Shown: positions 1 to 44,609 of the stretch, piece by piece | Layout of the letters: each line of letters starts with the position of its first letter | Numbering within the stretch: the first letter of the stretch is position 1 | Source of the DNA: a virus | Taxonomy: Duplodnaviria > Heunggongvirae > Uroviricota > Caudoviricetes | Direction: 5' to 3' (one strand) | Virus record (IMG/VR): IMGVR_UViG_3300045988_011059 | Location: 1 to 44,609 of that record | Length of the DNA stretch: 44,609 bases | Notes under the pieces: model-generated | What the model was told of the DNA's origin: nothing | Seen by the model: the letters and a program-made list of their open reading frames with translations, nothing else | The model's database searches: none | Program-made: the position numbers and the translations under genes

Positions 1-89
1 ATTTTTTTTATCTATTTTCTGTAATGACTAGTTGACTATTACCTACGACCATATTATATCTACTCCATCGACAACGAGAACGGAGTAGA
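1..89. repeat. 89-bp direct terminal repeat, identical to 44521..44609
   Basis: Exact identity of the first and last 89 nt of the window, read directly; contains a promoter-like element and abuts a terminator hairpin. Confidence 0.95.
32..60 (+). promoter_or_regulatory. Sigma70-like promoter (TTGACT-N17-TATATC) inside the terminal repeat
   Basis: TTGACT at 32-37, 17-nt spacer, TATATC at 55-60; lies upstream of the first small gene (ATG 94). Confidence 0.5.
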
Positions 90-93
90 GAAG

Positions 94-243
94 ATGAAAA
101 TCACAGATATCGAAGCATTCAAAGACGCACAACTGATGGCGCGCATCGCCGTTAGCAACCTGAGCAGCAGTATTCCAGCGGACGCGTTCTGGTTTGCTGC
201 GATGCAGACACTGAAAGCAGCTTATGCAGGAGAGAAGAAATGA
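94..243 (+). CDS. Hypothetical small protein (49 aa)
   Basis: ATG with GGAG about 9 nt upstream; stop overlaps the next start as ATGA; below the ORF-track length cutoff, translated by hand. Confidence 0.45.
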   Translation: MKITDIEAFKDAQLMARIAVSNLSSSIPADAFWFAAMQTLKAAYAGEKK

Positions 244-524
244 TAAACCAACAGTTAATTAGCGCGGGTTATAGGGTTGTGTCGCGAAAGCATAAGACAC
301 TTTCTCGCATAGACCGCGCGGACTGGAAACAGGTGTTGGCTAAACATCAATGCCCGTGGGATGCAGACGGCGAAGGGATGGAGTGGGTTCTTAATCTAGG
401 TGAGCGCAATTCCGAAGATTATTACAGACGCTGTATAAGTAAGGACACGATAGTTGTTGATGATATAAACGGAATACCTAACAGCGGAAGCGCTGTAACC
501 GGATACAGAGGGGAGACGAAATGA
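240..524 (+). CDS. Hypothetical protein (94 aa)
   Basis: ORF track; ATGA coupling on both ends. Confidence 0.6.
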   Translation: MINQQLISAGYRVVSRKHKTLSRIDRADWKQVLAKHQCPWDADGEGMEWVLNLGERNSEDYYRRCISKDTIVVDDINGIPNSGSAVTGYRGETK

Positions 525-676
525 GCGAACAAGGCCCAGTAAGCCAGCCATTACGAGTAGGCCGTAAAGTCAGCAACACCCCGTTCCCGACACGCGAGGA
601 ACTGATGAAACGTAACAGTTTCCCGGGGCCGGACAAGAACAAGTATCTCAATCGCATGTGGGGAGAGAAGAAATGA
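521..676 (+). CDS. Hypothetical small protein (51 aa)
   Basis: Hand-translated; ATGA overlaps with both neighbours. Confidence 0.4.
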   Translation: MSEQGPVSQPLRVGRKVSNTPFPTREELMKRNSFPGPDKNKYLNRMWGEKK

Positions 677-912
677 AACATTTACGATATGACTGCATTG
701 GTGCGTATTATGCGGGTGAAACCCGACATCCACAAACCGTAATGCGTGAACTTGGTATTACCTACGAACTTGCAATCCCTCAAAGCATATGTGACCAGTG
801 GTGGCTATTTAATTGCCAGCACGGAGAACTTCCAAAGTTCATCGATGAGATGAAAGCAGACGAGCGGCTAGTCAACCAGTATAAACTGCCTAAGGGGTAT
901 AAAAATGACTGA
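673..912 (+). CDS. Hypothetical protein (79 aa)
   Basis: ORF track frame; ATG at 673 preceded by GGGAGAGAAG. Confidence 0.55.
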   Translation: MKHLRYDCIGAYYAGETRHPQTVMRELGITYELAIPQSICDQWWLFNCQHGELPKFIDEMKADERLVNQYKLPKGYKND

Positions 913-1090
913 CCGTGAATACGAAAAGATGATGGTAGAGGCCGTTAACAGCGGCGTAGACATCAGCCACGTGATGCACGTCCTGAATACTAAAATCGCG
1001 GTAGCCGAGCAAATGGTTGAGTCGCTTTATGAGACACGCCGTGAACTGATTAACCGCTTCAACCTGAACAAAGGTGACGCCAATGCCTAA
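905..1090 (+). CDS. Hypothetical protein (61 aa)
   Basis: ORF track; overlapping start. Confidence 0.5.
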   Translation: MTDREYEKMMVEAVNSGVDISHVMHVLNTKIAVAEQMVESLYETRRELINRFNLNKGDANA

Positions 1091-1319
1091 AATAACAATC
1101 GCATCACTCGAGCGCCGTATTCTGGTACTCGAGTCAGAGAAACAGACGTTAGGCGGACAACTGTCAATTAACGGTGAGTTTCAACTGGAGGCGTTTAAGC
1201 AGTTACTTGATAAGTTGAAAGCGGACGAAAGGCCTTGTGCACACGACTACTACATACATTTTGATGGGGTACATCGAGTGACATGCGTTAAATGTGGTAA
1301 AGCGTATGGAGTCTCCTAA
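1083..1319 (+). CDS. Hypothetical protein with C-terminal Cys/His cluster
   Basis: ORF track frame from ATG 1083; C-x-H...H...CxxC near the C-terminus suggests a zinc-binding fold. Confidence 0.5.
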   Translation: MPKITIASLERRILVLESEKQTLGGQLSINGEFQLEAFKQLLDKLKADERPCAHDYYIHFDGVHRVTCVKCGKAYGVS

Positions 1320-1488
1320 ACCAGTAGTTATCGATGGCGTTCTGTGGAAACCCTACTCGGTTAACCACATCGACGCCGACGGGAAGAAGTTCAGCTTCTA
1401 CATTTTTGCAATTAGCCGTGAGCACGCTGCTTGTGTGGTAGACGATATACGAGAAACGGCGTGGCTTGGTGATGAGATAGTAGGGTAA
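1306..1488 (+). CDS. Hypothetical protein (60 aa)
   Basis: ORF track frame; start ambiguous between GTG 1294 and ATG 1306. Confidence 0.4.
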   Translation: MESPKPVVIDGVLWKPYSVNHIDADGKKFSFYIFAISREHAACVVDDIRETAWLGDEIVG

Positions 1489-1490
1489 TT

Positions 1491-1661
1491 ATGTTCAGTG
1501 ACATCAACGCGGCAATCGAAGAAGCAATATGGCGTCGTTACAACGGCGAGCAACAACGGCACTTCTGCCTGGTGCAACGTGGGAACATGATTGCCGTAGT
1601 GCAGGACCGCGATAACAAATATCCGAATGCGATGTGGACAACGAGGAATTTCGTAGGATGA
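1491..1661 (+). CDS. Hypothetical small protein (56 aa)
   Basis: Hand-translated; stop overlaps the next ATG (ATGA at 1658-1661). Confidence 0.4.
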   Translation: MFSDINAAIEEAIWRRYNGEQQRHFCLVQRGNMIAVVQDRDNKYPNAMWTTRNFVG

Positions 1662-1894
1662 TTACCAGCATTCCGAACCTGATTAAAGAATACGGCACGA
1701 TGGCCGAGACATGCCGTCAAACCGGCATCAACGAAATGACGATTGCGAAGTACAGCAAAGACGTTGATTGCGAGCGCCACGTAATTTATAACAACCGTCT
1801 GATGACGCACGTTAAGACAAGCCCGGTGTTATTCACGCGACGCGGTATCACTAAAACCGAGCAACGCATTGCTAAAGAGGAGAGTGGGGAATGA
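1658..1894 (+). CDS. Hypothetical protein, possible helix-turn-helix
   Basis: ORF track frame from ATG 1658; a GINEMTIAKYSK stretch resembles an HTH. Confidence 0.5.
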   Translation: MITSIPNLIKEYGTMAETCRQTGINEMTIAKYSKDVDCERHVIYNNRLMTHVKTSPVLFTRRGITKTEQRIAKEESGE

Positions 1895-2163
1895 TTGAAT
1901 ATGATAATTACCACATAAACCGGTGTGAGGCACTTGAATTTTTGTCCAGAAACTTCCACGATTTCCCAGAACACATGCCTAATGTTCGCGAAGTTGCAGA
2001 GGGTATTTCCGAGAACATATTCAAAGGCTGGCGGTTCGTCGTTATTGATTCTGGTGAGTTGGTTTTCGCTGATTGCCTTTCACCATGTATTCGTAAAATA
2101 GACCTTGAGGAATTTAATGCGACTTTTAGTCTTTCCGAATGCCTGGACTATAGTCGTAGCTAA
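1891..2163 (+). CDS. Hypothetical protein (90 aa)
   Basis: ORF track; ATGA coupling. Confidence 0.55.
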   Translation: MIEYDNYHINRCEALEFLSRNFHDFPEHMPNVREVAEGISENIFKGWRFVVIDSGELVFADCLSPCIRKIDLEEFNATFSLSECLDYSRS

Positions 2164-2221
2164 CGACCATTACGGCGGCGATGGTAAAAGAGCACCACGA
2201 CACGGCCTATATAACTGATAC

Positions 2222-2245
2222 AAGCCCTCTACGGAGGGCTTTTCT
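2222..2245 (+). terminator. Rho-independent terminator
   Basis: AGCCCTC-TACG-GAGGGCT hairpin followed by TTTT. Confidence 0.6.
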
Positions 2246-2339
2246 GTACATCCCTCCCAATCCCCTTATATAATCCTTTTAGACGCGTAGGGCGCGTCTG
2301 ATGCGCTCTGATGGTCAGACGCATAAGCAAGGGGATTCT

Positions 2340-2885
2340 ATGAAGCTGAAACTTAAGCAGCCATCGCCAGAGGTGGTGCAAGCTGCACATGAAGAAGCGG
2401 TTAGCGCAAACCGTCGCCGTAGACGACCGCGTGGCAAACAGAGCCTTTATCAATCATCCCGTAATTCCGCCGCGTTGTGGGACCCGGACTATTGCGACGA
2501 ATTAATCGAGTTCTTCGACCGCACGTCGTGGGAACTGGTGCCTACGTCCAAAGGTGACGAACGTCCGCTGATTCAGGATAAGCCACCATCTCTGGCCCGC
2601 TTTGCCTTACATATCGGCGTCACTATCCCGATTATTAAGCTGTGGCTGCGCGAGATTCCCGCATTTGCCGAAGCCTATGAAACAGCACAGGCACTGGAAG
2701 AGGCATATTTCACTGAGACTGGGGCCGCGGGCATCTCTGCTACGTTTGCCGCCGCGAAGCTGGGACTCGGCAAAGAGAAACCGGTTGAATCGACCGAAGA
2801 AACAGCGCCAACAGAGATTATTTTCAGTGTTGCGGAGCCTGTGGGTAAAATCGTAACAACGAATATGGGTGAGGTAGAGGAATGA
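2340..2885 (+). CDS. Putative terminase small subunit
   Basis: Immediately upstream of and overlapping the large terminase; basic N-terminal region (RRRRRPRGK); AAGGGG RBS before ATG 2340; role inferred from position. Confidence 0.5.
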   Translation: MKLKLKQPSPEVVQAAHEEAVSANRRRRRPRGKQSLYQSSRNSAALWDPDYCDELIEFFDRTSWELVPTSKGDERPLIQDKPPSLARFALHIGVTIPIIKLWLREIPAFAEAYETAQALEEAYFTETGAAGISATFAAAKLGLGKEKPVESTEETAPTEIIFSVAEPVGKIVTTNMGEVEE

Positions 2886-4132
2886 GTATTCAGCTATCCG
2901 CGCCACAGGCTTTGTTCCTGAATTGTGACAATAAATACAAAGCATACGTCGGCGGCTTCGGCAGTGGCAAGACGTTTGTGGGCTGTCTGGACCTGCTTAC
3001 GTTCATGCTCAAGCATCCAGGTACGCGCCTTGGATACTTCGGCCCGACATATCCCGCTATACGCGACATCTTCTACCCGACATTCGAGGAAGCGGCTAAC
3101 CTGCTTGGCCTCGATGTGCTGGTTAAATCCGGCGACAAAGAGGTTGTGGTTACTCGCGGTAAGACGGTGCTCGGAACTGTTATCTGCCGTTCAATGGATA
3201 ACCCTGGCTCGATTGTGGGCTTCAAAATCGCCGCAGCTGTCGTGGATGAGCTGGACGTATTGAGTCGCGAGAAAGCTGAGCTGGCGTGGAACAAAATTGT
3301 AGCCCGTATGCGTCTGGTTATTCCTGGCATAACTAACCACATCTCTGTCACCACGACGCCAGAAGGGTTCAAGTTCGTCTACGCCAAGTTCAAAGAGAAC
3401 CCGACGCCTAGTTACTCGATGGTGCAGGCATCCACACATGAGAATGCGCGTTTTCTGCCGCCGGACTACATTAGCTCGCTGACCGAGACTTATCCGGCGC
3501 AACTGATTAACGCGTATCTGAACGGTGAGTTCGTCAACCTTACCTCCGGCAGCGTGTATTACGCGTATGACCGCCGTAAGCACCGCAGCAAAGAGACAAT
3601 TCAACCGGGCGACACGCTGTACATCGGGCAGGACTTCAACGTTACGAAGAACGCGAGCGCCGTATATGTACAGCGAAAAGACGGCTGGCACGCGGTGGCG
3701 GAACTGAAGGGCCTGTTCGATACACCAGACACCGTGCGTGTAATTACCGAGAAGTGGAAGTCGCAGGGCCACCGCATTGTCGTTTACCCCGATGCCAGCG
3801 GCAAGAACCGCAAGACAAACTCAGCGTCAATCTCTGATATTGCATTACTCCAGCAGGCCGGGTTCGATGTTCGCGCTAAATCCGCCAACCCTCCGGTTAA
3901 AGACCGTGTTTTAGCAGTGAATACCGCGCTGGAAAAAGGTAAGCTGTGGGTTAATGACCACTTATGCCCCGAGATAGCCAAGACGCTGGAACAGCAGGCA
4001 TACGATGATAACGGAGAGCCAGCTAAAGACGGCATCATTGACCATATGGCGGATGCTCTCGGCTACCCTGTAGTTTACGAGATGCCGGTGGTTAAACCAG
4101 TAATCAACATCCCGGTGACTTTCGCACTTTAA
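2882..4132 (+). CDS. Terminase large subunit
   Basis: Walker A GGFGSGKT near the N-terminus, about 416 aa, followed by the portal gene. Confidence 0.85.
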   Translation: MSIQLSAPQALFLNCDNKYKAYVGGFGSGKTFVGCLDLLTFMLKHPGTRLGYFGPTYPAIRDIFYPTFEEAANLLGLDVLVKSGDKEVVVTRGKTVLGTVICRSMDNPGSIVGFKIAAAVVDELDVLSREKAELAWNKIVARMRLVIPGITNHISVTTTPEGFKFVYAKFKENPTPSYSMVQASTHENARFLPPDYISSLTETYPAQLINAYLNGEFVNLTSGSVYYAYDRRKHRSKETIQPGDTLYIGQDFNVTKNASAVYVQRKDGWHAVAELKGLFDTPDTVRVITEKWKSQGHRIVVYPDASGKNRKTNSASISDIALLQQAGFDVRAKSANPPVKDRVLAVNTALEKGKLWVNDHLCPEIAKTLEQQAYDDNGEPAKDGIIDHMADALGYPVVYEMPVVKPVINIPVTFAL

Positions 4133-4144
4133 GAGGATTATTCA

Positions 4145-5626
4145 ATGTTAACTATGAACGGTCAGAATCAGGGTGTTAAGACAAAACACCGGGAATGGCT
4201 GCATCACTTCGATAAATGGCAGAAGGTACGCCACGCACTGGAAGGCGACCTTATTCGCTATCTTCGAAATGTCGGGAAGAACGAACCAGACCCGGCCTAC
4301 GCGGCACAGCGCCAGGAAGAATACGAGAACGGGGCTATCTGCTACAACTTCACTAAACGCACCCTGGCGGGGATGGTTGGCAGTGTCATGCGCAAAGACC
4401 CGGAACAGATCATTCCACCTGAACTGGAGTACCTGTTACGCAACGCTGACGGTTCTGGCGTCGGGCTGTGGCAGCACGCGCAGGACACGTTGATGGAGAT
4501 TGACTCGGTAGGGCGTGGTGGGTTGCTGGTGGACGCCCCGGAGACGGCTGCGGCGACGGCAGCTGAACAGAACGCCGGTTTATTAAACCCGGTCATCGCG
4601 TTCTATACCGCGGAGAACATCATCAACTGGCGACTGACCCGTATCGGTTCGGTTAACCGCGTGACAATGGTAGTGCTGCGTGAGGTGTGGGAATACTCAG
4701 AACCGGGTGCAGAGTTCGAAACAAAGTTCGGTGAGCAATATCGCGTCCTTGACCTTATTGATGGACGCTACCGTCAGCGCATTTACCGCTTCGATGCAGA
4801 AGGTGGCGCACAGGGTGAAGTAAAAGAAATCTTCCCGGAACTTGGCGAACAGTTGCGCGGCAAAATCCCGTTCACGTTCATCGGCGCAAGCAACAACGAT
4901 GCAACCATCGACGACGCACCTTTGCTGCCGTTGGCTGAGCTTAATATCGGACATTTCCGCAACAGCGCGGACAATGAGGAATCCAGCTTCGTTGTAGGCC
5001 AGCCCACTCTGTTCATCGCCCCGGGTGAGAACATGAGCATGGAACAGTGGGCAGAAGCCAACCCACACGGCGTGCGCATGGGGTCGCGCTCAGGCCATAA
5101 CATCGGTTACGGCGGCAATGCGTTTCTGGTTCAGGCGGGAGAGAACAACCTCGCCAAACAGAATATGCTGGACAAAGAGAATCAGGCCATCCAGATTGGT
5201 GCGCAGCTTATCACCCAGACGCAGCAAATCACCGCGGAATCGGCCCGGCTGCAACGCGGCGCTGATACGTCCGTTATGGCAACAATCGCACGTAACGTAA
5301 GCATGGCGTATACAGATGCGTTGCGCTGGGTTGCTGCGATGCTAGGGCTACGTGAAGGCACAGAGATTGAGTTCAAGCTGAATATGGAGTTCTTCCTGCA
5401 GCCTATGACCGCTCAGGACCGTGCACAGTGGATGGCGGACATTAACGCAGGCCTGTTACCGGCTACTGCTTACTACGCAGCGTTGCGTAAGGCGGGTGTA
5501 ACTGACTGGACGGATGAGGACATTCAGAACGCTATCGAGGATGCACCTCTGCCGATGGGCGCGGTTACCAAGGTAGCGGGGGAGATTCCGCAGTCGGCGC
5601 AGCAACAAGATACCATTCAGCGGTAA
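4145..5626 (+). CDS. Portal protein
   Basis: 493-aa ORF directly after the terminase with AAGAGGA RBS; call is by position and size. Confidence 0.75.
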   Translation: MLTMNGQNQGVKTKHREWLHHFDKWQKVRHALEGDLIRYLRNVGKNEPDPAYAAQRQEEYENGAICYNFTKRTLAGMVGSVMRKDPEQIIPPELEYLLRNADGSGVGLWQHAQDTLMEIDSVGRGGLLVDAPETAAATAAEQNAGLLNPVIAFYTAENIINWRLTRIGSVNRVTMVVLREVWEYSEPGAEFETKFGEQYRVLDLIDGRYRQRIYRFDAEGGAQGEVKEIFPELGEQLRGKIPFTFIGASNNDATIDDAPLLPLAELNIGHFRNSADNEESSFVVGQPTLFIAPGENMSMEQWAEANPHGVRMGSRSGHNIGYGGNAFLVQAGENNLAKQNMLDKENQAIQIGAQLITQTQQITAESARLQRGADTSVMATIARNVSMAYTDALRWVAAMLGLREGTEIEFKLNMEFFLQPMTAQDRAQWMADINAGLLPATAYYAALRKAGVTDWTDEDIQNAIEDAPLPMGAVTKVAGEIPQSAQQQDTIQR

Positions 5627-5636
5627 GTTCGCATAT

Positions 5637-5657
5637 AGCCCCGAAAGGGGCTTTCTT
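5637..5657 (+). terminator. Stem-loop / weak terminator
   Basis: GCCCC-GAAA-GGGGC followed by TTTCTT. Confidence 0.45.
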
Positions 5658-5695
5658 ATAGTATGCTATTAACTTTAGCACCACAGGGTTTATCT

Positions 5696-6739
5696 ATGAG
5701 CTTACTTACATCCCTAATAAGCCACCAGATATGGCTACAACGAGCCGCTTCCGGTGAAGTGAAAGACCTCACACCATTCATTCAGGAGATGCGAGACGAA
5801 ATCAAACGGCAGGTTCTGCTATTCGGTGACGACGGTCGCAGCACTGCGCGACTGAATAAACTGTTACGCGACCTCGAAGAAGCACTGGCAGGACTTACCG
5901 GTGACTGGCAAACAAAACTGACAGAAGACCTTAAGGAACTGGTGGCATATGAGGCTGAGTGGAACGTAAAGACGCTGACGGCTAACGTTAACGCGGAATT
6001 TGTTACGCCTACCGCAGAACAGGTGTGGGCCGCTGCCGAGTTTCAGCCATTATCGTTAAGTGACAAGCCTGTTGATTTCACGAAGCTGATGTCTGGCTGG
6101 GGTGAAACGGAGGTCGCGCGCCTGGTAACTGGCGTTAAGATGGGTTTCGTACAAGGCCAAACCACACGGCAGATTGTTAAAAATGTCGTAGGCGCTGGTG
6201 GACTGGCGGACATTTCAGAACGAAACGCTGCGACGGTAATCCGCACCGCTCTGTCTCACGTATCCAACGAAGCACGTAACGAGACGTACCGCCAGAACGA
6301 CGACATCATCGAGAAGTACGAGTGGGTGTCGACGCTGGACAGCCGTACCAGTACGATTTGCAGGGCCAGAGACGGGATGACGTGGGAAATCGGTAAAGGG
6401 CCGATGCCACCCGCCCATCCGAACTGCCGGTCGTGCACGGCTCCGGTAATCAGTTCCGAGTTCGACTTCCTTGATAAAGGTGCAAAACGCGCGGCTAAGG
6501 GTGCGGATGGCGGTACTCAGGTAAGCGCAGACACCACTTACTACGAGTTCCTGAAACAACAACCCGCATGGTTTCAGGACCAGGCGCTCGGCCCGGTGCG
6601 AGGTAAGATTTTCCGCAACAGCGGTATATCGCCGGAAGAGTTTCGCGTAATATCTGTAGATGGTTTCGGGAATCCGCTCACGCTTAAGCAGATGGCGGAA
6701 CTCGATAAACGTGTTGCTGATTATCTGAAAGGGGATTAA
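5696..6739 (+). CDS. Head morphogenesis / minor capsid protein
   Basis: About 350-aa ORF after the portal; start could be ATG 5663 or 5696; call mostly positional. Confidence 0.6.
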   Translation: MSLLTSLISHQIWLQRAASGEVKDLTPFIQEMRDEIKRQVLLFGDDGRSTARLNKLLRDLEEALAGLTGDWQTKLTEDLKELVAYEAEWNVKTLTANVNAEFVTPTAEQVWAAAEFQPLSLSDKPVDFTKLMSGWGETEVARLVTGVKMGFVQGQTTRQIVKNVVGAGGLADISERNAATVIRTALSHVSNEARNETYRQNDDIIEKYEWVSTLDSRTSTICRARDGMTWEIGKGPMPPAHPNCRSCTAPVISSEFDFLDKGAKRAAKGADGGTQVSADTTYYEFLKQQPAWFQDQALGPVRGKIFRNSGISPEEFRVISVDGFGNPLTLKQMAELDKRVADYLKGD

Positions 6740-7200
6740 TGATGGGCTTTTTCAAAGTAACTGATGTACCGTCGCGTCGCGTAGTTCAGTACGCCCGAGT
6801 GTCTGGTTCTGGTGAGAACGTGGTATTTATCGAAGATGAAAGTGTACTTGGTACACCAGTAGACGACATGCCGTTTGCAGATAAAACCGGTATTGCGCTG
6901 CCGGCGGCGGGTATGCTTTATGAAATTCCGTATCTGGCTGATGCTGGCGACGTGTATTTCTCGGTGCAACCGAAAGACACAGAACTGGCAGACGGCAGCG
7001 CAACTATCACGGTCGAAGTTAAGGCTGGTAAAGCGCCGTATGCTCTGACCTGGTACAAAGATGGTAAGGAAGTTGTAAACGCACCCGAAGAGGCTTTGTC
7101 TCTTACGGTTAACGCGGCAGGCGAATACTTCGTTAAAGTTACCGATGCCGATGGTGTAGAGGCCGTCAGTAAAGCGGCGAAGGTCACTAAGCCTGAATAA
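6739..7200 (+). CDS. Ig-like domain protein (capsid-associated?)
   Basis: C-terminal segment YALTWYKDGKEV...GEYFVKVTDADG is typical of a bacterial Ig-like beta-sandwich. Confidence 0.55.
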   Translation: MMGFFKVTDVPSRRVVQYARVSGSGENVVFIEDESVLGTPVDDMPFADKTGIALPAAGMLYEIPYLADAGDVYFSVQPKDTELADGSATITVEVKAGKAPYALTWYKDGKEVVNAPEEALSLTVNAAGEYFVKVTDADGVEAVSKAAKVTKPE

Positions 7201-7203
7201 ACT

Positions 7204-7225
7204 AAGGCCCCGAAAGGGGCTTTTT
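7204..7225 (+). terminator. Rho-independent terminator
   Basis: AAGGCCCCGAAAGGGGCTTTTT hairpin plus T-run. Confidence 0.7.
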
Positions 7226-7254
7226 AGCGCCTGTTATTATTCCAGTTATTCCTC

Positions 7255-7305
7255 CTAATTGTAAATGTTGGAATAAACTATTCGAATAGTTGACTTTTCA
7301 CTAAA
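7255..7305 (+). promoter_or_regulatory. Putative regulated promoter: ATGTTGGAATAA box, palindrome ACTATTCGAATAGT, then TTGACT
   Basis: Read directly; ATGTTGGAATAA recurs at 8045-8056 upstream of the scaffold gene. Confidence 0.35.
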
Positions 7306-7542
7306 AATGTGATAAGCTCCACCTGAGCTTGTGAAGTATGAACAAGCGACCGCGGCGCGGGCAGGTAACGGAGCGGGACGTAAGTCCTGAGTGTAGTTAC
7401 GCTGACGCGTTCGGAAGGGCCATACTCTATTGCTTGTGTAAAAAGGAACGGGTTTACTGAGATTACGCCGTTTCTATGTTTAAATGATAAGGACTAGCGC
7501 CCCGCTTTATGGCGGGGCTTTACTTATCGAGAAAGGAGAAAC

Positions 7543-7929
7543 ATGAATCTTAAAGCAACTGTCGTAGCAGGGGCATGTTTCATCATCCTGTTATATGCCC
7601 ACGGCTACTATCAATACCGCATCGGCTGGAACGAAGGCCGGGCGAATCTCGTTTCGCAGCAACAGCAGAAAGCACAGGCTGCGTTAGCGAAGAAAACACA
7701 ACGGCAGCAGCAGGATGAATCGAAGGCCGCAGCCGCTGACAACGAAGGCAAGACGAAATCAGAGGTGATCACCCGTGAAGTCGTTAAGTACATTAAAACG
7801 CCTGGTCGCAGCGTGTGCACTTTTGACCCTGAGCGCGTGCAGCTCAAGTCCCGCGCCGTCGCAAATGCCAATTCCATCCCCGGATACGACGATGATGCAG
7901 CCGCCGTGCAAACTGGCGGCACCAAGTAG
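7543..7929 (+). CDS. Rz-like inner-membrane spanin
   Basis: N-terminal transmembrane helix (VVAGACFIILLYA), Q/A-rich coiled-coil region, with an o-spanin embedded in the +1 frame. Confidence 0.7.
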   Translation: MNLKATVVAGACFIILLYAHGYYQYRIGWNEGRANLVSQQQQKAQAALAKKTQRQQQDESKAAAADNEGKTKSEVITREVVKYIKTPGRSVCTFDPERVQLKSRAVANANSIPGYDDDAAAVQTGGTK

Positions 7930-8038
7930 CGACGCGGACGAGGATTTAGCTATCGACGTTCAGAACGCTGAATGTGTACGGCAACTGAGACTGAAAGTGT
8001 TCATGTTGCAGGACTACGTGAGGAATATTCTGGAATAG
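7775..8038 (+). CDS. Rz1-like outer-membrane lipoprotein spanin
   Basis: Signal peptide with lipobox LSAC, proline-rich mature region; starts inside the Rz gene and extends past it; GTG start with AGAGG RBS. Confidence 0.7.
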   Translation: MKSLSTLKRLVAACALLTLSACSSSPAPSQMPIPSPDTTMMQPPCKLAAPSSDADEDLAIDVQNAECVRQLRLKVFMLQDYVRNILE

Positions 8039-8120
8039 TTGCCTTGCATGTTGGAATAATTTATTCTTGACATGTAAATCCGGGTGGCCCGGATTCCAAC
8101 GTCCAGGGGACATACTGACT

Positions 8121-8822
8121 ATGAATCGTTTTTTACGTTATCCGTTCCAGGAAGAAGCTGGGGCAGAAGATAAAGCCGGTGGCGGTGACGCGCCGAAAAT
8201 GTTCACCGCCGAAGAAGTTCAGGCGCTGATTGAGAAAGAAGTCGCCGGGCTTAAGGCCAATCAGGAAGCATTGCTGGCGGAGAAGAAAGAAGCCGCTCGC
8301 AAAGCAAAAGAGGCCGAAGAAGAACGGCAGCGCGCACACCAGGAGGCGTTAAAAGCCGCAGGTAAGATGGACGAGTTCGAAAAGACGATTCGTAGCCAGT
8401 ATGACCCGGTGTTAGCCGAGAAAGATGGCCGCATCTCCAGAATGGCAGAGCGCATCCTCGGCAGCGAACGTAAAGCGGTGTTAGGCTCTTTCGCGGGTGA
8501 CTTTATTACCCCGGAAGCAGTGGACATCCTTGCGCCGTTCGTTAAGACTGAGTTCGAAGGCGATGATGTGGTTACTAAGTTTGTCGGCGCAGACGGCAAC
8601 GTAATCACGACTGACCCGGAACAGTTCCGCAAATACCTGCGCGAACACAAAGCGTTTTCGCATTTGATTAAAGCAAATGCAGCTTCCGGCGGCGGGGCTT
8701 CCGGTAGCAAAGGCGGCGGGGCCGCACCAGCGTTTAAAGACATGAGTGAAGCAGAGCGTTTAGCACTGTATAAATCGAACCCTGCCGAATTTGAACGGCA
8801 ACTTAAAGCCCTGAGGAAATAA
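8121..8822 (+). CDS. Scaffolding protein
   Basis: Highly charged, alanine-rich helical protein immediately upstream of the major capsid gene. Confidence 0.65.
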   Translation: MNRFLRYPFQEEAGAEDKAGGGDAPKMFTAEEVQALIEKEVAGLKANQEALLAEKKEAARKAKEAEEERQRAHQEALKAAGKMDEFEKTIRSQYDPVLAEKDGRISRMAERILGSERKAVLGSFAGDFITPEAVDILAPFVKTEFEGDDVVTKFVGADGNVITTDPEQFRKYLREHKAFSHLIKANAASGGGASGSKGGGAAPAFKDMSEAERLALYKSNPAEFERQLKALRK

Positions 8823-8824
8823 TA

Positions 8825-9874
8825 ATGGCAATTACCACTATCGGCGATATCGTAACTGGCAACATCCCGGTCCTGGCGTCTTATATGACCGAGGACCCGG
8901 TAGAAAAAACCGCGTTTTTCCAGTCTGGTATTCTGTCCCCGACTCCATACGCTGCCGAGATTGCCCGCGGCTCGTCCAACATCGCTAATATTCCTTTCTG
9001 GAAAGCGATTGACACTTCTATTGAGCCGAACTACTCGAACGACGTATACCAGGACATCGCTACCCCGCGTAATGTCCAGACCGGCGAGATGATGGCGCGC
9101 GTAGCTTACCTGAACGAAGGTTTTGGCCAGGCTGACCTGACCGTTGAACTGACCAGCCAGAACCCGCTGCAATCTGTGGCTTCTCGCCTGGATAACTTCT
9201 GGCAGCGTCAGGCACAACGCCGTCTGATTGCTACCGCGCTCGGTCTGTACAATGACAACGTAGCTGCTACCGATGCTTACCACGAGCAGAATGACATGGT
9301 AATCGACGTGTCCTCTACTCTGGGCTTCGATGCAGGCGCGTTCATCGACGCTACCCAGACTATGGGTGATGCCCTGATGGGCAACGGCGGTGAAGTGCTT
9401 GGCGCTATTGCGATGCACAGCTTCGTTTATGCGCAGGCCCGTAAGCAGCAGCTTATTGACTTCATCAAGAACGCTGACAACGACACCCTGTTCGCCACCT
9501 ACCAGGGCTACCGCGTGATTGTTGATGACAGCATGACCGTAGTCGGTACTGGTGGCAGCCGTAAGTTCATCTCCATCATCTTCGGCAACGGCGCTATTGG
9601 TTACGGTGAAGGTTCTCCGTCCAACCCGCTGGCCTATGCGCGCGAAGAGTCTCGCGGTAACGGTGGTGGCGTCGAAACCCTGTGGACACGTAAGACTTGG
9701 TTGCTGCACCCACTGGGCTACAGCTTCACCAGCGCGGTGATCACCGGCAACGGCACCGAGACTACCCCGCGCTCCGCTTCCTGGCAGGACCTGGCGAACG
9801 CCTCCAACTGGAACCGTGTTGTTGACCGTAAGCATGTACCGATTGCCTTCCTGGTAACTGGTGTTGGGTCTTAA
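8825..9874 (+). CDS. Major capsid protein
   Basis: 349-aa ORF after the scaffold with strong expression signals; call is positional, no search run. Confidence 0.75.
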   Translation: MAITTIGDIVTGNIPVLASYMTEDPVEKTAFFQSGILSPTPYAAEIARGSSNIANIPFWKAIDTSIEPNYSNDVYQDIATPRNVQTGEMMARVAYLNEGFGQADLTVELTSQNPLQSVASRLDNFWQRQAQRRLIATALGLYNDNVAATDAYHEQNDMVIDVSSTLGFDAGAFIDATQTMGDALMGNGGEVLGAIAMHSFVYAQARKQQLIDFIKNADNDTLFATYQGYRVIVDDSMTVVGTGGSRKFISIIFGNGAIGYGEGSPSNPLAYAREESRGNGGGVETLWTRKTWLLHPLGYSFTSAVITGNGTETTPRSASWQDLANASNWNRVVDRKHVPIAFLVTGVGS

Positions 9875-9935
9875 GGTTAAGCTATAATCGAGAGGGACTT
9901 CGGTCCCTCTTTTCATTTACTAAGAGGATTCCTAA

Positions 9936-10277
9936 ATGGCAGACGTATTGAAGCGACGCATCACCGGCGTCTCCGCTGACGCCCCGGGTGCTAAGATTGA
10001 CATGGTGACTATTTCTCCTGCGTCTTTCTCGTCCGCGCTGGCGGCTACTACCTCCGTTACCGCAGGCGAAACCATGACACTGACCGTAACCGTAACTGGC
10101 GGTCTGGAGCCGTATTCCTACCAGTGGTATAAGAACAACAACGCCATCGCCGGGGCTACCGCGGCTACCTACGCTAAAGCGTCAACCACTACCGCCGATT
10201 CTGGTACGTATAAAGTGGTTGTTCACGATGCGTATGGTAATATTATCTCCAGCAGCACTGTAGCAACTGTGCCTTAA
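9936..10277 (+). CDS. Ig-like domain protein (possible decoration protein)
   Basis: YSYQWYKNNN...SGTYKVVVHDAYG Ig-like motif; sits after the capsid gene. Confidence 0.55.
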   Translation: MADVLKRRITGVSADAPGAKIDMVTISPASFSSALAATTSVTAGETMTLTVTVTGGLEPYSYQWYKNNNAIAGATAATYAKASTTTADSGTYKVVVHDAYGNIISSSTVATVP

Positions 10278-10282
10278 TACAA

Positions 10283-10298
10283 CGGCCCTTCGGGGCCG
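10283..10298 (+). terminator. GC-rich stem-loop (weak terminator)
   Basis: CGGCCC-TTCG-GGGCCG hairpin, no strong T-run. Confidence 0.35.
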
Positions 10299-10313
10299 TA
10301 ATAAGGAAAGGTC

Positions 10314-10493
10314 ATGGCAGATAACTATGTAATCCGAGAGAAATACACCCACGTTGATATTATTGACGGTCAGGTGATGCCCGTTCGCGGTGTGGTAGAA
10401 GCGGATGAACTGGTCGCAACCCAACCGGACAACGAAGAAGCGCACAACAACGGCGGTGGTGCCAAGCGCCGTCGCCGTAAGTCAGAGGAATAA
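10314..10493 (+). CDS. Hypothetical small protein (59 aa)
   Basis: Hand-translated; AAGGAAAGG RBS; basic C-terminus. Confidence 0.4.
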   Translation: MADNYVIREKYTHVDIIDGQVMPVRGVVEADELVATQPDNEEAHNNGGGAKRRRRKSEE

Positions 10494-10496
10494 TTT

Positions 10497-11009
10497 ATGC
10501 CGCTAATCGTGGAAGATGGGTCAATAGTACCTGGCGCTGACAGTTACATTAGTCTGGCTGACGCCCGCGCGTTAGCGGCTGATTATGGCCTGGAGTTGCC
10601 CGCGGACGATACCGCCGCGGAGGTGGCTTTGCGCAACGGCGCTACGTATGTCGGGCTTGCAGAACCGCAGATGTGCGGTCGTCGTGTATCCGCTGAACAG
10701 TCTCTGGCGTATCCGCGCACCGGCGTTACGCTGAACGGATTCCCTGTCGCGAACAATGTCATCCCGAAACAGGTGATTCTTGCGCAGGTAATCGCGTCCG
10801 CCACGTATGGTGCAGGTACTGAGGTGCGGGCTAACTCTGATGGGCGTTCTGTACAGACCGAGCGTGTCGAGGGTGCAGTAACAGTTACCTACTTCAACAA
10901 CGGCAACAGTGGCGCTACAACCGCGATTACCGCTGCGGACGACGCCTTACGCCCGTTACTGTGTGGCGGGCTTAACAATGGCTTCTCATTTAATGTGTAC
11001 CGGGGTTAA
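10497..11009 (+). CDS. Structural protein (head-tail joining region)
   Basis: ORF track; position between capsid and tail genes. Confidence 0.5.
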   Translation: MPLIVEDGSIVPGADSYISLADARALAADYGLELPADDTAAEVALRNGATYVGLAEPQMCGRRVSAEQSLAYPRTGVTLNGFPVANNVIPKQVILAQVIASATYGAGTEVRANSDGRSVQTERVEGAVTVTYFNNGNSGATTAITAADDALRPLLCGGLNNGFSFNVYRG

Positions 11010-11011
11010 AA

Positions 11012-11626
11012 ATGGCGAAGACTAAAACAGAGATGTTTACCCTTATCGGCGCGAACCTCCCTGATAACCCCACCGGACTTATTACCCCCGCCGCATTGCG
11101 CGAAGTAATGACACAGATGGCAGACTCACCTATTTACGCCACTCCGGGTGTTAAAGAGGTTGAAGTTCTCCGCGCTGCGTCTACCGTAACACAAACGCCT
11201 TCCGCAGTAGATACGGCGTTGCAGTTAACTTTCGGCTCCGCGCAGGGTAGCGCGTCAGACCCGGTAATGATTAATGCTGCGGGGCTTGTTACATTCAACA
11301 CCGCAGGTAACTATGCCGTTCGTATCAAGTTACAGGCGGGGCGTACAGGGGCGAGTGGTACATCAATCCTTTTATCACGCATTCTCCTTAACGGCGCTCA
11401 GTACGGCTCCCCCGCAGCTACTAAACTGGTCAGCGCCGACGTAACGATTCCGATTGAATCCCGCGTCGTTATTAACCCGACAGCAGGCCAGACGTTTGCC
11501 GTTCAGATTATGCGAGATAGCTCCGGAAGCAACTACGGCGGCGTATACCCGCAAGCGGCTACCGTGACCGCATGGGGCACAGCACCATCAGCGTTACTGG
11601 TTATCTCGAGACTGGAGGCCGCCTGA
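11012..11626 (+). CDS. Structural protein (head-tail joining region)
   Basis: ORF track; positional. Confidence 0.5.
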   Translation: MAKTKTEMFTLIGANLPDNPTGLITPAALREVMTQMADSPIYATPGVKEVEVLRAASTVTQTPSAVDTALQLTFGSAQGSASDPVMINAAGLVTFNTAGNYAVRIKLQAGRTGASGTSILLSRILLNGAQYGSPAATKLVSADVTIPIESRVVINPTAGQTFAVQIMRDSSGSNYGGVYPQAATVTAWGTAPSALLVISRLEAA

Positions 11627-11985
11627 TGAGCACCGCTTTCAGTAAACGTATGCAAGGCGTGGGTACGCGCCTGCTGACCAAATTCGGCAGTACGGTATCT
11701 CTTGTTCGCGCTGGTTCGAAAGTATGGGATGAAGTTCTCGGTGAGTACGTCTGGTCTGACGATGAAGTGTTGCCGTTGAAGGCCGTTCCAGTTCCGGTAA
11801 ACGCGGGACTGGTAAACGGTACGACGATCCAGGCTGGCGACATGATTGTCAAAGTGGATTGCAGTGTCGTTCCGAAGATGGAAGACAAGGTACAATTCGG
11901 CGGAGAGCAATGGTCCATCGAAGCCATCGAGAAGAAGATGGTTAACGACGATGTTGTGGCATACTTTATTCAGGTGAGAAAATGA
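11626..11985 (+). CDS. Head-tail adaptor / head closure protein (putative)
   Basis: ORF track frame from ATG 11626 (TGATG overlap with the upstream stop). Confidence 0.45.
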   Translation: MSTAFSKRMQGVGTRLLTKFGSTVSLVRAGSKVWDEVLGEYVWSDDEVLPLKAVPVPVNAGLVNGTTIQAGDMIVKVDCSVVPKMEDKVQFGGEQWSIEAIEKKMVNDDVVAYFIQVRK

Positions 11986-12377
11986 GTTTCGCGCTTGATG
12001 TCTCTAAGTTCGTGGAAAAGGCGAAGAAGAACCCTGAGAAGGTGATGCGTCAGGTGTCTATCAAGCTGTTTTCCGCTATCATAAAGGCGACGCCAGTTGA
12101 TACTGGTCGTGCGAGAAATAACTGGTTTGCGTCTGGCAGTACTCCGTCACAGGAAACTACCACCTACGGCGCACCGCAAGGAACAGCAACAATCCAGCGT
12201 GTTACTGCGGTTATAAACACCGCTACAGACTGGAGCGAGTTCACACTTACCAATAACCTGCCGTATATACAGCGTCTGGAGTACGGCTGGTCGCAACAGG
12301 CGCCGCAAGGATTTGTCCGGGTGAATATATCGCGTTTCCAGCAACTCATTAACGAAGAAGCCAACAAGGTGAAATGA
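11982..12377 (+). CDS. HK97 gp10-like tail component protein
   Basis: PVDTGRARNNW motif resembles the DTG-R-N signature of that family; ATGA-coupled. Confidence 0.55.
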   Translation: MSFALDVSKFVEKAKKNPEKVMRQVSIKLFSAIIKATPVDTGRARNNWFASGSTPSQETTTYGAPQGTATIQRVTAVINTATDWSEFTLTNNLPYIQRLEYGWSQQAPQGFVRVNISRFQQLINEEANKVK

Positions 12378-12790
12378 TGGGCTACTTTGAGGACTTAACA
12401 AAAGCGTTCGACGTGCCGCTGGTAGCCTTCGGAACCACCAACGGCATCAAGGTAGCACTTGAAAACATCGACGCGCCGACGTCAACCGATACGCCGTATC
12501 TGGCTAGTTACATGTTACTCGCGGATACGGAACAGGCTGATTTGTTCTTCACGGAACAACGCGCTGGCGTCTACCAGGTAGATATTAACTACGCATCGGT
12601 GAAAGGTAGCGCGCCGATCAATAAAATGGCAGACTTACTTAACACGGCGTTTAAAGCAGGTAAGTCATTTTCACGTAACAACATCTGCGCCGAGGTTCAA
12701 TCGGTTAGCCTGGGGCCACTGATTGTAGAAAACGGATGGGCAAAACGACCATTGTCAATTAACTTTATTGCATTCACCAAGAGGCTGTGA
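12374..12790 (+). CDS. Tail completion / terminator protein (putative)
   Basis: ORF track; directly precedes the major tail protein. Confidence 0.45.
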   Translation: MMGYFEDLTKAFDVPLVAFGTTNGIKVALENIDAPTSTDTPYLASYMLLADTEQADLFFTEQRAGVYQVDINYASVKGSAPINKMADLLNTAFKAGKSFSRNNICAEVQSVSLGPLIVENGWAKRPLSINFIAFTKRL

Positions 12791-12792
12791 AT

Positions 12793-13959
12793 ATGGCTAC
12801 AACTCCTTTTAAGGGCGCGAATACCGCGCAATTCTATGTGGCGGAAGTCACCCCGGGCGTAACACCGGCTAACCCGGTCTGGTCACCGTTGCGTAACACT
12901 GGCGGTGTTCCTGCTATCACCCGCGACACGCTGACCTCCAACGAACTGGACGGCAGCCGTGAAACTACATCCATCCGCACCGGTAACAAACAGGTTAGCG
13001 GTGAATACGCGATCGAGCTTAGCTCGAAAAGCCAGGATGACTGGCTGGCGGGTGCTTTAGGCTCTACGTGGCGATCCGGTGTTTCCCTGTCCAGTCTGTC
13101 GATTACCGTCGCACCCGCAGGCAAGACGTTCACACGCGCTACCGGCAGTTTTATCACTGACGGAGTTGTGGTAGGCGACCTGATTGCATTTACCGATTTA
13201 ACAGGCGATAACGCAAAACCATTTATTGTTACTGCAGTAACGGCTACGGTTGTTACTGGTGCAGGCATCCAACACACCCTGACCACCGAGACAAAAACTA
13301 GTAAGGCTAAAACCGGCGACACGCTGGAAACCGGTAACACGTGTAAGACGTTCTCTATCCTTACCTGGTACAAAGGCCAGTGCGGCGGTACTGACGCGTA
13401 CACGTTAACCAAAGGCGTGGAAGTTTCTGGTTTTACCATCGAACAGGCTGTTAACGCGATGGTAACTGGCAGCTTCCCATTCATAGGTCGCAGTCAGGAG
13501 ATTCTCACTACGCCGCCGACCGATTCCAACTTCTCATCTGTTACTTTTGGCGATGAGCCGTTCTCTTCGGTTGACGTTTCCGTGTTCGATGGCTCTACGC
13601 CGTTGCGTTGCGATAGCCTTACCATCACCAACGATAACAGCGCATCTGCGCAGTTCGAACTAGGCAACACTAACGTAGCGTTTGTGGAGCGTAGCCGTGC
13701 AGCTAACACCTTCTCCATCTCCGGTAAGCTGTATGACATGGCGATGATTCAGAAGTTTATCAACGAACAGCAGGTGGAGATTAACTCTATTCTGGCGGGG
13801 GTAAACGGAGCTATGTCTTTCAGTTTGAAACGTGCAGAACTCACGGCGGTTACACCAGAGATTGGGGGGCCTGAGTCAATCACTCAGTCCATTGAAGGCC
13901 AGGCTACCGGCAACCAGTACCAGTCGTCTATTGTTATCCAGCGTATCACCTACGCATAA
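12793..13959 (+). CDS. Major tail protein
   Basis: About 390-aa Thr/Ser/Gly-rich protein with AAGAGG RBS, followed by a strong terminator; positional. Confidence 0.7.
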   Translation: MATTPFKGANTAQFYVAEVTPGVTPANPVWSPLRNTGGVPAITRDTLTSNELDGSRETTSIRTGNKQVSGEYAIELSSKSQDDWLAGALGSTWRSGVSLSSLSITVAPAGKTFTRATGSFITDGVVVGDLIAFTDLTGDNAKPFIVTAVTATVVTGAGIQHTLTTETKTSKAKTGDTLETGNTCKTFSILTWYKGQCGGTDAYTLTKGVEVSGFTIEQAVNAMVTGSFPFIGRSQEILTTPPTDSNFSSVTFGDEPFSSVDVSVFDGSTPLRCDSLTITNDNSASAQFELGNTNVAFVERSRAANTFSISGKLYDMAMIQKFINEQQVEINSILAGVNGAMSFSLKRAELTAVTPEIGGPESITQSIEGQATGNQYQSSIVIQRITYA

Positions 13960-13963
13960 AACT

Positions 13964-13988
13964 AAGGCCCCGAAAGGGGCCTTTTCTT
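13964..13988. terminator. Bidirectional rho-independent terminator
   Basis: AAGGCCCCGAAAGGGGCCTTTT between convergent genes. Confidence 0.7.
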
Positions 13989-14163
13989 ACTCACTTTTGA
14001 ATGGCATTTCATAGAAGTTAGTTAACTGGCCTCGATCACTTCGTTCTGTCATTTCTTTTGAGGCCTCCTCCTTGCTACCAACGGCGTAAATATCGACCCA
14101 CTCGTCCCATTCTTCGTCGAATACGCGGATTACATATATTGTTTTCATAATGTTTTCACGCAT
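13987..14163 (-). CDS. Hypothetical acidic small protein
   Basis: ORF track frame; start at ATG 14163 or 14148; last gene of the minus-strand cassette. Confidence 0.4.
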   Translation of the reverse strand: MRENIMKTIYVIRVFDEEWDEWVDIYAVGSKEEASKEMTERSDRGQLTNFYEMPFKSE

Positions 14164-14725
14164 TTGGGTAAATCCCCAGGATTCTATTAGCAATCGCAGC
14201 CGCTGTTAATGTAATCTCGCCCGGAACGACGGCGACGTCATGGTGCACTACCCCATCAATATCGTACAGATAACCACGGCTGTCATCCTCAAACGTATAG
14301 CCGTCACGATGAAGGCGAACGATTCTCACGTCATGACCCGCGGCGACGATAGGAGTCACTTCACTGGCGAATCCGCCATCAGACACTACAAAAACTTCGT
14401 TGCCGTCTGGCAAGTTTTCAGCAAGATACTTACCGAAATAATCATTGCCAAGTACAGGCTTAATGAATTGCTCCGAGATAGCAATCATGAACTGACGTCG
14501 CGACAACCCATTAAGGAAACATTCTGGCTTTTCTTTCCGTGCCCGGTCGTCGTAGCCGTCGAGAAACTCATGGTAAGCATCCGGACCTAACGCCGCCAAA
14601 GCAATATTGAACATTGGATTCTTGAAACTGGTAGTTCCTTTCGCAAAGCCCATTTCTACCAGTGCCATAGCAAGCGTGTCTTTCCCGCAACCCGCAGGAC
14701 CATTAAGAATAATTACCTTAGCCAT
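14156..14725 (-). CDS. P-loop nucleotide / polynucleotide kinase-like protein
   Basis: Walker A GPAGCGKDT near the N-terminus, like the G-x-GKDT P-loop of T4 dNMP kinase. Confidence 0.65.
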   Translation of the reverse strand: MAKVIILNGPAGCGKDTLAMALVEMGFAKGTTSFKNPMFNIALAALGPDAYHEFLDGYDDRARKEKPECFLNGLSRRQFMIAISEQFIKPVLGNDYFGKYLAENLPDGNEVFVVSDGGFASEVTPIVAAGHDVRIVRLHRDGYTFEDDSRGYLYDIDGVVHHDVAVVPGEITLTAAAIANRILGIYPNA

Positions 14726-15210
14726 TATTTATCGCTCCCATGTGGCTTTAAGTGTGAAGAGTTCCCGTTACAGTCATATTCGGTAACCGCGTGAGTGGTT
14801 ATGCCGAGTTCGCGGAAATGCTTTATTACCGCGGGAGAGTCGTCGAATGCGCACAAGATTCTTTCCAGCCCGATAGCACGTAGCACCTCTTCCTTAATTA
14901 CGATGTCTTTTCTGTTGTCGTGTTTGCTGCGCATGATTAACTGGTAAAATTCGACGCGGTGGCGCTGCAACCACATTCTTGTTTCTTTTTCCGCGTCATC
15001 ACTGCGGCCCGTTAAAATAACAACGGCGTAGCAGCGATTAAGGGCGTTACACAGTTCGATGTTATCTATAATTGGTTCATCATCTTTGCACGCCATGTTA
15101 AATGGTTTCCACGCCCAGGTTTCGCCGTAGTTATCTTTCGGCAGCAGGTGTAAACGATGAGTACCATCCGCCAATGTCCCGTCTAAATCGAAAATCACAA
15201 TATCTTTCAT
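14725..15210 (-). CDS. HAD-superfamily phosphatase, T4 Pnk phosphatase-domain-like
   Basis: N-terminal IVIFDLDGTLA (DxDGT), then LTGRS and RKD...KEE...DD motifs in the same order as the T4 polynucleotide kinase 3'-phosphatase domain. Confidence 0.7.
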   Translation of the reverse strand: MKDIVIFDLDGTLADGTHRLHLLPKDNYGETWAWKPFNMACKDDEPIIDNIELCNALNRCYAVVILTGRSDDAEKETRMWLQRHRVEFYQLIMRSKHDNRKDIVIKEEVLRAIGLERILCAFDDSPAVIKHFRELGITTHAVTEYDCNGNSSHLKPHGSDK

Positions 15211-16337
15211 CCCAGCATCTCCGGTGAAATAGTTAAACGTGCGACCTCGCCAAATTCGGCGCTATAAGTAATTACATTTGCGCTACGGCCCGACATCCAA
15301 CCTCCGCGGGAGGCGTAGGCGTCTTTAGCCGCTAAGGTGCGGTGTTGCTCAACAATCATGTTACGGCTTTCCACAATCTTCTGATGGTGCAGGTGTCCTA
15401 CATGGGCGTAGCTGTAAACACTCTCACCGAACGCTTTGCGGAACTTGGCGATCATAACCGGTTCGATAGCGTCGAAGCGTGCTTTATGTCCGTGGTGAAA
15501 GAACAGCGTCGTTTTGCCGTGTTGCACCATCTTGTAAACATCCGGTGACGTATCGACGAACACACGCGGCTCATTGTCATACAGCGTACTGAACATCTCA
15601 GCCAACCAAATCATGCCACTTTCGTCGTGATTCCCTTGCACGATAAGCAAGCGAACATTTTTATGCTTAACCAGCGCCATATCGACAACACGGCGGACCA
15701 TGCGAATCATGTAGCGGACAAGTTTCTGGTAACGGGTGTCGGCGTCAAGGGCGTGACCGCTTGCAGGTGTAACGGCAACCAGACTATCGAAGTGCGCGAA
15801 GTCGCCCAGCAGGTTAATAACCCCAGTCCCCGCATCCGGTGCTTTCTGAAACGCCGCGTCGAACCAGCGAGAGAACAGGTCTTCCGCAATCTTCATATCC
15901 CAGTCGTCGCCGCTCTCGTCGGCCCAGGCCAGCATACCGAGATGAAAATCGGATACAGTGTAAAGATTAAGCAGTTTATCGTCGCGTTTGGCTCGGGTTG
16001 CTTTAACAGGTGCAACCGGAGTAATCTCTGACTTCATGCCTTCGATTACGGCTTTCATCAACTCGACCTGACGTTCTGCGTCTGTGTCGGTCTTAACCCA
16101 TTGCAACTTAGTGTTGCCGAACTCGTCCACAAGTGACGACGTTCCTTTAATCTTGTAGCCATCTGGCACAAGGTGACTAACGTCGCGCCCGTGGCCTACG
16201 CCTTTCTTAGCCAGCTTCGCTTTACGGATGCGAATAACGCGGTCTGAGATGCCGTATTTACGGGCGATGTCGATATTCTTCATACCGGCGTTCAATTCTT
16301 CCTGCAACTGTTCGTCGGTTATTTTCTTCCTGGCCAT
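15207..16337 (-). CDS. Calcineurin-like metallophosphoesterase with N-terminal HTH
   Basis: Motifs D-x-H (SDFHLG), GD (LLGDFAH), GNHD (QGNHDE), GHxH (HHGH / GHLHH); N-terminal NIDIARKYGISDRVIRIRKA resembles an HTH. Confidence 0.7.
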   Translation of the reverse strand: MARKKITDEQLQEELNAGMKNIDIARKYGISDRVIRIRKAKLAKKGVGHGRDVSHLVPDGYKIKGTSSLVDEFGNTKLQWVKTDTDAERQVELMKAVIEGMKSEITPVAPVKATRAKRDDKLLNLYTVSDFHLGMLAWADESGDDWDMKIAEDLFSRWFDAAFQKAPDAGTGVINLLGDFAHFDSLVAVTPASGHALDADTRYQKLVRYMIRMVRRVVDMALVKHKNVRLLIVQGNHDESGMIWLAEMFSTLYDNEPRVFVDTSPDVYKMVQHGKTTLFFHHGHKARFDAIEPVMIAKFRKAFGESVYSYAHVGHLHHQKIVESRNMIVEQHRTLAAKDAYASRGGWMSGRSANVITYSAEFGEVARLTISPEMLG

Positions 16338-16401
16338 GCTTATTCCTCGTGCTTAGGATTTGTCCTATTTAACCACAGTGCATTCCTTTAAATAAAGGCG
16401 A

Positions 16402-16728
16402 CTATTTACTTTCTGCGCCTATTGCCCACCCAGTCATTACCATTTGCAGGCGGGTGGCGGTCAGTAGGCTGTAAACCGCGTCTCCGTTTTTCTCTACAGA
16501 ACGTATTACCGTGTATGTTACGGCTTGCGGAGGCAGGCCCGATTTACCAACCTCTACGGCTGCCTCACACTCGCGAACGGTAGAGTCCTTAAATGCCTTT
16601 ACAATAGTAGGGTCGGCTCTATCAAGCACACCAGAAGTCATAAGAACGGATTCACTAAACACCTGTTCACACGGAGACCCAAAAGTAGCAAAAGACATAA
16701 AACCAAGAGCTAACACTAATTTACGCAT
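16402..16728 (-). CDS. Secreted / periplasmic protein with signal peptide
   Basis: N-terminal MRKLVLALGFMSFATFG is a classic signal peptide; no lipobox. Confidence 0.6.
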   Translation of the reverse strand: MRKLVLALGFMSFATFGSPCEQVFSESVLMTSGVLDRADPTIVKAFKDSTVRECEAAVEVGKSGLPPQAVTYTVIRSVEKNGDAVYSLLTATRLQMVMTGWAIGAESK

Positions 16729-16756
16729 AATTATTTCCTCAGTAAGTTACAGGTGA

Positions 16757-16785
16757 ATAGTACCCTATTATATCGGGGTGTGCAA
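16757..16785 (-). promoter_or_regulatory. Early-type promoter TTGCAC-N17-TACTAT (minus strand)
   Basis: Reverse complement reads TTGCACACCCCGATATAATAGGGTACTATTCAC, near-identical over about 33 nt to the promoter at 39230-39258. Confidence 0.55.
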
Positions 16786-16892
16786 GTAGTGTGCTAGAAT
16801 AAGTTTGCGCCTAGTGTCGCACACGAAAAGCGGGTGGTTCCCGTCTGGCGCGTCAACCTTAACCTGTAACCTCTTAACCAAAGGACTAAAGA

Positions 16893-17309
16893 ATGAAACT
16901 TTCTGATTTCTATTTTGCTGACCGACACGCTGCCGGTACTAAAATGCCTATCCTTCTGCCGAGTGGTAAAGACTCCGGAGAATGGTTGCAGGTCATTGGT
17001 CCTGATTGTGATGTCGGGGTTCGCGCGGGCCGCGCCTACACAACGGCAATTCGACGCCTTACGGAAGAACTTGCGCCATTAGATAAAGAGTGTGAGGCAC
17101 TGAATAACTGGGCGCGTTATAATGATGAGAAGGGCTGGCGGGTGATGGACCTGAACAAGCAGCTTGCCGTGGAAATCGTCACCGGTTGGTCATTCGACGA
17201 ACCGTTCAGCAAAGAGGCGCTGGCTAACCTGTTTGACCAGTACAGTGGGTTGGCAGAAGCCGTAGTTAAGCACCACACCGATAGCCGCGAGAAACTCTCG
17301 GAAAAGTAA
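16893..17309 (+). CDS. Tail assembly chaperone (G-like)
   Basis: 138-aa ORF immediately upstream of the tape measure gene. Confidence 0.6.
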   Translation: MKLSDFYFADRHAAGTKMPILLPSGKDSGEWLQVIGPDCDVGVRAGRAYTTAIRRLTEELAPLDKECEALNNWARYNDEKGWRVMDLNKQLAVEIVTGWSFDEPFSKEALANLFDQYSGLAEAVVKHHTDSREKLSEK

Positions 17310-17671
17310 AAGCGCTGTATGAATTTGCGCAATGGTGCTTTGTCGACCGCCAGAAACGTAAGCAATTCGACGACATCGCGGCGGGGCACCAGGCGGCTTT
17401 GATTGCAATGGGCGTGATTAAAGAACCGCAGATGAAAGAAGCGACGGGGCCAGAATGCCCCGTTTCTCTTATCGACGTGTTCGAGAAATACCGTGCCATT
17501 AAATTCCTACAGCGCGAAACAGATGATACTATCGTTATAATCCCGCGCGATGCGCTCAAATGGCAAGATTTGGTAGCGTTTCGTGATGTCGCCGGTTACG
17601 GCATAAGTTTGTTCGAAGCCGAGGTTATCATGGGCTTAGACGGAATATTTGAGGGCAGAGAAGATGGCTGA
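17285..17671 (+). CDS. Putative -1 frame extension of the tail assembly chaperone (T-like)
   Basis: The -1 frame is open from 17285 and overlaps the last 25 nt of the chaperone; no ATG or RBS of its own; ends overlapping the tape measure start. Confidence 0.4.
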   Translation, partial: PRETLGKVKALYEFAQWCFVDRQKRKQFDDIAAGHQAALIAMGVIKEPQMKEATGPECPVSLIDVFEKYRAIKFLQRETDDTIVIIPRDALKWQDLVAFRDVAGYGISLFEAEVIMGLDGIFEGREDG

Positions 17672-19976
17672 TACGGCTTCCCTAATCGCCAGAGTAAAAA
17701 CTGAAGGGGCTGACGTCGCTGCCAAACAGCTTGACGCTATGGCGGCATCCGCAGACCGGGCGGACACATCTGTAAACAAACTAACGCCGGATGTTAATAA
17801 AGTTAACACCGCCACCTCTAAAGCAGCGTCCGACGGTTTCGCTAAGTTCCGTAACGCTGCTGGGCAGGTTGGTTTCCAGGTGCAGGACATGGTAGTCCAG
17901 TTGCAATCCGGTACGTCTGCATTCGTTGCGATAGGGCAGCAAGGTTCCCAACTTGCTGGCGCTTTCGGCCCTGGTGGTGCGGTGCTCGGGGCGGTAATCG
18001 CTCTAGCATCAGCAATTGGTGGTGTCCTGTACAAATCACTAACCGAAGCAGAAGGCAGTTCAAAAGACCTCGAAGCTGCGCAGAAGCAGTTAAAGGATAC
18101 TTTCCAGCAAACGGCATCTGGCTCCCTCGAACTGACAGACGGCCTTATCCAGCTTACCCAAATCAGCAGAGAAGCGGCGGAGACTCAGCTTGCTCTGGCT
18201 AAGGCTAACGCAGACCTTATCGCGCAGCAAACAGCTAAAGCTGTCCGCGAGGACGCCGAGTCATGGGAGACATGGAAAGCCTCCACGGCATCCGCTATTA
18301 GCCAGTACGATGCATTGGTCTCTAAGGGTGCGGATGTAGGCGACACGTTAGAAAAACTTGGCGGCACTTACGAGGGTAACATCGTAGGCGTCAACATGCT
18401 GGCGCAGAATATAGCGGAGCTTAGCAGTAAGTTCGGGGTTAACCGTGACCAGGCGCTGGAGATGATAGCGGCGCAGAGCGCGTTTAACAAAGAGCCAACC
18501 GCCGAGAATGCCCGCCGCATCGCCGATGTGTTTACCGACTGGCTCGGTAACACAAAACAGTTGAACCCGGAACTTATCCGCCTGACTGACAACGCCAACA
18601 AGAACGCCACGGCACTGGAGAACGCGGAGAAGTCAGCAAACGCGGCAGCAGAGGCCCAAAAGAATCTCGGTCGTAACGTTAACTCAACCACGCAGAGGTT
18701 CCAGGAACAGAACGAAGCTATCGTCAAGAATCAGCAAATTGCCATCTTAAGCGACCGCGAACGCATCCGGGCGCAAGCTGAACTGGACAAGCAGGCATTC
18801 GCTAAGCGTGAAGCTGTCACCAAAGAACAGATAGCCGCGTATAACGCAGCCCGTGACACGGAAGCACAGCAAGACATCGCTCGCATCGACGCGACCGAAA
18901 AAGCGAAGGCAGACCGCGAGGCTAAATCGAACGAGAAACGTCTGGCGGCGCAGGCCAAACGTGAAGAAACGGCGGCACAACGCCAGAAGAAAGCCGCGGA
19001 AGATTTCCTCGCTACGGTTGACCGTACAACCGGAGATGAAATTTCTCGCATCACGGCGGCCGAAGAGCAGAAACTGGCGAAACTTGAAGAGTTCAACCGC
19101 GCCGGAACGATAAGCCAGCAGCAGTATGAAAACGCCAAAACTCAGATTATGCTGGAGGCGGATACCGCACGGCAGCAAGAATTGGATAAGCGCGAGAAAG
19201 AACGGCAGGAGAAAAAGCAGAAAGGCGACGACTTCATGGCTCAGATTATTGGCCAGAACGCTACTGAGCTTGAGCTTCTCGACATCCAGGAGCAGCAGAA
19301 ACTGGCGGTCGCAGATAAGTACCGTGAGCAAGGGCTTATTAGTGAGAAGCAGTATCAGGCCGCGCTTAACGCCATCAACGAGCAATACGCCACCAAGCGT
19401 GCCGACGCAACGGCAACCGCCTTCGGTAACATGGCGTCAAACATCGGGTCTGCGTTGGGCGAGGCCTCTGGTGCGTATAAGGCATTCGCTATCGTACAGG
19501 CCACCATAGCCACGTACACCGCAGCTATCGAGGCGTACAAGTCCACGGCGGCTATCCCTGTAGTTGGCCCGTTCCTGGCCCCCGTAGCCGCTGCCGCTGC
19601 CGTTGGGGCGGGTATGGCGCAGGTTTCCGCTATCCGGTCCGCGCGTGAACAGGGCGGACAGTTATCCGCAGGGCAGGCTTCCACCATCGCAGAACGCGGT
19701 AAACCGGAAGTTATCATGCCGGCCGGCGCATCCCGTGTGCGCACCGCCCAGCAGATGAAAGAAATTATGGGGCAAAACGGGTCTTCTTCAGGCCCGTCTA
19801 ATGTTACTATCGTAAACAACACGAGTTCTCAAATCAGCAACGTATCCACCGAACAAGATGATGAAGGGCGTCTTCGTATCATCATCGAAGAGCAAGTGGC
19901 AGCCTCTTTGCAGAACAGCAACAGTAAGATTAGCAAGGCCCGCAAGGCCACAAGAAATGCGCCGGGGTTCAAGTAA
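17664..19976 (+). CDS. Tail tape measure protein
   Basis: About 770-aa Ala/Gln/Glu-rich coiled-coil protein with a hydrophobic segment, directly after the chaperone genes. Confidence 0.85.
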   Translation: MADTASLIARVKTEGADVAAKQLDAMAASADRADTSVNKLTPDVNKVNTATSKAASDGFAKFRNAAGQVGFQVQDMVVQLQSGTSAFVAIGQQGSQLAGAFGPGGAVLGAVIALASAIGGVLYKSLTEAEGSSKDLEAAQKQLKDTFQQTASGSLELTDGLIQLTQISREAAETQLALAKANADLIAQQTAKAVREDAESWETWKASTASAISQYDALVSKGADVGDTLEKLGGTYEGNIVGVNMLAQNIAELSSKFGVNRDQALEMIAAQSAFNKEPTAENARRIADVFTDWLGNTKQLNPELIRLTDNANKNATALENAEKSANAAAEAQKNLGRNVNSTTQRFQEQNEAIVKNQQIAILSDRERIRAQAELDKQAFAKREAVTKEQIAAYNAARDTEAQQDIARIDATEKAKADREAKSNEKRLAAQAKREETAAQRQKKAAEDFLATVDRTTGDEISRITAAEEQKLAKLEEFNRAGTISQQQYENAKTQIMLEADTARQQELDKREKERQEKKQKGDDFMAQIIGQNATELELLDIQEQQKLAVADKYREQGLISEKQYQAALNAINEQYATKRADATATAFGNMASNIGSALGEASGAYKAFAIVQATIATYTAAIEAYKSTAAIPVVGPFLAPVAAAAAVGAGMAQVSAIRSAREQGGQLSAGQASTIAERGKPEVIMPAGASRVRTAQQMKEIMGQNGSSSGPSNVTIVNNTSSQISNVSTEQDDEGRLRIIIEEQVAASLQNSNSKISKARKATRNAPGFK

Positions 19977-21376
19977 TGAGCGACTTATATTTCCCACGTA
20001 GCCTTAAGCCAGTGGTGTCAAAAGGCTACTCAATGACCAGACGCAACAACGTCTGGAGTGTTGATTTAGCCGGTGGCGGGGTGCGTCAGGGCCGTGACAC
20101 GTATTACGACGTGTTCCCTGTTAGCGTAACCCTGATTACATCCGCAATGGGGCGACAGGCGTTTCTGTCGTTCCTCGAAAAAGTAGACGGCGGTGCGTCA
20201 AGTTTCTGGATGGCGCACGACTTCGGCATGGGCATCGAAGATTATCAGGTAACAATCACATCCACCATCGCGGAGTCCACCGAAGACGGCATTAACTGGA
20301 CGATTACCTTCACGGCAACCGCCGAGAAATCGCCGTTCCAGGACCAAGAGAACCAGTGCCTGATTAACAATCTTCCAGATTTGTACGGTTGTTACGGGGA
20401 TTGTCTGGGTAGTTTCCTGAAAATATATGCGAACTATGAGACGACGTTCCCTCGCATCTGGAGCAATGAAGGGCCTGCAGGATACCCGCCGATTAACCTT
20501 CTGGCGTCGACTCTTGATAGCCGCATTGTGTATGACGGGCCGCAGGTTTATTACATCAACCGCAACGGCAATCTTGTGCAGTCCGCTGCCGATGAATGGC
20601 CTCTTACGTTTATCGATGGGGTTGCTGTCGGGCGCGTACCTCCTGACAATGGGGTGGTCAATTTTCTAACACAATCATCTAATCTTTCCGAAACATCGTG
20701 GAGCAGGACAAGAGTAAACGTGATTTGGGCCTCTGACGAACTGTCTACGGACTACACGTACAGCCTGATACCAACTGCGGTATCCGGAAGTCATTCTGTA
20801 CAACAGATAGTTACCGGTAGTTTTATGGATGGATCAAAGTATACATTCTCTTGGTGTTTCAAGTCTTACGGGTACAGGTTTATACGGTTGCGCGTATATG
20901 ATGATATAGGGGTACTAGGCGATTCTGTTGTAGACCTGTCTGACGGCGAGGTGTCTTCCGGGGCGAGCGGCACTACTGTGACTAACCTCGGTAGCGGATG
21001 GTTCCGCGTAACAGAAACAATAACATTCTCGTCAGCTAAAGGGTCGGCATACTTAGGCATAATGGCATGGGTGTATAACTCCGCAACAGGGTCATCATTC
21101 ATCGGAGATGGGGTTAGTGGGGTACTGTCTTGTGCCCCGCAAATGGAGCGTAGTAGTTTCGCGACATCACCTATAATCACAGGACCATCGCCCGTTACTC
21201 GGTATTCCGCAACTGCAAAAGTAGCAATGAACGGCGCAACAAGTATCGACATCACCTACTCCGACAGCTCTGTGGTAAACGTTCAGGCTGTTGATGGCTA
21301 CGCCGCCATACCACGGGCTAATTCAGCGTGGGGGAGTAAATATATCACCCGTATTGATTTTAATGTGGACGGTTAA
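19976..21376 (+). CDS. Minor / distal tail protein
   Basis: First gene after the tape measure (TAATG overlap); C-terminal two-thirds visibly more AT-rich. Confidence 0.6.
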   Translation: MSDLYFPRSLKPVVSKGYSMTRRNNVWSVDLAGGGVRQGRDTYYDVFPVSVTLITSAMGRQAFLSFLEKVDGGASSFWMAHDFGMGIEDYQVTITSTIAESTEDGINWTITFTATAEKSPFQDQENQCLINNLPDLYGCYGDCLGSFLKIYANYETTFPRIWSNEGPAGYPPINLLASTLDSRIVYDGPQVYYINRNGNLVQSAADEWPLTFIDGVAVGRVPPDNGVVNFLTQSSNLSETSWSRTRVNVIWASDELSTDYTYSLIPTAVSGSHSVQQIVTGSFMDGSKYTFSWCFKSYGYRFIRLRVYDDIGVLGDSVVDLSDGEVSSGASGTTVTNLGSGWFRVTETITFSSAKGSAYLGIMAWVYNSATGSSFIGDGVSGVLSCAPQMERSSFATSPIITGPSPVTRYSATAKVAMNGATSIDITYSDSSVVNVQAVDGYAAIPRANSAWGSKYITRIDFNVDG

Positions 21377-21379
21377 CTT

Positions 21380-21895
21380 ATGAGCCAGGAATCAGTAGAA
21401 GCAGCCTACCGCCGTAAGCTGGCCTCAAACCCCGACGGCGAGATGGACTACATCACGTTGCAAATCAGCCACCCGTTGCTATCGAAGACGTATTATCTTG
21501 TGCGCGGGCTACAGGAACTTACGGCAACACTGGAGACGGGCGAAACTATCACATTCGAACCCACCCCGATGGAAGCGTCGGGGGCGGCTAATAATAGCGA
21601 TATGGACCAGACGACGACGTTTACTTTACCGGATATTCTCAATCAACTTGATGATGAGATGGATAAAATCCCGATGAGTAACACCGAGTTGCCAAAGTTC
21701 GTATTCCGCCGGTATGTCAGCACCGACCTGTCCTATCCCGCGGACGGCCCTGTCGTGTACGAGTTACAGGCTATCAACCAGGAGAAAGGCGAGTTCTCCG
21801 CGGATGTCGGTACACCTATGCTGAACCAACGAAGCACTGGTATACTGATGACACCTAAAGAGATACCGTTATTACGCGGCCTGTTGACCACATGA
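21380..21895 (+). CDS. Minor tail protein
   Basis: ORF track; position in tail tip cluster. Confidence 0.55.
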   Translation: MSQESVEAAYRRKLASNPDGEMDYITLQISHPLLSKTYYLVRGLQELTATLETGETITFEPTPMEASGAANNSDMDQTTTFTLPDILNQLDDEMDKIPMSNTELPKFVFRRYVSTDLSYPADGPVVYELQAINQEKGEFSADVGTPMLNQRSTGILMTPKEIPLLRGLLTT

Positions 21896-22257
21896 ATATT
21901 AACGACTACACGGGTATACCTTACGACTTTCGCAAGCGCAATTGCTGGCATCACGTGCGCATTGTACGGGCAGATGCTGGGTTAGAAACTCCGGCGTTCG
22001 ACGTTACAAGCCCCACGGCAATTAACGAAGCGTTTGACGAAGGCCACCGCAACACGAAGGGGCTTACGAAAATCGATAAGCCTGAAAACTTCTGTGCGGT
22101 GCTTATGGGGTACCGCCGTGGTGGGCGTATCGTGTGGCACGCGGGAGTTTACTTCGACGGGATGGTGAGCCATTGCGAGCTTGCGTCCCGTCAGGTACGG
22201 CTTGACAGGCTGGTGGACCTCAGAGACACGTACACGGAGATTGAATTTTGGCGATAA
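21892..22257 (+). CDS. Tail assembly protein with NlpC/P60-like Cys-His motif
   Basis: NCWHHV...H motif typical of NlpC/P60 cysteine peptidases, as in lambda gpK-type proteins. Confidence 0.6.
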   Translation: MNINDYTGIPYDFRKRNCWHHVRIVRADAGLETPAFDVTSPTAINEAFDEGHRNTKGLTKIDKPENFCAVLMGYRRGGRIVWHAGVYFDGMVSHCELASRQVRLDRLVDLRDTYTEIEFWR

Positions 22258-24803
22258 TCCTGCACTACACGCGAAATGCCGACGGGGCTTTCGACCGTAC
22301 AAAACACGTTGGGATGCCGATGGAGTTTGTTGTTAACCGTATTCCTGACGGTGTGCCTGTGCGCGTCTACCTCGGCGAGATTGGCGATGACACGGACGTA
22401 ACGGACGACTTCGACGCGCTTAAAGACGAAGACGCTGTGTACCACATTATAGAGGGTGCTGGCAGCGGCGCGCTTGGCGCAGTTAGTAAGGTGTTCGGCT
22501 TTATCCTTAAGCCAATTGCTAAGTTGTTTGGTCTGAACACGGCAGCCAACGCCAACTACACGGCGACTAACAACCAGACAACATCACCGAATAACAGCCT
22601 CACAGACCGCTCCAACAAGCCGCGTCCTTACGCGCGCTCTTATGACATCTGCGGGACTGTGCAGACAATCCCCAACGACCTTATGCAGACGTATAAGGCG
22701 TTCAACTCCACTGGTGCTTTGCTGGAATATTCGTACTATGACGCAGGGCGCGGGCATCTGCATATTGAGGCTGATGGCGTAACAGAGGGCGACACCCTGA
22801 TAAGCGACATCACAGGTTCCTCTGTTGCCGTATACGCGCCGTATACGTCACCGAACAACACCACATCGCCGCAACTACAAATCGGCGACGTCATTGACCA
22901 GAAACTCTATGTAACATACTCCAACGACGACGTTGACGGTATCGTACTGAAAGCGCCAAACGACATCGGGGCTAACCCAAGCTCCGGTGGAACCGCCAAA
23001 CGTATTTCAACCACCGGCTATATCTATGACCCGTCTGGTGACTCTGCTTTTTCTGAGTTTCTTAGCGTCGGTGGTGTCGCGGTGCTGAGCAACTTTGACG
23101 TTAAGGACGTCACTAACCTGAACGGCTCGTTTGAGGTTTTATACGTTGACGACTTTGAGGTTCGGTTGTATGTCGGGGATATAGGTAACTGGGGCAACCT
23201 TAATAACGGAGAGACTTACGCGCTTACAGAGCGTTCAGATACGTTTATCGGTCCGAGCAACACCTATGACGTCTCTCTTACGGACTGGTATTACATGGTA
23301 CGCGGAGAAGTTGACCGGGTGCTTGCTAACGTTGCCGGGCAAAACGGCCTCTACAAATACGACGGCGGCTATAACCGCACCAGCGTAACCGTAGAACTCC
23401 AGTACCAGATGATTGATTCTCAGCGCAACCCATTGAGCGATATTTACACGGTACAGGCCACAATTACAGGTAACAATACTGACTACGTCGGCACGTCCAT
23501 TTATGGGCAGTTGCCAACTGCATCGCGTTTCCGCGCCCGTATGCGTCGTGTAACTAATTTCGATAAAGACTACGACGGTACGGTAAGTGACGAGATAACC
23601 TTCATAAACCTGTATGGCCAGTCGCTGGATACAACCCCTCACTACGGAAACCGAACTACCGTACACTGCGCCCGTAAACAGACGCCGCGCGCCGCCAGTA
23701 TCGATAACCCTGAACTGCGCATGATTGCAACCGAGATGTGCTACAAATACTTAGGCAATGGGGTATTTGATACGGTAATGTCACCAAATACTCAGGCTGT
23801 GCAGTCACTAATTCGACTGGCACGTGACCCTGCGGTAGGTAATCTGGAACTGACAACGGCAAACATGGACAAGTTACTCGCCGTGCAGGAAGAGATTGAG
23901 TCCTATTTCGGAAGTGAATTGGCGGGGCAGTTCTGCTACACGTTCGACGACTACGACACTACGATGCAGGACATCGTTCAGACCATAGCGGAAGCCGTGT
24001 TCTGTACTGCGTACCGTAAAGGCGCGGATATTATGCTTCGATTTGACCGTCCGGTCGCTGGACCAGAGATGGTGTTCACCCACCGCAGCAAAACGACCGG
24101 TACGGAGAAATGGACCCGCACGTTCAATGATTCGACAACCTACGATAGCCTGTCGTTCTCGTACATCGACCCGGATACTAACGTACAGGAAACTATTTAT
24201 ATCCCGGAAGAACTCGGTGCAAACACTGAGGAATACGAATCAAAGGGCGTGCGCAACTATCAGCAAGCGTACTGGCTGGCGTGGCGTCGCTACCAACGCA
24301 ATGCGTTAAGTAAAGTTGTCGTAGAGTTCGAAGCTACGGAAGAAGGTGCGCTCGCTACCCCCGGCGGGGTAATCAGCGTGGTTAAAGGCTCTCGCATTGC
24401 GCCGCAAGATGGTTATGTTGTTGCCGTTAATGGGCTTACACTGACACTGTCCCAGCCTGTTACGTTTACTCCCGGTGATGACCACTCCATCATCCTCAAG
24501 AAGCGCGACGGCTCCGTACAGAGTATATCTGTTATCAAAGGAAGCCACGACCGCGAGGTGATTATGCTCTCTGCGCCGGAGGAGGCAATCTACACAGGGA
24601 ATAGCGCGCTAAAAACTGAGTTTTCATTCGGTAACGAAGCAAGGCATAATGCTCAGAAGATAGTTGTTTCTTCAATAGACCCTGGCGACGACCGCACGGT
24701 CAAGATTACGGGTTACAACTATGACGACGGATTCTACAAATACGACGGCGTCGCGCCATACGGCAGCGGTTTCTCCGACGGATTCAGCAACGGTTTTAAT
24801 TAA
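22248..24803 (+). CDS. Tail tip / host specificity protein (gpJ-like)
   Basis: 851-aa ORF after the gpK-like gene; TTG start with GGAGA RBS. Confidence 0.7.
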   Translation: MAIILHYTRNADGAFDRTKHVGMPMEFVVNRIPDGVPVRVYLGEIGDDTDVTDDFDALKDEDAVYHIIEGAGSGALGAVSKVFGFILKPIAKLFGLNTAANANYTATNNQTTSPNNSLTDRSNKPRPYARSYDICGTVQTIPNDLMQTYKAFNSTGALLEYSYYDAGRGHLHIEADGVTEGDTLISDITGSSVAVYAPYTSPNNTTSPQLQIGDVIDQKLYVTYSNDDVDGIVLKAPNDIGANPSSGGTAKRISTTGYIYDPSGDSAFSEFLSVGGVAVLSNFDVKDVTNLNGSFEVLYVDDFEVRLYVGDIGNWGNLNNGETYALTERSDTFIGPSNTYDVSLTDWYYMVRGEVDRVLANVAGQNGLYKYDGGYNRTSVTVELQYQMIDSQRNPLSDIYTVQATITGNNTDYVGTSIYGQLPTASRFRARMRRVTNFDKDYDGTVSDEITFINLYGQSLDTTPHYGNRTTVHCARKQTPRAASIDNPELRMIATEMCYKYLGNGVFDTVMSPNTQAVQSLIRLARDPAVGNLELTTANMDKLLAVQEEIESYFGSELAGQFCYTFDDYDTTMQDIVQTIAEAVFCTAYRKGADIMLRFDRPVAGPEMVFTHRSKTTGTEKWTRTFNDSTTYDSLSFSYIDPDTNVQETIYIPEELGANTEEYESKGVRNYQQAYWLAWRRYQRNALSKVVVEFEATEEGALATPGGVISVVKGSRIAPQDGYVVAVNGLTLTLSQPVTFTPGDDHSIILKKRDGSVQSISVIKGSHDREVIMLSAPEEAIYTGNSALKTEFSFGNEARHNAQKIVVSSIDPGDDRTVKITGYNYDDGFYKYDGVAPYGSGFSDGFSNGFN

Positions 24804-24815
24804 AGAGGACTCTAT

Positions 24816-26735
24816 ATGTCAAGCGGATGCGGTGACGTTTTAAGCCTGGCGGATTTACAAACCGCTAAGAAACACCAGATTTTCGAAGCTGAGGTAATTA
24901 CCGGGAAACAAGGTGGTGTCGCTGGTGGCGCTGATATCGATTACGCGACCAATGCCGTTACAGGGCAGACCCAGAAGACACTGCCGGCGGTGTTGCGTGA
25001 CGCCGGGTTCAGGCCAGCTTCTTTTAATTTCACCACCGGCGGCACCTTAGGCGTGAACGACGCTGACCTGGCCGTTCTGTGGCCGGAGTCCGACGGCGGG
25101 GACGGTAACTATTACGCATGGAAAGGGTCACTGCCTAAAGTAATCCCGGCGGCATCCACACCTGATTCAACCGGAGGTATCGGTAGCGGGGCCTGGTCAG
25201 TGGTTGGCGATGTCACTTTGCGCAGCGACTTAAAATCTCCTGATGGGATGTACATGGTCGGAGGTGACCTAAAATCCTACGGTGCTGATGCTTCTGGGGT
25301 ATTGCCGTGCGACGCCTATATTTCGCAAATGCTAGCTGATAAAAAATTCATAGTTAACTCTGGTACTTACCTAATAACATCATCTCATGAGGTGGATATT
25401 TCATCCCTTGAATATGTCGAGGTTGGCCCGGACGTTGAATTTATCATTAGAAGCAACATCAACGGATTTATATTTAAGAATCCAAACGCCAATTTCGACG
25501 CAAACGGCATGCGGATAACAGTAGACATCCCCGGCGGTGGATACAGTAGGATAGCCTTAACTTTAAGAGGTAGCAAATACTACACCGGACCTTCTAACCT
25601 TGGGCGATTAACCCAGAAGAATAAATTCGGTCCGTTTTACGTGTTTAACCGACAAGGGGCTGTTAAACAAGAATCAGCGTCTGCTCCTGTTACCGATGAG
25701 GGGTACGGCTTCTCCATAGACTGCAACTCAGCAGATGAAGAAATACTGATATGGAACGAAGTTGATGTCTCATCCACTGGGTTTACTGTGGCTCATGCAA
25801 TAGGCGTAGGAACAAATCCACTTAACTTTATTTCATCTCTTGACCTTAAGTTGGTATCCTGGTTCAGTACATATCATTTCAGGGATACCAGCATCCCGCA
25901 ATCTGGTGGCAACGTAGCTGGAGGAATTGGTGATGTGCATGTGCGATTACAATCACAACCTCACGCTCAGATGGTTAAGGTTGTGCATATGGAACACGCG
26001 CCGGGGTTCATGAGCGGCTGCCGATTTGACCTATCAATCTGGGACCCTAACGCCTACGGCTATACCGCTAATGTGGTAGATGCATCCGTGACAAACGAAT
26101 ATACAAATACTATGGAGCGGAAATCGTACCCGTTAACTCGAGTGCTGAATATGGTAGATGGTAGTATATTCCCGGTAGTGAATTACACCAGTAGTATCCA
26201 GCAGTCGGATATACTTTCCAGTAGTGACCCTGAGCTGGCTAAGTACTTGTACCTGTCAACAGTAACTCCAGAAATGACGGTGATACAGGCGTGTAATGCC
26301 ATTAAAACATGGTGTAACGAAAATAACATCCGTAATAATTTTGAATTCAAAGTGTTTTTAGGTGACTCTACCGTCGATATACGTAACGTTTTTCTCCCGT
26401 GGATAACAGCTATAGGTGACTACTCCGGATACTTACATCTATATGCTACTTTTTACAATGGCATTATAAATACAGTGCGTGTCGAGTACGAGGTTAATCC
26501 TATAACCAGCGGGGGAAAGACAGAGAAACACGAAATATTATGGACAAACACAACAGGTCTTGTGTCGCATCGCCTGATTGAGTACTCATTCGGCACCACT
26601 GCTGAGATAAAAAGCAAGGTAGCCATACAGGCAAAAGGGTTCACAACTTTCGACTCTACTTTTAACCTCCCTGTTTGGTATAATGGAAATAATTCATGGC
26701 TTAAAGCAGACGGTTCTGTTGCGTACACCCTATAA
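24816..26735 (+). CDS. Tailspike / tail fibre protein
   Basis: 639-aa last gene of the tail operon; GC-richer N-terminal part, AT-rich C-terminal part; followed by a strong terminator. Confidence 0.7.
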   Translation: MSSGCGDVLSLADLQTAKKHQIFEAEVITGKQGGVAGGADIDYATNAVTGQTQKTLPAVLRDAGFRPASFNFTTGGTLGVNDADLAVLWPESDGGDGNYYAWKGSLPKVIPAASTPDSTGGIGSGAWSVVGDVTLRSDLKSPDGMYMVGGDLKSYGADASGVLPCDAYISQMLADKKFIVNSGTYLITSSHEVDISSLEYVEVGPDVEFIIRSNINGFIFKNPNANFDANGMRITVDIPGGGYSRIALTLRGSKYYTGPSNLGRLTQKNKFGPFYVFNRQGAVKQESASAPVTDEGYGFSIDCNSADEEILIWNEVDVSSTGFTVAHAIGVGTNPLNFISSLDLKLVSWFSTYHFRDTSIPQSGGNVAGGIGDVHVRLQSQPHAQMVKVVHMEHAPGFMSGCRFDLSIWDPNAYGYTANVVDASVTNEYTNTMERKSYPLTRVLNMVDGSIFPVVNYTSSIQQSDILSSSDPELAKYLYLSTVTPEMTVIQACNAIKTWCNENNIRNNFEFKVFLGDSTVDIRNVFLPWITAIGDYSGYLHLYATFYNGIINTVRVEYEVNPITSGGKTEKHEILWTNTTGLVSHRLIEYSFGTTAEIKSKVAIQAKGFTTFDSTFNLPVWYNGNNSWLKADGSVAYTL

Positions 26736-26740
26736 AACTA

Positions 26741-26762
26741 AGGCCCCAAACGGGGCCTTTTC
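26741..26762. terminator. Bidirectional rho-independent terminator
   Basis: AGGCCCC-AAAC-GGGGCCTTTT between convergent operons. Confidence 0.7.
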
Positions 26763-26763
26763 T

Positions 26764-26901
26764 CTACTCTTCTGATAACTTCTCCAGTACATACGCCAGT
26801 TGCGCATTAGCGGCGTCTCGCTGTTGTCGTAGTCGTAGAACCTCTTCTTCGAGTTCTTTGATACGTTTTTGCAATGCCGGAATCGTGGATATGATGTTCA
26901 T
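26764..26901 (-). CDS. Hypothetical coiled-coil small protein (45 aa)
   Basis: Hand-translated; ATG overlaps the helicase stop (ATGA). Confidence 0.35.
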   Translation of the reverse strand: MNIISTIPALQKRIKELEEEVLRLRQQRDAANAQLAYVLEKLSEE

Positions 26902-28322
26902 TTCTTACTCCTTCTCTTCATATAATTAAGTAGTTCGTCCTGTACGGACCTTTTCTCGTCTGTACGCGCGGCGACAACTTCATCAAGAGTATCTCTGGCT
27001 ATTATTTGATAAATGAATACAGACCGTTTGTATCCAGATTGCATCTGCCTTACCGGGCCTATACGCTCGATAACCTGCAAATAATGTTCAAGGTTCCACC
27101 CCTGACTCATAAAGGCCATGTGGTGCCCGCCGTGTTGTAGCGACAGTCCGTGGCCTGCGGAGGCTGGGTGTATCAGGAGCATTGGTATTTCCCCGCGGTT
27201 CCACGCGTCCATCTGCTTATTACCCTTAGCGCCTTTAGAAAATGCCTGGGCCTGAGGGAATCGCTTAAGGATGCGCTCCAGTTCGTGCTTGAACTGATAC
27301 GCCACCAGTAACGGCGCACCCTGTAGCTCCTCAACAATTGACTCGAGTGCATCCAGTTTCGTGTCGTGCACTTTCTCCCAGTCTTTCGTTGCTTCACCAT
27401 CCGGCCCTGATACATACACGGCACCGGATGCGATCTGCAAGCACTTTGAGGTCTTCGCCGCGGCGTTAGCCGCTTCAACTTCTCCGCTCTCCAGTTCCGC
27501 GAATAACTTCTCCTCCATATCTATGTATGCCTGACGCGCTTTCTTCGGCAGGTCGATTTCAACCGGTACAATAATCGGCGCCTCGCAACCGAACCACTCG
27601 GCGGCGTCAATCGTGAGACTGATGTCCTTCATCTTCTGGTGAATTTCATTATCCGCACCAGGGCGGGCGTGGTATTCGCGCGCCATCGCCGACTTACCTT
27701 TCTGTACCGAGTTAAACCAGCGGTCCGTGAACGCTGTGTACGAAGAACCGAGGCGCTCACCCGCGTCGATAAACCAGTTCTGCCCCCACAAGTCTTTTAG
27801 TCCGTTTGGCGACGGCGTACCCGTCAGGTTGATGAAACGCTTAACCTTACCGAACGCAACCTTACTGAGCGCCTTCGCCCTCTTACTACCGCCTGAACGG
27901 CTGCGGAATGATTTCAGCTTCGTGCTTTCATCGGCGACAATAACCGTAAAAGGCCAGTCGTCTTTGCCGTAGTAGTCAATCAGCCACTCGATAACTTCGT
28001 AGTTGGTGCACACCACGTTAGCGTCAGACTCCAGCGCCGCGATGCGGCGCTTCTCTGAACCTGTTGCGTCTACAACATTCAGACACGGGAACCGCCATTT
28101 CTCTTGTTCTGCGGGCCACGTACCGGACGCAACTCGTAGCGGGGCAAGGATTAACACACGGTCGTCATCATTAAGTTGGCCGTTGCGGAACAGTCGGTTT
28201 AAAGCCCACAGTACGCTGCCAGTCTTCCCGGCACCCATGCTTGCCCATATGTTGCAGCGATGGTGCCGCAGCATGAACGAAGTCATGAGCTTCTGGTACT
28301 CTCGCCTTTGAAACTTAGACAT
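26898..28322 (-). CDS. SNF2-family helicase
   Basis: Walker A MGAGKTGS and DEAH-like DESTK motif; start at ATG 28322, not the track start. Confidence 0.8.
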   Translation of the reverse strand: MSKFQRREYQKLMTSFMLRHHRCNIWASMGAGKTGSVLWALNRLFRNGQLNDDDRVLILAPLRVASGTWPAEQEKWRFPCLNVVDATGSEKRRIAALESDANVVCTNYEVIEWLIDYYGKDDWPFTVIVADESTKLKSFRSRSGGSKRAKALSKVAFGKVKRFINLTGTPSPNGLKDLWGQNWFIDAGERLGSSYTAFTDRWFNSVQKGKSAMAREYHARPGADNEIHQKMKDISLTIDAAEWFGCEAPIIVPVEIDLPKKARQAYIDMEEKLFAELESGEVEAANAAAKTSKCLQIASGAVYVSGPDGEATKDWEKVHDTKLDALESIVEELQGAPLLVAYQFKHELERILKRFPQAQAFSKGAKGNKQMDAWNRGEIPMLLIHPASAGHGLSLQHGGHHMAFMSQGWNLEHYLQVIERIGPVRQMQSGYKRSVFIYQIIARDTLDEVVAARTDEKRSVQDELLNYMKRRSKK

Positions 28323-28998
28323 GATTAGCCTCGTAAACTGCTTTTGCGAAACCTCGCGGGGTGAGGCTGCGGATTGTTTTTGTTCTGGCGCTCTTGCCGC
28401 CCAGTTTAGCCCAGCCCGGATTATCTCCACTACCCGCGGCAACATCGGCAACGTCGGGCATAACAAACCCATTGCCCGCCCACAGGCACGTCTTTTTAAC
28501 ATAGGCATCTCGCGCTGGAATAACATCCGGAAACATTGGATGTGTGTCGTCTTCCGGTAGATAGCCGCCGTAATCGTGTGGGTCGAATACATAATCGGGC
28601 TTACGCCATAAAGATGAAAGAACGCTAACTGGGTTCTCAATCATATAAGGTACGTTGTACTTTTTAGCCAGACGCGCTGCCACTTTGCATGTAATCACGG
28701 CCTCTACCTGAAACGTTGGGTTCTTCTTGCGCTTAGCCTCGAAATGACGCGACCCACTAACGGCTAAATCTGTGCAAGGAGGGAACGCAAAAATAATATC
28801 CGGCGCGGCTTCGAAGTCGAATTTATTATCAATCCACGCGTTTATATAGTGGATGTTCTCGTGTTCAACCTTTGCACCCAATAGTGCGTAGTCGCCGTGG
28901 TCAGCGCCGTCGTAGTTGAAACAGTAGCAAGTATGGCCCGCTTCCGCCCACGGCTGGGCCATAAGGCCCGAACCGTCAAATAATGACCAGACAATCAT
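28315..28998 (-). CDS. DNA (cytosine-5)-methyltransferase-like protein, compact
   Basis: Motif I LFDGSG, motif IV PPCTD, motif VI ENP in canonical order; only 227 aa. Confidence 0.65.
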   Translation of the reverse strand: MIVWSLFDGSGLMAQPWAEAGHTCYCFNYDGADHGDYALLGAKVEHENIHYINAWIDNKFDFEAAPDIIFAFPPCTDLAVSGSRHFEAKRKKNPTFQVEAVITCKVAARLAKKYNVPYMIENPVSVLSSLWRKPDYVFDPHDYGGYLPEDDTHPMFPDVIPARDAYVKKTCLWAGNGFVMPDVADVAAGSGDNPGWAKLGGKSARTKTIRSLTPRGFAKAVYEANHV

Positions 28999-29186
28999 TT
29001 CAACACCAGAACTAACTCTTTACGCCCGAACGCCGTAATATTGCCGGTTACATCTTCGATAACCAGTTTACCGTTCGACTCGACGTACACCGTATCAACG
29101 GCAACAGGACGACGGGTCTTAACGTTGAAAATCATGTCGCCCGGTACGATGTCACGTGCTGGTTTGCGGTCATATTCGTGTTTCAT
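28995..29186 (-). CDS. Hypothetical protein (63 aa)
   Basis: ORF track; ATGA coupling. Confidence 0.5.
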   Translation of the reverse strand: MKHEYDRKPARDIVPGDMIFNVKTRRPVAVDTVYVESNGKLVIEDVTGNITAFGRKELVLVLK

Positions 29187-29206
29187 TTCTCAATTCCTTA
29201 TAGTTA

Positions 29207-29222
29207 AGGCCCCGAAGGGCCT
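29207..29222. terminator. GC-rich stem-loop between minus-strand genes
   Basis: AGGCCC-CGAA-GGGCCT hairpin. Confidence 0.35.
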
Positions 29223-29225
29223 GTA

Positions 29226-29480
29226 TTAGTTAGATAATTCTGCTTGAACTTGCTTAATAAGTTCCCCAGCCGTTGTGAAGTCTACCGACAGCCCTTTAGC
29301 GACGTCTTCTGCCAGCACTTTGCGGCCAACTGACCCGAAACCCAGGATACGGTTTACTTCCGAAACCTTCATAGACCATGAGTAATTAACTGACGCCCCT
29401 GTGTATTTACCGATACGAACAGATGAGTCGATTGAACCAATAATCATAGTGTTTACTGACAGTTGAAGTTCGATAGCCAT
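29226..29480 (-). CDS. Hypothetical protein (84 aa)
   Basis: ORF track. Confidence 0.5.
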   Translation of the reverse strand: MAIELQLSVNTMIIGSIDSSVRIGKYTGASVNYSWSMKVSEVNRILGFGSVGRKVLAEDVAKGLSVDFTTAGELIKQVQAELSN

Positions 29481-29481
29481 T

Positions 29482-29799
29482 TTATAATTCCTTATATTGT
29501 TGGGGTATGTACTTACTATAATAGTCCGCTACTAGGGTGTCAACCTGTTTTATCGAACCAACTACAAAAACATTTGCGCCACGTTTACGCATCCGCTCGT
29601 GTTCCCGTAACTGGTGAGGGTCTGGCTTCGTGTTTTCGTCTTTCTTAACCTCGACGAACCAGACGATGCCGTTGGGGAGAATTACCAGCAGGTCGGGAGC
29701 GCCGGAACGTCCTTCGTAGGAAAGTTTACGAACGAGGCCGCCAATGGCCTCGAATCGGTCTTTTGCGTATTTCTGGATGCGCCCCTCAGGCGTACTCAT
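29482..29799 (-). CDS. VRR-NUC domain nuclease
   Basis: PD-(D/E)XK-type motif PDLLV...FVEVKK in a roughly 105-aa protein. Confidence 0.75.
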   Translation of the reverse strand: MSTPEGRIQKYAKDRFEAIGGLVRKLSYEGRSGAPDLLVILPNGIVWFVEVKKDENTKPDPHQLREHERMRKRGANVFVVGSIKQVDTLVADYYSKYIPQQYKEL

Positions 29800-29883
29800 C
29801 TATACACCCCTCGCGTTTCGTGTGTTCAATCCCGCAGCGCGGACAGATTCGACAGTCTTCTTCGTAGAACCAGTAGATTTTCA

Positions 29884-30012
29884 TTCCAGCACCCACAGAT
29901 AAATTGCGATGAACATACCCAATATGGCAACCATCATGCCGTATTGACCCTCGTGACAGTAGACACCGGCGGCGAATCCCGCCAGTACCGCGATAATCAG
30001 TTTACTTAGCAT
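29884..30012 (-). CDS. Putative small membrane protein (42 aa)
   Basis: Hand-translated; two hydrophobic segments; ATG overlaps the polymerase 3' end; a 32-aa CxxC ORF (29789..29887) follows with ATGA coupling. Confidence 0.3.
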
Positions 30013-32254
30013 AACGCTTCATCTCAGCACCTTCCGCTACAAGAGGGAACCCCTCTGCCCATTCCGGTAATTCGCACATCAACCGCCCAAGCTCTGCGAC
30101 ATTGTATTCCGGTGCATCTGGTGTCTCGCAGATAATTTCATCGTGAACATGAAGTACAATTGGGTAGCCGTTTGCCTCTACGTTCAGCAGCGCATTAGCC
30201 AACAAATCACGGCACAGCGCTTGGGTGCAGTTTTCCACGAGTTTACCGGAATATGTGTACTGGAAACCCCACTGACGGGTTAACTGATTCTCCCCCTGGT
30301 ACTTGATGCGCACGTTAGTAGTCACCTTTCCATCTTCGTCTGTCTCTTTCGACACGCTTAACCCGACGCCCGGGTATGACATAACGCGCCCCGACGGCAA
30401 CGTCATGCGCAACCACCAGCCCGCGACTTTGTTGCCGTTGTTGTCTGTCTCTACGTTGCGCGAAAATTTAACGCCGCGCGGCCCTGCGGTGAACTCTTTG
30501 CCTGGATTGCGGATAGCCGCCATAGCTGCATCTTCAATATCTCGCCAGAACGCTACTGTTTCCGGGTGAGACTCGCGCCACATGCGCTTGATAGCGTCAC
30601 AGGTACGCCACACTTTCTTATCAAGAATATACGATGGTCGGTCATCCTTTTCACCAGGCCGCGGCGGTCGCTTGGCTTCCTGAATACGCGCCCACTCATA
30701 GCCCCGTGCAGTAGCCGCCCATATGTGGTCGGGGAAAGTTCCGTCCATTGTTTTAGCCATATCAACAAGGTTTAAGCCGAGGTTTTTAGCAAACTGAACG
30801 AAAGCACCAACGCCACCCGCATAGCCGAGGCCCAATTCACATGCTTTGCCAATCTGGCGCAGGTCACTACGGCTTTCGAGAATGTAATCGGGGTCCATTC
30901 CGAACATCTTACCTGCGGTTACGCAGTAAATATCCAATCCCGCACGGAAGGTATCGAGAGCGGTTTCTTCTCCCGCCAGCCAGGCCAACCCACGACCCTC
31001 AACGTTAGAGTAGTCGGCAACGACAAACTTATGCCCAGCCTCAGGTATAATGCAGCTACGCACCGTCGATGCCGTTAGCTTGGCTACGTCAAAACGGCGA
31101 TGAGCACGGCCTTTAAACAACAGGTCGATTCCGTAGGACAATGGGTGTGTTACTCTCCACCAATCCTTCTCTGACATCCAGTCATAACGGACTTTCTTCT
31201 TTTTATTCTTCGGGTCGTCGTGATAGTACCCGCGCGCCAGGTTCTGCGGCTGGAAGCCTTTGCCAGCAAATCGTAACGTACGCTTAGCCCCGCCGTACTG
31301 GATGCAACCGCGGCGACGGTCGTCCGACGAGCGGCCTAATAGCAATGGGTTATATTTCGTTGACGCGGTGGACGCGGCCCCGAGGCGCATTTCGATAATC
31401 GCGCGGGCGTCGTCCGGTAAATCATCGTCTGCCAACAGGTCGTTAAGCGTCGACTTCTGCGCGTTGTGGATGCGGTGCGCCGGTGCTAGTTCACGTAGAA
31501 TCGGAAGGAAGTCTTTACCTGTGAGCGAGCCGCCGTATTTACGTTGGGCTTCTTCCTGTAACTGTGCCTTGTGCTTCTCCACGGCTTCAATCGCGGCTTC
31601 CGCCAGCGCTACGTCAACCTTAAACCCACGATCGTTGATTAGCTGGTCGAGTTCCAGTACACGGTCCTCGAACTCAGAGTTACCCCAACACGGCAGCTTA
31701 TGGAAGACTTCACGCACCGATGTAATGTCGCTAATACCATACTTAATAAACCAGGCCCACTCTTCTGGGTGCGTATCCGCGGTGTAGCGACGTATTTTGT
31801 AGTTCTTCGGCGTCGGTTTAGAAAAACGCTGAATCAGAGCCTTGCCGCGTTTATCCTTCGCGTTTTCTGCTGACACACCAAGTACTTCGCACAACGCCGC
31901 CAGTGACCCGGGTAGCGCGTGTCGAAACGCAAGAATCATCGTATCAATGATGTTAGTTGGGTGAATTTTGTAACCCCAGCAGCGCTCTATGACGAGCCTG
32001 TCAAATTGAAGGAAATTGTGCCCAACAAGTTTCAACCCGTAATTCGGCTTTTCAAGGCCCGCAAGGCAACGTCGCAGTTCTCTCGGTATATTTCTGCCTT
32101 TTGTGGGGTCGTAAACCTCCACTGGCTCATCGTTAAACGCGTAAGTGGCGAGAATAATCTCTGTTGACGGGTCTTCCGAGTACCGGTAAGCCCCAACCTT
32201 TTTCAAATCGGCTTCGCTAAAAGTTTCAGTATCTTTAAACAGTAAGTCTTGCAT
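30002..32254 (-). CDS. DNA polymerase, family A, with 3'-5' exonuclease domain
   Basis: Exo motifs FKDTETF and HNFLQFD; polymerase motif A DYSNVEGR, motif B RQIGKACELGLGYAGG, motif C LHVHDE. Confidence 0.9.
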   Translation of the reverse strand: MQDLLFKDTETFSEADLKKVGAYRYSEDPSTEIILATYAFNDEPVEVYDPTKGRNIPRELRRCLAGLEKPNYGLKLVGHNFLQFDRLVIERCWGYKIHPTNIIDTMILAFRHALPGSLAALCEVLGVSAENAKDKRGKALIQRFSKPTPKNYKIRRYTADTHPEEWAWFIKYGISDITSVREVFHKLPCWGNSEFEDRVLELDQLINDRGFKVDVALAEAAIEAVEKHKAQLQEEAQRKYGGSLTGKDFLPILRELAPAHRIHNAQKSTLNDLLADDDLPDDARAIIEMRLGAASTASTKYNPLLLGRSSDDRRRGCIQYGGAKRTLRFAGKGFQPQNLARGYYHDDPKNKKKKVRYDWMSEKDWWRVTHPLSYGIDLLFKGRAHRRFDVAKLTASTVRSCIIPEAGHKFVVADYSNVEGRGLAWLAGEETALDTFRAGLDIYCVTAGKMFGMDPDYILESRSDLRQIGKACELGLGYAGGVGAFVQFAKNLGLNLVDMAKTMDGTFPDHIWAATARGYEWARIQEAKRPPRPGEKDDRPSYILDKKVWRTCDAIKRMWRESHPETVAFWRDIEDAAMAAIRNPGKEFTAGPRGVKFSRNVETDNNGNKVAGWWLRMTLPSGRVMSYPGVGLSVSKETDEDGKVTTNVRIKYQGENQLTRQWGFQYTYSGKLVENCTQALCRDLLANALLNVEANGYPIVLHVHDEIICETPDAPEYNVAELGRLMCELPEWAEGFPLVAEGAEMKRYAK

Positions 32255-32315
32255 ATTATTTTCGACCCTTAGTAAAAAGGCCCAATGAAGGGCCTTAGTT
32301 AAATTGATTCAGATA

Positions 32316-32942
32316 TTAGCGGCGACGACGCTCGCGGCGTGGTGCTTCATCTTCTTCGTCATCTTCCAGGTCATCAACACTCGCGGCGACTTTAGAGCCC
32401 CCGAATGCTTTACCCTCACCAACGTACTTAATTGCCAGCAGGTTAACGCCGAGGACTTTGTATTTCTGGCTGAACCAGATTTCAACGCTTACGTTAGCCA
32501 CACAGCCGCTGTAAACCTGTTCGCCTTCAATCTGTTCGCCGTCTACATTGAAGTCCTGTTCTACCTGAGTCTCACCTTTTTTAGAGGTTACAATCAGCGG
32601 CTGTTTCTGTGCCTTCGCTTTGAAGTAGAAGCCCTCCGGGAAGTCTTCAAACGGATTGTCGCGCTCGGCAATGTCTTTAATCGCGCATTTATCCATGTGC
32701 TTACCTTCGCCGTAGTTGGACTTCATCCACTTCTCGGCAGCGGCTGCACCCAACGCTTCTTCAACTACAGCGTAGACAGTGTCGTATAGCGCGTCGATTT
32801 GAGCATGGTCAGACGGCAGGATAATAGTCGCGCTGTACTGCCCTTTAGTGATTGAGCCATCATCGTTTTCACGGTCTTTTTCACGTTCGAATACGTTAAC
32901 CCATGCAGTGTTTACTTTACGCAGATTCAGTTTCAGTCCCAT
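32316..32942 (-). CDS. Putative single-stranded DNA-binding protein
   Basis: 208-aa protein with acidic C-terminal tail (DDLEDDEEDE) next to the polymerase; family assignment by context. Confidence 0.45.
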   Translation of the reverse strand: MGLKLNLRKVNTAWVNVFEREKDRENDDGSITKGQYSATIILPSDHAQIDALYDTVYAVVEEALGAAAAEKWMKSNYGEGKHMDKCAIKDIAERDNPFEDFPEGFYFKAKAQKQPLIVTSKKGETQVEQDFNVDGEQIEGEQVYSGCVANVSVEIWFSQKYKVLGVNLLAIKYVGEGKAFGGSKVAASVDDLEDDEEDEAPRRERRRR

Positions 32943-32998
32943 TTCTCGATTCCTCAGTTTTCAGTTTACTCCGGGAAGCTGCCCGGCCAGTGATTAGA

Positions 32999-33027
32999 AC
33001 TATAATAGCTAACTATTCAGGTGTCAA
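32999..33027 (-). promoter_or_regulatory. Sigma70-like promoter TTGACA-N17-TATAGT (minus strand)
   Basis: Reverse complement TTGACACCTGAATAGTTAGCTATTATAGTT; spacer carries the GAATAGT motif. Confidence 0.55.
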
Positions 33028-33031
33028 CACT

Positions 33032-33205
33032 TTATTTAAGTTTCTTCGGAACTACCTTATAAATATAGGGCTGCACCGCCTCATGCTTCGAGTTCTTCTC
33101 TTCTGCAATTTTGTCGGCGTCGGCGCGTTTAGCGTGAACAGAAACAATATCAAGTTCTTGAATAGAATATCGGCGGTGATACCGCGTGAGAATATAAACC
33201 ATCAT
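33032..33205 (-). CDS. Hypothetical protein (57 aa)
   Basis: ORF track frame from ATG 33205 (ATGA overlap with the exonuclease stop). Confidence 0.45.
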   Translation of the reverse strand: MMVYILTRYHRRYSIQELDIVSVHAKRADADKIAEEKNSKHEAVQPYIYKVVPKKLK

Positions 33206-34443
33206 TCCAAATCCTCCTCTGTTACCTGATTCCACTCAGGACGCTTGTCGTCCGCCGTTGCAACACATGGTGCGCCAGGCTTACGGGTAATGAAGTCTTT
33301 TAGCTCCTCCTCCGGTATGACTTTAACCGCTTCGGTAGGTGACATGAGCACGTCTTTAGTCAGCTTGTAGCCGTATTTCTCGTATACCGCCTCAGCATCC
33401 TTCCACGCACGATTGCCCATCTTACCTTCAACCAGCTTGTACCCCGGCACTTTCTTACCGGAATGCAACGCGGCGGACATCGCTTTCTCGACCTTGTCGA
33501 TGTGCTGGCGCAACAATGGCAACTTCTCATACTCAGCTACGAGTTGCTCTGGTGTCAGTTCCAGCGCAAAGTCGTCTTCAAGTTCTTCCGCCAGCACCGC
33601 GTTAACGGTTTTTGTACGCGCGGCACACTGTTCCGAGAACCGGCACCACTGACAACCGTCTACTGACGGCTTGAAGTCAGATGCTTTCAGGTTCTTCTTG
33701 CCTCGGTAATACGCGTCAAGAGCTAACAGTGCGCGTTTCTGTGCAAACTTAGCGAACAGTTCCAGACCTTCAACCGAGATGTCCCACTCCGACGCACCGC
33801 CCGCGTACGGCTGAAAGATGACCAGGCGAACAACTGTGATGTTATAACGTCTCTTGAGTCGGCGATAAACACCGAGAGCGTAAAGCATAAGCTGCTTGTT
33901 TTCTTTCGCTTCAACACGATGCCGTCCAGTTTTAAGGTCGCCAATAATGAGCATGTGCTCGTCGGTGTTCGCCAGTTCCTGAACGGCAACAAGGTCGGCG
34001 GTTCCGAATGTCTCAACGCCTTCGTAGCCTGGATGCAATACCTCAGTAAGATTGACACGCATCTCGAGTTTGGCGTAAGTCGCTACATCGATAACAGCTT
34101 TGCAGTAGTCTGTGTACTTGCGCACCTGCTCAATCATGTCAGCCGTAATCAGTACCGCGCATTTCATCGGGCTGATTAGCGCCTTAATCTGGCCTTTACC
34201 CTCGTCCAGCACGTAAGCACCGACTTCACGCTCTAATGGTAGCGCAGTGCCGCGGATATAGGCGTTGAGATGTACCTCAGCTATGGTGTGCATAGCCGTA
34301 CCTAATACCGCGGCTTTACCGGACGTGTTAGGAATATCTTTTTCACAGGCCAGAGAAGCCGGGCAGGTTAACCACTTTTTAGCGCCTGACGGTGATAGTA
34401 ATGCGTGTACATCGTTATTGCCACCGCGTTCTTTTAGAATCAT
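33202..34443 (-). CDS. PD-(D/E)XK exonuclease with Cys4 cluster (Cas4/RecB-like)
   Basis: GTADLVAV...IGDLKTG...QLMLYALG nuclease core; N-terminal Cys and C-terminal CQWC...C cluster; start at ATG 34443. Confidence 0.75.
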   Translation of the reverse strand: MILKERGGNNDVHALLSPSGAKKWLTCPASLACEKDIPNTSGKAAVLGTAMHTIAEVHLNAYIRGTALPLEREVGAYVLDEGKGQIKALISPMKCAVLITADMIEQVRKYTDYCKAVIDVATYAKLEMRVNLTEVLHPGYEGVETFGTADLVAVQELANTDEHMLIIGDLKTGRHRVEAKENKQLMLYALGVYRRLKRRYNITVVRLVIFQPYAGGASEWDISVEGLELFAKFAQKRALLALDAYYRGKKNLKASDFKPSVDGCQWCRFSEQCAARTKTVNAVLAEELEDDFALELTPEQLVAEYEKLPLLRQHIDKVEKAMSAALHSGKKVPGYKLVEGKMGNRAWKDAEAVYEKYGYKLTKDVLMSPTEAVKVIPEEELKDFITRKPGAPCVATADDKRPEWNQVTEEDLE

Positions 34444-34712
34444 GCCCTGCTCTCCCACTGGTCAATTAAATGCCGTGTCTTATGCTCGCAGTGCATAGCC
34501 CAGCCATACATCGACTCAAAGACATAAAAGTCAGGTTTGGCGAAAGTCGTGCGCTTAATCTGCGACACATGACGGCCTATGTCTTTAGGCCGCGGTACTT
34601 TGCCTAAGTACGCCATCTCTTCCATCTGGTGTGCCTCTGACGGCGCACGCAATAACCATAGCGCCTCTGTGTTATCTCGCCTGTCTACGGCGCGGTAGAG
34701 TTGGTAAATCAT
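34440..34712 (-). CDS. Hypothetical protein (90 aa)
   Basis: ORF track; overlapping starts and stops. Confidence 0.5.
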   Translation of the reverse strand: MIYQLYRAVDRRDNTEALWLLRAPSEAHQMEEMAYLGKVPRPKDIGRHVSQIKRTTFAKPDFYVFESMYGWAMHCEHKTRHLIDQWESRA

Positions 34713-34996
34713 TGCGCCTTCTCCCGCATTTTCAGAAAGACAATCATAGCGGCGCGTAGGGGGTTTTCGTGCGTACTTTTGGTGAAAGATGCAGAGTGGT
34801 ACGCGCGATATGTAAACGTATGCCGGTTAGCCGTAACGCATTCAATTGATATGTGATTATCAATTATTATGGGCCATGCATCAGATGGGTTGTTGCAGTA
34901 GTCTTTGGCCTTAAACGAATTCAATCCTGAAATTTGCATAACCTCTGCGTGTACACAGCAGTTAATCTCAAAATCGCTCATATCTTCGTATTTCAT
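34709..34996 (-). CDS. Hypothetical protein (95 aa)
   Basis: ORF track. Confidence 0.5.
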   Translation of the reverse strand: MKYEDMSDFEINCCVHAEVMQISGLNSFKAKDYCNNPSDAWPIIIDNHISIECVTANRHTFTYRAYHSASFTKSTHENPLRAAMIVFLKMREKAQ

Positions 34997-35039
34997 ATTT
35001 CCGACCCTCAGTTAAAGCGGCCCGAAGGCCGCAAGATAG

Positions 35040-35537
35040 TTATTCTTCTTCGAAATACTTGTTCTTGATTGCCGTCAGGCGTTCCAGATATTCAGCCAGG
35101 TCTTCGTCTTTAATCGCGGCAATCTTCATTTTCTTACCGGTGAACTCTTCCAGTAGTTCATCAGAATCGTCGCACGCGGCGTCGCTCGGACCTTCGTTAA
35201 TGGCGTCGTCGATAGCCTGAATCTGGTCACGCAGAGACTGATAATCGACTTCTTCTTTCTCTTCTTCCGGCTCTGGCGTAGGTTCCTCTACTTTAGCTTT
35301 ACGCGGCTTGCGTTTTGGCTTCTCTTCTTCTGCCGGTTTAGTGTCTACGAGGTCTTCACCTTCGACCGGGATTTCTTTTGTTTCTTCGGCTTTTACAACG
35401 GCACGAACTACGTCGGCTTTAGTCTCTGCGGGTAACCCATCTACTTCGGAAACGACAACTTGTTTCGCGCTATTCGCAGCAATAAGTTCATGTGCAACTA
35501 CGAAACGTTCCAGTAATACTAAGAATTTCTCTAACAT
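35040..35537 (-). CDS. Highly acidic protein, possibly disordered
   Basis: 165 aa with long Glu/Asp/Pro/Lys-rich tracts; promoter-proximal in the leftward operon. Confidence 0.55.
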   Translation of the reverse strand: MLEKFLVLLERFVVAHELIAANSAKQVVVSEVDGLPAETKADVVRAVVKAEETKEIPVEGEDLVDTKPAEEEKPKRKPRKAKVEEPTPEPEEEKEEVDYQSLRDQIQAIDDAINEGPSDAACDDSDELLEEFTGKKMKIAAIKDEDLAEYLERLTAIKNKYFEEE

Positions 35538-35710
35538 TTTTCTTTCTCCAGTTCTCGTTTAATCATTTCTGTCGTTCTGATGGCCCAGCGGTCTACCGGT
35601 TTACCATCTTCGAACACTATAAAAAGCTCTTCTGGCCTTACGGCGCATTCTGATTGAAGTTTGCAACCGTCACATTTGCTAAACCTCCCGCACCAGTCTT
35701 TAACATCCAC
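35531..35710 (-). CDS. Putative Cys-rich small protein (59 aa, GTG start)
   Basis: Hand-translated; GAGAGGA RBS before GTG; CGRFSKCDGCKLQSEC; stop overlaps the acidic-protein start. Confidence 0.3.
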   Translation of the reverse strand: MDVKDWCGRFSKCDGCKLQSECAVRPEELFIVFEDGKPVDRWAIRTTEMIKRELEKEKC

Positions 35711-35740
35711 GCTATGTATCCTCTCGTTTGGTATGGGTTA

Positions 35741-35769
35741 ACTATAATAGCGAACTATTCACGTGTCAA
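35741..35769 (-). promoter_or_regulatory. Sigma70-like promoter TTGACA-N17-TATAGT (minus strand)
   Basis: Reverse complement TTGACACGTGAATAGTTCGCTATTATAGTT; near-identical to the promoter at 32999-33027. Confidence 0.55.
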
Positions 35770-35833
35770 TGGGCTTTTCTAAAATAATTAATATGGTACT
35801 ATTCACATATCAACTGACTAAGGAGTAAATGAC

Positions 35834-36049
35834 ATGCAACCATCTGAACTAGGTATCCGCGTAGAACAACGCCGTAAAGAACTCGGCATCTCCCAGCGCC
35901 GTCTGGCGGTCCTGGCTGGCGTTTCCCAGGGCGCGATTAACCAGCTTGCGCTCGGGGTAACTCAGGACGTCCGACCGGCGACGCTGTTCAAGCTGGCGGA
36001 AGTGCTACAAGTAGACGCCAAGTGGCTGGCGTTCGGTGAAGGGGCTTAA
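35834..36049 (+). CDS. XRE-family helix-turn-helix regulator (Cro/CI-like)
   Basis: GISQRRLAVLAGVSQGAINQL is a canonical HTH; AAGGAG RBS; only plus-strand gene inside the leftward block. Confidence 0.8.
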   Translation: MQPSELGIRVEQRRKELGISQRRLAVLAGVSQGAINQLALGVTQDVRPATLFKLAEVLQVDAKWLAFGEGA

Positions 36050-36064
36050 TGCCCCTTTCTTTTT
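36041..36064. terminator. Bidirectional rho-independent terminator
   Basis: GGGGC-TTAAT-GCCCC plus T-run; the regulator's stop codon lies in the loop. Confidence 0.65.
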
Positions 36065-36066
36065 AC

Positions 36067-38334
36067 TTATTCCAAATCATCCTCGGTCACCACCAGCATT
36101 TCATTCGGTTCGTATAGTGTCTTCGGAATCTTGTTATCCGTTATCCGGGTATTCAGCCTGTAACGGCCTGGTATTATCTGATTGTTTTCGTCGGTCCCTG
36201 GCACAAGATACCCCGCCTCAACCATTTTCTTAATCTTCCCGCGTTCTATGGCTTCTTTGGAGTTAAACGCCTTTGCGTTAGGGTCGGACTGTGCGAGCTT
36301 ATTCGCTGCGGCTACCGTGATGCCCTCGTTGCCGTTGTAGGTTCCTTCCGCCAGTTCAAACGCCGCCAGTATCGTGGCTTCTGAACTGTTGACGGCGTTC
36401 TCTACGGTTTTACGTACGTTTTCTTTACCTTCCTTCGTCAGTCCTTCTTCCCGCTCTTTCTCCTCGTCAGTCTTAAACGGCTCGAAGCCCCACGGCATCA
36501 GCACAAGCGCCTTGTGTGGCTCAGGCAGGTCCAGGTTTACGATTGTGCCGTATTCCTCTGTGCTACCCAGGAACTCAACTGCACGGTACTCTTTCGGCGG
36601 CGGGGCTTCACGGAACTGTACCGACTCCAGAACCATGCCAACTGTCTTCTGTTGTGGCCCGTGCTTAAATTTCGAGTGATATACGTTTATCTGACGGTCG
36701 GTAGCGCGTTCAATTGTCAGTTCCACGTCGACGCCAGCGTACAGCGCCCCACTACCACGGGCTTTCTTTCCGCCCTTCGGTGTGTGGTGGACAACACCTA
36801 CCGCGGCTTTAGTCGCATCACGTACTTCTTTCAGGATGGCGATAACTTTACCCATACCGATTGCCGTTGATGAGCTGTTCTCGTCGAACTTATCAATCGT
36901 CAGGGCCAGCGTCTGGTTAAGGGTGTCGAACGCAACCATGCCGATTGGCTCGTCGCCAGCAGTTTCGCGCATTAACTTAATCAGGCTTTTAAGTTTTCCG
37001 ACCTCACCCATGTCTATGACATGTACATAATCTTTACCCTCCACGCCGTATTTAGCCGCGAGCGCATCAATACGTGTACGTGTGGCCGCGCCGCCCTCAC
37101 CGTCTATATAGAAATGGTGGCAACGCTGGGTGTCCGCCCCCGCGAACCGGTATCCGGCGGCGCTGAGGTACATCATCCCCAGCGTATAAAACGATTTGTA
37201 CGTGCCAGATTCCCCGACGATATCCCAGATACAATCCGACGGCATGTACCCTTCGACGACGAAATCAGCCTTTACCGGTTCTGGTAACTCGTCCTCCTCT
37301 GAGTCCTCGTCGTCTTCCAGGTCGTCGAGACTGCATGAAACAGATTCACGTGCACCCCAGCCGATTGCCTCGGCTACTTCACTGAACGGCAGACCAGTCG
37401 CATCGCACGCGTATTTCCACACCTCTTTCGGCGACATGCCTTCGGTTGCCGTAATGTCGGTGTCGTGAATCATGGTTACGTTCGGCGCTTCGTACCCCTC
37501 TCGCGGGAAACACAGCAGAAAGTCATCCGGGCGCGGCGTCGGGTCGCTGTAGTTCTCTGCGTGTTCCGGTGTAGCTGGCATCTTAAGGCCGCGCGGTGTC
37601 ATGATGCCGCCGTACTCGAACGCCAGTGCTTCGAACGCATCTGTAAACGCGGTGCGCAGTTCTTCTGGTATCTGGTAATCCGATGCGCTGCTAACGTCAA
37701 CGGCGGGGATGCCTTCCAGTAATTCGTCCGGGTCAATCAGGTCGTTGCGGCGCGACCAGATAACATGAGAGCCAACTGGCGGCAGGTACATCGGCTGCGA
37801 CAGAGTGAACCCGCTGCGGTCCGCGCCCATGCCTTTGAAGAAGTGCTCAAGCAACCCATGACGAACACGGATGATGTCGCCGACTTCAACCGGACGGGCC
37901 AGCGGCATGACGACGCGAAAGCGCGGGGACTCGTCGGTATGTGATGCCGTGGTATAGAGGCACATCGCACGGCGGCTTCGCTTAACCAGACGCACCGCTT
38001 CCTGATACTCTTCCGGCGTTGCGCTGTCGAAGTCCAGATACGCCAGCGACGATTTGCTTACAGATGCGTCGCAGCGATAGAAAAAGCCTTTACGCGCTTG
38101 CTTAAAGTCACCGGTTTCCGGGTCTTTCACGGTGCTGTGTGTAGAGTCACACGCGGCGGTGATATAGCCGGGCGCTGTCTTCGGGTTAATCCCATCACGA
38201 ACAGCATCAAGCGGCTGGATTAACGCTTTCAGGTCGTCCAGTGTTGCCGTGTGTGTGGTTCTGACGTTTATATCCTTTTTCTCTGCTCGCGCGTTGCGGC
38301 GTGACCACGAGTAGGATAAAATTACATCGGACAT
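36067..38334 (-). CDS. Primase-helicase (primase/polymerase N-domain plus RecA-like ATPase)
   Basis: Walker A GESGTYKSF and Walker B MVAFD in the central domain; 755 aa; AAGGA RBS. Confidence 0.8.
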   Translation of the reverse strand: MSDVILSYSWSRRNARAEKKDINVRTTHTATLDDLKALIQPLDAVRDGINPKTAPGYITAACDSTHSTVKDPETGDFKQARKGFFYRCDASVSKSSLAYLDFDSATPEEYQEAVRLVKRSRRAMCLYTTASHTDESPRFRVVMPLARPVEVGDIIRVRHGLLEHFFKGMGADRSGFTLSQPMYLPPVGSHVIWSRRNDLIDPDELLEGIPAVDVSSASDYQIPEELRTAFTDAFEALAFEYGGIMTPRGLKMPATPEHAENYSDPTPRPDDFLLCFPREGYEAPNVTMIHDTDITATEGMSPKEVWKYACDATGLPFSEVAEAIGWGARESVSCSLDDLEDDEDSEEDELPEPVKADFVVEGYMPSDCIWDIVGESGTYKSFYTLGMMYLSAAGYRFAGADTQRCHHFYIDGEGGAATRTRIDALAAKYGVEGKDYVHVIDMGEVGKLKSLIKLMRETAGDEPIGMVAFDTLNQTLALTIDKFDENSSSTAIGMGKVIAILKEVRDATKAAVGVVHHTPKGGKKARGSGALYAGVDVELTIERATDRQINVYHSKFKHGPQQKTVGMVLESVQFREAPPPKEYRAVEFLGSTEEYGTIVNLDLPEPHKALVLMPWGFEPFKTDEEKEREEGLTKEGKENVRKTVENAVNSSEATILAAFELAEGTYNGNEGITVAAANKLAQSDPNAKAFNSKEAIERGKIKKMVEAGYLVPGTDENNQIIPGRYRLNTRITDNKIPKTLYEPNEMLVVTEDDLE

Positions 38335-38392
38335 ATTATAATTCCTTCAGCAAGTAATTTGGCCTCGGCGTTCACCGCGTCGGGGCTTTCTT

Positions 38393-38626
38393 TTATTCCA
38401 GGTCTTCTAAAGTAGCGGTCATTCCGCGAACTTCAGCAACAGCACTATATTTCCCACCAACATTTTTCACGACACCAGATTTAACCAGCACCTTCAACGA
38501 CCCTTCAATAATGGCGGAACTATAGTACCTAAAATAACTACGACGCAAGTCCATAACGCTGCACGACCCTTTTTTACGTGTTAGCGAAACGACAGCCGTA
38601 AATACCCGGGACTGGAACTCGGTCAT
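38393..38626 (-). CDS. Hypothetical protein (77 aa)
   Basis: ORF track; ATGA-coupled to the upstream HTH gene. Confidence 0.5.
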   Translation of the reverse strand: MTEFQSRVFTAVVSLTRKKGSCSVMDLRRSYFRYYSSAIIEGSLKVLVKSGVVKNVGGKYSAVAEVRGMTATLEDLE

Positions 38627-38793
38627 TTTACATTCTCCTTAATCCACGCTTCCACTTTCTCCGGGTCAAACGTACCTGGCTGCCGGCGGCCCATAATGCG
38701 GGTACAACAATCAGGGAACTTCCCACTCTTTAACCAGTTATTAAGCGTACGACGAGTAACCCCAATACGCTCAGCTACCTCATTCTGCGTCAT
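38623..38793 (-). CDS. Small HTH DNA-binding protein (AlpA/excisionase-like)
   Basis: MTQNEVAERIGVTRRTLNNWLKSGKFP HTH; ATG 38793 lies downstream of the predicted promoter, the track TTG start does not. Confidence 0.6.
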   Translation of the reverse strand: MTQNEVAERIGVTRRTLNNWLKSGKFPDCCTRIMGRRQPGTFDPEKVEAWIKENVK

Positions 38794-38825
38794 TCTCAAA
38801 CCCTCATTATCAGTTAACGAAACCA

Positions 38826-38854
38826 AGTATACATTGCGAATAATGGGAAATCAA
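38826..38854 (-). promoter_or_regulatory. Sigma70-like promoter TTGATT-N17-TATACT (minus strand)
   Basis: Read on the reverse complement; sits just upstream of the first leftward gene. Confidence 0.5.
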
Positions 38855-39150
38855 ACATAATCGCACCTATTGACATTATGAAAATCTTCGTTTAAGGTGC
38901 TTCTATATCTTAGTTACTTTGATTCCTGTTCACCTTGTAATACCCGCTTGAAACGCAGCGGCGCACCAGCGCCAGCGAAGTGTTAAGCGGCAGATTACTG
39001 AACATAAGAATTATCGTAACTTTCCTTCCTTAGTATCTCCGGTTGCCCTGGGCAAGCTCTATTCTCATCGGCAGCATATCTCTTAAGTATATGATAATTA
39101 AAAGTTTCTATAGTTGCCGTAAGCAAGGTAGAGAGTACTTCACTCCGCTG

Positions 39151-39170
39151 GGGTGGGCTAACGCCCACCC
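39151..39170. other. Perfect GC-rich hairpin GGGTGGGC-TAAC-GCCCACCC
   Basis: 8-bp inverted repeat read directly, inside the 465-bp divergent control region. Confidence 0.6.
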
Positions 39171-39229
39171 ACTGCGTTGCGTACTCTTTTAAGAAACGAA
39201 CGAATCACAACGGCAACGTAACTATTCTC

Positions 39230-39258
39230 TTGCACACCCCAACATAATAGGATACTAT
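39230..39258 (+). promoter_or_regulatory. Early-type promoter TTGCAC-N17-TACTAT
   Basis: TTGCAC 39230-39235, TACTAT 39253-39258; flanked by ACTATTC motifs. Confidence 0.55.
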
Positions 39259-39292
39259 TCACTTATCGAAACGAGACATAAGGAATTTAGAA

Positions 39293-39511
39293 ATGAACAA
39301 AGCGACCGCAAGCGTAGTTTCCGCAATAAAAGAAGTTTACGGCATCGATATCTCAGAGCGAGTAATCATCGGGAACAAACGAAACTTCTTTACGTTCGAC
39401 ACCGACGGAATGGATGAAAATGATTTTATTAACGTACAACGTTTCGCCAACGGTAAAGGGCTTCGTAACGAGCCTGCGGGTTACAAGAAATTCGCTATCT
39501 ACTTTAAATAA
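39293..39511 (+). CDS. Hypothetical protein (72 aa)
   Basis: ORF track; AAGGA RBS; AT-rich. Confidence 0.6.
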   Translation: MNKATASVVSAIKEVYGIDISERVIIGNKRNFFTFDTDGMDENDFINVQRFANGKGLRNEPAGYKKFAIYFK

Positions 39512-39529
39512 GACAGAGGGGTGAGGGTT

Positions 39530-39709
39530 ATGTTTAAGCACGGTCAGTTGGTTAAAACGAAAGACTGCGGGTACGGCGTCATTGTGCGAGGTTCTAAAAT
39601 ACCAGGGAGATATTTTTTGACTAATCCGTACTGGGATTTTGATATGTGGTTTTACGAGTACGAGCTAACACTCATCGGCAACAATTTTAAATTCAAAGGG
39701 GCAAAGTGA
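39530..39709 (+). CDS. Hypothetical protein (59 aa)
   Basis: ORF track frame from ATG 39530 after a GAGGGGTGAGGG RBS. Confidence 0.5.
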   Translation: MFKHGQLVKTKDCGYGVIVRGSKIPGRYFLTNPYWDFDMWFYEYELTLIGNNFKFKGAK

Positions 39710-39942
39710 TGCAAATCATAATTACAGATAACACCGTTACCTATGAAACAGCTAACGATACTCTGGAAAGCATAGGCGTAAATATTGGCGATGTTTTTGA
39801 TGTGCTGGACTCCTGCGAGTACGGCTGGTGGATTAAGGTCAGGCATTACAAAGTGCCAGTAACTAAGGCCGAAGCGGAAATATACACAACGGCATCGAAT
39901 CATGATGCTCGTGCCGACGACTCCGAGGGAGGTTGCCGTTAA
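39709..39942 (+). CDS. Hypothetical protein (77 aa)
   Basis: ORF track frame; ATG 39709 overlaps the upstream stop. Confidence 0.5.
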   Translation: MQIIITDNTVTYETANDTLESIGVNIGDVFDVLDSCEYGWWIKVRHYKVPVTKAEAEIYTTASNHDARADDSEGGCR

Positions 39943-40199
39943 TGAATAATACTGAACTGAAAACAGTAGCGGAATATAACCGTAAAATACGGGTCATGCG
40001 TCGGGGTGCGGGGCTGGAGCAGTTCTATAACATGTGGCGCATTGCGACGCGCGACCCTGAGTTTCTTCAGACAGGTTATTATTCCATTAAAGGCATTATC
40101 CCGATTCGTGCACGTAAGGATTATGGTTGGGTTCGTGAGACCCCTAATCTTTTGTGGTGCTGGTATTGTGGTGAATTCTGGGTAAAGGTTAAGGACTAA
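39942..40199 (+). CDS. Hypothetical protein (85 aa)
   Basis: ORF track frame from ATG 39942 (TAATG overlap). Confidence 0.5.
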   Translation: MNNTELKTVAEYNRKIRVMRRGAGLEQFYNMWRIATRDPEFLQTGYYSIKGIIPIRARKDYGWVRETPNLLWCWYCGEFWVKVKD

Positions 40200-40202
40200 G
40201 TT

Positions 40203-40346
40203 ATGAGAGAAGCATTTGAACGGTGGGCCGTCGTCGAGGGTCTGCCGGTTAACAAGGGTTCTAAGAAAGAGTACCTTAACGTTAAGACACGTCTCGCGTG
40301 GCGGGCGTGGAAAGCTGGTGTGCAATATGCGATGAATACGAGGTGA
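40203..40346 (+). CDS. Hypothetical small protein (47 aa)
   Basis: Hand-translated; AAGGA RBS. Confidence 0.35.
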   Translation: MREAFERWAVVEGLPVNKGSKKEYLNVKTRLAWRAWKAGVQYAMNTR

Positions 40347-40349
40347 GAT

Positions 40350-40655
40350 ATGAGCGAAGAACTTAAAGCATTTTATAAAGCCTACGCTGCGTGGCTCGAT
40401 GCTGGTGCGGTTAACAATGGCGTATTCACATGTTGCACCGGACTATGTTTCGCATTGCATAAGTGGGCAGGTGATAAAGGTTACAACCTCCGCGCTCTGC
40501 GCCTGGAGTTGAAAGCACAGTTTACCAACGCTGGGTTAGATTCGGGCTACCCGTTTAACCACGGCGAACCTAACTATGACGTCGAGTGCGATGATGGAAC
40601 AATCCACCTAAATCCGGCACGCATCGCCTGGGTACGTAAACACGCGACTGATTGA
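40350..40655 (+). CDS. Hypothetical protein (101 aa)
   Basis: ORF track; GAGGTGA RBS. Confidence 0.55.
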   Translation: MSEELKAFYKAYAAWLDAGAVNNGVFTCCTGLCFALHKWAGDKGYNLRALRLELKAQFTNAGLDSGYPFNHGEPNYDVECDDGTIHLNPARIAWVRKHATD

Positions 40656-40725
40656 TACGTATAACACACTGGATGCCGTTACCCGAGCCGCTGGAAGTGT
40701 GATGTTCAATAGTTTGGGATTTTAC

Positions 40726-40763
40726 TGAGTGACTTACGCTGCTACACAGCAGCGTATCATTTT
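40726..40763 (+). terminator. Rho-independent terminator
   Basis: ACGCTGCT-ACAC-AGCAGCGT hairpin followed by a T-rich run. Confidence 0.6.
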
Positions 40764-40826
40764 TCTCATTTTTGTTCTATTTCACCAAACGCAACAATCG
40801 AAGAGACTATTGCAGGAGATGCAACA

Positions 40827-41000
40827 ATGATTACTAAAGAACAGGCCGAACGACTAATCACGTTAATTGACACGATGATTGATGTAAAAACCGATTTAGC
40901 AACGGCAACAGAGGAGTCCGCTACCTGGTCACTTGAGGAAAGAGAAGCAGAAGCGGAGCGCGCGTTACTGGCGTTCATCGACTCTATAACACACCAATAA
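40827..41000 (+). CDS. Hypothetical small protein (57 aa)
   Basis: Hand-translated; strong AGGAG RBS 8 nt upstream; preferred over the antisense track ORF 40766..40978. Confidence 0.45.
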   Translation: MITKEQAERLITLIDTMIDVKTDLATATEESATWSLEEREAEAERALLAFIDSITHQ

Positions 41001-41007
41001 AATTTAC

Positions 41008-41036
41008 TTGCACGCTGAAATAGAATAGGCTACTAT
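41008..41036 (+). promoter_or_regulatory. Early-type promoter TTGCAC-N17-TACTAT
   Basis: TTGCAC 41008-41013, TACTAT 41031-41036; same architecture as 39230-39258. Confidence 0.55.
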
Positions 41037-41067
41037 TCATTTACACAGACGAGAGGAGAGACAGAAG

Positions 41068-41286
41068 ATGTTCCTGGAATGCAAATCCCACGATGACTAT
41101 TGGGTGCTGACTAAAAACGACTTATACCATCTCAAAGAAGACGGCGACGAGAGCCGCTGCTACGTAATAGACGACAACGGCACTGAACTTGATGTCTACT
41201 ACGCGGGGTATGGTCGATGGGCGCTATCCGCAGACGATGACTTTGTGTTCGAAGAATATAATGGGGAGGAACCAGAAGATGAGTAA
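41068..41286 (+). CDS. Hypothetical acidic protein (72 aa)
   Basis: ORF track; GAGAGGAGAG RBS. Confidence 0.55.
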   Translation: MFLECKSHDDYWVLTKNDLYHLKEDGDESRCYVIDDNGTELDVYYAGYGRWALSADDDFVFEEYNGEEPEDE

Positions 41287-41971
41287 CAAAAACGAAGTAT
41301 TCGAGTACCTGATTGACCAACTACGGCAGCAGCTACCGGTCGCAGATGTAATGGGTGAAATTAAACGGTGGAGTATCGACCGTAGTATTGCTGGTCGCGG
41401 TAACTATACCGACGAGGAAAATGCCGTAATCGATGCCTACATCGGCCTGGAGCACAACCAGTACAAGCAACAGTGCGAAGACCTGGCGCATGAGGTGCAG
41501 TCACTTAAGAATCAGTTACGTGATGCGTCGGCGCAGATTAAGGAGTTGCGGGAAGACAACATTAAGAAATCTGAGCACATATCGCACCTGACAGGGCAAT
41601 CGTCAGCATATCGCGGCGATGCGTTGCGCTTTCAAGCGCAAGTTGATGACCTGGTAAAACGACTGGCTACCGGTGACGTGGAGGCGTACAAACTTATCCG
41701 TAAAGGTGCGCTTGGCACTGAGAAATCCGGTTGCCGTAAAGAAGATACCCAGGAATGTGACCACAATTGGCTTATCGCTCCAGGATTGTTTATCGCCGAA
41801 GGCCACAAGGGCAACGTGCCCGGTAGTCTGTTTTGCTGCGAATGCGGTGCGCGTGAGTGGGATGACCCGGAGTATGAGCCGAAAGCCTATACGCAGAAAT
41901 GCAAACATGAGTGGGAATATTATTACCCCAACGGGCGGCGTTGTACCAAATGCGGGGTGATAAACTTATGA
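41279..41971 (+). CDS. Coiled-coil protein with C-terminal Cys/His zinc-ribbon-like cluster
   Basis: ORF track frame from ATG 41279; central coiled coil; C-terminal CDHNW...CCECG...CKHEW...CTKCG. Confidence 0.55.
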   Translation: MSNKNEVFEYLIDQLRQQLPVADVMGEIKRWSIDRSIAGRGNYTDEENAVIDAYIGLEHNQYKQQCEDLAHEVQSLKNQLRDASAQIKELREDNIKKSEHISHLTGQSSAYRGDALRFQAQVDDLVKRLATGDVEAYKLIRKGALGTEKSGCRKEDTQECDHNWLIAPGLFIAEGHKGNVPGSLFCCECGAREWDDPEYEPKAYTQKCKHEWEYYYPNGRRCTKCGVINL

Positions 41972-42244
41972 CCAGCATCCTCTTTATCTGGGTACTGTCC
42001 GCAGGCCAGATGCACCTCGCGGCATCAGAAACGTTTTACTCTATGGAGGCGTGGTGATGATTAAACTATTCGACTGGCGTACACTGCCGCCGGAGGCCTG
42101 ATATAGCGGCGAGTATGTGCGCGTGCGGTACTCTGATTTAATGGCTCTCGAAGCCGAGTTACAGAAATACAAAGACCAGTTCCCGGATTACGTCGAGTGC
42201 GCGAACTGTGGGTCGGTTACACATGTGGAAGGGGTGGAGTGATT

Positions 42245-42463
42245 ATGATATTCAGAGACCGTAGCAGCCTAAGAACGCCGGATTGTCCTACGTTCGAGTT
42301 CGAAGACAAAGACGGGGATGTCTGCTGTATTCAATTTTATAAAGACGATGAAGGCGAGTGTGGGCTTGTAGAGTTGCAGGTTTACAGCGAAACCGGTTGT
42401 GTTGTATTAAGTGCAGACGATGCTGAATCACTAGCTCGTAAGATACTTGAGGGTGTTAAATGA
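42245..42463 (+). CDS. Hypothetical protein (72 aa)
   Basis: ORF track frame from ATG 42245 with GGAGTG RBS. Confidence 0.5.
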   Translation: MIFRDRSSLRTPDCPTFEFEDKDGDVCCIQFYKDDEGECGLVELQVYSETGCVVLSADDAESLARKILEGVK

Positions 42464-42753
42464 GCCTTGCAACTGACATCCTGAAACGAAGAGGCCTTGA
42501 GCCGCTGTCACCGAGAGCTAAGACGCGCATACACAAGCGCCGCCATAACGCGCTGTACCCGGAGATTCAGGCCAGACGCAAAGCTGTCCGCGCCTGTGGG
42601 TTCCAGAACGGGAAGGCCGTAAATCTCGGTGAGTTCAAAACACAGGAACGTGCAGCTATCGCTAACCGGTTATTTAATTACTGGAAATCTCTGGGATACG
42701 ATGATATTCCGACGAAACCGCAGAGACGACAATACATCTGGAGACACAAATGA
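42460..42753 (+). CDS. Hypothetical basic protein (97 aa)
   Basis: ORF track; ATGA coupling on both sides. Confidence 0.55.
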   Translation: MSLATDILKRRGLEPLSPRAKTRIHKRRHNALYPEIQARRKAVRACGFQNGKAVNLGEFKTQERAAIANRLFNYWKSLGYDDIPTKPQRRQYIWRHK

Positions 42754-43190
42754 CTACTATCGCGTTTGACGGAAAGACAATGGCTTGCGACACGCGTGTT
42801 GTGTGCGGAAGTAACTGCTACAACACTGGCACTAAGATATACGAGAATGATTTTGCTGTTATCGGGGTGGCGGGTGATGCGGGGGTAGGCGCTATGCTTA
42901 TCGATTGCCCCGGTATCCTTCGGGCAAAGCACTATGACTTCGATTTCGAAGCCCTGGTGTTCGTGAAAGACACAGAAAAGGTGTATAAAGTCGCGTTTTA
43001 TAAATCATGGGATTGTGCCCTTAGTTCGGTTATCCCTGTCGCCGATAGCTTTGCCGCCGTTGGGTCCGGCTCGCCCTATGCGTTAGCGGCTATGTATTTG
43101 GGCGAAACCGCAACACGCGCGATTACTGTAGCCTCTCAATTCGACATTAACACCGGCGGCAAGATTATTACCAAACAACTATTAGGATAA
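42750..43190 (+). CDS. HslV / proteasome beta-type Ntn-hydrolase-like protein
   Basis: N-terminal MTTIAFDG matches the Thr1 nucleophile context of HslV (MTTIVS); IYENDFAVIGVAGDAG parallels LYNDKVIAGFAGGTADAF; AAVGSGSPYALAAMYL parallels IAIGSGGPYAQAAARAL; compared from memory. Confidence 0.65.
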   Translation: MTTIAFDGKTMACDTRVVCGSNCYNTGTKIYENDFAVIGVAGDAGVGAMLIDCPGILRAKHYDFDFEALVFVKDTEKVYKVAFYKSWDCALSSVIPVADSFAAVGSGSPYALAAMYLGETATRAITVASQFDINTGGKIITKQLLG

Positions 43191-43204
43191 TTCCTAACCG
43201 TGCT

Positions 43205-43244
43205 ATCCTCCAGTTACTGCATACTTAATACGCACCTGGAGGAT
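43205..43244 (+). promoter_or_regulatory. Hairpin sequestering the holin ribosome-binding site
   Basis: ATCCTCCAG (43205-43213) is the exact complement of CTGGAGGAT (43236-43244), which contains the GGAGGA RBS of the holin. Confidence 0.4.
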
Positions 43245-43249
43245 TCATC

Positions 43250-43558
43250 TTGGATAAATTTACTGAAACTGTGACAGGCTGGCTTCTGGCTGCCGCACTC
43301 GCTGGTGGGGTAATCGGACTACGGCAGCATAAGTCCGTTATTTCTGGCCCCATCGACGGCTTCTGCTTTATTGCAACTGGCTTCACTTGCGCCGTATTTG
43401 GCGCACCCCTCGCGGCACAATGGTTCGGCATTACTGGCGACCGTGAAATCGCCGGTCTGGGCTTCATTATCGCTATTCTCTGGATGCCTATCTATTCCCG
43501 CCTCTCTGGTATCGTTGCCGGAGAATACATCGCACGTCGAGGGGGTACAGATGAATGA
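43250..43558 (+). CDS. Holin
   Basis: 102 aa with three predicted transmembrane segments; TTG start with GGAGGA RBS; immediately upstream of the endolysin. Confidence 0.65.
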   Translation: MDKFTETVTGWLLAAALAGGVIGLRQHKSVISGPIDGFCFIATGFTCAVFGAPLAAQWFGITGDREIAGLGFIIAILWMPIYSRLSGIVAGEYIARRGGTDE

Positions 43559-43823
43559 GTTATTCTGGTTCGGCGGTATGCTGGCAATCGGGGGCACATC
43601 GCTGTTTAATGTATACCACCCAAGCGTTGACGACGGACTATTTGGCCGGGTGCTCTATATCCTGACCGCTATTGTCTGCGCTGCCGGGTGCATCCACCTG
43701 TTACAGGGCAGCATGTCCCCCACGCTGCCAGAGACATTAATCACATTAGTTGCGCTGCGTCAGATTCGTCAGGCGTGGCTATCGTACGGAGGACATAAGC
43801 GTGTCTCGAAACATTTCAGATAA
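43551..43823 (+). CDS. Holin-like / antiholin membrane protein
   Basis: ORF track frame from ATG 43551 (ATGA overlap); two hydrophobic helices. Confidence 0.55.
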   Translation: MNELFWFGGMLAIGGTSLFNVYHPSVDDGLFGRVLYILTAIVCAAGCIHLLQGSMSPTLPETLITLVALRQIRQAWLSYGGHKRVSKHFR

Positions 43824-44286
43824 TGGACTGCATTTCACCGCTGCGTTCGAGGGATTCCGCGGAACTGCGTATCGTGCTACACCAAACGAGAAGTACCTTA
43901 CTATCGGATATGGAAGCTATGGCCCTCATGTTAAGGCAGGACAGACCATCACCCCCGGACAAGGCCTCCTGTTACTGAATCGCGATATGGCTAAGGCCGT
44001 AGCTGCGGTTGACGCCGCAGCGCACCATTCCCTTACACAGGCACAGTTCGACGCAGTGTGTGACCTGGTGTATAACGCCGGTGCTGGCGTGATTGCCGCT
44101 ACCACTGGTACGGGTAAAGCGCTGCGTTCCGGGGATATTGCGACGCTGCGGGCTAAGCTGGCGCTGTTCATTAACCAGAACGGCAAACCATTACTAGGCC
44201 TGCGTCGCCGTACTGCCGGACGTCTGGCACTGTTCGACGGTAAACCGTGGCAGGAGGCTGAGGCTATTGGACGCGCGGTGAAATGA
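43801..44286 (+). CDS. Endolysin, GH24 lysozyme
   Basis: AAFEGFRGTAY catalytic Glu context and TIGYG motif as in lambda R / P22 gp19 / T4 e; GTG 43801 with GGAGGA RBS. Confidence 0.85.
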   Translation: MSRNISDNGLHFTAAFEGFRGTAYRATPNEKYLTIGYGSYGPHVKAGQTITPGQGLLLLNRDMAKAVAAVDAAAHHSLTQAQFDAVCDLVYNAGAGVIAATTGTGKALRSGDIATLRAKLALFINQNGKPLLGLRRRTAGRLALFDGKPWQEAEAIGRAVK

Positions 44287-44499
44287 TGGACGAATCCGAA
44301 GGCATTTAGTATTCTGGTTAGGCCAAGTTTTTCGTATTTGCTAATGGAGACCATTATGGCACTGCAAGAGTTCACCAGCCCAGTTAAATCTCGTGACGAT
44401 ATTGACGAGTCTATTGGTTACGGCGAAGGTTGACACCTAAGGCCAATCCTACGATACTTAAATCACCTCCTGCTCCATCCCTCTGCTCTCCAGTTTTAT

Positions 44500-44529
44500 C
44501 CCGGCCCTGACCCAGCCGGGATTTTTTTT
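44500..44529 (+). terminator. Rho-independent terminator abutting the terminal repeat
   Basis: CCCGGC-CCTGACCCA-GCCGGG hairpin followed by ATTTTTTTTA, which is the start of the 89-bp repeat. Confidence 0.7.
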
Positions 44530-44609
44530 ATCTATTTTCTGTAATGACTAGTTGACTATTACCTACGACCATATTATATCTACTCCATCGACAACGAGAA
44601 CGGAGTAGA
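44521..44609. repeat. Second copy of the 89-bp terminal repeat
   Basis: Identical to 1..89. Confidence 0.95.

Follow-up and report, generated by a model that had tools for sequence, protein, structure and literature searches.

The 89-bp duplication at the ends of the phage genome analyzed here is an artifact of assembly and not a feature of the phage. The window, i.e., the whole 44,609-nt stretch constituting IMG/VR record IMGVR_UViG_3300045988_011059, starts and ends with the same 89 bases, and a comparison of prefix and suffix confirmed the original prediction that positions 1 to 89 and 44521 to 44609 are identical. These 89 bases are the longest prefix of the window that matches a suffix, and an exact repeat of this length cannot arise by chance. 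Removal of one copy leaves a unique length of 44,520 bp with a G+C content of 51%. We assign a probability of approximately 95% to the explanation as a whole, which comprises a k-mer overlap from circular assembly, a breakpoint determined by the sort order of k-mers at a T8 run, and, most likely, headful packaging. The coordinates of all features discussed below are compiled in Table 1.

Under this explanation, a de Bruijn graph assembler would have found a closed loop for the phage genome and written it out in linear form with a length equal to the genome (G = 44,520) plus k (89), so that the first k-mer was repeated at the end. The DNA within the 89 bp is single-copy intergenic sequence in which the U-tract of a terminator is followed by a sigma-70 promoter and by the leader that precedes the first gene of an operon. 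Any 89 bases adjoining that breakpoint would have been duplicated. The value itself is odd and k-like, as 89 is a k of MEGAHIT in its meta-sensitive mode and also equals the IDBA_UD maxk of 90 minus 1. As the duplication was left by linearizing a circular assembly, it is uninformative with regard to the real DNA ends. The original prediction had described the repeat as carrying a promoter. In the sense of a terminal structure, however, the repeat carries no regulatory elements.

Table 1. Positions of the assembly overlaps and of genes and regulatory elements in the window
Feature	Position	Strand	Details
Left copy of assembly overlap (k = 89)	1-89		Intergenic, single-copy on the circular map
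Sigma-70-type promoter of the small-gene/terminase operon	32-60	+	-35 TTGACT at 32-37, N17, -10 TATATC at 55-60
Conserved leader	61-93	+	GGAG at 82-85, 8 nt before ATG
First small gene, 49 aa	94-243	+	phrog_2180 match, E = 4e-26
Terminase small subunit (2301-2885) and large subunit (2882-4132)	2301-4132	+	Pfam Terminase_6N, Terminase_6C
End duplication site of contig k109_61694	6474-6582		Inside Mu-F-like head morphogenesis gene (5663-6739)
Candidate small RNA with promoter-like site	44430-44529	+	TTGACA-N17-GATACT at 44430-44458, then about 65 nt, C/U-rich, to the terminator
Intrinsic terminator	44498-44529	+	Stem 44498-44505/44515-44522, loop of 9 nt, U8 tract 44522-44529
Right copy of assembly overlap	44521-44609		Removal leaves the 44,520-bp unit genome

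Two readings of the identical ends had been offered, namely, an overlap from circular assembly and a true short terminal repeat, and both could be examined against a second assembly of the same genome. An exact-protein lookup identified contig k109_61694 (ENA ERZ27293683), which bears a MEGAHIT-style name and is 44,629 bp long, i.e., 44,520 plus 109. No mismatches to the circularized window were observed over four stretches of 5,920, 6,150, 2,227, and 3,938 bp (approximately 18 kb sampled), and the 6,150-bp stretch runs across the window junction, with the 89-mer present internally and only once. The prefix and suffix of this contig are themselves identical over exactly 109 bp, at a site located within a coding sequence (Table 1). 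Among assemblies of the same genome, neither the position nor the length of the repeat was stable, as the overlap of 89 bp in the window was replaced by one of exactly 109 bp in the sister contig whose name carries k109. Furthermore, a Logan contig (SRR413651_574; 44,550 bp) was free of mismatches to the window over two sampled stretches, and its size fits 44,520 plus 30, the 30-bp overlap being deduced from size only.

End overlaps were also variable among relatives. Nine further circular contigs of the genus were rebuilt from IMG/VR, and seven of these had exact end overlaps of 55 bp (five contigs), 123 bp (one contig), or 141 bp (one contig). Each of these seven overlaps had a map position of its own, and the terminator was internal and occurred once in all seven contigs. 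The other two (IMG/VR 3300045988_002593 and 3300045988_011391) each had a 119-bp overlap and started at the same base as the window, bringing the nine relatives together to overlaps of 55, 119, 123, and 141 bp at eight map positions. The two 119-bp contigs differ in their T-runs (T8 and T9) and yet have overlaps of equal length, which is how an assembler k behaves; indeed, the values 55, 119, 123, and 141 are all assembler k values. Contig-end overlaps equal to maxK have been reported for metaSPAdes and MEGAHIT, and overlaps of maxK-1 for IDBA_UD, with 21, 29, 39, 59, 79, 99, 119, and 141 given as the MEGAHIT k list (PMC10914622). Likewise, permuted Salmonella phage genomes assembled with SPAdes were left with identical ends of 77 bp (PMC9409062). 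A separate case concerns PMC12827599. Although 77 is a default SPAdes k, the k settings stated in that paper (21, 33, and 55) omit this value, and the suspicion of an artifact of the same kind is therefore not established.

In GenBank, the 89-mer was found at 444 places in 442 phage records, so that it must be single-copy in at least 440 of them; the two extra copies, belonging to one or two records, were not located among the 120 matches listed. A 2.4-kb stretch across the circularized junction was contiguous and internal in 60 of the 60 records listed, whose starts vary widely. Since circular assembly would also collapse a true repeat, contiguity elsewhere does not exclude one when taken alone. 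Overall, the window combines exact identity of prefix and suffix with a junction that is contiguous and single-copy in other assemblies. It shares with other circular-contig overlaps from de Bruijn graphs the exact identity, a k-like length, and a position that shifts between assemblies. No difference in kind was found, and the window is unusual only in that its breakpoint coincides with a terminator.

A true short direct terminal repeat would give the virion fixed ends, each with the same 89 bp, and would place the promoter at the entering end. Such a repeat would be consistent with the exact identity of prefix and suffix, with two other circular contigs sharing the exact base of the left boundary, and with the position of this boundary next to a hairpin. 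However, contig k109_61694 duplicates other bases, starting at window position 6474, and the same left boundary goes with two different repeat lengths, 89 bp for the window and 119 bp for the other two contigs, both of which are k values. In addition, the 89-mer is single-copy in nearly all GenBank records that contain it, and the large terminase subunit (TerL) is of the Terminase_6 type and 98 to 99.5% identical to the enzymes of phages classified as headful by PhageTerm. A true terminal repeat can thus be set aside as practically excluded, and of the two readings originally offered it was the circular-assembly overlap that proved right. The similarity to the terminal repeats of T7-, SP6-, and K1E-like podophages (about 160 to 290 bp) is one of appearance only, consisting of a promoter within identical record ends. 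In contrast to those repeats, that of the window is unstable between assemblies and has a k-like length, its terminase belongs to a headful-type lineage, and the phage, a siphovirus, belongs to another family.

The location of the breakpoint can be accounted for by the T-run itself. The T8 at window positions 2 to 9 is the unique longest A/T run in the genome, the next longest being 6. Sorted colexicographically, the 89,040 89-mers of the two strands begin with a minus-strand k-mer that runs from plus-strand coordinates 90 to 2. Next in this order comes the 89-mer that is duplicated (89 to 1), and the overlap follows the smallest k-mer in the same way in both 119-bp contigs. MEGAHIT starts unbranched loops at the edge that follows the lowest-index edge of the sorted graph, a rule that predicts exactly the start base of the window. 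We infer that sort order caused the breakpoint one base before T8. The loop would have been opened at the first k-mer in the sort order of the graph, no DNA end being necessary there, and the resulting contig would be predicted to begin with ATTTTTTTT. On this reading, the breakpoint lies at a terminator because T8, as the longest homopolymer, gives the sort-extreme k-mer. A stricter version, according to which every MEGAHIT loop begins at the sort-minimal k-mer, had to be discarded, as it holds for only three of six MEGAHIT-style contigs. The k109 contig, the 123-bp contig, and the 141-bp contig all start elsewhere; presumably, their loops were closed once the graph had been cleaned or were taken by a different thread.

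Two other origins of the breakpoint, both compatible with a k-mer overlap, were considered. In the first, it would stem not from sort order but from a bubble in the graph between T8 and T9 versions of the homopolymer. The length of the T-run does vary from 7 to 10 among relatives, and two records, LP31 with the T-run exactly at both ends and IMG/VR 017057 with a start inside the run (T11), display the end pattern expected of a bubble-bounded unitig. However, by our own derivation, such a unitig should start at the first T, at window position 2, whereas the three circular contigs each have the A preceding the run as their first base, as sort order predicts. This favors sort order for those three contigs and makes a bubble the rather unlikely cause. 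As regards the deposited record of Salmonella phage LP31 (GenBank OL436139.1), it starts with T9 and ends with A plus T9, and a circle formed from it would hold T18, compared with T7 to T10 in relatives. Its ends are probably an untrimmed homopolymer overlap in a genome deposited as "complete."

In the second, the breakpoint would mark a real pac cut or another physical DNA end, where a pileup of read starts breaks assemblies. Records ending at or near the T-run include the window, the two 119-bp contigs, 017057 (T11), LP31 (T9 at both ends), and Ec1-ASingh, a partial contig that ends approximately 5 nt from it. However, the same T-run is both the sort-extreme k-mer and a length-polymorphic homopolymer (7 to 10 T), and either property suffices to explain the recurrence without a DNA end. 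Moreover, the seven rebuilt IMG/VR relatives with other start positions and k109_61694 pass straight through the run, and the small terminase gene (terS), where a P22-type pac site would be expected, lies 2.3 kb downstream. The pac sites of P22-type small terminases are usually located within or adjoining terS, and the Schulenburg record notes an HHpred similarity of its TerS to P22 gp3. A physical end at the T-run is therefore very improbable, and sort order remains the preferred explanation. Whichever technical cause applies, the coincidence of the repeat boundary with the terminator is a technical one without biological meaning.

The window represents a Kagunavirus (Guernseyvirinae) siphophage of Escherichia coli. 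Approximately 90% nucleotide identity over 75 to 92% of the first 20 kb was found with EF2-1, M01, XY2, SZH-1, and the BASEL phages Bas70 to Bas76. Both gene order and size match those of complete relatives of 40.8 to 45.8 kb, and the window was thus correctly described as a complete genome, meaning that it covers one genome unit of 44,520 bp. Relative to the Kagunavirus phages K1H, Schulenburg, Snoke, Sciku, fBC-Eco01, and Bas70 to Bas76, with which it shares about 90% nucleotide identity and the same gene order, TerL is 98 to 99.8% identical and the intergenic block from terminator to promoter is 92 to 97% identical. The window differs from them by a T-to-C change in the -10 element (TATATC) and in its accessory small genes, the latter being usual in the genus.

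The real ends of the virion DNA are determined by the terminase. TerL carries Terminase_6N and Terminase_6C, but Pfam does not decide the packaging mode, as the Terminase_6 family is broad, and a PDB sequence search with TerL gave nothing useful. More informative are the closest characterized enzymes: TerL is 99.0% identical to that of Schulenburg, 98.1% to that of Snoke, 97.8% to that of Sciku, and 99.5% to that of fBC-Eco01, with TerS identities to the same four phages of 93 to 97%. PhageTerm assigned headful or pac packaging to Schulenburg, Snoke, and Sciku (PMC6763661, PMC6776784, PMC6753286) and also to Shashou, for which TruSeq Nano library preparation was used (PMC6776780), while fBC-Eco01 had no obvious termini by PhageTerm (PMC9825357). 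The Jerseyvirus K47 was classified as P1-like headful by PhageTerm, its EcoRV pattern fits a circular map, and its band in pulsed-field gel electrophoresis (PFGE) was broad (PMC10783031). Furthermore, the K1G/K1H clade of TerL groups with headful packagers (PMC5582158). Near-identical terminases are thus found in phages whose headful packaging is backed by sequencing reads or by experiment, and a grouping of its TerL with terminases of the direct terminal repeat (DTR) type was not found. Given these near-identical terminases and the published data, the phage most likely uses headful (pac-type) packaging and would carry circularly permuted, terminally redundant DNA with no fixed 89-bp repeat. 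Existing knowledge of packaging in Kagunavirus is unchanged by the window.

A side observation concerns the distribution of TerL variants. The TerL of the window is at least 95% identical to that of 74 records (K1H type) and only about 54% identical to the TerL of XY2, EM1, and phiWAO78-1, which also belong to Kagunavirus, and to that of Jerseyvirus. The presence of two terminase alleles inside one genus points to a possible mosaic exchange of the packaging module within Kagunavirus.

The regulatory elements on either side of the breakpoint are real but already known in relatives. The terminator is conserved and has been annotated in Ent1, Schulenburg, and fBC-Eco01. Its hairpin core, CCCGGC-N9-GCCGGG, occupies positions 44500 to 44520, and the predicted stem of 8 bp has a fold energy of -13.9 kcal/mol (z = -2.3). 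A G+C-rich hairpin with a U-tract directly 3' of it is accompanied by compensatory changes in the stem, which covaries between Kagunavirus (GGCC type) and Jerseyvirus (GGTAA/TTACC) by the replacement of a C-G pair with a U-A pair and by extra A-U pairs. A consensus scanner missed the terminator because of its 9-nt loop. The hairpin had been predicted to end exactly where the repeat begins. This is accurate for the end of the core at 44520, but the terminator does not abut the repeat: with the T8 tract inside the repeat and the stem reaching 44522, the repeat boundary cuts the terminator in two. Consequently, the T8 tract at positions 2 to 9 of the left copy stands without its hairpin.

Similarly, the promoter is conserved, with annotations as a promoter in Jersey, AG11, and fBC-Eco01. 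Its second copy in the window lies at 44552 to 44580, with the second -10 element at 44575 to 44580. All 42 relatives compared have TTGACT and TATATT separated by a 17-nt spacer of variable sequence, while TATATC as the -10 element was seen in the window only (0 of 42 relatives). This variant may reflect either a genuine down-mutation or an erroneous base. It also explains why the promoter escaped the consensus scanner, as the element of the window lacks the T at the last position. A sigma-70 promoter would be expected to have its two hexamers 16 to 18 nt apart and a -10 element with A as its second and T as its sixth base. The proposal that this promoter feeds the gene starting at position 94 is supported by its conservation and by the three annotations, but it has to be qualified for the window itself, where the -10 element has a C at its most critical position.

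The protein encoded by the first small gene occurs in identical form on hundreds of public contigs, and the operon that starts with it runs into the terminase and structural genes. Within the leader, an inverted repeat (TACTCC-N15-GGAGTA) spans positions 61 to 87 and was found nowhere else in the genome. Its candidacy as an operator or RNA hairpin was rejected: besides being unique in the genome, it has a left arm that is not kept in Jerseyvirus, which makes a structural role doubtful.

Upstream of the breakpoint, the terminator is preceded by a promoter-like site and a C/U-rich stretch (Table 1) that together form a candidate small RNA unit. From 5' to 3', the predicted transcript would consist of a C/U-rich part, AGUUUUAU, the hairpin, and U8, with an AU-rich stretch ahead of the hairpin. 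Across 52 distinct sequences from Guernseyvirinae, the conserved part has its left limit exactly at the -35 element, although the DNA on the other side of this limit falls into six or more unrelated contexts. Nearly every one of the 52 sequences retains CUCCUG and CAUCCCUCU, and covariation is seen in the stem. On the basis of this conservation pattern, we tentatively suggest that the terminator may end an undescribed phage small RNA. The 5' end predicted for Kagunavirus, AUCACCUCCU, matches the anti-Shine-Dalgarno sequence at the 3' end of E. coli 16S rRNA over 10 nt, and by virtue of this match the candidate RNA could bind ribosome-binding sites. Sites complementary to its 5' end were not enriched in the phage genome (11 versus 7.5 expected). 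An Rfam search of the junction returned no family at threshold and only subthreshold terminator-like matches, and no paper on the candidate small RNA was found in the literature.

The region between the endolysin gene and this promoter block is an insertion hot spot. In the window (positions 44357 to 44433 and the block upstream of 44430) and in phiWAO78-1, approximately 140 bp lie between the endolysin stop codon (44286) and the conserved promoter block. This insertion-like stretch is absent from most relatives and holds a 25-codon open reading frame.

As the overlap is an artifact, we recommend that the final 89 bases be removed and that the record be handled as a closed circle with a unit length of 44,520 bp. 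A DTR flag raised by completeness tools on the basis of such overlaps is not to be read as a packaging mode. The window also illustrates that the loop start chosen by an assembler can fall beside a real regulatory element and seem meaningful, the longest poly(A/T) run of a phage genome often being the tail of a terminator. While the 89-bp repeat itself holds no new biology, the promoter-to-terminator unit upstream of it is the one lead with possible novelty for these phages.

Follow-up and report, generated by a model that had tools for sequence, protein, structure and literature searches.

In layout, the closest analogy to the locus described here is the late leader of lambdoid phages, in which the promoter PR' gives a 194-nt '6S' transcript that runs to the terminator tR' and is read through with the help of Q. 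The put RNAs of phage HK022, two adjacent stem-loops of ~70 nt, are cis-acting processive antiterminators. The position just before the packaging genes is a frequent one for the genes of late activators such as RinA.

The window (the whole stretch of DNA analysed, 44,609 nucleotides) derives from a Kagunavirus-like siphophage (Guernseyvirinae). The 1 kb around a gap in its late region matched 347 phage records at 60-96% identity, mostly Escherichia Kagunavirus and Salmonella Jerseyvirus, both members of the subfamily Guernseyvirinae. Holin and endolysin are encoded elsewhere in the genome, away from the Rz/Rz1 locus, and a search of the window for tRNA and tmRNA genes found none. The setting of the gap is as follows.

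1634-1894: NinH-like (Fis-like) helix-turn-helix protein, closing the early rightward block, with the packaging genes directly after it
6739-7200: Hoc-like Ig-domain head protein, left neighbour of the gap
7206-7226, plus strand: intrinsic terminator (GCCCC/GGGGC stem, GAAA loop, then TTTTT) that ends the terminase-portal-head operon
7543-7929: i-spanin Rz, right neighbour of the gap, overlapping Rz1
7775-8038: spanin Rz1, overlapping Rz
8121-8822: scaffold gene, downstream of Rz/Rz1
8825-9874: major capsid gene, after the scaffold gene

The terminator can also be read on the minus strand, and at the homologous place in phage Sciku a terminator was annotated by CPT. An earlier sequence-only reading had described positions 7226-7542 as the longest gap of the late region with no ORF of 60 aa or more, and both parts of this description hold: neither strand carries such an ORF, the sole ORF of at least 25 aa lies at 7338-7460, and the interval from 7200 to 7543 is the longest between plausible genes of the late region, the next longest being ~200 nt. 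Judged by sequence comparison, the gap encodes a structured, non-coding RNA of ~205-220 nt that is new as a family. Its kind is already familiar, namely that of regulatory leaders or small RNAs of phages that follow a regulated late promoter. The gap and its right edge contain the following features.

7237-7252, plus strand: pair of TTATTCC direct repeats at a distance of 9 bp (GGAATAA in reverse complement), marking the left end of the conserved cassette
7260-7276, plus strand: TGTAAAT box overlapping the ATGTTGGAATAA box, with the conserved core GGAATA at 7270-7275
7277-7290: palindrome ACTATTCGAATAGT, made of TATTC and GAATA half-sites and adjoining the -35 hexamer
7290-7318, plus strand: putative promoter PA, with -35 TTGACT (7290-7295), a 17-nt spacer and the extended -10 TGaTAAGCT (7310-7318)
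7327-7347, plus strand: helix P0, a 5' hairpin (GCTTGT, 9-nt loop, ACAAGC)
7338-7460, plus strand: ATG-initiated 40-codon ORF, not a gene
7350-7414, plus strand: helices P1-P2-P3, a 65-nt irregular hairpin of 23 pairs with GG/A and GGAG/AGUGUA internal loops and a GUAA tetraloop
7415-7485, plus strand: 3' half of the RNA; the Kagunavirus and Jerseyvirus types have these sequence blocks in common: AAGGGCC (7415-7421), CTATTGCTT (7427-7435), AGATTACGCCGT (7460-7471) and ATGTTTAAA (7477-7485)
7499-7527, plus strand: hairpin before the ribosome-binding site, with 7 G-C pairs out of 8 and TTTACTTAT after it; resembles a terminator in the Kagunavirus type
7533-7545, plus strand: Shine-Dalgarno AAGGAG and the Rz ATG, right edge of the cassette

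The likeness to the PR'-6S-tR' leader of lambda is one of order: directly before lysis genes, a promoter is followed by ~200 nt of non-coding transcript and then by a terminator-like hairpin, with structural genes downstream. There are also differences. No Q-like protein was found among the ten small early proteins (Pfam, PHROGs) or in the annotation of Bas73, and no conserved TAnnnT-like pause element follows the inferred PA start, positions 7336-7346 being deleted in the Jerseyvirus type. The RNA body in the gap is highly structured and conserved, whereas we know of no conserved fold reported for the body of lambda 6S. In sister clades the hairpin has no U-tract, and here only the spanins follow, not holin and endolysin.

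Conservation of the gap is high and sharply bordered, which favours selection as a unit. Searched alone by blastn, it matched 182 phage records, 180 of them at 90-99% identity. Among 35 IMG/VR relatives with the same version, pairs of sequences share a median of 97% identity in the RNA, compared with 92% in Rz and 93% at the beginning of the scaffold gene. In two relatives (L049 and L036), identity to the window is ~40% left of 7243, rises to 87-98% over 7243-7542 and falls, from 95-98% to 63-65%, exactly at 7543; the first TATTCC box (7243) and the Rz start codon (7543) are thus sharp mosaic borders of the cassette. Conversely, L031 and L021 have scaffold genes 97-100% identical to that of the window, with only 67-83% identity in parts of the RNA. 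In many relatives a moron (a reverse-strand ORF of 68 aa) sits exactly left of the TATTCC box. An autonomous RNA gene would likewise account for a cassette that recombines independently of Rz.

A small RNA was one of three functions that the sequence-only reading had envisaged, and a small or structured RNA gained support from strong covariation, strand specificity and an unconserved ORF. The alignment of 48 distinct upstream regions revealed a diverged Jerseyvirus-type homologue. A covariance model (R1) built from Kagunavirus-type sequences only recovers the Jerseyvirus-type elements at the expected place (E-values of 1e-8 to 6e-7); scores are 110-162 bits in the Kagunavirus type and 35-41 bits in the Jerseyvirus type, always at the same place. 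Pairing is retained in 96.8% of cells, compared with 27-42% when partners are slid by 1-3 columns, and double-sided (compensatory) changes separate the Kagunavirus and Jerseyvirus versions at 14 of 29 base pairs, a count matched by none of 500 shuffles; these figures lean towards structure, because the sequences were aligned to the model itself and most of the events lie between the two clades. Independent compensatory changes in P2 and P3 come from the intermediates L005, L021 and L031.

Whole helices have been exchanged with pairing kept. P0 has double-sided changes in 4 of 6 pairs (GCUUGU/ACAAGC to ACGCU/AGCGU), the Jerseyvirus type having ACGCT-TTC-AGCGT at the equivalent place. The GC-rich stretch for which local hairpin potential had been suggested turned out to be one long irregular hairpin (7350-7414), and within it P1-P3 carry compensatory changes in 10 of 23 pairs: one P1 pair changes from C-G to U-A, P2 from CAGGUAAC/GUUAC-CUG to UCGCG/CGCGA, and P3 exists as CGGGAC/GUCCUG, GGGCG/CGCCC and CGGUGC/GCACUG. 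The tandem G-U pairs of P1 confine the fold to the plus strand, which folds at -72.5 kcal/mol with z = -2.45, compared with z = -1.66 for the minus strand. No helix common to the Kagunavirus and Jerseyvirus types was found in the 3' half; that of the Jerseyvirus type, AUAUUG-CUUU-CAGUAU, in which one U-G pair changes to C-G, is missing from the Kagunavirus type. RNAalifold predicts a 5'-3' closing helix on the strength of an alignment that is doubtful at the clade ends, and 5'-3' pairing with the pre-Shine-Dalgarno region appears in minimum-free-energy folds only. Long-range pairing AGUAUG/CAUACU was ruled out, as changes in CAUACU are uncompensated.

The RNA folding and covariance search that had been proposed thus gave a fold supported by covariation and no relevant Rfam match. 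With Rfam 15 at gathering thresholds the whole window is without a match; at E-values up to 10, the region 7150-8150 gives only terminator-like or chance fragments far below the thresholds, and in seven relatives only a tRNA in L130 was detected. As regards a riboswitch, Rfam indicates no known aptamer class, and no mutually exclusive terminator/antiterminator pairing is supported.

The last hairpin before Rz deserves separate description. In the window it (7499-7518), with the U-rich tail TTTACTTATC, passes a terminator scan, whereas the homologous hairpins of the Jerseyvirus, L132 and L147 types lack a U-tract and fail the same scan. As only the Kagunavirus-type hairpin has a U-rich tail, attenuation is not a shared function of the whole family. 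Stem position 5 covaries (C-G in 27 sequences, G-C in seven, A-U in one and U-A in one), and the lower stem is exchanged between CCCC/GGGG and GGGG/CCCC, or between GUGGGG and GUAGGG with matching changes. In other genera the lower stem is replaced and the apex GC-UUUAxG-GC is kept, which suggests an element that is specifically recognised, not a generic terminator. An antiterminator alternative received no support, since the stem variants (C-G, A-U, U-A) occur without accompanying changes in P1. The CCCCGC/GCGGGG stem resembles a type I-E CRISPR repeat; mimicry of such a repeat was ruled out, as the fifth position of the stem is free to change when its partner compensates, and neither the loop nor the flanks agree. 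The apex CGCUUUAAGG resembles boxA only loosely, in a nut-like (boxA/boxB) reading of the hairpin.

Upstream of the RNA, the TTGACT noted earlier as a -35-like box is indeed located at 7290-7295 and forms part of PA, from which we infer a transcription start near 7325. Against the sigma-70 consensus, its -35 hexamer TTGACT matches 5 of 6 positions and its -10 hexamer TAAGCT, preceded by TGn, only 3 of 6, which is why a simple consensus promoter scan missed it. Position, spacing, TGn and TAnnnT are retained in the Kagunavirus, Jerseyvirus and L132 types, the extended -10 being TGcTAAGCT in the Kagunavirus type and the Jerseyvirus type having TAGACT / TGtTACGCT, the L132 type TGGACT / TGATAACCT, as -35 / -10 pairs. 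A minus-strand promoter-like match at 7265-7236 (TTTACA, 18 nt, AATAAT) was judged incidental to the AT-rich boxes; it faces the terminator 15 nt off and is lost with the moron insertion, and it is conserved in the Jerseyvirus type.

A sister arrangement is found before the scaffold gene.

8022-8095, plus strand: sister region with GGAATA at 8022, 8032 and 8053, a putative promoter and a hairpin
Within 8022-8095, plus strand: putative promoter PB, TTGCCT (8039-8044), 17 nt, TATTCT (8062-8067), sub-consensus
8077-8095, plus strand: hairpin AAUCCGGG-UGG-CCCGGAUU

Across the Kagunavirus, Jerseyvirus and Cornellvirus-like types the PB region hardly varies, not even where it runs over the final codons of Rz1, and the base of its hairpin stem covaries (AAUC/GAUU versus ACAC/GUGU).

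Short boxes accompany both promoters. The 12-mer and the 14-bp palindrome that headed the sequence-only reading are both present, the 12-mer ATGTTGGAATAA at 7265-7276 as given and again at 8048-8059 rather than 8045-8056, and the palindrome ACTATTCGAATAGT at 7277-7290. As full-length sequences they are confined to the Kagunavirus type and are not conserved functional units; comparison of the types identifies the GGAATA/TATTC cores as the conserved units. The Jerseyvirus-type version of the 12-mer is AATTCAGGAATAC, so that only TGTAAAT and GGAATA are kept within 7260-7276, and the counterpart of 7277-7290 is non-palindromic both in the Jerseyvirus type (TTTATTCAAAAAGT) and in the L132 type. Outside the Kagunavirus type, upstream conservation is limited to half-site cores and TGTAAAT. 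Perfect 14-bp palindromes number two in the window, with ~2.7 expected, which makes ACTATTCGAATAGT unremarkable; recurrence of an exact 12-mer of the gap within 2 kb was borderline (107 of 2000 shuffles). By comparison, GGAATA-N(1-25)-GGAATA has three matches, all in the PA and PB regions, with 0.10 expected and none in 100 shuffles. Five GAATA/TATTC half-sites lie upstream of PA, spanning 7237-7290; TATTCCAGTTATTCC shows little or no variation in the Kagunavirus and Jerseyvirus types, and a third type has TATTCCAATTATTCC in its place. The sequence GAATAGTTG(A/C)CTT is common to the palindrome region of PA and the pre-scaffold region 8033-8045. In the clades examined the boxes are conserved, with the exceptions of L147/AH01 and the Klebsiella type. 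In a scan of IMG/VR with the promoter box TATTCCARTTATTCC, chance matches swamp any signal.

The activator-dependent late promoter suggested in the sequence-only reading is supported comparatively by sub-consensus hexamers, conserved position and the conserved repeated boxes flanking it, and PA probably needs an activator. Two weak promoters with common, densely packed conserved sites form the pattern expected under a shared regulator; as the half-sites and the GAATAGTTGnCTT -35 context recur at both, one DNA-binding regulator probably turns on PA and PB late. Among 39 non-structural proteins of the window compared with four complete genomes, only the product of 1634-1894 tracks the presence of the boxes: it is present in the box carriers Bas73 and vB_SenTO17 and absent from Pantoea phage AH01, both of whose promoters are without GGAATA boxes, and from Klebsiella phage VLCpiS11a, which has TTGCGAG/TTGCA boxes instead. 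Its match to the Pfam family NinH (PF06322) is sub-threshold (25.8 bits with a cut-off of 29.8, E = 9.8e-6), an NCBIfam search of this product gave no match, and depositors label its homologues NinH-like. By tblastn it matches 533 phage records, mostly of Escherichia and Salmonella phages, including Kagunavirus, Jerseyvirus-type and Cornellvirus-like phages.

We know of no role of lambda NinH in late transcription. Multiple AT-rich sites upstream of a weak promoter and abutting its -35 are reminiscent of Fis-type activation, and the phage, like lambda, encodes a small NinH-like helix-turn-helix protein, in this case just before the packaging genes; the GAATA half-sites, however, seem not to match the Fis consensus. 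NinH of lambda is a dimeric DNA-binding and DNA-bending mimic of Fis (PMC7166090). The NinH-like protein, the only candidate found, is a lead as the regulator of PA and PB that rests on two lineages. The phage also encodes an HTH_17 protein (38626-38826).

Taken together, we consider it somewhat better than an even bet that the gap is a self-contained regulatory cassette of the spanin genes, combining a regulated late promoter with a cis-acting leader/attenuator RNA. The upstream head operon would terminate at 7206-7226, and one regulator, perhaps the NinH-like product of 1634-1894, would turn on PA and PB late via the GAATA/TATTC half-sites. Transcription starting near 7325 would yield a structured non-coding leader of ~205-220 nt comprising P0, P1-P3 and the last hairpin. 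In the phage of the window this hairpin and its U-rich tail may act as a leaky terminator or attenuator, giving a short stable RNA together with a read-through Rz/Rz1 mRNA, and the conserved fold could be a platform for a protein, a nuclease or RNA polymerase that sets the amount or timing of the spanin message or its translation. That Rz/Rz1 are transcribed through the RNA follows from the good terminator upstream and from the 24 nt between hairpin and ATG, which leave no room for a promoter; it follows also from the reverse-strand moron that parts the cassette from the upstream operon in many relatives.

The main rival is a stand-alone gene for a trans-acting small RNA of ~200 nt, extending from PA to the hairpin terminator, with read-through into Rz incidental. 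We keep it as such because the cassette evolves and recombines independently of Rz and because the 3' half has conserved unpaired blocks. These blocks, conserved without a conserved helix, look like seed regions that would act on host or phage RNAs or proteins, and the succession of promoter, structured RNA and terminator-like hairpin is that of a small RNA gene; the RNA is also better conserved than the flanking genes, its cassette is swapped with sharp borders irrespective of the Rz allele, and in L130 a gene for tRNA-Met occupies the same slot. Complementarity to the phage's own genome, however, extends to at most 11 nt, which is the chance level, there is no similarity to any E. coli sequence, the hairpin lacks its U-tract outside the Kagunavirus type, and with no other promoter for Rz the RNA would be part of the spanin mRNA anyway. 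A cis-acting leader, attenuating in the Kagunavirus type, is therefore favoured, and a trans-acting small RNA is possible without being probable.

We are doubtful about a more far-reaching version of the leader reading, in which the RNA would represent a new class of phage riboregulator, the leader itself making RNA polymerase or the ribosome competent for spanin expression. It might do so as a put-like cis antiterminator or as a docking site for a phage factor recognising the GC-UUUAxG-GC apex. With put it shares promoter-proximal stacked hairpins with internal loops before a terminator and genes, and no dedicated protein antiterminator is evident; it differs in having one 65-nt three-helix hairpin plus others, the comparison is pure analogy, and the Rfam scans gave no put-type match. 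If this version were true, the RNA and a Fis-like activator of the NinH family acting on GAATA boxes would together constitute the switch that times late expression and lysis in Guernseyvirinae.

Rather unlikely in our estimate is an element of RNA processing or stability, in which P1-P3 would be an RNase III-type site and the hairpins at the 5' end and ahead of the ribosome-binding site would protect the processed spanin message in the manner of the T7 early and late mRNAs. The likeness is to leader or intercistronic RNase III sites of T7 and lambda in the form of irregular hairpins of about two turns with an asymmetric internal loop; P1-P3 form two helical turns of duplex broken by internal loops that are asymmetric and conserved, both PA and PB have a hairpin only a few nt from the inferred 5' end, and the last hairpin is conserved even where a terminator role is impossible. 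The conserved single-stranded blocks and the conserved apex of the last hairpin are left unexplained, however, and are not features of those sites.

A site acting at the level of DNA is very improbable. The sequence-only reading had allowed for packaging or replication, and the short repeated boxes on both sides of Rz, together with the palindrome, could be taken for a pac site, for an origin of replication whose iterons are GGAATA, or for a site of recombination. The boxes, however, adjoin -35 hexamers, the palindrome is unconserved and unremarkable by chance, and 220 nt of conserved downstream sequence would have no explanation. G-U pairs of the helices are A-C mismatches on the opposite strand; these helices, the better plus-strand fold and the constant place directly before the Rz start speak against this option.

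The ORF of the gap had been put at roughly 39 codons and discounted; it has 40 (7338-7460), and discounting it was correct. It is frameshifted to nine codons in L005, L020 and L027, truncated to 17 codons in L007 and altered in frame in L021, its ATG is missing in L031 and all Jerseyvirus-type sequences, and its stop differs between the window and most relatives (36 codons in most). Variable sites fall on the three codon positions as 13:15:10, with no third-position excess. A gene for a small protein of 36-40 aa, annotated as hypothetical in several GenBank records (Sciku, Bas73, ORH_001 and others) and intact with its ATG in most Kagunavirus-type sequences, is hardly credible given four frameshifted lineages, loss of the ATG, a variable stop and changes that compensate RNA helices instead. 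The 36-aa 'hypothetical protein' of these records is an RNA, and a recurring annotation error is thereby corrected.

The locus matters beyond the window, as Guernseyvirinae (Kagunavirus, Jerseyvirus, Cornellvirus) are among the phages of E. coli and Salmonella most often isolated for therapy and biocontrol, and several hundred genomes of the phage collection searched match it. It offers a testable handle in the form of two putatively co-regulated promoters, a candidate activator and a covariation-supported RNA before the spanin genes. Seed alignments (A3 and A4) are at hand for a candidate new RNA family, and the compact, portable cassette with sharp mosaic borders could serve as a regulatory part in phage engineering. 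Literature searches returned nothing on an RNA in this gap or on GGAATA boxes, and no mechanism for late or lysis timing in Guernseyvirinae was found in them. The single RNA-seq paper on a Kagunavirus that they turned up does not resolve the gap, and Logan contigs with this Rz were uninformative about transcript ends.

The RNA appears restricted to these phages in the collections searched. In IMG/VR the core RNA pattern matched Guernseyvirinae-like contigs and six chance sequences, nothing else. Blastn against 5,426 E. coli genomes gave no match, which rules out host mimicry or a prophage origin. A pattern scan of 185,579 bacterial genomes gave 81 matches, with ~190 estimated by chance; one of them scores with the covariance model and is a 738-bp Jerseyvirus contig in a Taishania assembly, which we take as contamination.

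Other genera fill the same slot differently. All Guernseyvirinae relatives examined that have Rz here carry 290-500 nt of non-coding sequence directly before it, ending in a hairpin, which favours the leader reading, and these stretches differ in modules. L132, vB_SenTO17 and phiEap-2 retain the GGAATA-box promoter and the GCGCGGAAGGG motif; in Cornellvirus-like phages and AH01 a perfect TATAAT is preceded by TTGACA at a non-canonical spacing of only 8 nt, and there are GNRA-capped hairpins; and Klebsiella phages have TTGCGAG boxes. In the more distant genera the covariance model gives matches at the right place that are not significant (E about 5), and judged from the motifs that they share in part, these versions are positional analogues rather than proven homologues. 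In the more distant relative L158, a promoter-like site is followed by ~600 nt without a convincing gene and a strong terminator, and then by holin, endolysin and Rz/Rz1, an order that again recalls the lambda leader.

In the four genomes compared, the occurrence of a NinH-like protein follows that of the GGAATA boxes of the two putative promoters, PA (before Rz) and PB (before the scaffold gene); neither Pantoea phage AH01 nor Klebsiella phage VLCpiS11a has the protein. Its location in the window is as follows:

1634-1894 (+), gene for a NinH-like small helix-turn-helix protein, just upstream of the packaging genes

Upstream of Rz and the scaffold gene in the related loci L121, L122 and L138, as well as in the Klebsiella phages VLCpiS11a and 37P2, repeated TTGCGAGT boxes, among them the palindrome ACTCGCAAAATTTTGCGAGT, and TTGCA boxes replace GGAATA. 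Because of this replacement, the sequences suggest that a regulator of different specificity would act at the same two promoters in these phages.

The window also carries a second promoter class, TTGACA-N2-TGAATAGT-N4-CTATTAT, with the near-palindromic operator AATAG-N6-CTATT located between the -35 and -10 elements. These promoters precede early genes and the tail operon:

16755 (+), TGAATAGT-type promoter motif
33018 (-), same motif
35760 (-), same motif
35804 (-), same motif
39260 (-), same motif
41038 (-), same motif

The same motif was called a 'phage RNA polymerase promoter' in the fBC-Eco01 paper (PMC9825357); no RNA polymerase gene is listed in the annotated genomes of this phage group that we examined.

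A further promoter-like match (TTTACA, 18 nt, AATAAT, with TG in front) lies on the minus strand at window 7265-7236 and at 950-921 of the locus L041, and arises from the TGTAAA and ATTATT boxes, both of which are conserved. Because the bidirectional terminator opposes it from about 15 nt away, it is probably incidental.

Another conserved element precedes the scaffold gene:

8077-8095, hairpin AAUCCGGG-UGG-CCCGGAUU, about 30 nt upstream of the scaffold gene in all related loci

The hairpin was present in every clade examined, with a conserved (U/A)GG triloop and a covarying stem base, and its counterpart in distant relatives is GCGGC-(A/U)GG-GCCGC. It has no U-tract and may serve to stabilise the 5' end or, as a translational operator, to control the scaffold and capsid genes.

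What lies in the slot separating the Hoc-like gene from the scaffold gene varies among relatives. In Bas73 (1579-1870 of its locus) and many Kagunavirus loci, a moron consisting of a 68-aa reverse-strand ORF and a TGAATAGT-type promoter motif is inserted, with the Hoc-like terminator exactly on one side of it and the TATTCC box on the other. Another relative, L130, has a tRNA-Met (CAT) gene in this slot (666-743). The slot of L158, a more distant relative, is organised differently:

735-1518 of L158, promoter-like site with TTGCAA and TAGTAT 17 nt apart, then a stretch of about 600 nt and a strong terminator (GCCCTCC..GGAGGGC with T7)

No convincing gene was found in the ~600 nt, and the slot had no match in Rfam. 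Downstream of the terminator, the slot holds a full holin-endolysin-Rz/Rz1 cassette.

Several GenBank records, among them Sciku (CPT_Sciku_007), Bas73 (Bas73_0007) and ORH_001 (CDS0038), annotate a 36-aa 'hypothetical protein' over helices P0-P3 of the structured RNA, which comparative sequence evidence indicates to be a mis-annotation. Finally, the 738 bp contig NZ_JACVEL010000048.1 in the genome assembly of Taishania pollutisoli (Bacteroidota) is a Jerseyvirus fragment (Hoc-like gene end, RNA and Rz start), almost certainly a contamination.

Follow-up and report, generated by a model that had tools for sequence, protein, structure and literature searches.

A probable overlapped spanin gene pair among the head genes of a K1G-like phage genome, with a putative structured leader RNA upstream

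The genome and its probable spanin gene pair

The window, as the whole 44,609-nt stretch of DNA that was analysed is called here, begins and ends with the same 89 bp, an exact repeat; it is therefore taken to represent one complete genome, with 44,520 unique bases, in which distances can legitimately be measured on a circular map. It is colinear with the circular genome of phage K1G, and among the 317 phage records that match the 921 bases around the gene pair described below, the closest (94-96% identity) are those of the Escherichia Kagunavirus phages EF2-1, ST20, JSSK01, K1ind1 and K1G. Judged by its sequence, the window is the entire genome of a K1G-like Kagunavirus of the Guernseyvirinae, a subfamily whose phages are widely isolated with a view to phage therapy of E. 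coli K1 and Salmonella. The sample of related loci used for comparison consists of 94 loci from GenBank phages and IMG/VR. Spanins are the proteins with which a phage disrupts the outer membrane of its host in the last step of lysis.

The first gene of the pair, the putative i-spanin gene, is an ATG-initiated ORF of 128 aa on the plus strand at 7543-7929; with the second gene it spans the 7543-8038 given in the earlier note. Its product is matched at 2e-56 by the PHROG profile phrog_2536, "Rz-like spanin", and is 91% identical (117 of 128 residues) to ORF5 of K1G, itself annotated as an Rz-like spanin, and about 66% identical to the corresponding proteins of SETP7, a listed member of the Jersey spanin family, and of related Jersey-type phages. 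The only Pfam match was to DUF2514, at 17.2 bits, under the cut-off of 26. As is expected of an i-spanin, the protein is small and has a single predicted transmembrane helix, at its N-terminus, ahead of a periplasmic domain that is mostly helical. Its single hydrophobic segment is N-terminal (residues ~4-21, Kyte-Doolittle ~2.0), and a single-sequence AlphaFold model places residues 3-63 in one long helix, with pLDDT above 70 up to about residue 50 and the C-terminal half modelled at low confidence. Of the transmembrane helix plus coiled coil attributed to this protein in the earlier note, the former thus stands, while for the latter only the long helix was found. The i-spanins of the Jersey family have been described as having a pair of helices and, between them, a linker that contains beta strands (PMC6139136). 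There is a single periplasmic cysteine, Cys92.

The second gene, encoding the putative o-spanin of 87 aa, lies at 7775-8038 on the same strand in the +1 frame and begins with GTG, the first start codon past an in-frame stop at 7766; a Shine-Dalgarno-like sequence, GAGGTGAT, is found at 7762-7769, and its GAGG is retained in relatives. The two genes share 155 nt, read in two frames, and the second runs 109 nt beyond the first (stops at 8038 and 7929), so that the GTG start, the two-frame overlap and an extension of about 110 nt, all of them proposed before, agree with what was measured. The predicted signal peptide has a basic n-region (K2, K8, R9) followed by a hydrophobic core and ends, as had also been recognised, in the lipobox LSAC, with MKSLSTLKRLVAACALLTLSA immediately preceding its cysteine, Cys22; the +2 residue is Ser rather than Asp, as expected of a lipoprotein sorted to the outer membrane. 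The mature part, 66 residues with 8 prolines, is indeed proline-rich, and its conserved C-terminal domain carries Cys45 and Cys67, both of which are conserved in relatives; together with Cys92 of the i-spanin these provide periplasmic cysteines for homotypic disulfides. Two further "Rz-like spanin" profiles, phrog_5672 (3e-30) and phrog_1267 (3e-20), match this protein, which is 93% identical (81 of 87 residues) to ORF6 of K1G; Pfam gave no match. A genome-wide scan for lipoproteins yielded no credible ORF but this one and brought out no second spanin candidate, not even beside the endolysin gene.

Since the second ORF starts with GTG, it might be asked whether only the 128-aa protein is made, the +1 ORF being an untranslated by-product; many GenBank records, too, either lack an o-spanin or have only a 47-aa C-terminal piece of it. 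Comparison of the loci makes this reading scarcely credible. An out-of-frame lipoprotein ORF is present in 94 of 94 related loci (82 found by pattern scan and the other 12 with the lipobox LNGC), and it remains open and lipobox-bearing down to 39% i-spanin identity. The signal peptides diverge between lineages (LKRLVAACALLTLSAC, LPVLVVLFACSLLSGC, LFVISLTTAC and LLAVIIGITGC are examples), with the charge, the hydrophobic core and the cysteine all retained, and the C-terminal domain DADEDL..DVQNAEC.RQLRLKVF.LQ is likewise kept down to 39% i-spanin identity. GTG and ATG alternate at the same position among relatives, with ATG in several phages and with the GAGG preceding. In the Shemara-type phages the o-spanin gene is nearly separate, overlapping by only 8 nt and encoding the same C-terminal domain. 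By these comparisons, the +1-frame ORF has the pattern of a translated and selected gene, far beyond chance.

Taken together, the PHROG matches (2e-56, 3e-30 and 3e-20), the features of the two proteins and the conservation of the second frame in 94/94 loci uphold the identification of an i-spanin/o-spanin pair, and it is very probably the two-component spanin of a K1G-like Kagunavirus, of the "Jersey" family and of overlapped architecture. That family of overlapped two-component spanins, with K1G, K1H, K1ind1-3, SETP3 and HK578 as members, was defined by Kongari et al., 2018 (PMC6139136); its genes overlap by 155 bp, and Cys45 and Cys67 of the o-spanin are constant (PMC6139136). The window pair matches it on homology to its members, on the 155-bp overlap and on Cys45/Cys67. 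The pair had been called embedded, a term reserved for the case in which the i-spanin gene contains the o-spanin gene in full (PMC6139136); with an o-spanin stop at 8038, 109 nt past the i-spanin stop at 7929, that description is wrong, and what is seen is two adjacent genes of which the o-spanin gene overlaps the i-spanin gene. Neither protein has a significant Pfam match to the lambda Rz/Rz1 families, and "Rz/Rz1" is therefore right only as a functional label. The assignment of spanin function here is based on homology and sequence features; no experiment on the Jersey spanin family was found in the literature searched.

In RefSeq K1G the corresponding two genes are annotated at this place as ORF5 and ORF6 and carry the remark "overlapping gene". 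Both the family and its location have been published already, and the finding is an ordinary one that adds no new biology; the value of the pair lies mainly in correct annotation. Many GenBank records of the subfamily omit the o-spanin gene, or start it at an internal ATG that yields a 47-aa C-terminal fragment, and one PHROG profile, of 47 positions, appears to reflect this mis-annotated start.

Position among the head genes

Two holin genes, at 43250-43558 and ~43551-43823 (phrog_2359 and phrog_2508), and an endolysin gene at ~43801-44286 (phrog_33703 and phrog_7) lie near the right end of the window on the plus strand, in the same order as in K1G. From the endolysin stop to the i-spanin start is ~7.8 kb on the circular map, on the same strand, in good agreement with the 8 kb estimated previously. 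The pair had been placed between the head morphogenesis and scaffold genes; it does lie within the head module, but what directly precedes it is a Hoc-like decoration gene (6739-7200, with its stop at 7198-7200), the Mu F-like head-morphogenesis gene being one gene further upstream. The order Mu F-like head morphogenesis, Hoc-like decoration, i-spanin, o-spanin, scaffold and major capsid is found in about 80 of the 94 loci, and the same order is seen in Jerseyvirus, in Cornellvirus (Shemara) and in a Serratia phage, while in the Dhillonvirus KarlBarth a homologous pair directly follows the minor capsid gene. Other Kagunavirus papers list the spanins as ORF7/8 or gp11/12, with the holins and endolysin near the genome end. 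The location of the spanin genes among the head genes is thus a conserved feature of the whole subfamily, and their separation from the other lysis genes is already in print.

Unrelated reverse-strand genes have been inserted immediately to the left of the spanin block in several relatives: a methyltransferase gene in S100, a phosphatase-like gene in Shemara and hypothetical genes in VSt10 and ST521_2H4. A known insertion spot of this kind, and a block that appears to have its own promoter and a flanking terminator as morons have, are what would be expected if the pair were not a spanin at all and formed some other envelope system carried as a moron, such as a superinfection-exclusion lipoprotein (Cor/Llp-like) with a membrane partner. 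That is very improbable. The pair is present in every relative examined, not sporadically; the genome has no other spanin candidate; and a membrane-helix protein with an overlapping lipoprotein and conserved periplasmic cysteines is the signature of a spanin. Moreover, a homologous pair lies directly after the holin and endolysin genes in an IMG/VR contig (L084) and in Yersinia phage P400. The order in the former is holin-like gene, SAR-like lysozyme gene, i-spanin, o-spanin and a 258-aa ORF, which is taken as the terminase small subunit although no profile search stands behind that name. Occurrence of the same family after holin and endolysin genes in other phages ties it to lysis and argues against a non-lysis role, leaving the Jersey-type spanin as the strongly preferred reading.

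Putative promoter, leader RNA and flanking elements

Just upstream of the spanin block, at 7206-7225 on the plus strand, is a terminator-like hairpin (GGCCCC-GAAA-GGGGC followed by five Ts) that closes the terminase-portal-MuF-Hoc unit; the scan calls this hairpin on the minus strand, and an equivalent is present in the aligned Jersey-type relatives L003, L004, L008 and L009. It is followed by a sigma70-like promoter element, TTGACT-N17-TAAGCT, at 7290-7318 (hexamers at 7290-7295 and 7313-7318), with a predicted start near 7325. Of 91 related loci, 65 have the pattern TnGA(C/T)(T/A)-N16-18-TAnn(C/A)T upstream of the i-spanin gene; the examples shown have a 17-nt spacer, which diverges in sequence, and the stricter N17 form occurs once in the window. 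The -10 element is weak, below the threshold of a generic promoter scan. A sigma70-like promoter upstream of the spanin genes is, from the conserved pattern, plausible. The region 7255-7305 had been put forward as the pair's own promoter; the conserved promoter-like element that was found, at 7290-7318, is only partly inside that region.

Immediately 5' of the -35 element, at 7270-7283, is the palindrome GGAATAAACTATTC, conserved in Jersey- and pink-type relatives, which could be a regulator site or a -10-like element. It has a second copy at 8053-8066. The 11-mer TGTTGGAATAA occurs twice, flanking the spanin block, a count not significant by itself (19/100 shuffles). A looser search gave six matches to the palindrome in all; the third good one (10487), which overlaps a ribosome-binding site and ATG, is probably due to chance. 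Between the o-spanin stop and the scaffold gene lies a further candidate promoter, TTGCCT-N17-TATTCT, at 8039-8067, and just before the scaffold ribosome-binding site, at 8077-8095, a conserved hairpin, AATCCGGG-TGG-CCCGGATT, whose outer pairs covary (AAT/ATT, ACA/TGT). This region, 8039-8095, is conserved in Jersey, pink, Shemara and Serratia Otaku relatives. The spanin genes are thus a short block bounded by regulatory-looking sequences and running into the scaffold and capsid genes, and from this layout their transcription is probably, or at the least plausibly, separate from that of the holin genes. Literature searches for transcript maps of the subfamily yielded nothing useful.

The promoter element lies 224 nt upstream of the i-spanin ATG. 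The intervening stretch (7319-7542, plus strand, 224 nt) is a non-coding, structured leader which folds better than its shuffles (z = -3.4) and holds, in order, a local 5' hairpin (7327-7347), a rod-shaped domain (7349-7421) and a second, terminator-like hairpin. The rod (73 nt) consists of three stacked helices of 9, 8 and 6 bp capped by a GUAA loop and followed by a conserved AAGGGCC. A covariance model, R1, seeded on Kaguna-type sequences, matches each locus of the Kaguna- and Jersey-type phages once and once only (E 3e-22 to 1e-5); its matches in the "pink"-type phages are weak. In the resulting alignment, which is itself fitted to the model, 93.8% of the cells are paired and 13 of the 23 pairs have changed on both sides; none of 500 shuffles reaches these values, and slid-partner controls give 27-40%. 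Run on this alignment, RNAalifold arrives at the same rod, in which 12 of 17 pairs are compensated. The sequences of helices 2 and 3 in the Jersey-type phages are entirely different from those of the seed and still pair, and G-U pairs in helix 1 point to an RNA of the plus strand. Across the three leader types no consensus emerged from MAFFT alignment followed by RNAalifold, since the helices differ in sequence between the types. The structure of the leader is well supported and likely to be correct.

Some relatives annotate a 40-aa ORF, at 7338-7460 in the window, as a hypothetical gene. As a coding sequence it was rejected: in natural variants, indels of 1 nt leave only 9-17 aa of it. Also rejected was a long-range stem, AGUAUG/CAUACU, that closes the rod in the single-sequence fold; variants change one side of it uncompensated, and the local 5' hairpin is preferred. 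Rfam gave no gathering-score match anywhere in the window and nothing below E = 1 in 7150-8150; in four relatives its sole match was a minus-strand naRNA4 (E 0.76; 25 bits against a gathering score of 59.5), judged to be chance.

The leader's last element, detected by the terminator scan at 7499-7525 on the plus strand, is a GC-rich hairpin (stem 7499-7518; 8 bp, of which 7 are GC pairs) with an interrupted T-run, TTTACTT. The stem ends 24 nt before the i-spanin ATG and the whole element, T-run included, 17 nt before it. Compensatory changes maintain the stem (CCCTGC/GCAGGG in L026, CCCGGC/GCCGGG in the Jersey type). The TTTACTT tail, only a fair U-run, passes the terminator scan, while in the Jersey (TTAGCGT) and pink types the stem is retained with no U-run, and the hairpin, terminator-like or perhaps an attenuator, is read as at most a partial terminator. 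By manual inspection there was neither a convincing anti-terminator pairing against the 7499-7518 hairpin nor a conserved occlusion of the i-spanin ribosome-binding site.

An RNA that is structured with covariation, independent of coding sequence, and ends in a terminator-like hairpin raises the question of whether the promoter serves the spanin genes at all: the promoter, 200-nt RNA and hairpin could together be a small-RNA gene, or the leader of the scaffold-capsid-tail operon, with the spanin genes expressed by read-through only. The homologous spanin genes of Dhillonvirus, which have no such leader and overlap the upstream minor capsid gene, fit this possibility, as do terminator-like hairpins further down the plus-strand late region (9890, 13964 and 17443). 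Against it, the 17 nt between the hairpin and the spanin start leave no room for another promoter ahead of the spanin ribosome-binding site, the poor T-run of the Jersey and pink types argues against efficient termination, and the scaffold gene has a candidate promoter of its own just upstream. It is possible on this balance, though doubtful. If the promoter at 7290-7318 does serve the spanin genes, their mRNA must pass through the leader, given the same 17-nt limit.

The structured leader RNA is the only element here that may be new. A tentative suggestion is that it represents an undescribed cis-acting RNA that sets transcription or translation into the spanin genes and perhaps the scaffold and capsid genes. 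It may act as an RNase III processing site, as a site bound by a protein of the phage or the host, in put-like antitermination, in attenuation or as a separate small RNA. If functional, it would offer a small, well-conserved model of how RNA exerts control where a late transcription unit of a phage begins.

Proposed mechanism and comparison with known systems

Lipidation, complex formation and membrane fusion are proposed here by analogy with the work on lambda and T4. The block would be transcribed, after the terminator at 7206-7225, from the weak promoter at 7290-7318 through the structured leader and on into the scaffold and capsid genes. The i-spanin would be held in the inner membrane by its N-terminal helix, while the o-spanin, made from the internal GTG in the +1 frame, would be exported, lipidated on Cys22 and, with Ser at +2, sorted to the outer membrane. 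The periplasmic C-terminal parts of the two would then bind across the periplasm, with disulfides through Cys92 of the i-spanin and Cys45 and Cys67 of the o-spanin linking subunits, to give a periplasm-spanning complex that would be inert while the peptidoglycan is intact. Once the holins (43250-43823) have triggered and the endolysin (gene ending at 44286) has removed the wall, the complexes would be expected to fuse or disrupt both membranes and so complete lysis.

Spanins accumulate harmlessly until holin and endolysin act, and for this reason it is the holin alone that sets the timing of lysis. Because of this, and because spanin expression is harmless at any time after infection, the position of the spanin genes is free to vary; that they need not sit with those for holin and endolysin is already known, spanins being restrained by the cell wall and not by a timing of their own. 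The possible uncoupling of lysis-gene control from the holin suggested by the earlier note would have little mechanistic consequence, since the holins set the timing of lysis.

For the leader, the arrangement of a promoter, a structured RNA of about 200 nt and a hairpin just before lysis or late genes recalls the pR'-6S RNA-tR' region of lambda, the put RNA of HK022 and the RNase III hairpins of the T7 type, and the leader's irregular rod of ~23 bp resembles RNase III substrates. The leader has no sequence or Rfam match; the put RNA has two hairpins where the leader has one rod, and the K1G annotation includes no Q-like or other antiterminator.

Like Rz/Rz1 of lambda, the window pair consists of an inner-membrane protein with an N-terminal helix and an outer-membrane lipoprotein in the +1 frame, both with periplasmic cysteines, yet there is no detectable sequence homology between the two systems. 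Lambda Rz1 is fully embedded, with a mature form of 40 aa that is unstructured, whereas the window o-spanin extends beyond the i-spanin, its C-terminal domain being conserved and probably helical; and the lambda spanin genes are the last of the S-R-Rz cassette, whereas the window pair is 7.8 kb from the holin and endolysin genes. In that separation it is more like PseT.3/PseT.2 of T4, the genes of which are unlinked to those for the holin (t) and endolysin (e) (PMC6139136), T4 being the classic precedent for such unlinked genes. Two periplasmic cysteines are essential in the T4 o-spanin, which also has a C-terminal helix; the T4 genes differ in having a separated architecture, in belonging to another protein family and in their genomic neighbourhood. 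The IMG/VR contigs L083-L094 and Yersinia phage vB_YenS_P400 carry the same i- and o-spanin families (33-42% i-spanin identity) in the same overlapped arrangement, but there the pair follows directly after holin and endolysin instead of lying among the head genes. The closest relationship is with ORF5/ORF6 of K1G, of the Jersey family, which have the same 155-nt overlap, +1 frame, Cys45/Cys67 and position between the Hoc-like and scaffold genes; no difference of substance separates the two, and the window pair is an isolate-level variant of the K1G genes.

Annotation and relocation of the spanin family

The spanin pair, whose i-spanin (7543-7929) and GTG-started o-spanin (7775-8038) lie between a Hoc-like gene and the scaffold gene, has been only partly recorded in related phages. 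Many GenBank records, ER1 and buks among them, give no more of the o-spanin than its last 41-47 aa or so, counted from an internal ATG, or leave it out; this C-terminal fragment corresponds to window positions 7895-8038, and to 1980-2123 and 1876-2001 in the related spanin loci L003 and L006. The PHROG profile phrog_5672 appears to have been built on such truncated calls, since it is only 47 positions long and matches residues 41-87 of the o-spanin alone.

Distant homologues of the pair were found in a canonical cassette on the IMG/VR contigs L083-L094. In the cassette of L084 (699-1963), genes for a holin-like protein of 85 aa and for a lysozyme whose N-terminus is SAR-like precede those of the i-spanin and o-spanin; next comes a 258-aa ORF whose sequence we read as a putative terminase small subunit. 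From these homologues it follows that the spanin family has changed its location in the course of evolution, from the lysis cassette to the head module or the reverse.

Leader RNA and flanks of the spanin block

Upstream of the i-spanin lies a structured, conserved non-coding leader (7319-7542), including a rod domain at 7349-7421, which shows strong covariation and has no match in Rfam. In Kaguna- and Jersey-type phages each genome has a single copy of this leader RNA, and related forms of it occur in pink- and Shemara-type phages. Within the leader sits a 40-aa ORF at 7338-7460, for which the records of some relatives (SETP7, f3SE and ST521_2H4) list a hypothetical protein; this ORF is not conserved, natural variants being frameshifted to 9-17 aa.

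On the left, the junction between the Hoc-like gene's terminator and the spanin promoter block (7226-7238) is an insertion hotspot, where relatives carry reverse-strand genes, some for hypothetical proteins and others for an adenine methyltransferase or a phosphatase-like protein (L006 402-1130, L007 591-1130, L011 593-1132 and L013 375-1508). A minus-strand promoter-like site, TTTACA-18-AATAAT with TG, at 7265-7236 is directed toward the hotspot and has no gene to drive in the window. On the right, a conserved element at 8039-8095 lies shortly before the scaffold gene, which begins at 8121. It consists of a candidate promoter, TTGCCT-N17-TATTCT, and then a hairpin, AATCCGGG-TGG-CCCGGATT, in which the outer pairs show covariation from lineage to lineage; this hairpin may stabilise the scaffold/capsid mRNA at its 5' terminus.

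Holin start, genome ends and putative early promoters

A perfect 9-bp stem, ATCCTCCAG ... CTGGAGGAT, spans 43205-43244, and its 3' arm takes in the Shine-Dalgarno sequence from which the first holin gene, with a TTG start codon at 43250, would be translated; the stem may serve in translational occlusion of the holin. The window ends, 1-89 and 44521-44609, form an exact 89-bp repeat, which reflects either overlapping ends in the assembly of a circular contig or a terminal redundancy, and the unique genome length is thus 44,520 bp.

Near-consensus sigma70 promoters carrying a palindrome, GAATAGTnnnCTATTAT, in the spacer (for example TTGACAcctGAATAGTtagCTATTATAGT) were found at 16755 on the plus strand and at 33018, 35760, 35804, 39260 and 41038 on the minus strand. 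The K1G annotation includes no RNA polymerase, and the palindrome looks like an operator within host-type early promoters. This promoter family agrees with the fBC-Eco01 motif tgAATAGTa-ccTATTat-T, which has been attributed to a phage-encoded RNA polymerase (PMC9825357).

Follow-up and report, generated by a model that had tools for sequence, protein, structure and literature searches.

The opposite-strand block of the window (the whole stretch of 44,609 nucleotides of phage DNA analyzed here) is best explained, with reasonable confidence in the account as a whole, as a mosaic island of accessory genes that interrupts the tail module of a Kagunavirus-like phage. This island would be swappable and expressed early, and would serve DNA breakdown and dNMP salvage and also carry an envelope moron. 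The block consisted of five minus-strand ORFs at 13987–16728, flanked by the tail tube gene on one side and the tail assembly chaperone genes on the other (Table 1). The ORF list and Pfam matches confirmed this arrangement, and all five ORFs were at the coordinates claimed in an earlier sequence-only reading. Its domain calls also held: a signal peptide-like N-terminus, an HTH-metallophosphoesterase (MPE), a Pnkp-type HAD phosphatase and a P-loop kinase. Its interpretation was only partly supported; it had put the module forward as a candidate for an undescribed one. Annotations of Kagunavirus, Webervirus and T1-like phages routinely include the MPE-HAD-kinase trio, which has been discussed as extending the replication module with a supply of nucleotides (PMC13164509), and an ortholog of the kinase, R1DNK, was already characterized. 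The block draws on a well-known repertoire of DNA/nucleotide enzymes that phages mix and match, and is not an undescribed counter-defence system.

Table 1. Features of the block, its flanking genes and related promoters in the window.
Feature	Position	Strand	Details
Tail tube gene	12787–13959		Pfam Phage_tube_2, 1.9e-37
Bidirectional intrinsic terminator hairpin (predicted)	13964–13983	both	AAGGCCCC-GAAA-GGGGCCTT
Small acidic ORF	13987–14148	−	53 aa from ATG, or 68 aa from TTG at 14193
P-loop dNMP kinase (DNK; predicted)	14156–14725	−	189 aa, Walker A GPAGCGKDT
Stand-alone HAD phosphatase, Pnkp 3'-phosphatase type	14725–15210	−	161 aa, DLDGT nucleophile motif
HTH-metallophosphoesterase (MPE)	15207–16337	−	376 aa
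Promoter-proximal signal-peptide-like protein	16402–16728	−	108 aa
Cassette promoter, sigma-70-type (predicted)	16753–16785	−	TTGCAC, 17 nt, TACTAT
Tail assembly chaperones	16893–17309 and 17399–17671		Phage_TAC_4 and Phage_TAC_18
Sister promoter (predicted)	39230–39262	+	Head of plus-strand small-gene array
Third, looser promoter copy	41008–41040	+	TTGCACGCTGAAATAGAATAGGCTACTATTCAT, 25/33 matching

Both ends of the block carried the transcription signals that had been proposed for them. The strong terminator hairpin had an 8-bp GC-rich stem, a GAAA loop and a T-run on each side. For the plus strand its folding energy was −16.3 kcal/mol (z −4.1), and for the minus strand it lay between about −16 and −17 kcal/mol (z −3.3). 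The hairpin is predicted to end both the tail-tube (+) and the cassette (−) transcripts. At the other end, the 33-mer of the cassette promoter was identical to that of the sister promoter at 30 of 33 positions, for which the chance expectation was 0. The first ATG 3' of the sister promoter was at about 39293, and the plus-strand small-gene array that follows is presumed to be the early region. The −35 and −10 hexamers of the cassette promoter had just 7 of 12 consensus matches, and this promoter was not called by a simple promoter scanner. The Jerseyvirus promoter, TTGCAT-17-TATTAT, retained TTG and TA...T with a diverged spacer; the core −35 and −10 positions were common to Kagunavirus and Jerseyvirus, and the spacer varied. 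Leftward transcription would start at this host-type sigma-70 promoter of the block's own and end at the bidirectional terminator, and the promoter class that the cassette has in common with the small-gene region makes it plausible that the block is expressed independently of the tail genes. Moreover, the HAD start codon overlapped the MPE stop codon (ATGA) and the kinase start codon overlapped the HAD stop codon (TAATG), overlaps by which the three genes are predicted to be translationally coupled.

The island would be composed of one constant anchor gene, that of the HTH-MPE, and several swappable slots, of which the HAD and kinase genes would form an optional, co-inherited pair. Among 15 IMG/VR loci with an MPE at least 93% identical to that of the window, HAD and kinase were both present in 7 and both missing from 8, and neither was ever found alone; close relatives split about evenly between those with the whole pair and those with none of it. 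Among phage records, an MPE at least 90% identical was found in 112, and HAD and kinase, each at least 80% identical, were found in 57 and 53, respectively. The Jerseyvirus island (sie-MPE-orf76-Ant/HNH) occupied the same site in the same orientation with the same promoter core, and its MPE was 88–89% identical. Its cargo, however, differed, as HAD and kinase were absent and an Imm-like protein took the place of the 108-aa signal-peptide protein. In T1, the pair was far from the MPE. The three enzymes do not form an obligate unit. The closest known arrangement was that of the T1-like Escherichia phage Rao1, where gp56, gp57 and gp58 are HTH-MPE, Pnkp-type HAD and DNK, in the order found here, with identities of 46, 49, and 48%, respectively. 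The Rao1 trio is just upstream of the holin gene, with the small ORF gp59 in between, and is co-directional with the replication genes before the lysis cassette. The window trio, in contrast, was inverted within the tail module, had a predicted promoter of its own and lay between an envelope protein gene and the small acidic ORF.

The window kinase aligned with Rao1 gp58 (R1DNK) over its full length (E 7e-61) and is assigned from this alignment as a probable P-loop dNMP kinase and ortholog of R1DNK. R1DNK is a genetically and metabolically characterized dNMP kinase that feeds dATP synthesis in Rao1, and deletion of dnk lowered dATP with no fitness cost (bioRxiv 10.1101/2024.12.20.629578). R1DNK also sets off the Kongming (KomABC) defence: Kongming escapers of Rao1 mapped to gp58, R61Q among them, K15A abolished triggering, and the DNKs of Webervirus VAC2 and Bas06 triggered it as well (bioRxiv 10.1101/2024.12.20.629578). 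Walker A Lys15 and Arg61, the two residues changed in these R1DNK mutants, were invariant and conserved in the window kinase, and the printed VAC2 and Bas06 sequences carried its conserved motifs. By analogy with R1DNK, the window kinase would convert dNMPs freed during infection to dNDPs for phage DNA synthesis. A kinase that is dispensable in the laboratory and a liability in Kongming hosts would account for the presence of the pair in some phages and its absence from others that are nearly identical. In addition, the window kinase matched phrog_139 (1.9e-45), which also contains T4 gp1, and hhalign against T4 gp1 gave a probability of 66–77% with 74–142 columns aligned, whereas the alignment with T4 Pnk covered only the 28 columns of the P-loop. 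The kinase is thus gp1/DNK-like and not Pnk-like. In a 142-kb phage, the same kinase family adjoined a HAD nucleotidase, thymidylate synthase and ribonucleotide reductase. Pfam DNMK (T4 gp1) gave no match to the window kinase family, an observation that counts against salvage. The plainer outcome that the sequence-only reading had weighed against its own, a conserved set of enzymes with a commonplace dNMP kinase among them, largely describes the kinase but not the MPE and HAD.

The HAD phosphatase matched Pfam HAD_PNKP (8.5e-19, over the Pfam cut-off), phrog_415 (2.6e-65) and the PDB entries 4xrp of Pnkp1 (2.9e-6) and 1ltq/5uj0 of T4 Pnk. BLASTP against T4 Pnkp residues 162–300 gave 2e-9 over 155 residues, and the proposed likeness to the T4 Pnk 3'-phosphatase domain was borne out. 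Its likely substrates would be 3'-phosphorylated DNA ends or nucleotides. Given that the phosphatase domains of T4 Pnkp and Capnocytophaga Pnkp1 are its closest relatives, the trio could be viewed as an end-healing counter-defence that mends the breaks made by host nucleases in tRNA or DNA, as the chemistry of a kinase with two phosphoesterases had suggested. HAD would strip 3'- or 2',3'-cyclic phosphates, the kinase would phosphorylate 5'-OH ends, the MPE would act as a cyclic phosphodiesterase and a host ligase would seal. The trio would then be analogous but not orthologous to the Pnkp of T4 or of bacteria, with the activities split among proteins. Consistent with this view, HAD and kinase were always co-inherited and are predicted to be coupled, the same kinase family was directly upstream of DNA ligase and beside another MPE in Autographiviridae, and the phosphatase domain of bacterial Pnkp is itself a metallophosphoesterase (PMC2190708). 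End healing is nevertheless unlikely, because the kinase is gp1/DNK-like and a ligase is absent, none being annotated in the genome of a close relative, in line with what had been noted before. Moreover, loss of the kinase ortholog, itself a dNMP kinase, lowers dATP, and the MPE bears an HTH, persists in phages without HAD and kinase and does not adjoin the pair in T1. Compared with T4 Pnkp (PseT), which goes with RNA ligase 1, the window HAD was homologous to the C-terminal 3'-phosphatase domain (DxDxT) and had a P-loop kinase adjacent; the two activities, however, were on separate proteins in the reverse order. Two observations here count against salvage: salvage of 5'-dNMPs offers no evident role for a 3'-phosphatase, and strict HAD-kinase co-inheritance with translational coupling recalls a split Pnkp.

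Another kinase and HAD phosphatase pair that is likewise co-inherited in phages is T4 gp1 or T5 Dnk with the 5'-deoxyribonucleotidase T5 Dmp, for which a DLDGT motif and a published D22A mutant point to a DxD (HAD-type) phosphatase. On a model in which the window HAD acts like T5 Dmp, it would drain dAMP and so blunt Kongming, a defence that senses the kinase encoded by the phage itself; instead of this or in addition, the MPE would degrade cyclic-nucleotide immune signals or counter dNTP-depleting defences. Such a nucleotide-pool or second-messenger counter-defence is in keeping with the patchy, accessory occurrence of the pair among loci and with weak similarity of HAD to T5 Dmp (E 8e-4, 59 aa only), the nucleotidase family phrog_420 (2.9e-8) and Pfam NT5C. 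Rv0805, a cNMP phosphodiesterase, was the second-best structural match of the MPE. T5 Dmp is known to block Kongming, and its homologues co-occur with DNKs (bioRxiv 10.1101/2024.12.20.629578); a bacterial pair of calcineurin-like phosphoesterase and HAD acts on dNTPs (bioRxiv 10.64898/2026.01.15.699771). The model is improbable, however, as Rao1 is Kongming-sensitive despite its orthologous HAD beside DNK, and only supplied T5 Dmp protects. HAD is also much nearer to the Pnkp phosphatase than to T5 Dmp. PADLOC gave no significant match for any of the five proteins, the kinase having a weak, P-loop-only match (E 0.046), and an HTH-fused, near-universal core gene is atypical for signal-degrading anti-defence enzymes. 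Anti-defence genes also show a patchy, accessory distribution, which counts against salvage.

The MPE matched phrog_704 (1.5e-166) and, weakly, Pfam Metallophos and Metallophos_2. Its AlphaFold model was confident (pLDDT 85.6), with an N-terminal three-helix HTH (residues 8–43), a beta-hairpin (61–85), a helix and a calcineurin-like binuclear phosphoesterase domain (about 119–376). All five metallophosphoesterase motifs (D130/H132, D179, N236/H237, H282, and H315/H317) were invariant among 79 homologues, and such invariance in diverse homologues indicates that catalysis is under selection. The best PDB folds by Foldseek were those of Mre11, Rv0805, and GpdQ (TM about 0.4). The MPE has the same binuclear fold and five motifs as Mre11/SbcD and the Pseudomonas putida MPE, and its SDxHLG and GDxxH motif forms are presumably Mre11-like. 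However, only the family of the window MPE carries the N-terminal extension of HTH and beta-hairpin, and a Rad50/SbcC partner is absent. Within the preferred explanation, the MPE would most likely be a DNA-directed phosphodiesterase (nuclease). This activity we only infer, because profile searches against PDB gave no significant match (Mre11, SbcD and P. putida MPE included), hhalign against the T5 SbcD homologue (D12) found nothing, TM was low and Rv0805 ranked second. One source labels an MPE homologue 'Nuclease MPE'.

The MPE was found in 2052 phage records and formed 4630 protein clusters at 50% identity; it belongs to the core genes of Guernseyvirinae, Drexlerviridae and Dhillonvirus and of thousands of uncultured phages. 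In 508 of 522 Drexlerviridae, holin-endolysin-spanin lies directly downstream of it (PMC13164509). It also adjoined lysis genes in Dhillonvirus and Vibrio phages and, in an uncultured phage, stood at a module boundary as the only gene on the opposite strand. These positions, the conserved HTH with weak matches to GerE/LuxR and a 'late transcriptional activator' PHROG, and the free exchange of downstream cargo would suit an MPE that is mainly a DNA-binding regulator of late transcription or lysis timing, or a replication/recombination nuclease on phage DNA, with unrelated passengers as neighbours in a recombination hot spot; this is unlikely, as the metal-ligand motifs are invariant, the three genes are apparently coupled in the window and keep their order in Webervirus and Rao1, and podoviruses pair different MPE families with the same HAD and kinase families. 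Under the salvage explanation, the enzymes would together fit early DNA breakdown and nucleotide salvage and not nucleic-acid repair.

The remaining slots also varied. The promoter-proximal slot would encode a small envelope-targeted protein. Here its product began with MRK and a 12-residue hydrophobic core and matched phrog_14165 of unknown function (6.6e-55), whereas in K1G, EcoPhCCP1, SS10, and SE129 the slot held a 59–63 aa phrog_1039 'immunity to superinfection' protein; the slot alternates between the 108-aa signal-peptide gene and a superinfection-immunity gene, the latter in most relatives. A further slot would hold the optional 53-aa ORF, whose acidic product (pI 4.5) had no Pfam, PHROG or NCBIfam match and for which no clear ribosome-binding site (Shine-Dalgarno) was seen. 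It was not found in phage K1H, was present in IMG/VR loci L027 and L034, the latter without HAD and kinase, and had a similar-size ORF annotated at its position in EcoPhCCP1. The 53-aa ORF is an independently variable accessory gene.

The five minus-strand ORFs that the sequence-only reading had placed within the tail module, i.e., a 108-aa signal-peptide ORF, an HTH-metallophosphoesterase (MPE), a HAD phosphatase, a P-loop kinase and a small acidic ORF, were present in the ORF list at the claimed place. They were flanked by the genes for the tail tube (Pfam Phage_tube_2, 1.9e-37) and the tail assembly chaperones (Phage_TAC_4 and Phage_TAC_18). The stop codon of the MPE gene overlapped the start codon of the HAD gene (ATGA), and that of the HAD gene overlapped the start codon of the kinase gene (TAATG). 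Escherichia phages K1H and M01, along with other siphophages specific for K1, had ~91% nucleotide identity to the 3-kb island region, which was matched by 271 phage records, including 139 of Salmonella, 114 of Escherichia and 11 of "Kagunavirus". Given this identity and the make-up of the matching records, the window is assigned to a Kagunavirus-like (Guernseyvirinae) genome. The layout of the window was the same as that of EcoPhCCP1, a fully annotated relative in which the small, lysis, head and tail genes form a long co-directional array, the replication module is divergent and a short opposite-strand block separates the tail tube gene from those for the tail assembly chaperones. In K1H and K1G, the annotated chaperone CDS is joined from two pieces, to which the two chaperone ORFs of the window are equivalent; this suggests that the programmed frameshift common ahead of the tape measure gene occurs here too.

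The kinase was 48% identical to R1DNK, the deoxynucleoside monophosphate (dNMP) kinase encoded by gp58 of phage Rao1 (E 7e-61, 184/189 residues). R1DNK and T5 Dmp sequences were taken from the supplement of bioRxiv 10.1101/2024.12.20.629578. The kinase also matched phrog_139 "deoxynucleoside monophosphate kinase" (1.9e-45), to which T4 gp1 was assigned as well (1.8e-65), and had no match to phrog_505. G14, K15, D16 and R61 were invariant among the 35 members of the kinase family. Given the full-length identity to R1DNK and the invariance of K15 and R61, the kinase is counted as an ortholog of this characterized enzyme and predicted to be a dNMP kinase like it. In profile-profile comparisons with hhalign, the kinase family aligned with T4 gp1 over 74–142 columns (probability 66–77%, E 2e-5 to 5e-5), while its alignment with T4 Pnkp was limited to 28 columns of the P-loop. 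Thus, the P-loop assignment of the kinase in the sequence-only reading stood, while similarity to a Pnk-type kinase, as end healing would call for, did not extend beyond the P-loop. Pfam models detected only the P-loop of the kinase, to which the AAA_33 match was confined (E 0.075), and DNMK (PF21448), the Pfam model of T4 gp1, matched neither the window kinase nor seven family members. Searching PDB sequences with the HMM of the kinase family also yielded nothing significant. A single-sequence AlphaFold model of the kinase was discarded because of its pLDDT of 49.6.

Previous results showed that Rao1 mutants escaping Kongming, the bacterial KomABC defense, map to gp58, with the substitutions L136P, E158G, R61Q and M45T as well as promoter mutations, and that the K15A substitution of R1DNK abolishes the triggering of Kongming (bioRxiv 10.1101/2024.12.20.629578). 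Deletion of dnk from Rao1 lowers dATP at no laboratory fitness cost, and the dNMP kinases of Klebsiella phage vB_KpnS-VAC2 and of Bas06 trigger Kongming too (bioRxiv 10.1101/2024.12.20.629578). The printed sequences of the latter two kinases had conserved motifs in common with the window kinase family. No dnk was found in the two T5 regions examined.

The HAD protein matched Pfam HAD_PNKP at 8.5e-19 (68.5 bits versus a cut-off of 27.6), the PDB entries 4xrp (Pnkp1) and 1ltq (T4 Pnk) and, by BLASTP, residues 162–300 of T4 Pnkp including the DxDGT nucleophile motif (2e-9), in agreement with its earlier description as resembling the T4 Pnk 3'-phosphatase. Similar to T4 Pnkp, the island thus encodes a DxDxT 3'-phosphatase domain of the Pnkp-C type; different from T4 Pnkp, its kinase is without the Pnk-type 5'-OH kinase domain. 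The homology of the HAD protein to Pnkp-C would suit a role of the trio of MPE, HAD phosphatase and kinase in end healing. We regard this role as unlikely, given that the kinase shares only the P-loop with Pnkp and that, as the sequence-only reading had noticed, no ligase partner is at hand: none is annotated in the syntenic EcoPhCCP1 and none was found among the eight large replication-region ORFs scanned in the window.

There is similarly little probability that the trio serves anti-defense. T5 Dmp is a 5'-deoxyribonucleotidase that drains dAMP and blocks Kongming (bioRxiv 10.1101/2024.12.20.629578), and the similarity of the HAD protein to it was marginal (E 8e-4 over 59 residues). Rao1 encodes a HAD ortholog beside its dNMP kinase, yet it is sensitive to Kongming and rescued only by T5 Dmp in trans (bioRxiv 10.1101/2024.12.20.629578). 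Thus, by analogy with Rao1, the Pnkp-type HAD is probably not an effective equivalent of Dmp. None of the five island proteins had a significant match in PADLOC.

The MPE family comprised 2052 phage records; clustering at 50% identity gave 4630 clusters, 1151 of them scoring below 1e-30. A homolog search seeded with the MPE alone returned only proteins with identities of 97–99% and was replaced by a profile of representatives at the 50% level. The motifs DxH, GD, GNH[DE], H and GHxH were all present, and D130/H132, D179, N236/H237/D238, H282 and H315/H317 were invariant among 79 sequences. The structural model based on 79 diverse homologs (pLDDT 85.6) contained a three-helix HTH (residues 8–43), a β-hairpin (residues 61–85), a helix and the MPE domain, and homologs of the MPE had precomputed Pfam HTH matches. 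Foldseek confirmed the calcineurin-like fold by matching the model to 135 MPE chains of the PDB (E below 1e-3); the top matches were Mre11, Rv0805, GpdQ, Vps29, YfcE and the small subunits of PolD/Pol-delta, with TM scores of ~0.3–0.5. The MPE is predicted to be a catalytically active phosphoesterase that carries a DNA-binding module of its own. Sequence profiles of the MPE matched nothing significant in the PDB, hhalign found no match between the MPE family and the T5 SbcD homolog D12, and a BFVD search returned only uncharacterized phage MPEs. Moreover, ORFs for Rad50/SbcC-type ATPases were absent from the island and from beside the MPE homologs of nine other phages. The motif forms SDFHLG and GDxxH recall Mre11/SbcD, which we take to be a lead only. 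The most economical reading of the MPE is that it would be a nuclease. Mycobacteriophage gp48, an MPE that acts as an early host-DNA-degrading enzyme (PMC12287305), was rejected as a model; its motif I begins at residue 10, which leaves it without an HTH extension, so that the analogy is at the superfamily level only. Literature searches on Guernseyvirinae metallophosphoesterases, host DNA degradation by T1 and Jerseyvirus transcriptomes found nothing usable.

The trio had been proposed as a candidate for an undescribed module. It is, however, widely annotated, and its kinase ortholog R1DNK has already been characterized experimentally. In Rao1 (PQ221054.1), gp56 (377 aa), gp57 (182 aa), gp58 and gp59 are followed by the genes for holin, endolysin and spanin. 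Rao1 gp56 was 46% identical to the window MPE (E 4e-114), and gp57, which carries the annotation "polynucleotide kinase", was 49% identical to the window HAD (E 2e-49). In Webervirus KL, the genes for MPE, HAD and kinase are in the same order as in the window and precede a holin gene. Judged by sequence, the trio of the window is the same as that of T1-like phages. The three genes were also found in IMGVR_UViG_2974653390_000001, a different phage whose MPE was 53% identical to that of the window and whose contig, apparently by coincidence, has the same length of 44,609 bp. Moreover, the neighborhood recurs with non-orthologous MPEs of phrog_221 in podoviruses. In Autographiviridae, i.e., T7-like and phiKMV-like podoviruses, such MPEs adjoin a DNA ligase and a kinase of the window kinase's family in Proteus phage Pm5460 (2424–5005 of its locus) and Vibrio phage MGD2 (2093–5038), and a HAD 59% identical to that of the window in Pectobacterium phage PhiM1 (2530–3983). 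In a 142-kb phage, the kinase gene has a phrog_403 gene on one side and the gene for a HAD nucleotidase (phrog_420) on the other, with the genes for thymidylate synthase and ribonucleotide reductase nearby. These recurrent neighborhoods point to a general link of both families, kinase and HAD, with the metabolism of DNA and nucleotides. Polynucleotide kinase and dNMP kinase genes are the commonest ones right after the exonuclease gene and are proposed to enhance nucleotide supply (PMC13164509).

The island is a mosaic and not a unit, as determined from individual genomes, from record counts and from a set of 80 IMG/VR loci for which the MPE served as the query. Among the 15 loci whose MPE was at least 93% identical to that of the window, HAD and kinase were both present in 7, both missing from 8 and never found one without the other (0/15). 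Thus, the HAD-kinase pair was absent from about half of these close relatives. The phage records with an MPE of at least 90% identity numbered 112, versus 57 with a HAD and 53 with a kinase of at least 80% identity. Jerseyviruses SS10 and SE129 have an opposite-strand island at the same site, which contains sie, an Imm-like superinfection-immunity gene (phrog_1039), the MPE gene, a 76-aa ORF and an Ant or HNH gene, with both HAD and kinase absent. In Dhillonvirus, Hanrivervirus and Vibrio phages, the MPE gene alone adjoins the lysis genes, and in one uncultured phage it is the lone opposite-strand gene. In T1, HAD and kinase genes are among the small early genes, and no MPE was found within the 9.5-kb stretch examined around them.

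In loci without the pair, the 76-aa ORF was translationally coupled to the MPE gene, and some also had an HNH gene, a 66-aa ORF or a membrane protein. Given that the 76-aa ORF occurs in relatives without HAD and kinase and is absent from the window, it and the pair look like alternative cargos. The 76-aa ORF (MTSKYNRTMTNTHGSTM...; phrog_2452 in SS10) was found in L024, L026, L029, L031-L036, L038, L050 and L057 of the loci compared, at ~7128-7358 in most of them; some relatives without the pair had a 77-aa membrane protein or an Ant-like protein besides it. HNH homing endonuclease genes were located between HAD and kinase in T1 (MN153797.1; 4444-6030 of its locus) and directly after the MPE gene in SE129 (5171-5671) and the Kagunavirus contigs L034 and L035 (7137-7610). 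The promoter-proximal slot was occupied by the 108-aa signal-peptide protein (phrog_14165), by an Imm-like protein (phrog_1039) or by nothing. The 108-aa protein matched phrog_14165 only and had no match to phrog_1039, which was matched by the proteins that K1G and SS10 encode there (1e-22 to 3e-23); its likeness to Imm-like immunity proteins is an analogy by position only. The presence of the small acidic ORF varied independently of the other island genes. Homing may drive the exchange of cargo at this locus.

Features of the window discussed in the text
Feature	Position	Strand	Details
Bidirectional terminator hairpin	13964-13983	both	~-16 kcal/mol on either strand (z -4.1, -3.3); T-runs on both sides
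Kinase	14156-14725	-
HAD phosphatase	14725-15210	-
HTH-MPE	15207-16337	-
Cassette promoter (33-mer)	16753-16785	-	3 mismatches vs. 39230-39262 (+); 0 expected by chance
Block of ~50 nt	about 16800-16860		GCGCCAGACGGGAACCACCCGCTTTTCGTGTGCGACACTAGGCGCAAA on the minus strand
Tail-chaperone ORF, first	16893-17309	+
Tail-chaperone ORF, second	17399-17671	+
Replication-module promoter-like copy	29515-29543	-
Replication-module promoter-like copy	32999-33027	-
Replication-module promoter-like copy	35741-35769	-
GC-rich hairpin	about 39150-39172		GGGTGGGC-GTTA-GCCCACCC; perfect 8 bp, no T-run
Third, looser promoter copy	41008-41040	+	resembles the 33-mer

Both control elements claimed for the ends of the island were recovered, namely a GC hairpin with low folding energy on both strands and a promoter recurring near-identically at 39230. 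The cassette promoter is read as TTGCAC, 17 nt and TACTAT, which is weak relative to the consensus and was missed by the promoter scanner. When this intergenic region was aligned across four genomes of Kagunavirus and two of the Jerseyvirus type, TTGC and TA.TAT were conserved at a spacing of 17 nt while the spacer sequence diverged, as would be expected if the sigma-70 promoter is genuine. A TATAAT within the 33-mer was rejected as the -10 element, as no -35 element was found 16–18 nt upstream and the Jerseyvirus copies were without TATAAT. Given that the copy at 39230 heads the plus-strand small-gene array, ~30 nt upstream of its first gene, it is reasonable to place the cassette promoter in the same class as the putative early promoter.

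Thus, the anatomy observed by the sequence-only reading stood, and its interpretation did so in part. We favor, as the probable account, that the island is a salvage block under an early-class promoter, encoding an envelope protein, a DNA phosphodiesterase, a 3'-phosphatase and a dNMP kinase. Host RNA polymerase would transcribe it from the early-region-class promoter and stop at the shared hairpin. The first product would go to the envelope and, by position, is likely a superinfection-exclusion analog; the HTH-MPE would act as a phosphodiesterase on DNA; and the HAD, where present, would remove 3'-phosphates from DNA ends or nucleotides, as its homology to Pnkp suggests. The kinase would convert dNMPs to dNDPs for phage DNA synthesis, as shown for its ortholog. 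It would be dispensable in rich laboratory conditions and would expose the phage to Kongming, which provides a rationale for its patchy distribution. More tentatively, and on balance doubtfully, the HTH-MPE could be a nuclease degrading the host chromosome to dNMPs in T1-, Jersey- and Dhillon-like phages, and the trio a "degrade, heal, re-phosphorylate" salvage line under an early promoter. If so, the MPE would act upstream of the adjacent kinase by supplying the dNMPs that the kinase recycles, and it would also give rise to the nucleotide danger signals dAMP and m6-dAMP that are read by defenses such as Kongming and PUA-Cal-HAD. The 3'-phosphate ends left by the nuclease would be removed by the Pnkp-type HAD.

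The exotic-looking cassette is therefore a known gene set, for one component of which a function and an immune consequence, i.e., the triggering of Kongming by dNMP kinases, have been published. What retains value is the near-ubiquitous HTH-MPE, among the most widespread uncharacterized enzymes of virulent siphophages, and the natural presence/absence series of the HAD-kinase pair. The patchiness of this pair among near-identical Kagunavirus genomes offers a natural test set for nucleotide salvage versus Kongming-type sensing, a trade-off that matters in the choice of therapeutic K1-specific phages. Moreover, the site between tail tube and chaperones, a cargo slot that is conserved and has a promoter and a terminator of its own, could be used for phage engineering.

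A second promoter-like family, TTGACAC.TGAATAGTT.GCTATTATAGT, precedes replication-module genes in three copies, with the consensus TTGACAC(C/G)(T/C)(G/T)A(A/G)TAG...(C/T)TATTATAGT (-35 TTGACA, 17 nt, -10 TATAGT). As this family is distinct from that of the 33-mer, each of the two divergent gene arrays of the phage seems to be served by a promoter class of its own. The ~50-nt block between the cassette promoter and the chaperone start was nearly invariant from Kagunavirus to Jerseyvirus, whereas the adjacent promoter spacer diverged; it had no second copy in the window, and its folding was not significant (z -0.68). As a promoter or control region, this block may let transcription of the tail genes resume past the island. 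Finally, the divergent control region contains the GC-rich hairpin, which precedes the 39230 promoter by ~60 nt.

Follow-up and report, generated by a model that had tools for sequence, protein, structure and literature searches.

A predicted −1 frameshift where the gene for the tail assembly chaperone ends

Comparison of homologous phage sequences points to a programmed −1 slip at G_GAA_AAG, where gene G for the tail assembly chaperone ends, that would yield a 259-aa fused protein, GT, and would be stimulated by a long-range RNA helix; we put the probability of this reading at about 0.75. The window (the whole stretch of DNA analysed, 44,609 nt) comes from a Kagunavirus (Guernseyvirinae) siphophage, and over bases 16700–18200 it shares 99.9% identity with Escherichia phage SZH-1 and ~94% with many K1G/K1H-like phages. 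The tail module has the following features.

12787–13959: tube protein gene (PF18906)
14156–16728, minus strand: inverted nucleotide-metabolism gene cassette
16893..17309, plus strand: G, tail assembly chaperone (0 frame; ATG 16893, TAA 17307–17309; 138 aa, 15.6 kDa)
17282..17284, plus strand: upstream TAG of the −1 frame; the shift has to fall between here and 17309
17306..17671, plus strand: T segment (−1 frame; GTA 17306–17308 to TGA 17669–17671; 121 codons)
17664..19976, plus strand: tape measure protein gene (PHROG 1538, E = 1.6e-200), which starts at ATG 17664 and shares its first 8 nt with T
Downstream of the tape measure gene: minor tail proteins of the same tail module

The gene order tube, G, T, tape measure is retained, despite the 2.9-kb cassette between the tube gene and G. 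The cassette encodes a dNMP kinase, a polynucleotide kinase, an exonuclease/phosphatase and a 108-aa protein without assigned function; at the place of the two kinases SZH-1 has two small hypothetical ORFs, and Serratia phage Smarc3 is without the inverted cassette. With these 2.9 kb inverted between the tube gene and G, G is the first gene of a separate plus-strand transcription unit. Next to the tape measure gene, on its downstream side, a gene at 19976–21376 encodes 466 aa, with PHROG matches to tail proteins and, at the N terminus, to a virion structural protein, and its counterpart is annotated as 157 aa in the otherwise near-identical SZH-1, which may reflect a module exchange or a difference in annotation.

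G matched positions 1–138 of PHROG 15027 and the Pfam family PF08748 (Phage_TAC_4; 36.2 bits, cut-off 21.1), and T matched positions 137–259 of the same PHROG and PF23812 (Phage_TAC_18; 64.5 bits, cut-off 27). Thus both fall in tail assembly chaperone families, and PHROG 15027 covers the two contiguously. Since this family of 259 positions matches G over 1–138 and the −1 frame over 137–259, fusions of this geometry had been deposited earlier. The predicted GT, join(16893..17306,17306..17671), would comprise 259 aa (29.3 kDa) and read ...REKLSEK/VKALYEFAQW... (the slash marks the junction), with a VxALYxFAxW motif that is conserved from the first −1 codon on.

The −1 frame is open for 128 codons (17285–17668) and ends at TGA 17669–17671, and the remaining two frames of 17310–17672 contain seven stops each. 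The initial annotation had described this frame as open over the last 25 nt of G and on to 17671, into the start of the tape measure gene, and its coordinates were confirmed. It had also stated that the frame has no ATG or Shine–Dalgarno sequence of its own, which stood in part: ATG 17408 and TTG 17399 are present in the window as candidate starts, whereas the first 31 −1-frame codons after the G stop contain no ATG, GTG or TTG, and no Shine–Dalgarno-like sequence precedes 17408.

Database records treat the −1 frame in several ways. The GenBank record of SZH-1 has a 'hypothetical protein' that begins at ATG 17408, and EF2-1 likewise starts a CDS at that ATG. In Bas70 (L002, 2116) and PBSE191 (L007, 1223) a second 'tail assembly chaperone' CDS begins 6 nt past the G stop, at CTG and TTG respectively, and these starts look like an annotation artefact of a missed frameshift. 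A joined 'pre-tape measure frameshift protein' is already annotated in Smarc3, which is 61.5% identical. No natural in-frame G–T fusion was found when the fused sequence was searched against 5.8 billion predicted proteins, all 28 matches being of G length, and a PDB sequence search found no relative. Salmonella phage SS3e (L006, AY730274.2, 1100–1300) was considered as a single-frame G–T fusion and rejected; its junction is identical to that of its relatives, and the 2-nt offset lies upstream and is probably a sequencing error in this 2005-era record.

The −1 frame evolves as coding sequence ahead of ATG 17408

We analysed the ~100 nt between the G stop and ATG 17408 (17309–17407) in 48 distinct relatives. 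Read in the −1 frame, the third codon position had an entropy of 1.33, compared with 0.64 for position 1 and 0.57 for position 2, and synonymous changes made up 43% of the codon differences, as against 9% and 4% in the other frames. None of the relatives had a −1-frame stop in this interval, and no conserved start codon before 17408 was found among the 48. The ATG at 17408 itself is kept in 42/48 relatives and replaced by an Ile codon in the other six. These results support the view that the −1 ORF is a real coding extension of G, and the comparative evidence as a whole supports a programmed −1 frameshift.

A conserved A_AAG tetramer abuts the G stop codon

The elements around the junction are as follows.

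17300..17306, plus strand: slip site G_GAA_AAG (putative), with the conserved core A_AAG at 17303–17306
17307..17311, plus strand: spacer UAAAA, 5 nt, which holds the 0-frame stop
17312..17326, plus strand: helix 5′ arm GCGCUGUAUGAAUUU, which begins 5 nt past the slip site and has a GC-rich base, GCGC
17443..17464, plus strand: internal hairpin GACGGGGC-CAGAAU-GCCCCGU, which encodes GPECP and is present in the MFE and centroid structures
17501..17515, plus strand: helix 3′ arm AAAUUCCUACAGCGC, which pairs with 17312–17326

The overlap reads CGC GAG AAA CTC TCG GAA AAG TAA. It contains no in-phase X_XXY_YYZ heptamer, and A_AAG at 17303–17306 is its sole in-phase Z_ZZN motif. Thus the initial annotation was right that a textbook heptamer is lacking, and its nearest candidate, GGAAAAG, is borne out as the site that holds the conserved core. 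We compared the overlap in 68 distinct homologous contexts, in which the identity of G ranges from 100% down to 43%. In all 68, G ends in NNA_AAG_TAR, with positions −4 to −1 invariant, and the G/GT-type arrangement that had been proposed from the window is supported by these relatives. The variants of the site are GGAAAAG (48 contexts), [ACG]GCAAAG (14), GGTAAAG (5) and GGGAAAG (1). The codon before AAG may therefore be GAA, GTA, GCA or GGA (Glu, Val, Ala or Gly), always with A as its wobble base; because the residue varies and the third base is fixed, the constraint acts on the nucleotide and not on the amino acid. Likewise, Lys-138 is invariably encoded by AAG, compared with 29 AAA and 19 AAG codons for another conserved lysine residue.

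The position of the shift is narrowed further by the upstream −1-frame stop, whose distance from the G stop ranges from 16 to 205 nt across the relatives. Since in some of them the −1 frame opens only 16 nt before the stop, the shift must occur there. In the window, in-phase A_AAG is found at 40 of 13,517 codons, and among 64 approximate ORFs only G is terminated by A_AAG followed directly by a stop. The arrangement is beyond chance.

More distant homologues, at 30–35% identity (L052, L054–L056), have canonical in-phase heptamers, T_TTT_TTC and A_AAT_TTT, in the same overlap, indicating that frameshifting is habitual in this chaperone family. In one close relative (L045, IMGVR_UViG_2974654489_000001, ~1908–1914) a single A-to-G change, Glu to Gly, produces exactly the λ site G_GGA_AAG, and the site of the window type is thus close to canonical.

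Of the −1 tetramers, A_AAG performs best in E. coli by a wide margin, and hexamers of the NNA_AAG type serve in IS1222 and are present in B. subtilis cdd (PMC4066793, PMC5009743). Judged from its sequence, A_AAG in an NNA_AAG context followed by a stop falls into a known class of −1 slip sites in E. coli and is no anomaly. Without a stimulator, A_AAG gave 0.147% frameshifting in E. coli against a background of 0.112%, and a stimulator is needed. The bare tetramer being this close to background, the argument for frameshifting leans on the helix described below. An announcement of the related phage Shashou states that there is 'no canonical slippery sequence', and our literature searches found no frameshift study of a Jerseyvirus or Kagunavirus. 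A Shine–Dalgarno-like stimulator was considered and rejected, as the GG at −7/−6 is too near the slip site for spacing of the dnaX type; we take this GG to be the first bases of the GNA codon and of the heptamer.

A predicted long-range helix with two alternative 3′ partners

Among 58 conserved degenerate codons, zero synonymous variation was found only at residues 138, 139, 141 and 142 (AAG GTA nnn GCG CTG). These frozen codons show that the constraint reaches 11 nt beyond the slip site. The perfect complement of the invariant GCGCUGU, ACAGCGC, is present at either ~+202 or ~+128, but in no case at the two together. From +5 onward, 7 bp or more of uninterrupted helix can form with the distal partner only in 37 of the 68 contexts, with the proximal partner only in 27, with both in none and with neither in four, three of which have 6 bp. 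Thus 64/68 contexts have such a helix, compared with 4/340 control arms.

In the window the helix consists of 14 bp and one U17320–C17507 mismatch; the duplex alone amounts to −17.3 kcal/mol, with its arms ~190 bases apart. Its pair probabilities were 0.88–1.00 whether 240, 500 or 1008 nt were folded. The domain 17307–17525 has a folding energy of −79.5 kcal/mol (z = −4.16), which was equalled by none of 200 shuffles. Single-sequence shuffles of synonymous codons were exceeded only weakly, at 43/300 for the window with a range of 2 to 137/300 across sequences, because much of the complementarity is already dictated by two peptide motifs; it is therefore the comparative data that carry the argument for the helix.

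RNAalifold predicted the helix independently in the distal-partner and the proximal-partner clades. In the alignments 87–90% of the cells were paired, compared with 14–51% in slid registers. The covariation score was reached by 0/500 shuffles, with compensatory changes at three to four pairs per clade, although a few lineages supply much of the covariation. In L016/L017 three adjacent pairs of the helix have changed in a compensatory manner. In L134, L067 and L076 a U–A pair has become C–G, through a synonymous change in a Tyr codon on one side and an Ile to Val replacement on the other. The Jerseyvirus lineage L007/L004/L223 has the arm GCGUUGUUUC opposite GAAACAACGC, forming a perfect 10-bp helix, and a pattern scan for the GCGTTGT arm variant detected one further member of the same lineage and nothing else. 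The 3′ arm of the proximal clade falls within a variable linker, where the codons NCA GCG CNN encode Thr/Ala/Pro, Ala/Thr and Arg/Gln/Pro; there the amino acids vary and the paired bases are retained. The non-Watson–Crick cells are G–U rather than A–C, as expected if the structure is one of the sense-strand RNA. Taken together, a conserved long-range helix 5 nt after the slip site, which does not figure in the initial annotation, probably makes a weak site work.

Several other structural candidates were examined in this region. An early result of 'no stimulator', in which RNAalifold returned no structure for an alignment of 136 nt that stopped at +124 and the first 114 nt had no more stable a fold than shuffled sequences (z = +0.64), was an artefact, as the end of the alignment cut off the 3′ arm. 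A local 4-bp hairpin (GCGC...GCGC) was rejected, having only three conserved pairs and no covariation. A scan for terminator-like structures picked up the GC-rich hairpin at 17443–17464, within the enclosed domain, on both strands; in phages of the proximal-partner clade this hairpin lies 5 nt past the 3′ arm and covaries (AU/GC, GC/UG/CG). Rfam covariance models (dnaX, IS1222 and others) gave no match in 17200–17720, with two sub-threshold chance matches at E of about 2.

Proposed mechanism and alternative explanations

On the preferred reading, most ribosomes would stop at TAA 17307 and release the 138-aa chaperone, and a minority would shift by −1 on 17300–17306. When GAA occupies the P site and AAG the A site, the mRNA entrance would be where the helix has its base, and the helix (17312–17326/17501–17515), enclosing a structured domain of ~175 nt, would resist translocation and so favour re-pairing of tRNA-Lys. 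The single E. coli tRNA-Lys, a poor match to AAG, would re-pair with AAA at 17303–17305, and the P-site tRNA-Glu would retain two of its three pairs on GGA; in the lineages with GCA or GTA before AAG, P-site re-pairing is poor. After the slip, GTA AAA GCG CTG... would be read on to the TGA at 17671, with ...LSEK/VKALYEF... at the junction. With the stop in the spacer, unshifted ribosomes would never translate the domain, and the slow-folding long-range structure could persist. By analogy with λ, G and the G part of GT may coat the tape measure protein and the T part may recruit the tube protein. Long-range stimulators are unusual at bacterial frameshift sites. The full architecture, namely a minimal A_AAG set against the stop, a long-range helix in place of a local hairpin or pseudoknot, a 3′ arm that relocates between ~+125 and ~+200 and a domain protected by the stop, is somewhat better than an even bet in our judgement.

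The stop codon raises a different possibility, in which the tRNA slips from the P site at A_AAG during slow termination, competition with the release factor sets the ratio of G to GT, and the helix has some other use, for instance in keeping the mRNA stable, in controlling how the tape measure gene is translated or in processing. The stop abuts the slip site in every one of the 68 contexts. It is TAA or TAG, mostly TAG, and never TGA, although with TGA the first −1 codon, GTG, would still encode Val; the ORFs of the window end in TGA in 24/64 cases and in TAG in 5/64. The fourth base is in every case A or C, reportedly a weak termination context (Poole et al. 1995). Thus the use of TAG and of A or C after it may reflect selection on termination kinetics. 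The geometry of the helix speaks against this: the 5′ arm is fixed 4–5 nt past the slip site with the 3′ arm at either of two places, which suggests a function linked to a ribosome at that site, and the spacing is canonical for A-site or translocation-coupled slippage. We regard this explanation, taken as a whole, as unlikely; the two mechanisms are not mutually exclusive, however, and P-site slippage during slow termination may contribute to frameshifting.

Could T instead be an independent gene, begun at ATG 17408, TTG 17399 or CTG 17315 or reached by termination–reinitiation, with no fusion at all? The separate starts annotated in SZH-1, EF2-1, Bas70 and PBSE191 and the retention of ATG 17408 in most relatives would fit. 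However, the 100 nt that precede 17408 show the evolution of a −1-frame coding sequence, the position of the start is not conserved, and 17408 lacks a preceding Shine–Dalgarno-like sequence. The CTG at 17315 is found in 46/48 relatives, yet it would be a very poor initiator, and the Ala codon directly before it is invariant. An independent T would also leave the invariant A_AAG and the wobble A of an otherwise variable codon unexplained, and according to review text the T domain of λ has to be joined to G in order to function. We consider this explanation very improbable. Still less credible is transcriptional slippage, in which RNA polymerase would drop one A from the short A run at the site: the run comprises four A in the window (AAAA) and only three in the GTA, GCA and GGA lineages, known slippage-prone runs are far longer than this, and neither the conserved phase of A_AAG nor a helix at ribosomal spacing would be expected. 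Ribosomal slippage at A_AAG, stimulated by the helix, thus remains the reading that we prefer.

Comparison with known frameshift systems

The G/GT frameshift of λ and its conservation in long-tailed phages have been described (Levin 1993; Xu 2004, 2013, 2014, summarised in PMC5009743). As in λ, the tape measure gene is directly preceded by two overlapping ORFs, of which the second is in the −1 frame, the minor fused product (predicted here from sequence) shares the N-terminal chaperone domain, and the A-site AAG is read by a single tRNA-Lys. Unlike in λ, the site is G_GAA_AAG or, in relatives, another NNA_AAG with no X_XXY_YYZ, a conserved long-range helix follows it, and the tube gene is parted from G by the 2.9-kb inverted cassette. 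To our knowledge, λ needs no downstream structure. No sequence similarity to λ G or T was detectable, and the Pfam families are Phage_TAC_4 and Phage_TAC_18. The slip site abuts the stop here, whereas in curated phage sets it lies on average 26–36 nt from the stop.

An in-phase A_AAG is shared with IS3 (A_AAG plus a pseudoknot), IS1222 (G_CGA_AAG) and B. subtilis cdd (A_CGA_AAG) (PMC4066793, PMC5009743). As at the IS1222 and cdd sites, the tRNA of the preceding NNA codon cannot fully re-pair, and as in IS3 a GC-rich stem (GCCGC in IS3) lies ~5 nt downstream, its stimulatory effect being a prediction in the present case. Unlike in these three systems, the gene concerned is one of phage morphogenesis and not a transposase, and the helix closes a loop of ~175 or ~115 nt rather than a compact pseudoknot or hairpin. 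The general plan of a basal helix by the slip site, with its partner far downstream and further structure enclosed, is known from the three-way junction of IS911 and the long-range pairing of luteoviruses (BYDV). Those cases concern other organisms and genes, and in the phages studied here the 3′ partner has switched between two sites, the 5′ arm staying where it is; we know of no description of such a relocation for IS911 or BYDV.

Significance

The biology itself is the expected G/GT one; what is new is a defined slip site and a conserved long-range helix with a switched 3′ partner. Phages of the Guernseyvirinae (Kagunavirus, Jerseyvirus and relatives) rank with the most frequently isolated therapeutic phages of E. 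coli and Salmonella. The module is present in 513 GenBank records, in nearly all of which T figures as a 'hypothetical protein' of its own and is given an arbitrary start, CTG included; a defined join site would correct those annotations. Frameshift predictors that rely only on a heptamer plus local structure would miss such a case. The cassette offers a natural test of a weak tetramer boosted by a distant pairing partner, and the two alternative partner positions amount to a ready-made evolutionary swap experiment. If the proposed mechanism is true, it would stand as a distinct architecture among the −1 frameshift cassettes of bacteria or phages, and it would explain why annotators have seen 'no slippery sequence' in this large phage subfamily.

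What the first reader, a model, noticed from the sequence alone, without database searches (positions are those of the whole stretch)
20350..21376. Distal tail protein carries an AT-rich C-terminal extension, a possible second acquired binding module
The 466-aa protein right after the tape measure is much longer than a minimal distal tail protein, and its C-terminal two-thirds look compositionally different (AT-rich, Ser/Thr/Gly-rich) from the N-terminal core. This suggests an appended carbohydrate-binding or receptor-binding domain, parallel to the tailspike mosaicism.
Basis: inference. Interest (0 to 1): 0.35.

Follow-up and report, generated by a model that had tools for sequence, protein, structure and literature searches.

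The report
Swappable sugar-binding-like module on tail-tip protein
The protein after the tape measure in this E. coli Kagunavirus phage is a small tail-tip ring protein fused to a roughly 300-residue module related to gene-transfer-agent head fibres, whose central lectin-like domain is swapped between phages like a receptor-binding cassette; a structurally studied relative (Shigella phage Sf11 gp17) has the same appendage, with its function still untested.

Summary
"AT-rich" is weak: GC is 0.491 against 0.510 for the window. The true boundaries lie further downstream than nt 20350.

Closely related phages (K1H, K1G, Salmonella Jerseyvirus SE2) carry a 147-166-aa version ending ...TFPRIWDPMQ*. 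The long form diverges right after W162, so aa 163-466 is an in-frame appended module.

The module has conserved flanks (aa 163-225 and 401-466) around a 175-aa hypervariable cassette (aa 226-400). There are at least 27 cassette types.

The cassette passes NCBIfam's "GTA_spike_fiber" cutoff. It is homologous to the RcGTA head fibre, which binds capsule, and to lateral tail-fibre tips. Its predicted fold resembles carbohydrate-binding modules (CBMs).

Cassettes reassort independently of tailspikes and cross genera; synonymous divergence is about 0.1 in the cassette against 0.8-2 in its flanks.

The closest known protein is Sf11 gp17 (PDB 9OCC), whose C-terminal appendage is published as "unknown function".

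Most likely role: six flexible, non-essential accessory glycan adhesins on the tail tip. Binding is inferred, not shown.

Verdict: a new member of a known kind, of moderate interest.

The parts
19976..20350 (+). N-terminal core (aa 1-125) of the protein at the lambda-gpM / distal-tail-protein position
   Evidence: It starts on the stop codon of the tape measure gene and precedes the gpL-, gpK- and gpJ-like genes. Identity across homologues is 0.85. The same core makes up most of the 166-aa short form. There is only a weak match to lambda gpM (hhalign E 0.011) and no sequence match to solved distal tail proteins.
20351..20461 (+). Conserved helical segment (aa 126-162; helix predicted at aa 133-152), ending in TFPRIW; putative tailspike-docking adaptor
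   Evidence: This is among the most conserved parts of the protein (0.93), and AF2 predicts a helix at aa 133-152. It is present in the short form too. In Sf11 gp17 the equivalent helix binds the three N-terminal helices of the tailspike (PMC12724387). The first 60 aa of the tailspike are 80-100% identical across all Kagunavirus loci.
20462..20650 (+). Start of the appended module: Gly/Pro linker (SNEGPAGYPP) and conserved N-flank (aa 163-225)
   Evidence: The long form departs from the short form right after W162. Identity among homologues is 0.92, and 76-97% with Cedarrivervirus/Skatevirus-like phages whose N-domains are only 16-19% identical. The segment is beta-stranded with pLDDT above 90 in the module model.
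20651..21175 (+). Hypervariable cassette (aa 226-400): GTA-head-spike-fibre-type, CBM-like beta-sandwich
   Evidence: - Identity across homologues is 0.38, with at least 27 types at 70% identity.
- NCBIfam NF048003 matches aa 229-409 at 84.5 bits against a cutoff of 36.
- The PDB entry 6TB9 (Rcc01080) matches at E 3e-9 with the single sequence and 1e-35 with a profile.
- Foldseek hits include CBM27, CBM22, CBM61, CBM4 and CBM6, plus E217 gp45 and Pa193 gp46.
- GC3 is 0.46.
- dS is far below that of the flanks within cassette types.
21176..21373 (+). Conserved C-flank (aa 401-466) that closes the module
   Evidence: Identity is 0.83. It co-occurs with the N-flank in stand-alone 290-330-aa homologues and around other inserts. 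The megablast match to relatives resumes in about the last 170 nt. It is beta-stranded with high pLDDT, and the pTM of 0.89 implies a fixed packing with the rest of the module.
24816..26735 (+). Tailspike (639 aa), the partner expected to dock on the adaptor helix; context only, not part of the finding
   Evidence: Pfam Tail_spike_N and tailspike PHROGs match it. Residues 53-143 are 42% identical to Sf11 gp13. The C-terminal part is at most 20% identical to every other locus compared.

Best explanation
The gene encodes a two-part tail-tip protein.

- **Core (aa 1-162).** This is the conserved protein at the distal-tail-protein position, including a helix that most likely docks the tailspike trimers, as in Sf11 gp17.
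- **Appended module (aa 163-466).** It was fused in frame to the end of an ancestral 166-aa protein. It is equivalent to a whole stand-alone fibre protein of the RcGTA head-spike-fibre type. A Gly/Pro linker leads into a conserved split scaffold (aa 172-225 plus 401-466), which holds a 175-aa CBM-like beta-sandwich cassette (aa 226-400).
- **Proposed role.** If the protein forms a hexameric ring as in Sf11, six monomeric copies would be displayed around the tail tip, between the tailspikes. They most likely act as low-affinity, multivalent, dispensable adhesins for a cell-surface glycan, complementing the enzymatic tailspike.
- **How specificity changes.** The whole cassette is replaced by homologous recombination in the conserved flanks, independently of the tailspike and even between genera.

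Shown here: the architecture, the fusion point, the family membership of the cassette, the predicted fold, and the recombination pattern. Inferred: hexameric display, glycan binding, and any effect on adsorption or host range.
For: **Fusion point**
- K1H and Jerseyvirus SE2 proteins end ...TFPRIWDPMQ* and are followed directly by the gpL-like gene.
- The window's protein continues TFPRIW|SNEGPAGYPP... for 304 more residues.
- The short-form junction is contiguous in 179 phage records, including most Jerseyviruses.

**Module as a unit**
- Stand-alone 290-330-aa proteins align to aa 170-462.
- The same module sits at the extreme C-terminus of a 942-aa lateral tail fibre of phage JohannJBalmer, and inside a protein that looks gpL-like by eye (P0136; not tested with any tool).
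- AF2 on the module alone gives pLDDT 94 and pTM 0.89.

**Binding-type domain**
- NCBIfam GTA_spike_fiber scores 84.5 bits against a cutoff of 36.
- RcGTA head fibres mediate attachment to the capsule polysaccharide (PMC7296036).
- Foldseek hits are dominated by CBMs and by the accessory domains of tailspikes.
- P0135 residues 837-1031 align to the cassette (iE 3e-13), and the same region passes the Pfam CBM_4_9 gathering score.

**Specificity-cassette behaviour**
- Identity is 0.38 in the cassette against 0.83-0.93 in the flanks, with at least 27 types.
- Among 19 phages, 10 pairs share a cassette but not a tailspike, and 7 pairs share a tailspike but not a cassette.
- L030, a Cedarrivervirus-like phage, shares a 92%-identical cassette with K1ind1, although their N-domains are 16% and their gpJ proteins 25% identical.
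- Within a cassette type, dS is 0.007-0.16 in the cassette against 0.3-2 in the flanks.
- Five O16-dependent BASEL phages with two unrelated tailspike types share one cassette type.

**Physical placement**
- The Sf11 cryo-EM study shows six gp17 copies, with the C-terminal appendage extending away from the tail and too flexible to model (PMC12724387).
Against: - No binding assay exists for this protein or for Sf11 gp17, and the Sf11 authors call the function unknown.
- The query itself gives no Pfam CBM hit, even at E up to 10.
- The closest solved relatives, E217 gp45 and Pa193 gp46, are baseplate wedge subunits with no reported glycan binding.
- The BASEL study treats the tailspike as the only receptor-binding protein of Kagunavirus, and those phages depend fully on O-antigen.
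- Between cassette types, variability is as high in strands as in loops (0.31 against 0.30). This means whole-domain replacement rather than a tuned binding-loop pattern.
- Within-type dN/dS is mostly below 1 (0.25-0.44).
- The shared cassette of the O16 phages may reflect common ancestry and a common isolation site.
- Natural short forms show that the module is not needed for infection.
Confidence: 0.6

Rival explanations
1. The module is purely structural. It would act as a spacer, brace or symmetry adaptor that positions or shields the six tailspikes, with no ligand of its own, and its variability would be neutral drift plus hitch-hiking.
For: - The Sf11 authors assign the gp17 C-terminal extension a role in bridging the C6/C3 symmetry mismatch and docking tailspikes.
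- The closest solved homologues, E217 gp45 and Pa193 gp46, are architectural baseplate wedge proteins.
- Variability is not concentrated in loops.
Against: - The docking helix lies in aa 126-162 and is already present in the short form, whose phages assemble tailspikes with near-identical N-termini. The module is therefore not needed for docking.
- Cassettes do not co-vary with tailspike bodies: there are 17 discordant pairs.
- Neutral drift does not explain cassettes with dS of about 0.01-0.1 sitting in flanks with dS of 0.4-2, which points to recent spread by recombination.
- It also does not explain the family's recurrent position at fibre tips.
Confidence: 0.2
2. The module binds glycans that are not the infection receptor, such as mucus, biofilm matrix or debris. 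It would enrich phages where hosts live, as proposed for Ig-like capsid decorations.
For: - The fold is CBM-like.
- The module is dispensable.
- Relatives occur as tandem arrays in very large virion proteins (2-8 copies), which is typical of decoration or adhesion domains.
Against: - It sits at the tail tip next to the tailspikes rather than on the head or tube.
- The extreme allelic diversity and horizontal sweeps of cassettes fit a polymorphic, host-strain-specific ligand better than a generic environmental glycan.
- One cassette type is shared by all five O16-dependent K-12 phages examined.
Confidence: 0.1
3. Under it, the region 20350-21376 is a recently acquired AT-rich foreign segment specific to this phage.
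For: - GC3 drops from 0.63 to about 0.46-0.47 in aa 226-466, similar to the mosaic tailspike.
- The window's own cassette type is rare: only P0001-P0004 share it, and one phage record falls in the 60-80% identity band with the other 138 below 60%.
Against: - Overall GC of the region is at the 27th percentile, so it is not an outlier.
- aa 126-225 is among the most conserved parts of the protein.
- The module as a whole is old and shared by about 66 phage records and several genera.
- Only the inner 525 nt is recently exchangeable.
Confidence: 0.07
4. The module is an enzyme, such as a depolymerase, esterase or glycosidase, acting on surface polysaccharide.
For: Some Foldseek hits are glycoside hydrolases (EndoMA1, EngBF, CITase) and tailspikes.
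Against: - Those alignments span only about 165-225 columns of much longer multi-domain proteins, and several small stand-alone CBMs (124-197 residues) are matched over nearly their whole length. Which domain of each enzyme is matched was not examined.
- There is no catalytic-family hit in Pfam, NCBIfam or PHROGs.
- The tailspike already supplies the enzymatic activity.
Confidence: 0.03

Closest known systems
Shigella phage Sf11 (Cedarrivervirus) gp17, distal tail protein with tailspike adaptor helix and large C-terminal appendage (PDB 9OCC; Subramanian, Dover & Parent, J Virol 2025, PMC12724387)
   Same: - It occupies the same gene position (tape measure, then this protein, then hub proteins, then tailspike) and has nearly the same length (457 against 466 aa).
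- The C-terminal module is clearly homologous (E 7e-94 over aa 158-464). The flanks are 76-84% identical and the cassette has the same fold and length.
- A helix precedes the module in both proteins.
   Different: - The N-terminal core and helix show no detectable sequence similarity (16-19% identity; hhalign E 0.21).
- The docking N-termini of the tailspikes also differ.
- The cassette type is different (32% identity).
- In Sf11 the appendage was left unmodelled and called "unknown function". Its family assignment, cassette structure and exchange were not described there.
RcGTA head spike fibre GhsB/Rcc01080 (PDB 6TB9; NCBIfam NF048003 GTA_spike_fiber)
   Same: - The cassette passes the curated family cutoff and aligns to Rcc01080 residues 84-292.
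- Both are monomeric, flexible appendages on a virion. The RcGTA fibre mediates binding to capsular polysaccharide.
- Stand-alone homologues of about 300-330 aa match the whole module.
   Different: - The RcGTA fibre is a separate protein anchored by a 10-residue N-terminal peptide to a head-vertex pentamer. Here the module is covalently fused to a tail-tip ring protein.
- The structure of the RcGTA fibre domain itself was not resolved experimentally.
"Evolved Dit" proteins of siphophages infecting Gram-positive bacteria (Lactobacillus J-1/PL-1, lactococcal 936 group, streptococcal phages)
   Same: - In both cases a distal tail protein is functionalised with CBM-fold modules displayed at the ring periphery.
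- In those phages the modules bind the same host as the main receptor-binding protein, with lower affinity (PMC7291167).
- The BppA-type CBM there resembles CBM4 (PDB 1GUI), which is also among the Foldseek hits here.
   Different: - There the CBMs are inserted into loops of a galectin-like C-terminal domain.
- Here no galectin domain is detected. The module is appended after a helix, is of the GTA-spike-fibre family, and the host is Gram-negative.
Pbunavirus baseplate wedge/triplex subunit (E217 gp45, PDB 8ENV chain K; Pa193 gp46, PDB 9B45)
   Same: These are the best solved structural matches for the whole module (Foldseek E 8e-10 to 9e-11, TM 0.51-0.56 over 326 columns). They are also detectable by profile (E 1e-11). 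They are peripheral tail-end proteins that carry the fibre attachment site.
   Different: They are myovirus baseplate proteins of about 500 aa with additional wedge domains. Identity is 17-18%, and no variable-cassette behaviour or glycan binding has been reported for them.
C-terminal tips of lateral tail fibres of Stephanstirmvirinae (for example JohannJBalmer Bas62 gp35; phAPEC8-like phages)
   Same: The homologous cassette plus C-flank lies at the extreme C-terminus of the fibre, matching aa 730-940 of 942 at 26-29% identity. That is the position normally occupied by receptor-binding domains.
   Different: It is part of a long multi-domain fibre (annotated as having intimin and glycosidase domains) rather than of a ring protein. 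The N-flank is not evident there.

Membership tests
NCBIfam NF048003 GTA_spike_fiber (phage head spike fiber domain) | HMM score above the curated cutoff (36 bits) over most of the 182-position model | tested here: met
   aa 229-409 match model positions 8-180 of 182 at 84.5 bits, E 1.3e-23. Independent phmmer and profile matches to Rcc01080 give E 3e-9 and 1e-35.
NCBIfam NF048003 GTA_spike_fiber (phage head spike fiber domain) | Function of the archetype: binding of capsular or surface polysaccharide | not testable with these tools
   This is known for RcGTA head fibres only (Westbye 2016, as cited in PMC7296036). No assay exists for this protein.
Sf11 gp17-type long distal tail protein | Encoded immediately after the tape measure gene and before the hub genes, with a tailspike gene after the gpJ-like gene | tested here: met
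   The gene order is TMP 17649-19976, this ORF, DUF1833/gpL-like, gpK-like, gpJ-like, then tailspike. Sf11 has the same order.
Sf11 gp17-type long distal tail protein | Homologous C-terminal appendage of about 300 aa | tested here: met
   E 6.7e-94 over aa 158-464 against 9OCC_C residues 153-457.
Sf11 gp17-type long distal tail protein | Homologous N-terminal ring domain and adaptor helix that binds the tailspike N-terminal helices | tested here: inconclusive
   There is no sequence similarity of the N-domains (16-19% identity; hhalign E 0.21). A helix is predicted at aa 133-152 in the equivalent position, but with low pLDDT. The first 52 aa of the tailspike are also unrelated to Sf11 gp13. 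Analogy is plausible; homology is not shown.
Distal tail protein (Dit / lambda gpM / T5 pb9) superfamily | N-terminal tail-tube-like beta-sandwich ring domain that forms a hexamer under the last tube ring | tested here: inconclusive
   - Synteny fits.
- hhalign against lambda gpM gives E 0.011 over 43 columns at 3.8% probability.
- A profile of six N-domains finds no solved distal tail protein, and there is no Pfam or NCBIfam hit.
- The AF2 N-domain has low confidence.
- The annotators of phage fEg-Eco06 noted similarity to lambda gpM, 8K35_F.
Evolved Dit (CBM-decorated Dit of Gram-positive-infecting siphophages) | CBM(s) inserted into loops of the peripheral galectin-like C-terminal domain | tested here: not met
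   No galectin-like domain was detected. The short form ends after the helix, and the module is appended to the C-terminus rather than inserted. The resemblance is functional only.
Pfam CBM_4_9 (PF02018) / galactose-binding-like CBM superfamily | Pfam HMM hit above the gathering score | tested here: not met
   The query gives no Pfam hit even at E up to 10. The link is only transitive: P0135 residues 837-1031 align to the cassette (iE 3e-13) and pass CBM_4_9 at 31.2 bits against 25.9.
Pfam CBM_4_9 (PF02018) / galactose-binding-like CBM superfamily | Beta-sandwich jelly-roll fold similar to solved CBMs | tested here: met
   In the high-confidence model (pLDDT 94), Foldseek matches CBM27, CBM22, CBM61, CBM6, an alginate-binding and a porphyran-binding CBM, and a hyaluronan-binding module at E 1e-5 to 7e-4; CBM4 (1GUI) was matched only with the earlier full-length model (rank 46). 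Target-normalised TM-scores are up to 0.68.

The most novel reading that the evidence does not exclude
Kagunavirus and Cedarrivervirus/Skatevirus-like siphophages would carry two independently swappable host-recognition modules. One is the enzymatic tailspike. The other is a cassette of the GTA head-fibre family on the distal tail protein, a true second receptor-binding determinant that moves between phage genera by recombination in conserved flanks. If so, host range in these therapeutically used phages is set combinatorially. The presence or absence of the module (long against short form, for example K1-independent K1ind1-3 against K1-capsule-dependent K1G/K1H) would mark different adsorption strategies.
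Probability: 0.3. Interest if true: 0.55.

Novelty: new member of a known kind. Interest (0 to 1): 0.36.

Why it matters
Kagunaviruses are common E. coli phages. They are used as therapy candidates and as synthetic-biology chassis, and their host range is currently attributed to the tailspike alone (BASEL study). If the module on the distal tail protein binds a surface glycan, it is an overlooked second specificity determinant.

It also has ready-made recombination "handles" in its conserved flanks, which would make it easy to engineer.

The analysis gives a concrete, testable hypothesis for the appendage that the Sf11 cryo-EM study left as "unknown function". It also links the appendage to a very large family of phage and GTA fibre domains (2883 cluster representatives).

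If the module turns out to be inert, the finding is simply an ordinary decorated tail protein.

Tried and rejected
The difference is within normal variation for the window, so composition was rejected as primary evidence.
- **Pfam on the whole protein and on both halves, up to E=10.** No hits.
- **First AF2 run on the full protein with 54 close homologues.** Only the cassette was confident (mean pLDDT 58). The N-domain and flanks were unusable, so the N-domain fold could not be searched.
- **Homology of the N-domain to Sf11 gp17, to lambda gpM and to any solved chain.** Results were negative or inconclusive: hhalign E 0.21, a profile search with only chance hits, and hhalign E 0.011 at 3.8% probability against gpM. 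BLASTP of the gpL-like neighbour against lambda gpL also found nothing.
- **Strict co-variation of cassette with tailspike.** The Mantel test gives r=0.37, p=0.0004. This is driven by near-clonal groups, and 17 discordant pairs exist, so obligatory co-adaptation was rejected.
- **Loop-focused hypervariability, as in DGR or antibody-like systems.** Rejected: strands and loops are equally divergent between types.
- **Positive selection within cassette types.** dN/dS is 0.25-0.44, and 2.8 in one pair with very few substitutions. That is elevated relative to the core (0.01-0.05) but is not evidence of dN/dS above 1.
- **Literature.** Searches for a prior description of this domain in Kagunavirus found only tailspike and tape-measure mosaicism (PMC5967307) and the tailspike-only view of BASEL.
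- **Antisense ORF 20866-21255 (129 aa) inside the cassette.** There is no support for it being a gene.
Full report
**1. What the window is**

The region belongs to an E. coli siphophage of genus Kagunavirus (Guernseyvirinae). Megablast of the gene finds 99 phage records, nearly all Escherichia or Kagunavirus, at 88-95% identity over its first about 660 nt.

The ORF 19976-21376 (+) encodes 466 aa. Its ATG overlaps the stop of a 775-aa tape measure protein (PHROG 1538, E 1.6e-200). It is followed by a DUF1833/"minor tail" gene, a 121-aa gpK-like gene, an 851-aa gpJ-like gene and a 639-aa tailspike. The gene therefore sits where lambda has gpM and where Sf11 has its distal tail protein.

**2. The observation**

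- GC is 0.535 against 0.491, with a window mean of 0.510. The region lies at the 27th percentile of equal-sized windows.
- Ser+Thr+Gly is 28.8% against 30.2% (p=0.82).

A real shift exists further downstream:
- GC3 is 0.63 (aa 1-162), 0.54 (163-225), 0.46 (226-400) and 0.47 (401-466).
- The cassette is at the 6th percentile of 175-codon windows of other genes and resembles the tailspike gene.
- S/T/G reaches 35.3% in aa 226-466, which is in the top 2.2% of windows.

**3. Anatomy from comparison**

*Conservation profile.* An alignment of 54 full-length homologues (446-472 aa) gives mean pairwise identities of 0.85 (aa 1-125), 0.93 (126-165), 0.92 (166-225), 0.38 (226-397) and 0.83 (398-466). 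This is a sharply delimited hypervariable cassette inside conserved flanks.

*A natural short form.* A scan of viral contigs returned 29 loci. Ten of them encode only a 166-aa protein that is 88-93% identical to aa 1-162 and is followed directly by the gpL-like gene.
- The K1H protein ends ...TFPRIWDPMQ*. The window's protein continues TFPRIW|SNEGPAGYPPINLL....
- The annotated Salmonella Jerseyvirus SE2 protein is shorter (147 aa, annotated from a later Met) but has the same DPMQ end.
- The short-form junction is contiguous in 179 phage records.
- The conserved N-flank of the long form is found in about 66 records at 80% identity or more.

The simplest reading is that a 166-aa protein is ancestral in Guernseyvirinae, and that aa 163-466 (nt 20462-21373) was added in frame in part of Kagunavirus.

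**4. What the module is**

*Closest solved protein.* phmmer against PDB sequences finds Sf11 gp17 (9OCC chain C, E 6.7e-94, aa 158-464) and the RcGTA head spike fibre Rcc01080 (6TB9, E 2.9e-9, aa 226-432). The Sf11 paper reports the following:
- Six gp17 copies form the distal tail protein ring.
- Residues 3-165 were modelled.
- A single helix binds the three N-terminal helices of each tailspike trimer.
- [quoted passage not shown] was too flexible to build.

*Family assignment.* NCBIfam places aa 229-409 in NF048003 "GTA_spike_fiber" (84.5 bits against a cutoff of 36). RcGTA head fibres are monomeric and flexible, and they mediate attachment to the capsular polysaccharide.

*Breadth of the family.* An exhaustive HMMER search with aa 163-466 finds 2883 cluster representatives (E up to 1e-3). 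They include:
- stand-alone proteins of 290-330 aa that match the whole module;
- large proteins with 2-8 tandem copies of the cassette;
- a 552-aa protein (P0136) that by eye resembles lambda gpL, with the module inserted in it (not tested with any tool).

In phage JohannJBalmer the cassette plus C-flank forms the last 210 residues of a 942-aa lateral tail fibre.

*Link to CBMs by sequence.* One distant relative (P0135, residues 837-1031) aligns to the cassette at iE 3e-13, and the same region passes Pfam CBM_4_9.

*Predicted fold.* AF2 on the module alone with a diversified alignment gives pLDDT 94 and pTM 0.89. The model is all-beta, with the two flanks and the cassette in a fixed arrangement. 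Foldseek against the PDB gives:
- E217 gp45 and Pa193 gp46, the baseplate wedge "triplex" subunit that anchors the fibre (E about 1e-10, 326 columns). These are also found by profile at E 1e-11.
- A long list of CBMs (27, 22, 61, 6, alginate-, porphyran- and hyaluronan-binding; CBM4 only with the first, full-length model), MAM domains, Cry and Vip3 toxins, and tailspikes K2-2 and CBA120 TSP4 (which of their domains is matched was not examined).

BFVD hits are tail fibre proteins and proteins annotated as Concanavalin A-like lectin/glucanases superfamily.

**5. How the cassette evolves**

*Diversity.* Among about 145 long forms there are at least 27 cassette types at 70% identity. All are 168-181 aa, except one locus with a 74-aa replacement.

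*Independence from the tailspike.* I compared cassette, flanks, N-domain, gpJ and the tailspike receptor-binding part across 19 phages.
- Eight pairs share both cassette and tailspike, 10 share the cassette only, and 7 share the tailspike only.
- fEg-Eco06 and Golestan have 99%-identical tailspike bodies but 31%-identical cassettes.
- L003 has the fEg-Eco06 cassette (100%) with an unrelated tailspike (7%).
- L017 and Sf11 share an 82%-identical tailspike body but 32%-identical cassettes.

*Exchange across genera.*
- L030, a Cedarrivervirus-like phage (N-domain 16%, gpJ 25% identical), has a cassette 92% identical to that of K1ind1.
- The flanks are 76-84% identical between Sf11 and Kagunavirus, although their N-domains are 17-19% identical.

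*Synonymous divergence confirms recent exchange.*

| Group | dS in cassette | dS elsewhere in the gene |
|---|---|---|
| K1ind1 / L017 / L030 | 0.09 | 0.8-1.5 (flanks), 1.5 (N-domain) |
| Golestan pair (L010/L029) | 0.007 | 0.4-0.7 |

*Selection and pattern of variation.*
- dN/dS within cassette types is 0.25-0.44, against 0.01-0.05 for the core. That is relaxed or diversifying selection, but not demonstrably above 1.
- Divergence between types is equal in strands and loops. Variation therefore arises by whole-domain replacement.

*A possible host signal.* Five BASEL phages that all depend on O16 O-antigen share one cassette type (88-97%) although they carry two unrelated tailspike types. This is compatible with host tracking, but it is confounded by common ancestry and a common isolation site.

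**6. Mechanism proposed**

- *Shown:* an in-frame C-terminal fusion after W162; a linker, split scaffold and cassette architecture; membership of the cassette in the GTA head-fibre domain family; a CBM-like predicted fold; cassette exchange independent of the tailspike; and the existence of related phages that lack the module.
- *Inferred from Sf11:* aa 1-162 forms the ring and the docking helix. This is supported by its high conservation and by 80-100% identity of the first 60 tailspike residues in both short-form and long-form phages. Six module copies would project flexibly from the tail tip.
- *Inferred from family and fold:* the cassette binds a polymorphic cell-surface glycan weakly and multivalently. 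That would aid initial adsorption or orientation alongside the enzymatic tailspike, much as the "evolved Dit" CBMs of Gram-positive-infecting phages bind the same host with lower affinity.

**7. Comparison with what is known, and novelty**

The protein is a homologue of the published Sf11 gp17 in its module and its synteny. Its N-domain shows no detectable sequence relationship to Sf11 gp17 and only a marginal one to lambda gpM, so "distal tail protein" remains a positional assignment.

It is not an "evolved Dit" in the strict sense, because there is no galectin domain and the module is appended rather than inserted. It probably works like one.

The domain family is curated (NF048003) and the long protein has been described, so this is a new member of a known kind. 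The following appear new relative to the literature I could search:
- identifying the "unknown" appendage as a GTA-head-fibre/CBM-like module;
- the precise fusion point, defined by natural short forms;
- the flank-cassette-flank recombination architecture, with cross-genus exchange.

These points are computational and leave the function untested, so interest is moderate.

Noticed in passing
[not shown]
   Followed up: partly
P0136 (552 aa): By eye this protein resembles lambda gpL (an EPG...LFE.D N-terminus and a C-terminal cysteine cluster; no tool comparison was run) and carries the same module inserted internally. If so, the module has been grafted onto at least three different virion proteins: the distal tail protein, a gpL-like protein and fibre tips.
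   Followed up: no
L016:7501-8592: This is a 363-aa variant in which the 175-aa cassette is replaced by an unrelated stretch of about 74 aa, while both flanks stay intact. It could be a deletion or replacement allele, or a different mini-cassette.
   Followed up: partly
L018-L027 (short form) compared with the long-form loci; window 24816-26735: In 10 short-form and 20 long-form loci, no tailspike receptor-binding type is shared between the two groups (maximum 23% identity). The K1-capsule endosialidase phages K1G and K1H are short, and K1ind1-3 are long. This may be an association between having the module and the adsorption strategy, or a sampling effect.
   Followed up: partly
L032-L036 (BASEL Bas71, 72, 74, 75, 76): All five O16-dependent Kagunaviruses share one cassette type (88-97% identity) but carry two unrelated tailspike types of 643 and 726 aa.
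   Followed up: partly
window 24816-26735: In the tailspike, the first 60 aa are 91-98% identical to the short-form Kagunavirus loci. Over aa 1-140 identity drops to 63-67%. The C-terminal body is at most 20% identical to every other locus compared. Its GC of 0.465 and GC3 of 0.467 are the lowest among the large structural genes.
   Followed up: partly
window 14156-16337 (- strand): Three reverse-strand genes interrupt the tail morphogenesis genes, between the major tail gene region and the chaperone and tape measure genes. In phage fEg-Eco06 the corresponding genes are annotated dNMP kinase, polynucleotide kinase and DNA repair exonuclease.
   Followed up: no
window 20866-21255 (- strand): A 129-aa antisense ORF lies entirely inside the hypervariable cassette. 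Nothing suggests that it is a gene.
   Followed up: no
window 20400-20461, compared with L023:7925-8001: Residues 143-157, just before the fusion point, exist in two variants: CLGSFLKIYANYETT and GLGCFLKAYGTAQST. The first is found in the window and L013 (both long form). The second is found in K1H (short form) and in L014 and L015 (long form), so the variant does not track the presence of the module.
   Followed up: no
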